Below are positions 1 to 64,000 of a stretch of DNA of 64,000 bases, in pieces. The notes beneath the pieces were generated by a model that worked only from the letters and a program-made list of their open reading frames with translations, did no database searches and had not been told where the DNA came from. Position 1 is the stretch's first letter. Each line of letters begins with the position of its first letter. Origin of the DNA: Amoebidium appalachense (lineage: Eukaryota; Protista; Ichthyosporea); NCBI GenBank assembly GCA_963693365.1, contig CAVNZM010000007.1, forward strand, positions 9,855,962-9,919,961, written 5' to 3'. Made by a program: the position numbers and the translations under genes.

Positions 1-880
1 GCTTTCTGCACTGCTTTATGTAGACCGAAACACCAATATTCCAGTTCCCAAAATTCTTGGGTGGAGCGAAGATGTAGCTACATCCGGTGGTTGGCGCCCG
101 ATACATTCTCTTGGAGAAAGTCGAGGGAGAGGTATTGGCTACGGCCTGGCCCCCTCTTGCACATGAAACAAGGAAAGAATTTCTAAAACAGGTTACAGAC
201 ATCGTCTATCAGCTTCAGCAGTGCCGATTTTCGGGTATAGGTGGCCTCGTTCTTCGGCCAGCACCGGAAACGACATCGTAGTTGGTTCATACTTCGACCT
301 GCAGAGGGGGCCGTTTAAACATGCACAAGAGTGGCTGGATGCACTGTGGGCTAGAAAGGCGAGGGAAATAGAGGCAGACAGTGAGCCTGTTAGGCTGCTG
401 TTGGCACCATACAGTGAGGCCGTCCAGCAGCACATTGCCCACACTTATCCCGGTGAAGGAAAACCTGAGACCAGCATTCTTTTCCATGGTGATTTCAATT
501 TTCGAAACATGCTTGTGCAGGCCGGGAGAATAACAGCTGTGCTGGACTGGGAATGGGCAGGTGCCTTCCCCCTTTCTCGCGAATGGATTAACGGACTGGA
601 GGAGTTGTGGGAGTACTCCTCTTTGCAAGGTCCCTTGCCAGTGGCTTTTTCGAACGACGAAAACCCCGAAGACACGCAGGAAATTTTCTTGTCTCTGTGC
701 AGGAGCAGGGGTGTGGCGCTACCGGAAAGTTTGCCTGGGTTTAGCAAAATCAGGCTGGCTCACGAGCTTGTAGAAGCACTTAGGCCGTGGGAGATAGGCT
801 GCTTTGGGCCTGAAGGAGACCTCAAGTATGCACAGAAAGCAGTAGAAAAGTTGGAACGATTGCTGCAGGATCAAAACTAG
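1..880 (+). CDS. Aminoglycoside phosphotransferase (APH)/choline kinase-like protein, 5'-partial, with two frameshifts (pseudogene or assembly error)
   Basis: Motifs occur in order across three frames: NTNIPVPKILGW (frame from 5), VGARYILLEKVEG (87..281), then RGPF...LFHGDFNFRNMLV...ITAVLDWEWAG (221..880). Frame changes near 85 and 270; no intron seen. Confidence 0.8.
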
Positions 881-1787
881 TCCATAGTAGCAGCTGTTGC
901 TGCACCGATATATAGTACCTTGGCGAAGGTTTTTTCTGAAAGTAGGGTGTATATGGATATTCCTATTTTTTATTGTTTTACTTGAACAATACGCTAAACG
1001 ACTCGTATGGGGCAGAGTGGGTTCAAGTTATGCCTGCCTGTACGGAACACAAATACAGCTGCTCAGAGAGGGCATGCTTGTGATGAGGGTTTCGCATTTG
1101 TCCTCCTGCGTGACCTAGCGGCTGCCCAAGCTGTTAGTAGCCTCGTTGCTGTATCGTAAGATAACATAGGTGTGCCGGACTGGTGCCGCATGCAAACTGT
1201 GACGATAGCTACCCTTCTAGGGAAGTGGTTTAAAGTATTCATACGAAGCACTTCACTATGTATGGTCGCCAATTCGCTCCGACCCCCCCCCCCCACCACC
1301 ACCACCACCACCACCACCCCTCCTCGCCACACGTGCACTTGTACACTGCCCCCTCCCCCCCCCCCCCCCCCTTTTCTGATTCCCTGCCGAGTCAATGCCA
1401 ACCTGCCCGCTCGGGCCTTTCAAACCAAGATCCCATCAGGATCCGTACAGTTATTTACTTCGGAACACAAACACACGCAACATGGCTAGTATCCAGGTTT
1501 AGAAAGCCGTAGTGCTCACAGCAGCACATACTTATATCCAGATAACACTGAACGTAGTCTCACTGATGCAAACAGTTTCGTGCAGTACATAAATTTGTGC
1601 GGTTTGCTTGCGTCTGATAATTGAGCACACGGGCAAGATTTTACACGGCCACTCCACCTCCAACAGTGGAGGATATCCCCAATAGCTGAAGTCATACCGG
1701 CTCACCGACCGGGGGTCCCGACACAAAGAGAGTACATGATGCATAACCAAAAAAAAACAAAAAAAACAAAAACAAAAACAAAAGCAC

Positions 1788-3165
1788 TTACTTGCCCACA
1801 ACCTTCATAGCCAACTCAAGCACCTCCTCACACCCCGCTGTACTCTCTAGCCACTCCACAGGGATACCATTAACCCCTGCCCGTGCACCCAAACATGCCC
1901 CAATCAAGTTTGCACGTGAGCAGTTGCACCCCCCCGCACGGATATTCTGCCTCACCGCCTCCACAAAATCGCCACCAGCAGCAAGAACACGCACGGCACT
2001 CTTGAATGAGCCGGGAATAGCACATGCCTTGCCATATCGGGCAACATCAGCAACAACTGCCTCTGTCACTGCTTGGGCCACGGAGGAGTCATCCTCTTCG
2101 TCCAACTGCTTGTCAGCCACGGCGCGTGCATCGCCTATGGCGCTCTGCATCTCAAAATAAATCTCTGGGAGAAGTGCTCTTATCTCGGCACTGATGCTTT
2201 CCAGGGGATCATCCTGGCCCAGTATATATCCTTCAACCAACATTGCCATCACACGTGTATGTTCGAGTGCCGACGGTGCAGTGGTCAGTATTGCCGCTGC
2301 TTTTTCAGCCGTGGCAAGCATGTCGTGCCTGCCTGCCCCCTTTGCAATGAACGGGAGGGCTGTGCAAAACCCATCAAATTCCATGTTCTCGGAGCTCCCT
2401 GTGGGCACCACACCGTTATCCACGTTCTCCAAATACGTGATCACACCCTTCTGAATCCAAGGCCCCTCCACCGGCCCCTTGTGTGTCTCTCTGTGTTCTG
2501 GACTGTATGCTATTTTGCGCTTTGCTAGGGCCACAGCATGGGGTGTGTCTGGGCCAAACAGAGACTTGAAGGAAGCAGCAATGGCCGTAGGGTCAAAACC
2601 ACCACAGGAGGCAAAGGCACGCAGGCTGGCCAAGACCTGTTCATTGTAGCAGCTGTGCCCACCTGTGATGCCACGGGCAGAATTAGTGGATCACCCCGCC
2701 GCCACACACACGTGTACACGTCTGCACATGCGTAAACCCTCCTCCTGATTGCTTCATTCTTTCTCGCGCTGTAACGACCTGCAGCTTCAGTCACGCCAAC
2801 ACCAAACAAAACGCACGGAAAAATTCTCCCTGCACAGCTGTCATCCGGAGACTCAGTCACTTCTCGACAACAACCCAACTTTCGTGCAGCAACCAAGCAC
2901 CCACAGTTTACAGCACCTCAACTCAAGGGCACCTACCCGTAGGCACGCTGTAGAAAGGCGACTTGTTCTCGGGCCAGAACTCGGGCTGGCTGGTGCCCAG
3001 TGTGGCCTGCAGGCTGGCCGTGTCATAGACCCAGTGGAACGGCCGCGTGGCTGCGTCCGCCACAGCCGCACCCACCAGGGCCCCGACCTGTCTCTGCTGC
3101 TGGGCGGGCAGCTGCCGCGCTGTCTCGAGGAGACTGGCTAGCGCTGCGCTGCGTGTGTGCGCCAT
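1788..3165 (-). CDS. ADP-ribosylglycohydrolase family protein (SelJ / J1-crystallin-like), 2 exons
   Basis: Exon 1 is 3165-2937 (GALVGAAVADAATRPFHWVYD...SPFY). GT-AG intron 2936-2663 with a CTAAT branch-like motif. Exon 2 is 2662-1788 (GHSCYNEQ...AVRQNIRAGGCNCSRANLIGACLGA..GIPVEW). Splice phase is consistent. Confidence 0.88.
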
Positions 3166-3437
3166 GGCTGTGGGTTGCCTAGGGGATAGTGGGTACCGTA
3201 GAGGAGTGATGTGGTGTTGTGTTCTGATGCAGTGCCAGTCTGCACAGTTGCAGCCTGACAGGGCAAGTTGAGCCTCCCCTCTCGGTCACTTGACTCAGTT
3301 GAAAGAACACGAAATGAGTAAGTCTGTATAATGTAGACGTGTTTACTAGAATATTTGTGCCAAAAGATCGAGTAAGAATACGTCATATTTGGGACTCCTT
3401 GCAGACTATTACGTAACACGGTGAGAGGACGAGAGGG

Positions 3438-3747
3438 CAGGGGTGTGGCAGAGCGGCCTCAATGACTTGACTTGACTTTAAATTGTTTGCTGGGTCTTAT
3501 GACTTGACTTATTGTAATTAATTTTGAAGTCGCGATTTGGAGGAGTACTATTTTTAGTAACTCCTCCGGCCAGCCATGGCCACGGGCGGGCATTGCACCC
3601 CCCTTTCCAACGAACCCTCTTATGCTTCCCCGCCCCAACCCCCCTCCCCCTCAAGTCACTAAGGCTTCATGATTTGACTTGACATAATAAAAGTCAGGTG
3701 CTTGGTGACTTCAAGTCGCGACTTGAAGTCAAGTCGCCACACCCCTG
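3438..3747. mobile_element. hAT-type MITE (310 bp)
   Basis: 12-bp TIR CAGGGGTGTGGC / GCCACACCCCTG, perfect 8-bp TSD CGAGAGGG (3430-3437, 3748-3755), and multiple subterminal GACTT/AAGTC motifs. Confidence 0.9.
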
Positions 3748-4661
3748 CGAGAGGGTCGTACGGACTCGTGGGATCAGCTGGGATCAGTGACTTTGAAACT
3801 TTTTGACCTACTATGTTCCTAAAGATTCTCGCGTAGCTAGCTAATGAATAACACATAAGGTATACGAGATACGCGTACGGCGAAGGCACTTGGAGTAGGT
3901 AGCTGTGAGTTTTTTTTCAGAAGGCCACGTGTTCCACACATGGGGCAGGGAATCAATTGATCTATACGCCATCCAAATCTGTTCTCAAGGAGGTTGCTCA
4001 CGCGATACAGAGGAGAGTACCAAGAATTGTGAGCGAGAGTGCACGGACCCCAGCAGCCATCTGCTGCGAAAACGTAAGATTGTTATATCTCTCTCTGCCC
4101 CTATGCATTAGTAGTGGACATGGGTTTCTACAGTTTGTAAGGTCCCACTTCTTTTCTTTCCACATCTCGCTACTGGGCTCTGACCCCTCCTTTGCGTTCC
4201 CAAACGGTTGCCAACTTGAACTCTTCTTCATGGCGTCGACGGGGGGGTTGGGGGTGGGGGGGGGGGCGTGTGTGTGTGTGTGTGTGTGTGTGCAAAAGTG
4301 TAACGGTGAGGAGGGCCGGGAAAGGGGGGGGGGGGGGGGGGAGGGGGGGGGATGGGACCGGGGGGGAAGTGGAAACGAGAGATGTGGAGGGGGGGCCACC
4401 GTAAGAGGAGAAGGGGTGTGAGCGAGACAGACATATACACACGCACATACACGGACTGAGAGGGAAAGGGGGGGGGAGAGGGGAGGGGAAGCAAGCGAGG
4501 GGGGGGTAAGGGGGTGGGGGGTGGGAGGGAGGGAGGGAGGGAGGGAGGGAGGGAGAAAAAGGAAAGAGTGAGGGGGAGGACAGAGAGTGGAGAGGTATAT
4601 ATACAAAAAATGAGAGAACTCTTTCGGGGGAGTGGGGGAGAGGGGAAGGGGAAGACTGTGC

Positions 4662-4771
<110 letters not shown>

Positions 4772-5059
4772 GGGGGAGAGAGAGAGAGGGAGAGGGGGGG
4801 GGGGGGGGGGAGGGGGGGGGGGAGAGGGAGAGAGATTAGCCTGAGGGGGCCTGTACCATAACCGACTATAAAGGAGGTGGTAGTGAGGCGGGGGGGGGGG
4901 GGGGGGGGGGGGGATAAAAGAAATGTGGACCCCTGAGAAACCTGAAGAGAGATATGATGTTTACAAAATGAGAGTAGACTAAGTATTGACAGCCTACTAG
5001 TGTCAGTAACAAAGTTTTTAGTTGGGGCCACACACACACACACACGCACACACAACACA

Positions 5060-5157
<98 letters not shown>

Positions 5158-5939
5158 TTTGCTTATCGATCTTTCTGTTGGCCTTGCTTTTGTTTTCCCT
5201 TCGTCTTGAGCTACCTCTTTTTGTTTGAGGAGGTCCGGGTGTGGGCGTTGATGGGGCTTAATAAGGGTTTTCTGTTGTTATAGGTTTTATGTGTTTGGGT
5301 GTGGAGGTACTATGAATGATAGGTGGAGGGACACGGGATATTGAGCAGACAAAAAGGGGAGGGGGGGGGGGGGGGGGGGGGGGGGTTGCTTGGCCCAGAG
5401 GTACATTTAATACCTTTGCACGGGGAGGGTGGAAACCTGAGAAGATTGGAAAAGCTCCGATGGAAGGCTTTTTTTTTGGGGGGGGGGGGGGGGGGGGGGG
5501 GGGGGAGGGAGGGGAGGGGGGGGGGGGGGGGGGGGACTCAATATTGAGGCGTGTGGACAGGTGGACAGGCAAAGGATTTTTCATAAAGAGAATAATTCAA
5601 AGGTAGGTCTGGAACAGGAATGGGGGGGGGGGGAGGGGGGAGGGGGTTGAGGGGTCAATGAGTCCCGGCTGAAGTGATGATAATTCCATGCGGCATTATG
5701 ATGGTTTAAACAATATTCTAGGCTGTGTGGTGTGTTTCTGTACTAATTTATTCAATGTATGCTGCCAATATACTTATGTATCACTCCACTCTTCCCGCAG
5801 GGGGGGGGGGGGTTGCTTCGTTTTTATTCTGACTACTTGGTTCCAGCAGAAACACTGGTTCAGAGCGATCCACAAGCAGCCCGCTGGTTTAAATCAAACT
5901 ACCGTGACCACCCGGGGGTGACTAGATCTGAAGGTATAA

Positions 5940-6004
<65 letters not shown>

Positions 6005-7464
6005 CAAAAAATAATAAAAAATAATAAAGAACTGAAAATAACATTAGTAAATTTTCTTCCTTACAGGCTGCTCGCCCTGATTGTTAGCATAAAGCCTATC
6101 TCGATTACCCCACATGTACCATGACCTATACCAAAGATGGGCACACTGCACAATAATGCACCAGGGATCACGCTCGCACTGGCAAGGTACTTGTATATCG
6201 TCATGACAGCACAGTGTGGATTATATGGCAGTACTTTGATTATAGGTGTTGGTGAAGCGTGGGAATACCTTCTCGCCTAGTGCTGTGTTTTTTTTTGCAT
6301 GACATGCACCCCACATCACCCCGTCGATACTTGGTGTGTTCTTGTCTACTAGTACTTAGCACCGTAGTGCCTGCACACCTGCGTGGCGCCTCGTTGGATC
6401 GCACTATCACTTACACCGCCTGTGCTTTGCGAGCACACGAAAAAATCACTTATATCGTGCTCAAGGAATTCTGCTTTTGGTATCAAGCTAATTGCATGCA
6501 ACACACACTGAACGTGACAACATTTTTAAGCATCCAAAGGCACATCATTGGAACGTTTTCATCTTGCTCATACGGTGTGGAATCAGTGAATCCCTATCTA
6601 GTACTATGTGCACTGACACAGGATGCAAATTGTTACCAACGAGCATAGTATGCTAGCACACTGATGCAGCAGTACACAGTGCGCTCCTGTACCCCCCTGT
6701 GTTTTCGCACACACACACATACTCAATGTTACACATTGTTTGCATACGTGTGCACACTCGCACACAATCATTATACGATTCACCCAACCGGTACTCTTGC
6801 ACACATTCATACACTCAGCATGGCACTTGCATAACATGATTCTCCCCCATACCTCCCTACTTTAGTACCATCCCCCTCCCCCCTTCCCCCCCGGCTGCTG
6901 CATTGTTATCCGTCATGAATGTGTACTTCCCTGAGTGAATACTATGTACTCGTACTATGTGAGGCATTATCCCCCCCTCCCCTTCCCTCCCTTCCCCCCT
7001 CCCCCCTCCCCTCCCCCCCCCCCCCCCCTCCCCCCGCCCCACACACCGCAAATCCCACTCTCCGTTAGTCATGATACATTCGCCCCCACCCCCCTGCCCC
7101 CTGCCCCGGAACCCCAACATATATTCTGGGCCCACACATGAGCACACCTTTGTTCACACGCTTGCCGCACACGCACACTATCATAAGACCCATTCAAACG
7201 ATAAGTGTTTACTCTACCCTTGCCAGGAACTGTGCTGGGCATTGTAGCTCACAACCTCCTGAAGACTTCTTGCTCGCTCTTTCTTCTGATTATTATGCCT
7301 GCTTTCTACTGATCTTGGCAATGTGGATGCTCCATTTGTCGCCCTCCCACCCTCTCCGCAGCTCTCTCTCTCTCTTGCCCCACCTCCCTCCCTCCCCCCT
7401 CCCCCCTCCTTTATTCAGCCCCCCCCCCCCCCCCCCCCCATCTCTTACGCTCTCTCTCTCTGTG

Positions 7465-7543
<79 letters not shown>

Positions 7544-7730
7544 TTCTTTTCTCTCTCTCTCTCTCTCTTCCTCTCCCTCTGTCTCTCTCCCCCCCCTCCC
7601 CCCCCTTCTCTCTCTCCCTCTCTCTCTTTTTCTCTTTCTCTCTCTCTGGCTCTCCCTCTCTCTCTTCCTCTCCCTCTGTCGCTCTCCCTCCCCCCCCCCC
7701 CCCCTCTCTCCCTCTCTCTCTTTTTCTCTC

Positions 7731-7847
<117 letters not shown>

Positions 7848-7863
7848 ATCTCTCCCTCCCCCC

Positions 7864-7901
<38 letters not shown>

Positions 7902-7935
7902 CGTCCTCCCTCCCTTCTTTCCCGGACCCCCCCCC

Positions 7936-8570
7936 CACGCGGGCTAAGGGGTCGAAACTCAGACGCAATTGATGACTTGGGCCCTCCCTGAGGATGGGCT
8001 CTGCTTATGACGCATACTGTGCGCATGGCTGATGTTGCATACTTGAATGTTTGCCTTTGCATGTGTCCTGCACCATGCTTCTCATCGTGTATGCGTACTT
8101 CGTACTGTGTTCCGCATTCAACCCCCCCCTGTCTTCTTTCGGAGGTGTCCTTTCAGGACAGACCACTGTGTGGAGACATCTTTACTTCCATGCAACCGGG
8201 CATGGTTGCTCTGTGTCGTGCATCTGTAAGCACGCGTTTTTCGCTGCACTGCATTAGTTTGCACATACATCTTCACCGTTTTGCTCACCTTGCTTGCATA
8301 AGCAACCCTGCTCGTCTTTGATCAAGACGGGTTGACCTACCCAAGTTCAGTTGATGCTGCTGTCTGAGTTGGAGCGCCGTATATACCCGGGCTAAGGGGT
8401 CGAAACTCAGACGCAATTGATGACTTGGGCCCTCCCTGAGGATGGGCTCTGCTTATGACGCATACTGTGCGCATGGCTGATGTTGCATACTTGAATGTTT
8501 GCCTTTGCATGTGTCCTGCACAATGTTTCTCATCGTGTAGTTGTACTTCGTACTGTGTTCCGCATCCCCC
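7936..8570 (+). mobile_element. Non-autonomous Penelope-associated element (retrozyme-like), ~1.4 tandem copies of a 448-bp unit
   Basis: GGGCTAAGGGGTCGAAACTCAGAC... starts at both 7941 and 8389. Homologous to the pLTR (32935-33241, 38140-38445) and the 5' block (38040-38130) of the Penelope-like element. No RT coding capacity; C-runs on both flanks. Confidence 0.85.
8298..8456 (+). ncRNA. Conserved structured RNA; candidate non-circularly permuted hammerhead ribozyme
   Basis: Contains GTCTGAGT-T-GGAG (8362-8374), GGTC-GAAA-CTCAGAC (8398-8412) and CTCC-CTGAGGA-T-GGGC (8432-8447), closed by stem ATAAGCA/TGCTTAT. Stems covary against the copies at 33 kb and 38 kb. Confidence 0.55.
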
Positions 8571-9067
8571 CCCCCCCCCCCTTCCCCCCGGTGTTTTTGA
8601 AGCCTCTTGCCCTTCCCCCCCCCATCCAGCAAACGGTGGGGCCCTTTACTTTCTATTGCAGTTTTACGGGCTGGAAATCCAAGTCCATTGCACTCCAACC
8701 TCCCATCCCCCCTCCCCCCTCCCCCGCCCGAAAAAGAATTAAAAAAAACATAAAAATAGAAAAAATTAAAAAGCAAAATTCCAGACCCTGAAACAGCCCC
8801 CCCCCCCCCCCTCCCCCCCCCCCCCCCCCCCCGGCCGGCTCTCCCCCCAAGCTCCTTATTAGCTTCTTCCAATCTGGGATGTCATAACTTTGTGCTTCAC
8901 CTCGTTAGGATGAGCTGCCTGTGGTTGTGTTGCATCTGTTGCTGTTTATGCTTGCATGTGATCTTACTAATATTAGCATGTCCTATGAATTTATGCGCAG
9001 CGTTTTTTGATTGTGGTAGTAATGCACGCACTGAAACCCATCCCCCCTCTCCCCATAACCACCACCA

Positions 9068-9156
<89 letters not shown>

Positions 9157-9336
9157 CGCCCCCCCCCACCACCACTACCTAAGAGATGAGAGAGTGAGAG
9201 TGAGGGCTAGGGAAAGAGAAAGAAGGGGGGGGGGGGGGGTGTGTGTGTGTGTGTGTGTGTGTATGCGTGTGTGTGTGTGCGTGCTTGTGAAAGAGAGTGA
9301 GGGGGGGAGGGGGGGAGGGGGGGAGGGGGGGGGGGG

Positions 9337-9370
<34 letters not shown>

Positions 9371-9687
9371 AGTGCGCGTCAGCAATCTGAAAAAGAGAAG
9401 GGGGGAGGGGGGAGGGGACGGAAGCGGGGGGTTTTGGGGGGGGGGGGGGGGGGGGGGGGGGCGAGTGAGAGAAAGGTTTAGAGAGAGACCTTGTCCTGGC
9501 TTATAGAAACCTATTGTTACGTTACATGCACACGGTGGGCCCAAACCCAATGTGAGTTTATGCACATTAGCAGCTTTTTTCTCTTGTTCTCTCTCCCTCT
9601 CTCACTCCTTGAAATTGTTTTCTTGATGGCTCTCTCACTCACACTTTCCTTTTTTTTCTTTCTTTTAAGGCTTTTTTCCCCCTTCTT

Positions 9688-9917
<230 letters not shown>

Positions 9918-10092
9918 TCTCTCTCCTTCTCCCTCTCTCGCTTCTCTCTCTCTCTCCCTCCCTCCCCCTTTCTCCCTCCCCCCCTGCCCCTCCCCCCCCC
10001 CCCTCCCCCTCCCTACCCCCTCCCCCTCCCCCTCCCCCTTCCCCTCCCCCTCCCCCTCCCTCCCTCCCTCCCTCTCTCGCTCTCTCCGAGAG

Positions 10093-10137
<45 letters not shown>

Positions 10138-10237
10138 CCTCCCTCCCTCACCCTCTCTCCCTCTCTCCCTCTCTCCCTCCCTCCCTCCCTCCCTCCCTCT
10201 CTCCCCCTCTCCGAGTCTCTCTCTCTCTCTCTTTCTA

Positions 10238-10271
<34 letters not shown>

Positions 10272-10395
10272 TGTGTGTCTGTCTGTCTGTCTGTCTGTCT
10301 CTCTGTCGCTGTCTCTGTCTCTGTCTCTTCCTGCTCCCCCCTCTCTCTCTCTTCCCCCCCTCTATCTCTCCGCCGCCCCTCTCCCTCTTCCTCTC

Positions 10396-10431
<36 letters not shown>

Positions 10432-10966
10432 CCCCAGTCTCTCTCTCTCTCCCTCGCTCCCCCCCTCCCCCCCCCCCTCTCTCTCTCTCACGTTATCTCG
10501 ATCTTGCTCTCAATGTCTCTCCCAGTATTGTGTTCTCTCTCACAATTCTTTTCCCCCGTAACATAGTCAAGCACACAACGAACAGGCACATGCACGCACG
10601 ATGTGAAACAACTTACATCTTTTCTTTGACCGTTGTTCTACTTTTGTTTTTCTCTTAGACTCTCGAAAGTGCCGAGGGAACATTTCTAGTTGTCTTTGTG
10701 GATGATTGTTTTTTTTGGGGAGGGGGGAAGGGGGGGGGGGGGGGGGGGGGGGGCTTTGGTCATTTTTTTTATCCCTGCAATGAAAACTGACCCAATGACC
10801 CTGAATCCCCACAGTCCCTCAGACAGTGGCAAACTATCACTGCGGCACCACAGCGACTACCCTAGACCCCGCTCCCTCCCCCCCCCCCCCTCCCCCCCCC
10901 CCCCCCCCCCTCCGCTCCCCCCGCTCCTACCCCCAGTCTCCCCTTCGTCTCCCCCTCTCCCCACCT

Positions 10967-11004
<38 letters not shown>

Positions 11005-11776
11005 TCCTCCTCTCCGCCCCTCCCCCCTTCCCCTCCACCCACCCACTCACCTACCCACCCAAAACCACCACCACCACCACGGGCCACCACCTCTTCTCCA
11101 CCCACGATGGCCACCCCTCCGCCTCTTCCCCCTGGCCTGAATGCTGACGGAGATATGTTTGAAGATTTTGAAGAGGGATTGAGTGAGGGGTTCCCCCCCC
11201 TGTCCGTGCCCAGACAGGAGGACCCACGTGGGCCCAGCCAGCATCCACAGTTTGTGGTCGAGGCACAGCCCGTGGTGGGCCAAGATGCGGATTATTATAG
11301 AAAGATGGTGGAGGCGGTTAGGCAGGTGGGGTAGCTATCTTTAGGTGTTGATGCTATTTATACATGTCGTTCATGTTGGTGATGTGTATCACATGGTTTA
11401 GTAACTGCGTATGATATGGTACACTCAGGCCTTGAGATAAAGAGCGAGACTGATTTTTCGGCATGATGATCTAATTTTGGAGCTGAGGTAGCAGCCGATA
11501 ATCGGTGTCCCAAACTTTAAAGTTCAGTCGCATTTACAAAGTTGGCACACACGAAGGACAGTGCCCCCTGGTCGATTCCCGAGAGCATCATAGTAGAGGA
11601 CCCTGTAACTGTAGACCTTGTAAACGTTGCGGCCGGATTGTGATTGGCAAACCCTTGCGTACGTTTTAAGGTTCGAGAAGATTCTGGATTAGCGAATGCT
11701 GCCGGACAAGTATCATACTCTCGGGGCCACCGGACAATAAAAATGCATGGTCTTTGAAATTCTTCTTCTTCTTCTT

Positions 11777-11807
<31 letters not shown>

Positions 11808-12529
11808 GGGGGCACTGAATGATAATGTGTTATATGCCATATATATGCCACGGTTTCGGGCCCACTGGGAGTGATTATCTCAGAGATTCTGTTCTAGCCT
11901 TGATTCGATCACTGACAGACCGCAGTAACTATATATGGACTTGTGGCGCAGAGGGGGGAGGGGGGGGGGGGCTTGAAGGGGGGGGGGGGAGGGGGGAAAG
12001 CGATCCAACCTTTCGGGTCGCATTACCAGTTTTACAGTCTTCATTGTGGGCGGTACAATGGTTTACGGAAAAGAAAAGCCATGGCCATGCTATATAAATG
12101 AATCGCTTTCAGATTAAAGAAAATTCCACCCCTGCAATGAAAATAACCATAATTAGGCGGTGATGCCCTTCAAGCGGTATCTGAAGTGGTTTTGACTCGG
12201 ACATTCCTGGGGCAGCAGAAGCTTAGCTAGCCAAGTCGGCAGACACTATCATAGGTATCTTAAGTTCAGGCCAGATCGGGTCGTTAAAGACTCGAGTTTT
12301 GGGTCAGCCCGGGTCCGACAAACTCGACGCGACAGTCATGGTTTAGATATACGTATATCCTTGACAACTGGAATGGTTTAGATATACGTAAATCCTTGAC
12401 AACTGGAACGCTTTTGCGCAAAAATTTTGCGCAAAATACTTCAAGGGGCCGCGGCCGCCGGCCGACCGATATTATTAACCGTGCCACGGCCCGTCGCTAA
12501 GGTCAAGTAGTAACGGTATCACCGTCGTG

Positions 12530-14317
12530 CGGTGCACTCAGTGCCCACCGCCTTGCCGCTGTGCACTTGAGTGCACGGTCACTGAGCTTGTTTATTCACT
12601 CCGAGGGGGGGGCCGGGGGTGGGGTGGGGTGGGATTCCGAAGGGACTCGGGGAAGGAGGGAGGCAGCGGAGAGGTGTGTGTGTGGGGGGGGGGGTTCAAT
12701 TTGAAAGTTACTTGCTGACTACTATCATTGATCAAGTTGGCGCATTAACACTGCCAGTGGCTGTGACACCGCTGTGAGCTGAAGGCATTGCCAAAAAATC
12801 CGAGTCAATGCTACGGTATTAGTAATCATCATCGATGGGATTCCGGGTTTCAGCATACAGAAGTTGCCGCCGGACAGTTTAAGAAACCCCAAAATTTTGG
12901 TCACTGCACCGTGCCGATCGAATATAATATTTTTAACTTTTTGGGGCCACCTGGCCGGCGCCGTCCGTATAGACATTTTTTCGGAGATCACTTAAGTTTG
13001 TTGCTTAGCGCTAAAAAAAAAAAAACATGAACTTCTACTTAGTCTAAGTATTAAAGCGGGTTTTGTAGTGATACTATCCACTGGGGCAAGCGGCGTCAGA
13101 AGAGTCTGACTTAGTTCATTTGAAATTGCCAGCCCGGTGCGATGCCACCAGGGGGAGCCTACGAATTTAGAACTTAGCTGGCGCATTTGATTGGTCAACT
13201 TAGATAGACAGTCCAACATTTCGTCTCGGCTCCTACAAAGGCCGTGTGCATTACAGTAAACAGTAAGTAACCGGGCCGTTTTACTTAATGAAAGTTTCAA
13301 ACTGGCTATGATAGTTGTATGTAGCAAAACTTGGTATCAAAATTCAGTAAAGCCTTTTTGTTTTCCGAGTATGTATTTTATATTAAGCTTGTATGGGGTT
13401 CTGACAGCCTGAGCGGCTGAAATATAATTGAAATGATTGAGCTCAACCTGTTGCAACGCGCCGGGGCCACACCCTGCCGGGGGGGGAGGGGGGAGGGGGG
13501 GGGGGGGGGGGGGGGAGGACGTGGGGTAGTGGGGCCGGGGGAGGGGTGAAAGGAGGGTAGGGGAGAGTCCCGGGGTTAGAAGGAGGGGGTCCCGAGGGGG
13601 CCGGGAGGCGGGGGGAGGGGGGAGGGGGGGAGGGAGGGGGGAGTGTCCAGGGGGAGAGCGCCGCGGGGGGAAGGGTGACTCGGGGAGAGAGGGAGACAGC
13701 GGGGAGGCAGGGGTGGCCGGGGAGGGGGGAGGACCCGGGGAGCTGGTGGGGAGGGTTGATCAACGGTTACTTACTGCCAGCCATTGATGATAATATTATT
13801 GGGGCACGCGGCGTGTGCAAATTGAACACTGTGCTGCGCAGGCGACTTATTAGGGATTCTTGGTTTTGAAACGGGGGAGGGGGGTAGTAGTAACTTTTGG
13901 GGGGGGGGGGGGGGGGGGGGACTCACTTCCCACTAGCAGGGGGGGGGGGGGGGGGGGGGGGGGACCTATTACCCACCTGAGCAGGGTGGGTCTCCCCCCG
14001 GCCCCCCTGGGGGGGGAGGGGGGGGGGGACCCACCCACCCCTAAGGCTGACATCGGAAAGTTTAATAATATACCAGATAACCTGATCACATAATTATGAT
14101 TTACCAAAAAAATCACTATAATTAACAGCTATTTACATGCAATGCCAAAACGTGAACATTGAGGCTAACTAATAGCCTAAGGATTCCTAGATCACTTGCA
14201 AATCAGGCTATATGTCATAGTTTACGGTCATACTCCCCTCCTCCTAACCCCCCTCCTCCCCCCCCTCCCCCCCCCCCCCCCCTCCGGGGGGCACGAACGG
14301 GTGGGAAGAGTGCCACG

Positions 14318-14377
<60 letters not shown>

Positions 14378-14473
14378 TCTGTGTGTGTGTGACCGTCTGA
14401 CATGTGTGCGCGAGTCAGTGTGTGTGTGTGTGTGTGCGTCTATACGCGCACGCACCTGCGCGCACACGCGTTT

Positions 14474-14546
<73 letters not shown>

Positions 14547-14615
14547 ACACTGTGTGTGCGTGTGTGTGCGTGTGCGTGTGTGCGTGTATGCGCGCGCGCA
14601 CGCACACGCGCGTTT

Positions 14616-14660
<45 letters not shown>

Positions 14661-16161
14661 TGTGTGTCAGTGTGTGTGTGTGTGTGTCTGTGTCTGTGTG
14701 TGTGTGTCACGGTGACACTATGTGTGTACATACATGACTGTGTGTGTGTGCGCGCGCGTGTGCGTGCCAGTGCGTTGCGGCATGTACAGCCGCGCATGCG
14801 TGCGCGTGTGTGTTCATGTATGGGTGCGCGAGCGCGTGTGACTGTGTGGCCCAAGTGTGTGTGTGTGCACGTGAGTGTGTGTGAATGTGGGGGCCCGGGG
14901 GGGAAGGGAAGAGGAGGGGGATGTGTATTAGTGGCCAAAACGAATACCGTCTTTGGTGGGTGGAAACTTCGAATTCGGAGACTCTTTAATATCATAAGCC
15001 TTTAGGATCACGCGCATGCAGGGGGGAAGGGGGGGGGGGGGGGGGGGGGGGGGGGGACCCACCACCCCACTCGGCCAGGTGGTCCCTGCCCCCCCGGAGG
15101 GGGGGGGGGGGGGGGGGGGGGGGAGGGACACACCCACCCCTGCGGCTACCCTGAGGAGGGGGTGGGTCCCCCCTCCCCCCCCCCCCCTCCGGGGGGGGAG
15201 GGGGGTACCACTAGCGGGGACGTCGATATTTACTACTCTCCCCCCCCCCCCCACTTTCAAATTCAAAAATCCCTTAGCCGAAGGCATTGCCAAAAAATCA
15301 CATTCAATGCCAATGATTTCGGCATACATATTATCATGATTAGGCCTCCTTTTTCCGCCCACCAATTATAGAACCCCCCCAAAATTTTGGTCACTGCAGT
15401 GCCGATCGGTATCATGTTTTGGGGTTTACACACTTTTTATTGCGTGGCCATGTTTTTAGACTCGGCAGCCGGCCCTTTCCGATTGTTCTCACTGAGTTGG
15501 CTGTCGCAACGGGCCATGCCCCCGTGGGGGGGGGGGGGGGGGGGGGGGGGGAGGGGGGTCGAGGAGAGGGGTAGGGGTCACTCCGACCGGGGCTAGGAGG
15601 AGGCCCTTTGGCGGGGCCCCTGAAGGGGGAAGAGGGGGGGGGGGGGGAGAGGGGGGCCCGGCCAGGCTGCCGCGGGTGCCCAGGGTGGGGGAAGGGGGGC
15701 AGGTGGGGCTTCTCAGAATGTGCAGGAGGAGAATTAAAGGTGGGGAGGGCCCCCCCGGGGAGGGGAGGGGGGGGAACTCGGGGAGGGAGGGAGGCGGCGG
15801 GGAGGGGGGGGGGGGGGGGGGGGAGGGGGGGCGGGGGGAGGGGGGGGAGGGGGGGTTCAAGTACTAATTACGGCCAGCTATTAATGATACTGGCGCATAA
15901 ACACCGTGCTGCCCATGGCTGATTAGCTGATGCGGCATTGCCAAAAATCACGTTCAATGCTTATAATTTCGGCATACATAGGGGGGGCCACCGCCAGCCA
16001 ACTAAAACCCCCCCAAAAATATTGGTTACTGTCAGACTCACTGTGGTGCCGATCGGGATATCACGTTTTTAACTTTTTTGGGCACGGCGCTTAAGAAATT
16101 CCGATTGACACAGAGCCTCAGTTGCCTATCGCAACGGGCCACTGACACCCACCGGGGGGGA

Positions 16162-16201
<40 letters not shown>

Positions 16202-16800
16202 CGTAGGCCCACTGAGTGTTGCGGGGGGATGGTCGACTGAGGAGGAGGGTAAGGGAGAGTCCGGGGCTTGAAGAAGGGGGCCCCCGGGGGGAAGGGAAGG
16301 AGGGGCCCGAAGGGGGGGGGGGGGGGGGGGGGGGGTCGGACTGCCGCGTGTGCCCCAGTCCGGGAGGGGGGAGTAGGGTTAACGGGCCTTTAAGATGTGC
16401 AGGCGAGAGGGGCCCCGGCCGGAGGACGGTGGGGAGGGGGAGGGGAGGGGGAGGGGGGAGGGATGGGGGACTCGGGGAGGGAGGGAGGCGGTGGGGAGGC
16501 AATGATCATGCCAAGACTTGACGATCATCACCGTGTCAACAGAATGATTTGAAATTCGGCATACTATAATACACTGTTCGCCGCGCAGCCCGCCAATTAA
16601 AGACCCCCCCCCCCCCCCCCCCCCCCCCGGCCCCCCCCCAAGCCGCGGCATCGGGCCATGCCTTCGGGGAAGAGGGGGAGGGGGGGAAGGGAGGGGAGAA
16701 TGGGGAGGCCAGGGACTCGACTCCGAGCGGAGAGGGTTTCAAACGCATGATGATTCGCCACTTGAAGAATCATTCCCAGAATCTGGCGGCACGGTGCAGC
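12530..16800. repeat. Degenerate long-unit (~650 bp) tandem repeat interrupted by G-runs and (TG)n
   Basis: GGCATTGCCAAAAA(A)TC..TCAATGC recurs at ~12784, ~15284, ~15935. TTGG(T/TT)(C)ACTG..GTGCCGATCG recurs at ~12897, ~15386, ~16022-16055. GGAGGGTA(G/A)GGGAGAGTCC(C)GGGG recurs at ~13552 and ~16243. Confidence 0.6.
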
Positions 16801-17088
16801 GTGATGTCACAGGGCCTAAAAAACCCCCGTTTGACTGCATGCCATGCACTCAGGATGGAGTGTTCCGATGGTGCATGATCAGTCAGTGTATTAGCCTAAG
16901 TAAGAACCCTCCTCCCCCTCCCCTCCCCCCCCCCCCCCCCCCACCCCCCTCCCCCCCACCCACCCACACCCCCCCCCCCCCCCCGGCCCCCACTTGCACA
17001 CACACGGCGCGTGAGCGCACATACACACACACACACACAGACACACACGTACACAATGTCATGCAAGCCACACACACACACACACAGT

Positions 17089-17119
<31 letters not shown>

Positions 17120-18359
17120 TTTTTCTGCCCACCGGTGGGCCATAATATATAGTTGACCGAACGATTTACTCGAGCTCGGTGCTATCGGAGTCTTCCCGTT
17201 GAACTATCGCCGCCTATTAGTCAAGATTTAACACCAACCGGATCCCCGGGAACTGGGCCGTGACAAACTTTACCATGCGCAGTAGGTTTATGATCACAGT
17301 TAGGACACCAAGAAGGCCTTTGAGGTACTAGTATGAGAACACATCGGCCTGCACCGTAAATGAGCAATCATGACATGTATAGTAGTATTTACGTACTACA
17401 TAGGCTAATAAATCCGCCTGTGTGCTTTGAAAGCCTTTTGAGTACATTATTGAATGTCCAAACGTAGTACAGCAGTATATGTACAGGTCGGCGGTGCTTC
17501 TGAGGTTACGGTCTTAGAGTACAAACAGCCAAGTTGAACACCGAATCAGATGGATCTGCCGCTAACTACTATGAATCATGGGAACATCTCAGACTAAGTA
17601 AAGTTACTTCAAATCATACTCAAAATTGACTCAAAGTTCTCGCGATGATAACAGTATACTACTATGAGTGGCATCTGATTACCCAATCCATTCTATTGTA
17701 GAAGGGCCTGCCACTAGTCGACGGGATGGGAACTTTGTAACACTATACTGTAGGTATGAACCGGCACTCTACGGTCCGGGCTCAACACAAACTCCACACA
17801 CTAGTTGAATAGTAAAACAAAAAAAATGTTAACAAGCCTTGCATGGTATCGATTCATTTGGCTTTACTAACGGATAACTTATTAATAATAATATCAATAA
17901 TATACATTAGGACCTACGAGTCAAAACCATCATACTATGAAGAGCCACCTTCGAACCGTGAAACGTTAAAATTCCTCTGGCCTGGGGACCAGCTGACACT
18001 ACTGAGTACTAAGTTTCGCAATGAGCCCCGGGGTTAATAACATCAGTCTACCGACGGGACTGTGATGTGTGTGAGTGTGTGTATGTGCGTGTCTGTGCCA
18101 TGACGTGTGTGTGTGTGTGTGTGTGTGCGTGCGTGTTTGTGTGTGTTTGTGTGTGTGTGTGTTGCAAGCCGATGCCAGTTGCCAGAGGAAGTTGAATATC
18201 AAGTTGCCAAGCAGCGGCTCTAAGTCAGCAGGTGGAAGCCTGTTCCGCCAACCCCTAACCGTTCACCTTGGACTCTGAGTGGCGGGCATACTATGGTGAA
18301 ACACCACTGGCCGCCGTTGAAGCTCAAGTGTCTCGAGTCAGTGGCGGCCTAGTCCGAAG

Positions 18360-18982
18360 TCACTCTTGTGGTTTGCCGGGCTCGGCCTTAACCGCGCCCG
18401 AAGCAGCCAGGGCATCGGCAATGTAGGCCTTAAACCACGACTGGGCCGTGCCGTTGCTGATCTGCTCCCTCTTGGGCCCACTCTTGCTGTGCTCCTCCTG
18501 CCACTGGTTGAACTGTGTGCGCAGCGAATCCGGCCCATTGCCCTGCAACCCCACAGCATGCAGTTTTAGGCCCATGCTCATGCGATCATTGTGACGGCAT
18601 AACAATTTCAGTAGCGCACGAGGTTTTATGATGCCACGCAAGTCAGCCTGTATGACTCCAATTTATGATTTCTCTGTGTAACTACAGAAACTCGGAGTCT
18701 AACATGTACAGTATATGTAACCCAGCTTGAGACGCCTCATTAAGGATCACCGGCCATGGCCAAATAATGCATTGTGCGGCATAGAAAACTTTCCATTTCA
18801 CCCATTGCCGCCAAAGTCGGTGACTCAATTTGATACTGACACAGTCACCGTGCCCGAAGAAAAACACATCAAGCCTTTTAGGTCAGCGCTTCAATAGTGC
18901 AGAACTTGAAAGGGGGCTGAATCTCACCACACGAGCTGCAGTGCAACGAAAACATGCACGTTTAGGGGTTTTTTTTTTTTTT

Positions 18983-19013
<31 letters not shown>

Positions 19014-21034
19014 GGGGGAAGGGGAGTTGAACACGAAAGTCTAATGCGGCCTAATTAAATCAAGCCTCGGTGAGAGAGAAAAGTGAATAATTGTGCAGGA
19101 CACACACCTGCACACATCTCCATGGTGGCATGGGCGGGGACCCGGCCTTGTTCTTTGGGCCGTGGATGTCCCAGTGCAGGCGGATGAACTCCACAAACTG
19201 CTGCCGGGTCTGCGGCTTCTTGGCGTTGTTACTGGGCCGCCCCTTCAGCCCGTGCTCCTTTTTGACCCCATGGTCCTGTGCCTTGCCATCGCCAGCCCCG
19301 TGCCAGGGGGGGATGGCCTGCTTGGGCGGTGCCGTGGGGGAGTGGCTGTCTGCCTGCCCATAAAACGCCCTGCGGGGAGAGTAAACCTTGTTAGAACGTC
19401 AAGATTCAATGGAGCGATTTCAACACATCAAATCCTCTATCGGCCCCATTGTGTTCGAATTATGGTGTCAGGTCAAGTAATGGTTGGTCCCTGGAAAGCT
19501 AACTTGGGTCACTGGTCAGGAAAACTAGTGCGTCCTTCTAAGGTTATTATCTCTTGCATGCACTTGCAGTAGCCTAGACGACTGAAAAGTGTGACACCTG
19601 GTCCACGGCATACCATATGCTATTGCTAGCATACCATGTAACACCGACCACCACACAGCCTTACCATCGCTCCAGCCAAATAACGCCTGCTTGGTTCGCT
19701 GTCGGAGTTCCTTCCCGTGGGTATCTCTTAGGCGCAGCAACCGTGTCCTGTGCCACACTCCTCCACTCCCCCTGGTCCCATCCTCCCACCCTTTCCTCTG
19801 TGTATTCATCCGAACCCTCGTTCAGGTGCTCTCGCTTGACCGGCTGATAGGTCAGACTATCGGCCGTCTGTCCCACGCTGCCGCTGCGTGTGTGGCCCAC
19901 ACAGTGATGGCTGCTGTTGTCCTGCTCCTCCCTCGCCAGCACCTGGTGTAGTGGGCCTGGTCTGTTAAAGCTGCTGTTGAACCCGTCGTATACACGAGAA
20001 TAGGACGCCCGTCGGCGCAAGGCGTGCTCCTGGAAATGTGCCAGTGCCCCGGTGGGTGAGGTGGGCCGTGACCGGCTGGCCTGGTCACGGTCCTCCCGCC
20101 CCTCTCCCCTCGCATACGGGCTGTAGCGTACCCCATATACCGGGCCCCCGTATCCGTGCCGGCAAGAGGCTTCTGCGTGCATACGGTCTTGGGCCATACA
20201 GTTGTTGGACAGTGAGCACTTGTGGAGGTCGTGGCCCAGACTGTTCGTATGCCAGTCAGCCCGGTCCGCTTCGCAAGCCGCGGCAGCAACAATCGCGTGC
20301 TCAGCAGCAGGCTGGCAGCCGTAGTTGTGTGGGCCCAAGTAGGGGGAGTGGTCGCTGCTGCCCGTGTCACAGTGTGAGCTGCGAGGGGACGACCCTACCC
20401 CACGGTGGCCCAGCGCGCGCAACGGAAAACCGTCGTAACTGCGGCTCCGCCCTGCCCAGAAGGGCTCCCCACCGTCCTGTGTCTGGGTCTCCCTTGGCGG
20501 CTGGTAAGCGTGCTGCCGGCCGCAATCGTGCACGCGCCAGGCTAAGGGCTCCTCGATGCCCTCCGCTCTGGCCCGAGCCGGGTCGTTTGCCTCGTGATAC
20601 CCCACCTCCCGGTCCCGTTCCTGCACAGAGTACCAGTGAGTGTGTGGCTCTCGCTCAACCAGTGTGCAGCTGTCCAACTCGGCTGGGTGTCGGTGGGAAG
20701 CATCCCAGGCTGGTGTTTCGTAGCAGGGCAAAAACTCGTTGCTAACCCTTGTGCTTGTGGACTCATGCACTGCAAAGAAACCGTTTCTCATCTCTGACAC
20801 CGTGTGAACGTTACAACAGTCGGCCGCAACCACAACCCGTTCCCGTTGCGACGGCACTGTAGCTGCGCGTGGGCGGGACCGTGTGAAACCGTTGCTAGGA
20901 AAATTGCTGGTGTGTTTGCTCGGCGCAGCCATCGTCAAAGTAGCCGGTTGGCGTTCAGGGCTGGGGTACCACCTACGGCTCTGGCTCGCTGCACCCAATT
21001 CCGACACAACAGGAAAGCCTACGGCTGCACTCAT
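18360..21034 (-). CDS. Hypothetical protein, 3 exons; long disordered N-terminus and compact helical C-terminal domain
   Basis: Exons 21034-19665, 19369-19108 and 18542-18360 are joined by GT-AG introns (GTAAGG, GTGTGT donors) with consistent phases. Non-repetitive, GC-rich coding sequence; no family recognised. Confidence 0.7.
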
Positions 21035-22927
21035 GTTGTGCACGGACGCACTGGCACAAGTCGACTAATGAGCCAGACGGTATTATTTGGAGCTCAGTAC
21101 CGTCTATCCTCAGCTAGACCGTGTCACTGACAGGTAGTAGCCTATAGGTAAGGTGGGCCGTGTAACCTACCGTTAGTAAGTCTGGCCCAGTACTAGTAGC
21201 AGCTAACGGTATGATGATTTAAAAGCCACAGAGTTGAAACAGTGTTGTGTGGCTGAAGAGTCTACTAAACATCTGCACGGTGACAAGATCATCCCGTAAA
21301 ATTTGCCAGTGTGTACAGTTCGGACCTATAGTATTTTAAAGCTTCTAGTGAACATTCAAAGTCACGTCCATGCTTGAAGGCCTTTGAGCCTCCGAGTGGC
21401 ATATAATCATTAGTAAGTCACTTTGTGGTTTAGTAAGTCACTTTGTGGTTCAATGCGTGGCTTGGAAAGCGGCTCAGCCGGACCTCACGGAAAACAGCTC
21501 CAACTGACAAAAGAAAGTCAAAACTCACTAAGGGTTATTGTGAACAGAGTTTCCAGCAAATTTGAAAGGTGTTCTTGAGGGCTAAAATGTTGGCTTGTAA
21601 TGGCTACATCCAACAAACCTAAGAAAAAACTTCACATGCATGTGTGCGTGTATCACGAGTCGCTGCCGATTCTTATATCACACACTGAGGCTTGCCGTGC
21701 GTGCACCGCCGGTCACAAGTTCTCAGCCATTCTGACGGAAGTCATTCATGATCAGGCAATCGAAGCTTCGAGCCGCTGCGCGGTGCGTGAGATAGATGCG
21801 TCCCCCTTGATCAATGCCTTTACGCGCGTGACTTCCAAACCTCTTGCGCTTTGAAAAATCTCCGAACTAAAAATGCTGCCACATTCAATATTTCTAATAA
21901 AAAAGGTGATTATTTACTGTGTGCTACCATTACTTCTTTAGTAAATGTCGGTGGTGTGTCACTGAGGCTGCTTCACGAGCAGCTGTGCTGCTACAATGTA
22001 GACTGAGATGACCGTCGTCAGTGAGCCTCGGCTGCATTCAACTGGTTAGTTCGTCCACCAATCAAATCGTCCCCGCTCTGCGGGAACATTTAGCAGGAAA
22101 CTCGTGGGGACGCCCAGAATTAAAGGTTGTGTTACAACTTGTGTATAAGGGTATTTTGTACAGATAATGCATCCGGTGTCTATGCAAGATGATGTTTTTT
22201 CGCCTGCCCATGTTCAACACACCCACAGTGAACGCTCATGGCAGCAGCCACCAAGGTCGGATGGAATCCACGGTTATTGCGGAATGCCATACCGCACATG
22301 CATGCCATTGCCACCAGAAATAATTGCTGGACTAGCATGAATGTAGTTTGATCAATGATCAGATATCGGAATGAACGTTCTTCCAATCATCGGGCGATGT
22401 CTCTTGACTCGTGTGGCCAGTGGCCCAGAAGCAGCGGGACCGCCGGGATCGCGGATAGTATAGACTTGTGTTGTGCTTCTTTGTTATGTTGTGTTTTCAG
22501 CAACTGCAGTCATACCGGTTTTCTTTTTTGTGGCGTTTCATTCTTGGAAATACTGCATGTGTTCAGGCTGTCCCGTACGTGACGTGGCAGCTTTGTACCT
22601 TTATAAAAAAACTTGACTGTCTTATAGTGAGCACCTAACCAATGACAATTGACGGAGTCATCATGTGTAATGATCATCATCTTCAACATGCGTCTACAGA
22701 AACTGCGGCAGCGTACTTCGAAATCAACCGGATTCATATCCAAGCCAAGCATCTCCTCCTTGCTCGACCCCCAGCAATTTATCAAGGAATTTCAAACTTA
22801 TGTTCTGTAAAAGCCACACCCATGGACTTAAAGTCAAAAAGAAGAATGACGATTTGTAACAAACCCATATTTTCAAACATGTATGTACAGTACCAATGCC
22901 AAAATGAAGCCGTAATTTTTTCTCTAT

Positions 22928-23440
22928 ATGACGCGCGTTGCGCTTGTTATTCCCGATACGAGGATCACACGCCTAAATTCCTTGGTTTTATACAATTATA
23001 CTCTACGTGTTGAGTCCCTTCCGGTGTTAGGACCGCAAAAACACCAACTACTAGTAGCCTATATGGCGGATACGGTTAGAGAGTCTCGTTCATACATAGA
23101 TTCGTTTATTCGTAATGTGGTGTGGTGTAAAAACGCAAAGATGATTATGGCTTGGCGGTGTAATCGGTTTCTGGTGTCTCCTGCTCGTATGTGTAATATG
23201 TGTGGGGGGCGGTTTACTCGCGGCCGCATATCTATCAATAAATGCAACCTGTTAGCTAATGTATTAGAACCGGAGGTTATTGGCGGTTTTATTCTCTTTT
23301 CTTCGGCCTCTCTTCCTCAATATATCCGTTTTAAGATGACTATCCTAGATCACCTTATTAATGCTGCACAGTATGATATTGTGATCCGGTGCCTTAACTT
23401 TCTTTCGGAGCTACCGATGCTAGCATCTGCTTACCCATAA
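22928..23440 (+). CDS. Intronless hypothetical ORF, 170 aa
   Basis: ATG-initiated non-repetitive ORF in an AT-richer segment with one CxxC (CNMC). No homology recognised. Confidence 0.3.
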   Translation: MTRVALVIPDTRITRLNSLVLYNYTLRVESLPVLGPQKHQLLVAYMADTVRESRSYIDSFIRNVVWCKNAKMIMAWRCNRFLVSPARMCNMCGGRFTRGRISINKCNLLANVLEPEVIGGFILFSSASLPQYIRFKMTILDHLINAAQYDIVIRCLNFLSELPMLASAYP

Positions 23441-23990
23441 TATGTAATAGGGGTGTCAGATACTACGATGGCGCTATTGTTGCCTAGCATGTACATATGT
23501 CACTGGCTGCATTTGATTGGCTGTGCTGGAAAACGCAGTAGGCCGTCGAATGTGGCTGGGCCTCCGGCAGTGTCCACGCAATAAAAAGTGTGTAAACCCC
23601 AATTATGATTGGAACGTCCTGTTTGGGAGGTTCACCCCTGAGGCCGTTAATGTTGTAATGACATCAGGCCTTGATGTAAGATATATTTGAGATAAATAAA
23701 AGATACTGGCCAAAATGTTTTGGGATAGATTTATCTGTACGCGCGCGCGCGTGGTCGAGAACGGAGAATCTGTCAAAGGCGTACCTGACCTTGAGCCAAA
23801 CTTTTAGTTCAAGTCTACTTTTAAATTGTTTAAAACAAAGAATAACCTGAAGCGGACCAATCACTGCAACTAAGTAACCATGCACTAAAGGCACCGTGTG
23901 ACGTCACAAAAATGTAGCTCAACAGCGCGTGCGGGCAAACGATGCCAAGCCAAAATATATCGCTTTTAGCTGTGGCCCAAGTTCACTGCG

Positions 23991-24200
23991 CGTGGCTGTG
24001 AAATTAGGGGGTTTAGGGCCAAAAAATTGTCCCTAACTTTTCGAGGTTAGGTCCATCAATTTTTTTTGAAAAATTGGCCCTGACAGGGCCAAATATATTC
24101 GAAAATGGCACCTAAAAACGTTTGTTGGCTCTATTAGGGCCATCCAGGCTGGTGGAAGGCTGCCAAAATGGCACTAGCCTAAAACAAATTTCACACCCTG
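23991..24200. mobile_element. Degenerate MITE-like relic
   Basis: Right end AATTTCACACCCTG is an imperfect inverted match to left end CGTGGCTGTGAAATT. Internal AGGGCCA/AAAATGGC motifs; no clear TSD. Confidence 0.35.
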
Positions 24201-26098
24201 GGTCCCGGCATTCCGACATTTTCACGTACGTGCCCTCAAGCTGTGCTACGCTCTCAGCTCGTGTCACTGGCAGCCTCCTTGGCCAGCAACTGCCAGCAAC
24301 TTGATTTTGGCGTCACGGGAACTTTGAAAGTGCCAAAGTGATGTAATCAGCAGAACGAACAAAGTAATATCAACCTTCGTTCACCGCGACTGGAACCGGT
24401 GGAACGCTATACGCACTATAAGTTGTACTGTGTCATGCCACACAATTTTCCTTCAATAGTGATCAATAAATAATAAAGTAAATGAGACTTCTGGCAAGTT
24501 CACTGGCGGCCCTGCCCTTTGCCACTTACTACTTGAACGTCCCGCGGCCTATAGCTACCGTGAGCGCACAGAGTGCCGCAGTGCGTGGGCCATCATGGGG
24601 TCATGGCAACACAGCTTTTTTTTGCAAGTTCCCGGGCCAATGTTAACATGAGTACTATAGTATGATGGCTTGATAAGTTAGTATCAGCCGCAGGCGAGAA
24701 TACTATTGCTACACGTGCACAATAATGGGCCGTGAACGACATTTCCGGCACTTTTCAATTCACTGGGGCAAACATACGTCACAGTTTTATAAATAAATAC
24801 ATACTCAGTCTGGCGCGGAGCTCCTAGCACTCATCTATTAGAATTACAACGTTGCTGCATTGTGGTAATAAAAATTGTTCAACTTAATTAGTACATATAT
24901 AGGCTAATTGCACTCAGCACAAAGTTACTGTAGGTGAAAATTGGATCTTTTACACATTGCCACTAATCCAGGAACCAGCAAAGTTTCTCCTGGAGCCATA
25001 TCATGACCTCACGTGGACCAACCGCCGCGACGCCACTGAGTGCCACGTGACATAATATACATGCATGTGCATAACATCATTGGCGGAATCCTGCCTCTCA
25101 TGATCACATGTATGATGTGGCACGGCCAGCCGATGGCACAGTGTCACGGACCGTTTTTAGACCCAAATTGATCGTTGGCACACATACGCCGATAACACAT
25201 GTTACATATGTCACCTGCGCATGCGGCCTATGATAAAGGCAGCCGGCAGCGGATCCGATATGACAAGCCACATATTCATGCATAATATATGGCAACGGAC
25301 CCAAGACTTCAGCAGTGAAACTTGTGCCAAGTTGAACTTTCACGTACATGTCATATTATATATTAAACGTACATGTTATCATAGTGCGGCCGTAGTCACT
25401 GTCAGCTGACAATCATATGATAATAAATTGGCAGTTTAATTAAACTTGTTAGGCTGTGACTGCAGGAGCCGGTGAGGGCACATACCGTCACACACGGTGG
25501 CTGACGACTCAAAGTCACTGGTCCATCTTCGTAGCACGGCCAACTAGCTGTCCAGCTGAGCTCCAGAGTCCCACTGCAGTGGCAAGGGAAATGAACATCC
25601 GATGACCGTCCTTTTTCACAATGTGACCGTGCGACGGCCGTGCCAATAACATGTACAAGATGCGACGGCCGTGCCAATAACATGTACAAGATCTAGACAT
25701 CAAGTTATAATGTTATTATTTAAAGTGATTCATCATGATCAAGTTCAGTCCGACGTCACCTTGCTGCAGTGGTCACCGTGGCGTGCACGTGACGAGCCTC
25801 TGGCGCATAAATAATTTTACCGTAAGGCTTGGTCAACTCCCCGGAAGGCCCAGGGTTTCTTGAGTCGACTCACCGTTGTCACCCCTATTATATATGCATT
25901 TTGTTTCAACGGTAGGCCTGGAGATGCCTAGGCCTTGCGGCGGCCCGTGCTGCGCGCGGTGCACAAATGTACACGTGTCCCACAAGTGCGTGCCACCGTG
26001 ACACTAGTACGTACACCGTGGCACACACACACACACACACACACAAGCCTTACACACACACACACATACACGTACATCACACACACACACGCACACAC

Positions 26099-26153
<55 letters not shown>

Positions 26154-26392
26154 CACACACACACACAGTGGTGTCACCATGGCCACACATGCACTCACAC
26201 ATGTCACGGACACACAACCGGCAGTATTGTCACCGGAAAACTGTACACTCAGCAAATTGAATTGCGAATTAAAGCTTTTAGTACGATAACCGAAGCTGCC
26301 TTAACAGGCTTAACCGCAAGTTGAAGAATTATTATGGCTGTATTTGAATTTGCATTAATGTCACGCCCCACGGTCGGCTCAGTACCTAAACT

Positions 26393-26520
<128 letters not shown>

Positions 26521-27107
26521 CAGTGTGCGTGTTGTTACATGTGAGTGTGCCGTAAACAGTAACTACTTAGTAATTAGTGTGCGTCTGGCGGCTGTGTGAC
26601 TGTGTGAAGTGTTATGATAGAATAGTCTATCTGTTTATTACTGCTCTTCCCAGTCACGTACTTAGCCTGTTCCCGCCTATTCCGCCCCCGCGTAGTTGGG
26701 GACCGCCTGGGGCCGTATACAGTACGCCAGGAACCATAAATGTCTTCCTATTGGCTAGTACATAATCCATTCCCGATCTATCCTGCGAGACTATCTGTAA
26801 TCCTATTGGACGATGTATTCGCGGACTGGCATCTGCGCAGGTATATAAAGCTGCCGGACCATCCTCAGATGGCCATGGTACCGGAGGATCCGAGATCTCA
26901 AACCACTTCCTGCGTACCTCTCTACTCTCGATCCGCTATGTAGAAGTGATTGTCTCTTACAGAGGTCACAGGCCCAAATCCTGCCTCTGCTCCACATTTA
27001 TTCTGATAACTAGCCTACGGTACTAGTCACTTGTGATATCCGTGGTGTCACGGTGACATGTGTGTGTGTGTGCCAATACGGTACTATGAGGTAGCAAGAA
27101 AGCTAAC

Positions 27108-27971
27108 TAGTCTGGATCAAAAAAATTTCCTTTGATTCAATTTTCAAGCAATTGGTGGAATGTGTAGCAATTGCAAGGCTGTGAGCCAATCAGAATTTCC
27201 TTACGATTTAACATTTTGAGCGGAAGATTTCGTAATATCACATTCGCCACGCTCGCCTCACAGCACGTGCACAGCGGTTGGCATCACACGTACGCGCACG
27301 TATCGTTTGCTGTTTAGTTTTCTTTTGGTTTTTTTTTAAGTTGGTTTAGCGAACTCAGTTTTCCTGTGACTGTCTCGTTGCGAAACATGCATAGCCCATA
27401 ATGGAGTCGCGTAAACGCTCTCAGACGAGTACACTTGGCGACCTGAGCAATCTAAGCCCGAGGTCACAAAAGCGAGCACGCAAGAACGAGCTCCAGAGAA
27501 ATGCAAGGATGTGAAAGAGGGAAGAACTATTTATTAATTGTTTCTTCCAAAGGCTTTGCTTGCTCTCTTTGCTCTCTCTCCTCCGCCACACTCTGCCTTT
27601 GCTTCCCTTTTTGTTCTTTCTTATCGTCGTTTGTTCCCATTGTGGAGCTTGCCGGAGTCCTAATTAGGCTACTGCGCGTACCACGCTTCAGGAATTGACC
27701 GTTATTCGTGTTTTGCGTTGTATTCTTTCTGCCCGGAAAAGGTGACTTTGTCAAGGTTATTTCTTTCATTTTCTTCCTTCGTGTTTTGTTTTGTTTTCAA
27801 AAATTTGGTCGAGTTTTTGTTTTCCCTGTTCGTTGTTTGTTTTCCTTTGGGAAATTCAAATGCGACATAATACATGCCAATTCAAATGATTGGCCGAGGC
27901 AGCACCGTGGCTGCTATGCACTAACCAATGGCAGCTCGCTAAAGCTGAGTCAATTTTTTTGATCCAGACTA
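27108..27971. mobile_element. Non-autonomous TIR DNA element (~864 bp)
   Basis: TIR TAGTCTGGATCAAAAAAATT / AATTTTTTTGATCCAGACTA. Flanking AAGCTAA/TTAGCTT are also inverted. No credible transposase inside. Confidence 0.8.
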
Positions 27972-28002
27972 TTAGCTTACTAGTGCTACCCCATAGTGTG
28001 TA

Positions 28003-41845
<13,843 letters not shown>

Positions 41846-42099
41846 GGCAGGGGAGTTGCTCAAAATATATTAATTGTGATCATACAGAATCTACACAAGC
41901 ACCTCTGCACACGAGCACACACCCAGGCAACACACAGCACACATGAGCACGTGCACCAAAACAGGCACGCACACACTGAGGCTCATGCTCGCGCACATAC
42001 ACACATATACCCACCCACCCGCTTGCTAATCACACTTGCAAATCTTAAGAAGCACGACCACACAACTTATTCAATTTGAGACACACAGAGACGCATTCA

Positions 42100-42323
42100 C
42101 AAGCTCTGGCAGCCTTAACGTCAAGTCTTTGACACCTACACACACAGCCATTACATGCTTCCAGCCTTGACTCTAACTTTCTGGCTTTCCACATATTCAT
42201 TATCTCTTCCATGCTACAATAGCATAAGAATAGCGAAATACAAGCCCTCCCCCCCCCCCCCCCCCCCCCCCCCCACCCCTCCCCCCGAACCAACACCCCC
42301 CCACACACACATACACGACCTCA

Positions 42324-42418
<95 letters not shown>

Positions 42419-43414
42419 AAAAAAAAAAAACCATTTCAAATTTCAAAACACAAGACAAAAATATGCCGCCCCACAACTACGATCAGGCATGAGCAGGCCA
42501 TTTAATGACCAAACTAATACAAGTATACCTTAGAGTCCACAAGCCCACAATGGATCTTTGCTTCCTTCCCTCGTAAAACTTCTCCGCACAGAGATATCCG
42601 CAACAATGTGTGTGCTTGTGCTAGGGGCTGTTGGGGTGGCAAAACGGGCAGGCAGGCAGGCGGGCCATGGGAGGGAAGGGGGGGGGGGGAGGGGGGAGGG
42701 GGCAACATACCGTAGTTATCTGAGGGTGTTGACTCTTTCAGAGAGGCAGAGCATAGTGGGGTGGGTGCCAATAAACCCAGCATTCTGATTGGAGGAAAAG
42801 AAAGCGCACGATGAGAAGGAACGTTAATTGGAAAAAGGGGTAGTGCAAAGGGTGGTGCTGGTCAAAAAGGCCGTGTGTGTGTGTGTGGGTGGTGGTGATG
42901 GGGGGGGGGGGGGGGGGGGGGGGTGAAGGAAAACTTTGGCGGTGAAACCATTAGGAAGGAGGACACCATAATTCTGTCACAAACACCCCCCAAACCCACA
43001 CAGACATAAGCACAAGCAAACTCATGACAGAGATGAACATGCAAAAACATCATAAGAGACAAGCCAGCACCACACCGAACTAGACACAAACGGTACGGGA
43101 AAAGGACACATGTAGAAACAACTCACTTAGGCATACAGACTGCAGCACCTGGAAATCTCTCGGGAGCCATTCACTGCGATACTCAAACAAGACTTTTCCA
43201 CGCACTTCCCCATAAACACCATTCCACGCACTTCCCCATAAACACCAAAGTTAGGTTCCATTCGCACCCCCCACCCCCCACCCCCCACCCCCCACCCCCC
43301 TCCCCCGGCTTCCCCCCTCCGGTTCCCCAAGTACTACATTCCCTCGGCTCTCTTGCGCTTTGAAGCCGTTTAACGTGACGTGCACACACAAGCACGTGGG
43401 TGGGGCGAACACAG

Positions 43415-43489
<75 letters not shown>

Positions 43490-43505
43490 CCGATAACATA
43501 CACAC

Positions 43506-43544
<39 letters not shown>

Positions 43545-44905
43545 CGCACACACACACACACACACACACACCCACACCCACACCCACATACACACACACA
43601 TACACACACACAGAAAGGAGCACACACACATACACACACACACGTACACACGCAGTCTCCCACCTGGCCAATTCCGTTGCCGTCATTGACTTTCGAGGTG
43701 GCTTCTCTTCCTCCGGTTGACATTTCCCCGTTTCTCGACTCCCCTCTCCTTCCTCCCTCAAGCTTTCTCTCTCCGATTCTTTTTGCGTAACCATTTCCGG
43801 AGTCCCGTTATTGAATTCATCACACACACCTGCAGTGCAATCTCCTGTGTGCTCTTCCCCTTCCCCATCTTTCTCTTTCGTACCCACATGCCACTTCTTC
43901 CACCACCGCCCCCCATCTTGCTCAACGCACACACCCCCAACACCCACCACATCACTTGCTTTCGGGGTTTCCGGAGAAACCCGTATTATGTTGCAGCTCC
44001 TTTCACTTCTTGCATCCCGAGATTGAGGTGTGTGCAAGCCCGAAAAACCCCGCCGTGCACCCCCACCCGCTGAAATCTTCACCGCCGGGGTAGCGGCTGC
44101 AAACTGAGCTCTAAGCTGAGCGGCTGATACGACATTCGTGTCGGAGGGTGACGTAACATGCGACTCACTGTTTGCATGAGCCGCCGCCGTACCCAATAAC
44201 GACGCAGGTGTGGGTGGGAAAACTGGGGTTTGCTGGGAATTCTGTCGTTTTCTCTTACGTGCTTCCTCCAATCGAGCGAGTGCTGCGCTACGCTTTGCAC
44301 TGACTGTAAAATTGTTGGTGGGGTCTGTATTTGGGGTAGCGGCATAGTCTATGTGCGTGCGGCTTAGAGAAGCGGTGGGCTGGGGCGTCGCGTAAACTCC
44401 GGGCATAGGGGTGGGGTCAGTTTCTGCATATGTGGGTGTGGGTGGGGTAAGTGGATGATCAGCAGACGGGATATGAGGTCTTGTAAAAGAATTAGTACAC
44501 TCCTTCAACCTTTCCTTCACAAATATGTGTTGCCATTTATGTAGTTCCAGTCGAAATTTCCCTCCACTGATGCCGACACACATTCACCAGTCGAGCTTCC
44601 CTTCAAGACTACTCGCCCTTCTGGTTGTCTCCACCCCTGCTCTCCCCTCCTCTCCCCCCCCCTCCCCCCCCCCCTCTCTCTCTCTCTCCCCCCCCCTCCC
44701 TCTCTGTGTCTCTCTGTTTTTACCGCTTTCCCCCCTCTCCCTCTGCCTCCATCTTAACCCCCACCCAGCCCCATACATACACACCAAACTCGCTCCCACA
44801 GTGTGTGTGAGTAAGCACGGCTGTGTGTGTCAAGAGTGTTTGTGTCTCCCAGTGTGGTTGTATAGTGTGTGTGTGTGTGTGTATGTATGTGTGTGTGTAT
44901 GTGTA

Positions 44906-44985
<80 letters not shown>

Positions 44986-45296
44986 TAAGTGTGTATGAGA
45001 GAGAGAGTGTGTGTGCGCGCGCGCGTGCGTGCGTGTGTGTGTGTGTGTGCGTGTCCTTGCGTGTCTGCAGTACCCAGAAAAAGTAGCGGTAGCGATGTTT
45101 AGTTGGCGGCAGCTGGGTAAATTTGTGTCTCACAGGCACAATCATATCTCAAAGCAGATAACTCAGACTCGCAAGGAGAGCGAGGGGAGAGGGGGGGGGG
45201 GGGGGGGGAAGAGAGAGAGAGAGAAGAATAAACAGACGCAGAGCGGAAGAGGGAACACGTGTGTGCGTGTGTGTGTATGTGTGTGTGTCTGTGTGT

Positions 45297-45369
<73 letters not shown>

Positions 45370-45953
45370 CGCGCGCGCGCGTTCAGATGTTCGTACGGGT
45401 GTAGGCAGGCTTACATGCGAGTGTGTGTGCGTGTGTGCGTGCTTGCGTGCGTACGTCCGTGTGTGTGTGTGTGCGCGCGCGCGTGGGTGTGCGTTTGTGT
45501 GTGTTTATTTGTGTTGACAAACAAACCAAGGAATTTCAACAGCACAAGAACTTAGCAAACACAGGTGCGTTGCGAAGGCGACACACACAGGGTGCTGGGG
45601 CAAATAGAAATAAGGAAGCAGGGAGCGCCTGGGAAAACAGAGAGGTGTGCATGTGCGTTTCGGCGTACGCGTGCGCGCGCGCACGGCATGTTGCTTGTAT
45701 GTGCTGAATCCCTTTTTGTTTGTTGGTTTGTTTGCTTGCTTGTTCTTCCTGAAGGAGGGGGCGGGGCGGGGCGCCGGGGGGGAGGAAGGGGAGGCAGGGG
45801 GAGGGGGGAAGGGGGGGGGGGGAGGGGGGGAGGGGGGGTGGTAAGGGAGGCGCCGGTACCCTGCGTTTGCAGTTTGCTTCGCCTGCGCAAGGCCCGTTCC
45901 TTTTTAAGGCGTATAGCCTCAAGCTGGGCCGGTGAGAGTGGGGCTGCTGCCAT
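42100..45953 (-). CDS. Upstream coding exons (N-terminal part of the ERI2-like gene, or a separate gene); exon structure unresolved
   Basis: ATG exon [32 protein letters not shown]|gtacc and a long non-repetitive open exon ~44580-43663 ending at a GTGGGA donor. Smaller candidate exons near 45100, 43150, 42750 and 42200. Confidence 0.55.
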
Positions 45954-46539
45954 TTGTTTACGAATGTTTGGTCCTAGGGCAGTAAACACTAAATGGGTGC
46001 TTCATAATGTTGGCTCTAGTTGGGGGTGCTTGTGATGCAGTCTCTTATCACTCTTAATGGAATCCTACAGTGTGGCAGCACTAATGACTTGCAACGCATC
46101 CATCAATCTATTGCACCTTTTTCTTGGCAGCAAACAGTCTTCTTGAACAACTCTCGAGAGGGGCATGTCCAAATCATGAACCCTCGTTCGATTGGCTGAA
46201 CAAGATATTTGGCGCGCATTCCGAGTGTGTTTGCGCAACGCCCTCAGCCTGGCCAGGGCCGATGTATACACCGAGCCGCCAGGGGCGCTCCGCACACAGC
46301 GCACGGCCAGATCTAGATCCAAGCTTGGGTCAAGGAGGCTCACGGATACATGTACGGCGCAGTAGTGTGGCAATTATGTAATCAGCCCTTGTATTAGGTC
46401 AAGTCTTCGGTTGTTTTTTCCCCCCAAATACACGCTAGGTTTTCATCATTTTTTCTAGGCTTAGGCAATGCGCTGTAAGAAAATAAACTAAATCACTCTT
46501 CAAAAGCTGGGGTTTTCCCGTTTGATAGACAGGACTCTG

Positions 46540-46650
46540 TGATTGGCTCACGCACAGGCAGTTGATTGGTTAATCTAAACAGCCTTTAGATTGACATGCT
46601 GATTGGATATGGTTAGCCAATAAGCTCAAGAGCTTTTTCATTGGTTGGGT
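46540..46650. promoter_or_regulatory. Cluster of five CCAAT boxes in the divergent intergenic region
   Basis: ATTGG at ~46542, 46565, 46602, 46640 and CCAAT at ~46617, about 600 bp upstream of the minus-strand ATG at 45953. Confidence 0.45.
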
Positions 46651-47669
46651 TGATGACGAATTCCGAAGTCTTGCAGAGCAGGTGCCAGCCTGGCCGTTGC
46701 AGGTTGCTGGCCCGCACCTTACAATAGTTAGTCCCAGGGACTATTGGTGATGACCGATGTTTCTACGTGGTCATTAGACCGCTGTTTTTCCTGGAGCTCT
46801 ACGAAAACTGAACATATTATCGTTTGGATGCATCTATATGCATGAATTCATAAATGCATAGTGTGAGATATGGGACTACTCATGAGGTGCGAAGTACATG
46901 CTGCGAACCTGACACCCTTCCAGACAAGAGCATGCCAGAGGTCTCTTTGATCATGAATCAAGGGTGGTAGCGCCTCTGACAAGTCGGATAATGAATTCGA
47001 ATTCTCTACGCAAGTGGGGCGGCATCTTTTTTTGCATACTAAACGGCACACAGGCGGACATGGGACACTGCAGCCAGCGCTCAGCTGGATCATGAAGCTG
47101 GATCATGATGGCAATGATGGTCGGTGATTGAATTTCAGCCGCACTGCCAGGCTGCAGCGCTTGCCTAGGGCAATGTCACTTGCCAACGACGGTCACATAA
47201 CGTCGACCACGAGTACTAATATTTCCAGTATTCATATAAACTCCATGCACAGCAAACTTATTGCTGACACATTTTAAAAAAGTCTACCTTGGCTGGTAGG
47301 CCATTCATGCAATGACGTTTGCATGTCCTGTAGGAGTTGACGCCGTGCACATGGCAGTGCGTATACGTACAGTGCATATATGCATGTCCAGTGGCGAGCT
47401 CCTTGGATCACTATGTAACAAAGCACGGCCGCGGTGGCGAGGTTCACCGTGCTAACATATGATCAGGGGACTTTTTGGCTTCCGTGGCACACGTGATTCA
47501 CGCAAGGCGAATGACAGTCTTTCACTGCGGATAGAAAGGTTTAGAATGGTACAGAAACTCAACTCGTGCAAAACCATCATGTGAGTACATGAGACACAAC
47601 AAAAGAATCAAAGGAATGCATATTGCGTCATTCGGGTGGTGGATCTATCATGCAGCTCACGGACGGGTC

Positions 47670-47972
47670 AATCCAACCAATCACCGCTCGCAAACCTTGC
47701 TGTCATCTACATTGGTTGATAGCTGATGAGTTCAACACAGAAACTTTGAGTAGCACGGTTGCTTTCAGGAGGTATTTCATTGAATGTCAAAGCAAAATGC
47801 ATTTATATAATAATTTGCACTTCTACAGAAGGACATTACAAAGTCTCTTGTTGCTACAGCCTGCCATATGGGCCATTACGCACGGCACAACGCCAGATCT
47901 TCCAATCTTTACCCCCCCTCCCAATACAGTGCAGTGATTGGTGGTTCAAATGCCCAGTTGGTTATATATAAA
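47670..47972 (+). promoter_or_regulatory. Putative promoter of the GATA gene (CCAAT boxes plus TATA box)
   Basis: CCAATCA at ~47677, ATTGG at ~47711 and ~47937, TATATATAAA at ~47963, 550 bp before the ATG. Confidence 0.4.
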
Positions 47973-48514
47973 CACCGAAGGCCGCATTTGTCATCATTAT
48001 TCCACTTCCCATCCCCTGGTACGGGGTGATAGTGTCAGCCAAACTGCGGCCAGTTTTAATAAAATTGTCCAACAAAATCACACAAGCTTTTCCCACGAAT
48101 ACACATTCTTGGCCTGAGTCGATGTACTCGACACTGCTACTGTCCTTTTTTGCGAATTACCAAATTTTACACACCCTATTAAATCCAATACTCGTGAAGT
48201 GATAACTAGCTAGTGGGCGGGCTGCTAATGAAGTTTTCTCGGATGTGTTGTCTCGATCGCGAGCCCACTCCCCCATCCCGTGTAATTACTTTGATAGACA
48301 GAACTAGCAGCAAGATTCCTTTTGAGCTCGTGTCCACTGTGGCACCCAGCTCCATTTTCTCACATACTTTAGGTCCGTACACGTACTAGTCATTTTAACC
48401 ATGATAGCTCTTTATAAAGCTTTGATAAACTCAAATGGAGCCCAAGTGGTGACTGTGTGCATGTAACTGCAGTTAGCTAAACAGCACCAGTTCATAGCCA
48501 CACACATAAACACC

Positions 48515-49531
48515 ATGGTCAGACTCAATGGCCAATACGACCCATGGCTTGGGGGCACTGACAGCACTTTGGAGCAATATGAAACCGCAGCGGGCCAGGG
48601 TGTTAGCAGGCAGCAGATGCAACTTCTTCTCAACAACCCAAACATATTTCTGTGCCCCAACAACGACATCAGAGTCAAGCAGGAATATCCAACCACCGTC
48701 AACGTGTGCACGCAGTACCAGGGCCAGTCACCCCTGACACCCATTACACCCAGCATGCTGCAACCACCAAACTCCGTCGCCGCCTCACCTGCACCATCTG
48801 TGGACCTTGCCTCGTGGTCTGGGGTTATGGGCGCCGGTGACCTTGGGTTCGGGAGCTTAGAAACACCAATTTTCTCGGAAGGTGCACTCGAGGAAGCAGA
48901 TGCTGCTATTCTTAGTCTCCTGAAAGAGCTTGAAGGCAACCCAAATTCCCTTTTGAGCCTGCCCACGTCTATGGCGGCCCCACCTGCGCTTCCTTCCGCT
49001 CCAAAGATTGACGTCAGCCAAGCATCCTCGTTTGCAAGCACAGGCACACCCGGCTCATCACGTTGTGTTTCTCCGAACCCACCGTTTTTCGGCAACTGCA
49101 TGCAGCCCTTTTCAACCAGGCCGTCGGAAGATAAACCCTCGACGCTTCTGTGCACAACACCTCCTGCTACCCCAACCATTTCGATCGCCCACAATAATGG
49201 CTCCGGCCCTCAGGTGAAGTTCGAAGCAGGAAGCAGGCAGGAAGAAAGCGATGGCCCCGTCAGCGACATGGACCAATCAAATGGCAGCCATCGGGAATGC
49301 AGCAACTGCCACACCACCGAGACCACCATGTGGAGGCGCCACCCAATCAACGGCTACCTGTGCAACCCATGCGGGGCCTATCTGCGCGCACACGGCAGTA
49401 ACCGCCCAATCAAACCTCCCGAGGACCCCGTGGCAACAGCGGATGCCCTGCGATGTGAAAATTGCCAGGTGTGTGTTCATACTTTTTAATTTGATGATAT
49501 GCTCTGGAGGACGGTGGGTGTGAGAGGGCGA

Positions 49532-49567
<36 letters not shown>

Positions 49568-50409
49568 TGAGCGCGAGTGCGAGAGCAAAGAGGCTGAGAG
49601 AAAGAGGGAGGGGGGGAAGGGGGGGAGGGAGAGAGAGGGGGAGAGAGAGAGAGTGTGTGTGTGTCTGTGCGTATATGTATGTGTGTGTGCATGTGTGCGT
49701 GTGTCCGTGTGTGCGCGCCTCAAGTTGTGTGTGTGCGTGTGTGCGTGTGTGCATGTGTGTGTATGTGTGTGTGTGTGAGCATGCATGCATGTGTGTGTCT
49801 GTGTGTGTGTGTGTGTGTATGTGTGTGTGTGAATTCGTGAGAGAATCATCGGCAAATGAGTTTTGAACTAGAACAAAGGAACTAACTCAATTACGAATGT
49901 TTGCTGGGCGAAAGAGAGAACTCTGTTTAATGGGCAAATGAAGAGGAAGAAAAGAAGAGAAGAATAGACCCATAATATATTAGGGGTATAAAAAGGTTCC
50001 TCCCATGTATTATCTGTCCCTTTGAAACAACAGGCTCCACGGAGTCCGACACTCGCTCTTACATTACATCACATAAAAAAGCAGAGCGATTTCCCCTTTG
50101 CCACGTTCAATCACACTCACCACCCCACAGACAACCACCACCATCATGTGGCGCCAGACACCGGAACGTGGTCGGCTGTGCAATGCCTGTGGCCTGTTTT
50201 GGCGCAAACACCGTAAGGACAGACCCCTTAAACTCTGCAAAAACATGGTCTGTAAGCGCCGTCGCCATCGTCGGGAGGTAGTCGTTCCTCCCCCCGGCAC
50301 ATTGCCCCGGCCCATCAGCTATGCCGTGCCCGGCCACTTCTACCTCAACCCTTACTCACAGATCCCTCCCATCAGCACACGCCAAATCGTCTTTCACAAC
50401 AACAGATAG
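48515..50409 (+). CDS. GATA transcription factor with two CX2CX17CX2C zinc fingers, 2 exons
   Basis: Exon 1 is 48515-49468 ([14 protein letters not shown]...LCNPCG; CENCQ|gt). Exon 2 is 50131-50409 (cag|TTTTIMWRQ...[15 protein letters not shown], basic tail). Confidence 0.92.
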
Positions 50410-51665
50410 GACCGTGGCCCTTCATCCTCTCTCTTCCCCCCCCCCCCCCCCCCCCCCCCCTCCCCTCGGTCACTCCAACCCGTGACTGAATCCACCAATG
50501 AGGAATCAGCCACCACAAGTAAATGTATTCTGGATGGCACCAACACACCCAATGTTCACCACTCCCTTACCAATGCCCGTATCACATCGTTTTGCGTGCA
50601 CGTATAAATTATGGCTTTTGTATATAGGTCTTTTTTCGTTGGTCCTGTGCATTTGCGATTGTATTAATATGTGCCCGATTCCGAGTCATTAGTCTGTCAA
50701 AAACTGTAGCCGGCACAAGTAACAGCTGCTTCCACTCGCACCTGACTGAGATCCATAGCGCATTTACTTGTAATGACTCCACCGTGGCATCCCATTTTTG
50801 TAATTATGATTGTGTTGAAGCTTGCATCATTCAAATTATAATATTAGTTGTCATGCTCTCAACTTGTGTAAATATATTCTTTTGCTGCCATATTGCTACA
50901 AAATCCGTTGCCAAGTATGTATTATCAATATTATAAACTTTGTGCACGTGCTGGTCACTGCACCTTTGGCCTTTTTCAAAGCCTTTGAGAGCAACCAAGA
51001 GCTCCACTTGCACTTTTGTTGTTCTCGAGTTCGACCGCGACTATATGTTTGCCTGCGCAAGAAAGACAGGAACCAAATTATCGAGCTCCCCCCCCCCTCT
51101 CCCCTCCTTCCCTCTCCCCAACACACATACACACACTTCCGTGGCACCTTCATCAGCACCACAAAATTGCAACATCACGAGACACACACGTGTGTATACA
51201 CACAACGTGCGTGGTGCAAAAACACCTGCTCATGCTTGGGCCCAGTAAATGATTCTGCAACCGCCTGCAGGCTGCACATAGCACTTGTGCTGTATATCAA
51301 AATGATGCATGCACGCTCAAACCCATTTATCATCCCAGATTTAACCTTTCGTCATTTAACCGGGTGTTATCATGTCTTGTTCACGTTCTGACATTAGCCT
51401 TCGGTATACATAGCAGCCTCAGCCCTCCCCCCCGCCCCCCCCCAAAAAAAAATTGGAAAAAGAAAAAAAAGAAAGAAAAGTGCGGAGGCTTCCGAGCCCT
51501 GAGGCTCCTTCCCCCCTGTCTCTTAGAGGACGCCCCACTTTTTCCCTCGGTTTCGAGCCTCTCTTTCTGCAGCCAATCCCATCCACTTCTGTGTATTCCC
51601 CTTCGCTTGACTAGAATTTACACATGTTACTGTGACATTAAACCCCTAAGGCTCGCAGCTGGGGC

Positions 51666-51712
<47 letters not shown>

Positions 51713-51911
51713 ATGTGTGTGTGCTGCGGGTGCGTGTGCATGTGCATGTGCGCGTGTGTGCGTGTGTGCTGTGTGCTGTGTGTGTGTGTGTGTGTGCGCG
51801 CGCGCTCGTGTGTTTGTGCTCGTGTGTGTGCGCAACGCGTACGTGCTTGTTTGTACATGTGTCGGGCACATGACGGTCAATGGCACTGCGCAAGCGCACG
51901 TGTTGTGTGTG

Positions 51912-51948
<37 letters not shown>

Positions 51949-53419
51949 CCACGCACGTGTGGATGGGTCGGAGAGGGGGTTAGACTCAGCGGAGCTGATT
52001 GTAGTCAGCCCAGTCGTGTAACCCAGAGCTCTCGATTCGCATTTTCGACACAATTATCTCACGATTGATACGGTGGGTACATGTGGTCCCCTCCCCAGCC
52101 CCCGCGGCCGGAACTTGACACATGTGCACCCACATGCATGCACGCATGCACGTGCACCCACCCACCCACCCACACAACATGTAATGGGGAACAGAAGGAA
52201 ATGACGAAGTGCTCGAGAGCCCAAGGCTTGGAGAGATTTTGCCTCCGTGTGAAACACAAAGCCTTGAATAATTAAAAGGAATATTAAAGAAATTTTAGTC
52301 TTGTCCGTGGGTCGAAGAACTGAATTCATACACGGTGCCCATGCACAGTGTCATGCTCGTCCATTGAATTTGTTTAAATGTTAATAAAAACGTGTGCACA
52401 CCGACACAAACCAAGTTGAACAGCATCGCAAGTGGGAACCACAGGGCATACATGTGCACAATTATTACAACTGTACATGTGAAAGAACGATCTCGAGGTA
52501 CCGGTGACTGTACACGTACACCTTTACAGCAAGTGAACACCATCACTTGGAACTGAGCATTGGCCATGGCTCGTATCGCGCCACCCCCCCCCCCCCCCCC
52601 CCCTCCCCCTCCCCCCCCCCTCCCTCCTTCCCCCCTTCTCCCTTGAATGGCCTCCTCGCGGTCTTGCCGGCAAAGCTCCGCCCTGCACAAAAAGTAACTC
52701 CCTGCGGCGGCGGTTACGGACCTAGGAGAGTACTACAGGAGATGCATGCGCAGGGGCCGCCGGGGAGAGGGAGGGGGGGGGGGGGGGGGAGGGGGGGGAA
52801 AGGAGGGAGGGGAGGAGGGGGGCACCGCCTGCCTTTGCAAACAAAAAGCATGGCCAGACGAAGCATCACCCGCGCACACGTGCGCAGCTACATTCACACA
52901 TGTCCTCGACTGCCTGCGTATACATGCGTGGATGCGTTGAGGTTAGGGGTTGGCCCTTCAGACAAAGCAAAAAGCAGTCAGCATGCAGATTCCATTCCTT
53001 CGGGTTAGGTGGCATGCACAGCAGCCACCCGTGACCTTTGCACCATCAATCTCAGGGCACACACTACGAGTGGGCATAACTCAACATTCACAACTCTATC
53101 CCCCCCCCTCCCCCCCTCCCCCGCTGCCCCGCTCCCACCCCCTTATCTATTCAGAAACGCACCTCACAACCTACGTAACCAACCAGACATTCAAAGCTAT
53201 CATACGGAGACACCCACCAGACCCTTCTACCCTGCCAACACAGTGCGCTGGGTCCTGACATTACATTCAAATACTTAGTCTATGCGGAATTAAACACGGG
53301 TAGGTGACACCCCTCCCTTCTCCCCCTCCGACCTTGCCGCCCTTCCCCCTTGAGAAAAAAAGAACTAAAAACACGAATCGTTTTTGCGAAAAAAAAATAT
53401 GGTAAAGTTGATATGTATT

Positions 53420-64000
<10,581 letters not shown>

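What the first reader, a model, noticed from the sequence alone, without database searches (positions are those of the whole stretch)
8298..8456. Candidate non-circularly permuted hammerhead ribozyme shared by a Penelope-like element and its non-autonomous partner
Seen: three invariant blocks match the three hammerhead core strands. Strand C is stem III'-UH-stem I (GTCTGAGT-T-GGAG, 8362-8374). Strand B is stem II'-GAAA-stem III (GGTC-GAAA-CTCAGAC, 8398-8412). Strand A is stem I'-CUGANGA-stem II (CTCC-CTGAGGA-T-GGGC, 8432-8447). Stem III differs between families but still pairs (GTCTGAGT/ACTCAGAC versus ACAGTATCTGAGT/ACTCGGGTACTGT in the 38-kb pLTR), and stem I is GGAG/CTCC versus GGG/CCC. Established: types I-III use the cyclic order A-B-C, PLE pLTRs typically carry hammerheads, and an extra U after A9 is a known variant. 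Here the order is C-B-A, which forces a pseudoknotted fold, and I found no ordinary hammerhead in the pLTR. Inference: self-cleavage after GUU (U8370). Weak points: stem II is poor (2 bp, then a G.G mismatch), and competing pairings exist (GACCT 8334-8338 with GGGTC; hairpin GGGCCC/GGGCTC), possibly a switch. Non-circular hammerhead permutations have been reported, so novelty of this variant needs checking.
Basis: partly seen in the sequence, partly recalled or inferred. Interest (0 to 1): 0.88.

Follow-up and report, generated by a model that had tools for sequence, protein, structure and literature searches.

The report
Core-opened scrambled hammerhead in protist retrotransposon
A jumping-gene family in what is likely a single-celled relative of animals carries every conserved part of a hammerhead self-cutting RNA in a scrambled order, with one helix predicted to be completed by a fourth, upstream strand; this would explain why this group of jumping genes was reported to lack such ribozymes, but cutting is untested.

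Summary
The three hammerhead blocks lie at the stated places in site-GAAA-CUGANGA order (type SGC of Eckert 2023), far above shuffled controls, in the terminal repeats of an N-terminal-endonuclease (Chlamys-grade) Penelope-like element and its 448-nt non-coding partner. A 99%-identical protein is on record for Amoebidium parasiticum.

The 'competing' pairing 8334-8338/8397-8401 is most likely the real stem II: 5-6 bp, C-G versus U-A between families. A9 would then not be joined to G10.1, and the chain would enter the core through two extra helices. By eye, the same four-strand layout ends 8 of 17 published Naiad consensi that I viewed; 5 others show type CSG. Two distant metagenome families show plain SGC. 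Craig 2021 reported that the clade lacks canonical hammerheads.

Likely mechanism: self-cleavage after U8370, probably by two copies docking head-to-tail, to cut tandem transcripts. Cleavage is untested. I found no paper describing this layout. The scan noted it before in animal Naiads and plain SGC in a moss; new here are the non-animal host and the Chlamys-grade carrier.

The parts
8297..8457 (+).
   Evidence: Closing helix P0 has pair probabilities 0.9-1.0; the region shared with the autonomous pLTR is 8288-8466
8297..8308 (+). 5' strand of closing helix P0 (8297-8304 with 8450-8457) and of P0b (8306-8308 with 8444-8446); predicted to capture the tail leaving A9
   Evidence: P0b probability is only 0.36 in the nested fold
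8310..8332 (+). Hairpin H0, 8-9 bp, with a palindromic loop (8318-8325)
   Evidence: pair probabilities 0.84-1.0; palindrome
8334..8338 (+). Proposed 5' strand of stem II (G10.1 = 8334), pairing 8397-8401; the fourth strand of the core
   Evidence: position 8338 is C in nearly all laid depth (C-G pair) versus U-A in the autonomous family
8340..8345 (+). 5' strand of arm helix P3b, pairing 8424-8429
   Evidence: A-U versus U.G between families; probabilities 0.58-1.0
8361..8374 (+). Block S: stem III 3' strand, U16.1 8369, U17 8370 (predicted cut between 8370 and 8371), stem I strand 8371-8374
8375..8396 (+). Variable S-G linker with a self-complementary stretch (8 nt here, 10-12 nt in the 33k, 38k and 61k copies, different sequences in the two families)
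8397..8413 (+). Block G: stem II 3' strand, G12-A13-A14-A15.1 (8402-8405), stem III 5' strand
8432..8443 (+). Block C: stem I strand 8432-8435, C3-A9 (8436-8442), one unpaired U
7937..8577 (+). Non-autonomous element, partial tandem with a 448-nt unit (5'-truncated repeat 7937-8129 plus a full unit), flanked by C runs
   Evidence: 7937-8129 matches 8385-8577 at 95%; 8092-8219 matches the autonomous 5' region at 85%; flanks; very high summed depth in four runs
32935..33241 (-). 3' pLTR of the autonomous element, with an intact-core ribozyme copy (C3 at 33041, predicted cut after 33103)
38140..38446 (-). 5' pLTR of the autonomous element (96.7% identical to the 3' pLTR); core mutated in this copy
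34641..37837 (-). Broken ORF: GIY-YIG endonuclease, CxC, DKA, reverse transcriptase (N-terminal-EN order); one stop in the endonuclease part and several frameshifts
   Evidence: intact 99%-identical relative P0004/P0124
60883..61097 (-). 5'-truncated non-autonomous copy lacking the upstream strand, with G12 changed

Best explanation
This is likely a self-cleaving hammerhead ribozyme at the end of a Chlamys-grade Penelope-like element, with its blocks in the non-circular S-G-C order and a core predicted to be opened between A9 and G10.1, so that stem II would be completed by a fourth, upstream strand. Shown by sequence: the blocks, their order, the complementary strands and the two-sided changes between families. 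Predicted by folding: a nested scaffold of closing helix P0, hairpin H0 and a long arm (P3b plus stem III) whose apical loop holds the cut site, the stem I strand and the GAAA strand. Inferred: stems I and II form when that apical loop docks onto the basal junction, giving a normal catalytic core with P0 and H0 branching off at the A9/G10.1 link, and cutting after U8370 leaves a 2',3'-cyclic phosphate and a 5'-OH. Inferred, about 55%: docking happens between two copies, head-to-tail, rather than within one. Folding in cis needs a U-turn and melting of part of the arm, while the partial-tandem layout puts two copies in one transcript. The likely job is to cut tandem read-through transcripts into unit lengths (448 nt for the partner), as proposed for other Penelope hammerheads.
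For: A four-strand descriptor scores 83 and 79 for the two intact copies, against a maximum of 50 among 3 hits in 100 shuffled windows; 0 of 2000 shuffles of the upstream strand alone reach the observed score in either copy. Two-sided changes between the two families: stem II C-G/U-A, P3b A-U/U.G, stem I A-U/G-C, stem III G-C/A-U. In the autonomous family, both partners of the stem II U-A pair show a minor change to C and G at matching shares of about 3-5% in three runs (33134 and 33080; not phased). None of the 12 variant rows at 3% or more touches a catalytic-core base. The nested scaffold is the minimum-energy fold of the 8k and 38k copies. By eye, the same order H0 - stem II strand - P3b - S - G - P3b - C - P0 ends the Naiad consensi of a ctenophore (Bfor), a box jellyfish (Movir-2), three corals, an acanthocephalan (Plae) and two octopuses, each with different paired sequences. 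Type-SGC and type-CSG permutations cleave in vitro (PMC10085705). Penelope hammerheads are described as working as dimers in tandem repeats (PMC4209133, PMC6765202).
Against: No cleavage data, and the laid runs are contigs, which cannot show RNA ends. Eckert et al. assumed that block C cannot be interrupted by more than one or two bases, and I found no tested ribozyme with a break there. The four-strand descriptor was written after seeing the motif, and some such layout appears in 354 and 165 of 2000 upstream shuffles at lower scores. It hit 0 of 97 RT-bearing loci, so support from other lineages rests on reading by eye. Whole-region folding z-scores are modest, -2.4 and -0.3. The 33k copy, which carries a private stem III mismatch, folds differently. 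Stem I is only 3 bp in the autonomous family. One of four in-helix variants (33048) breaks a pair. Low divergence among copies gives little power. The green-anole PLE hammerhead needed protein to cleave and was dispensable for insertion in vitro (PMC11167929). The dimer argument rests on rough distances, not on a 3D model.
Confidence: 0.72

Rival explanations
1. Plain type-SGC hammerhead: a 2-bp stem II from the CUGANGA tail plus an interaction helix (8427-8430 with 8446-8449), the upstream strand acting as an off-switch.
For: Both helices can be drawn in both families. Eckert's type SGC has such an interaction helix. Plain SGC with a 1-3 bp stem II and an enclosing helix is what the L016 family and both L050 motifs show. 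The hairpin has probability 0.75-0.89 in the 33k copy.
Against: Stem II would be G-C, G.U and then a mismatch, with no two-sided change. The same G runs are needed for P3b (which covaries) and P0b. The upstream strand is the better partner by about 3-4.5 kcal/mol. In the octopus, coral, jellyfish and ctenophore consensi the tail offers no stem II at all (by eye).
Confidence: 0.1
2. A conserved, hammerhead-derived structure that no longer cleaves on its own and serves as a binding or priming signal for the element's reverse transcriptase, or cleaves only when that protein is bound.
For: The region shared by the partner and the autonomous element is what a mobilisation signal would look like. 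Copies with mutated cores exist (38k, 61k). A PLE hammerhead was protein-dependent and dispensable in vitro. Many relatives show no such motif: 10 of 12 locus clusters with 800 nt or more downstream.
Against: All catalytic bases are kept in both families and across the Naiad consensi read by eye, which a pure binding role would not need. The mutated cores are single genomic copies, not common variants.
Confidence: 0.15
3. Chance arrangement of short motifs in a repeat.
For: The motifs are short and the descriptors were tuned on the finding.
Against: Shuffle and viral controls, two-sided changes, and recurrence on the sense strand behind the RT in distant families: 16 of 97 loci with plus-strand SGC at score 26 or more versus 0.2 SGC hits per shuffled pass.
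Confidence: 0.02

Closest known systems
Type-SGC hammerhead ribozymes (HRIMA-1 and SGC variants; Eckert et al. 2023, PMC10085705; parts 2-6 of 8 and term passages read, supplements not read)
   Same: Block order S-G-C, all conserved core bases, stems I and III, pseudoknotted when drawn for one molecule.
   Different: There block C is continuous with stem II and an interaction helix joins the stem I and II ends. Here stem II is predicted to come from a fourth, upstream strand, with P0 and H0 entering at A9/G10.1. Those RNAs came from metatranscriptomes and none from genomes of known organisms; this one is in a genomic retrotransposon.
Type-CSG hammerheads (same paper)
   Same: Same non-circular class. 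Joining this RNA's ends through P0 gives the order C-S-G. By eye, 5 of 17 Naiad consensi viewed (Nbra-2, Nbra-3, Hcon, Hpol, Smim) carry intact-core CSG motifs.
   Different: CSG keeps A9 joined to G10.1; only two CSG sequences were known, from metagenomes.
Type-I minimal and dimeric hammerheads of canonical Penelope-like elements (Cervera and de la Pena 2014, PMC4209133, passages; Weinberg et al. 2019 review, PMC6765202, passages; Lunse et al. 2017 seen only as a title in reference lists)
   Same: Position in the pLTR on the sense strand, tandem context, unpaired base after A9, proposed dimer activity and transcript processing.
   Different: Those have cyclic order and a short palindromic stem III. 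Here stem III is long (9-13 bp) and the order is non-circular.
Naiad/Chlamys N-terminal-endonuclease PLEs (Craig et al. 2021, PMC8557442; passages, supplement parts 1, 2, 52 and seven supplement searches)
   Same: EN-CxC-DKA-RT order, pLTRs, partial tandems, (C)n insertion sites, no canonical hammerhead.
   Different: The host is likely an ichthyosporean, a lineage not in that paper's tables. The element does carry a hammerhead core, in a layout their descriptors would miss.
Non-LTR retrozymes as non-autonomous PLEs (bioRxiv 10.64898/2026.07.22.740005; start of abstract and passages, supplements closed)
   Same: Short non-coding, tandem, ribozyme-bearing partner related to a PLE pLTR.
   Different: Those are animal elements; the passages seen do not describe a permuted ribozyme or a Chlamys partner.

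Membership tests
Hammerhead ribozyme | Core bases C3 U4 G5 A6 N7 G8 A9, G12 A13 A14, A15.1-U16.1, H17 | tested here: met
   8436-8442, 8402-8405, 8369-8370 and the 33k copy
Hammerhead ribozyme | Stems I, II and III can form next to the core, with covariation | tested here: met
   I 3-4 bp, III 9-13 bp, II 5-6 bp from the upstream strand; two-sided changes in each. Only two families were compared by script.
Hammerhead ribozyme | Site-specific self-cleavage after H17 | not testable with these tools
   Only contigs were available for the four and four runs laid
Hammerhead types I-III | Cyclic block order (CGS, GSC, SCG) | tested here: not met
   Order is S-G-C; no Rfam hit
Type-SGC hammerhead | Block order S-G-C | tested here: met
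Type-SGC hammerhead | Block C continuous with the 5' strand of stem II | tested here: not met
   The tail gives 2 pairs and then a mismatch; the upstream strand gives 5-6 and covaries. Computational, not experimental.
Type-SGC hammerhead | Interaction helix joining the free ends of block C | tested here: inconclusive
   4 bp can be drawn and are invariant, but the same bases are used by P3b and P0b
N-terminal-EN PLEs (Naiad/Chlamys) | GIY-YIG before RT, CxC motif, DKA motif | tested here: met
N-terminal-EN PLEs (Naiad/Chlamys) | pLTRs in partial tandem and microsatellite insertion bias | tested here: met
   307-nt direct repeats; C-run flanks
N-terminal-EN PLEs (Naiad/Chlamys) | Insertion-in-fingers domain in the RT | not tested
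   No alignment to canonical PLE RTs was made
Naiad | Cys-rich zinc finger upstream of GIY-YIG | tested here: not met
   Absent in P0004 and P0124, present in 8 of the other 21 long relatives printed; the window family falls outside the 99%-supported clade holding the zinc-finger rows
Chlamys | No zinc finger before GIY-YIG; groups with green-lineage Chlamys RTs | tested here: inconclusive
   Zinc finger absent. The best named relatives are from Mesostigma and Ceratopteris (40-41%), but the tree leaves it in a weak (77) unresolved group.

The most novel reading that the evidence does not exclude
A five-helix, core-opened hammerhead that works as a head-to-tail dimer is an ancestral feature of the Naiad/Chlamys retrotransposon clade, older than animals. 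It is interconvertible with the intact-core CSG and SGC forms found in other branches. The clade's 'missing' hammerheads are a family of rearranged ribozymes, and the hammerhead core tolerates a chain break at A9/G10.1.
Probability: 0.4. Interest if true: 0.92.

Novelty: new variant of a known kind. Interest (0 to 1): 0.8.

Why it matters
Eckert et al. counted six possible hammerhead wirings on the assumption that three blocks are unbreakable, and found none of the validated non-circular ones in a known organism. This motif would add a four-strand wiring and place it in a high-copy genomic retrotransposon of a culturable protist. It would also answer the puzzle in Craig et al. 2021 that Naiad and Chlamys elements thrive without canonical hammerheads: several have them in orders that the descriptors miss. 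The same layout in an ichthyosporean, Chlamys-grade element and in animal Naiads would date it to before that split, or imply transfer. The 160-nt RNA can be tested in days. A core that accepts two helices at A9/G10.1 would be a new attachment point for ribozyme engineering.

Tried and rejected
No whole genome is held, so genomic copies could not be collected and no covariance model was built.

Rfam: nothing in the window. Of 20 related loci scanned (20 of 97), the only hits were two SECIS elements in L083. Pfam missed all 5 element ORF fragments among the 16 proteins scanned.

The viral collection held no RT relative. A G-plus-C pattern scan there gave 120 loci, used only as a negative control.

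No RNA holder was listed on record (X11 is a guess), so there is no evidence on expression or RNA ends from runs.

The representatives search met a full queue and was not repeated. The full tree run timed out and a FastTree run on 51 of the rows was used instead.

Rejected: the upstream CTGA at 8318-8321 as a split catalytic core, because that base is T in 57-70% of depth and sits in the H0 loop. Rejected: a three-copy cyclic hammerhead across tandem repeats, because a single unit pairs internally.

Not found by eye: a permuted hammerhead in 4 of 17 Naiad 3' ends (Parc, Dst-3, Movir-1; Esco unclear), or in 11 of 11 Chlamys-file 3' ends viewed, of 49 listed. Most were seen only over the last 420-600 nt, and one shows an ordinary type-I order.

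Literature: the searches that ran and passages of five further papers gave no description of a permuted or core-opened hammerhead in PLEs. Subscription papers are mostly not held, Lunse 2017 was not available, and the supplements of Eckert 2023 (unread) and of the 2026 retrozyme preprint (closed) could bear on novelty.

Full report
Observation. The three blocks are in the sequence exactly as reported. In the naming of Eckert et al. 2023 (PMC10085705) the order site-GAAA-CUGANGA is type SGC. Related copies lie at 7937-8129, 33011-33183(-), 38216-38388(-) and 60883-61097(-). A six-order descriptor finds the two intact copies at scores 36 and 32 and one weak unrelated hit at 22. Shuffled windows give 0.01 hits per window at 32 or more and none at 36. 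Of 120 viral loci chosen to hold the G and C blocks, 5 reach 22 and none exceeds 30. Rfam finds no hammerhead.

The carrier. The minus-strand element at about 32.9-38.4 kb has 307-nt direct repeats (96.7% identical). Between them lies a broken ORF in the order GIY-YIG, CxC, DKA, RT, the N-terminal-endonuclease organisation of Naiad/Chlamys elements (PMC8557442). An intact relative, 99% identical over the 200-residue RT fragment, is on record from an Amoebidium parasiticum transcriptome. The host is therefore likely Amoebidium (inference); its placement as a protist closely related to animals is from the abstract of PMC11244446, and the label ichthyosporean is recalled. The protein lacks the Naiad zinc finger. 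It falls outside the supported Naiad clade, in a weak unresolved group with Mesostigma and Ceratopteris proteins, so I call it Chlamys-grade. The finding itself lies in a non-coding partner with a 448-nt unit, built from the autonomous element's 5' region and its pLTR and set in C runs. Both forms of the repeat have very high summed depth in public runs; that depth is not a copy number.

What the fold most likely is. The block 8288-8349 is 58/62 identical between the two families while the S-G linker is 9-10/21. Folding predicts that this block closes the domain (P0, 8297-8304 with 8450-8457), forms hairpin H0 (8310-8332) and extends stem III into a long arm through P3b (8340-8345 with 8424-8429). 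Between H0 and P3b, 8334-8338 is complementary to the five bases before GAAA, beginning with the canonical G10.1-C11.1 pair. Position 5 of this helix is C-G in the bulk of the partner family (8338 is C in nearly all depth) and U-A in the autonomous family. Within the autonomous family both partners shift to C and G at about 3-5% in three runs (unphased, and some cross-laid partner contigs cannot be excluded at 33134). P3b, stem I and stem III also change on both sides. A descriptor for this four-strand layout scores 83 and 79, against a maximum of 50 in 100 shuffled windows. None of 2000 shuffles of the upstream strand alone reach the observed score, although 354 and 165 of 2000 give some lower-scoring layout. 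In this fold A9 is not joined to G10.1: the chain leaves A9 into P0b/P0 and re-enters through H0 into stem II. I stated a plain SGC reading. Earlier scan notes on animal Naiads returned by that call supplied the 'core-opened' idea, which I then tested here.

Relatives. Among 97 RT-bearing loci (47 clusters), 16 loci of one 27-locus family (34-41% RT identity, sister to the Ceratopteris protein) carry plus-strand SGC about 240 nt behind the RT. L050 carries one SGC in its own 3' end and a second on the opposite strand, in an adjacent repeat-flanked stretch. These have a 1-3 bp stem II and a helix enclosing block C, that is, plain SGC. Only 2 of the 12 clusters with 800 nt or more downstream show a motif, and none of the 97 matches the four-strand descriptor. 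In the published Naiad consensi I viewed 17 of 54 3' ends by eye, a non-random sample picked by label or motif and named from file order. Eight show the core-opened layout with different paired sequences (Bfor, Movir-2, Amil, Aacu, Anas, Plae, Obim, Ovul). Five show intact-core type CSG (Nbra-2, Nbra-3, Hcon, Hpol, Smim). Four show nothing clear. None of 11 Chlamys-file ends viewed, of 49, showed a permuted motif. Craig et al. state that they failed to detect canonical hammerheads in the clade apart from two subclades, and list 'core' and 'half-core' cases.

Mechanism. Shown: blocks, complementarity, covariation. Predicted: the nested scaffold. Inferred: the apical loop of the arm docks on the basal junction to form stems I and II, and the RNA cuts after U8370. 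For one molecule to do this, the chain must run from the far end of stem II to the far end of stem III. With recalled A-form values (about 2.8 angstrom per pair, up to about 6-7 per single-stranded base) that is 50-65 angstrom here. It can be bridged only by a U-turn and by melting part of an arm that is predicted to be paired. By eye, several Naiad versions have no spare bases on one strand of the arm. Two copies docking head-to-tail need no melting and tolerate any arm length. That fits the variable arm lengths, the palindromic loops (noticed after the fact), the partial-tandem layout, and the dimer model for other Penelope hammerheads. I put the dimer at about 55%; fraying of a few pairs could still allow a monomer. 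The likely role is cutting tandem transcripts into units. Against a simple role, the anole PLE hammerhead cleaved only with protein and was not needed for insertion in vitro.

Novelty and verdict. It works like a hammerhead and shares the block order of type SGC, but it fails the SGC feature of a continuous block C, so I do not file it as SGC. Eckert et al. assumed blocks cannot be interrupted and found no validated non-circular form in a known organism. My searches found no paper on permuted or core-opened hammerheads in PLEs. A 2026 paper mentions variants 'with additional helices', but the one cited source I checked did not describe them in the passages seen. The scan has noted the layout before in animal genomes; no look-alike of this sequence and no note on this genome was indexed. 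Verdict: real feature, new variant of a known kind, untested for cleavage. Interest 0.8.

Noticed in passing
window 36685-36781 (-): A 41-nt piece matching the 3' end of the non-autonomous element is inserted in frame in the autonomous ORF, between two 28-nt direct repeats (27/28 identical). This looks like a 5'-truncated insertion with a target-site duplication.
   Followed up: partly
L050 4815-6054 (motif at about 5040-5165, - strand): A repeat-flanked stretch of about 1.1 kb beside a TA run next to a Chlamys-type element carries the best-paired plain SGC hammerhead seen (stems 5/3/10 bp), possibly another non-autonomous element.
   Followed up: partly
L016 family, about 240 nt behind the RT: The strand before GAAA has three possible partners (block C tail, the S-G linker, an upstream strand), so this family may be intermediate between plain SGC and the core-opened form.
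   Followed up: partly
L083 1979-2041 and 5764-5826: SECIS elements in tandem Naiad-clade elements, inside a contig filed as a bacterial MAG; likely animal DNA in the bin.
   Followed up: no
window 167-880, 1788-2690(-), 40419-41438(-), 48467-49489: Host-gene exons with Pfam hits: APH phosphotransferase, ADP-ribosylglycohydrolase, RNase_T exonuclease, GATA zinc finger.
   Followed up: no
window 41479-41644: A 76-nt direct repeat, 95% identical.
   Followed up: no
window 33245-34640 (-): About 1.4 kb between the end of RT similarity and the 3' pLTR, broken by C, T and CT runs; the last residues of the intact protein are not found after 34641.
   Followed up: no
window 33064-33074: One joint listed for runs X1 and X6 has short repeated telomere-like letters between its two sides, inside the pLTR (table 5c).
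   Followed up: no
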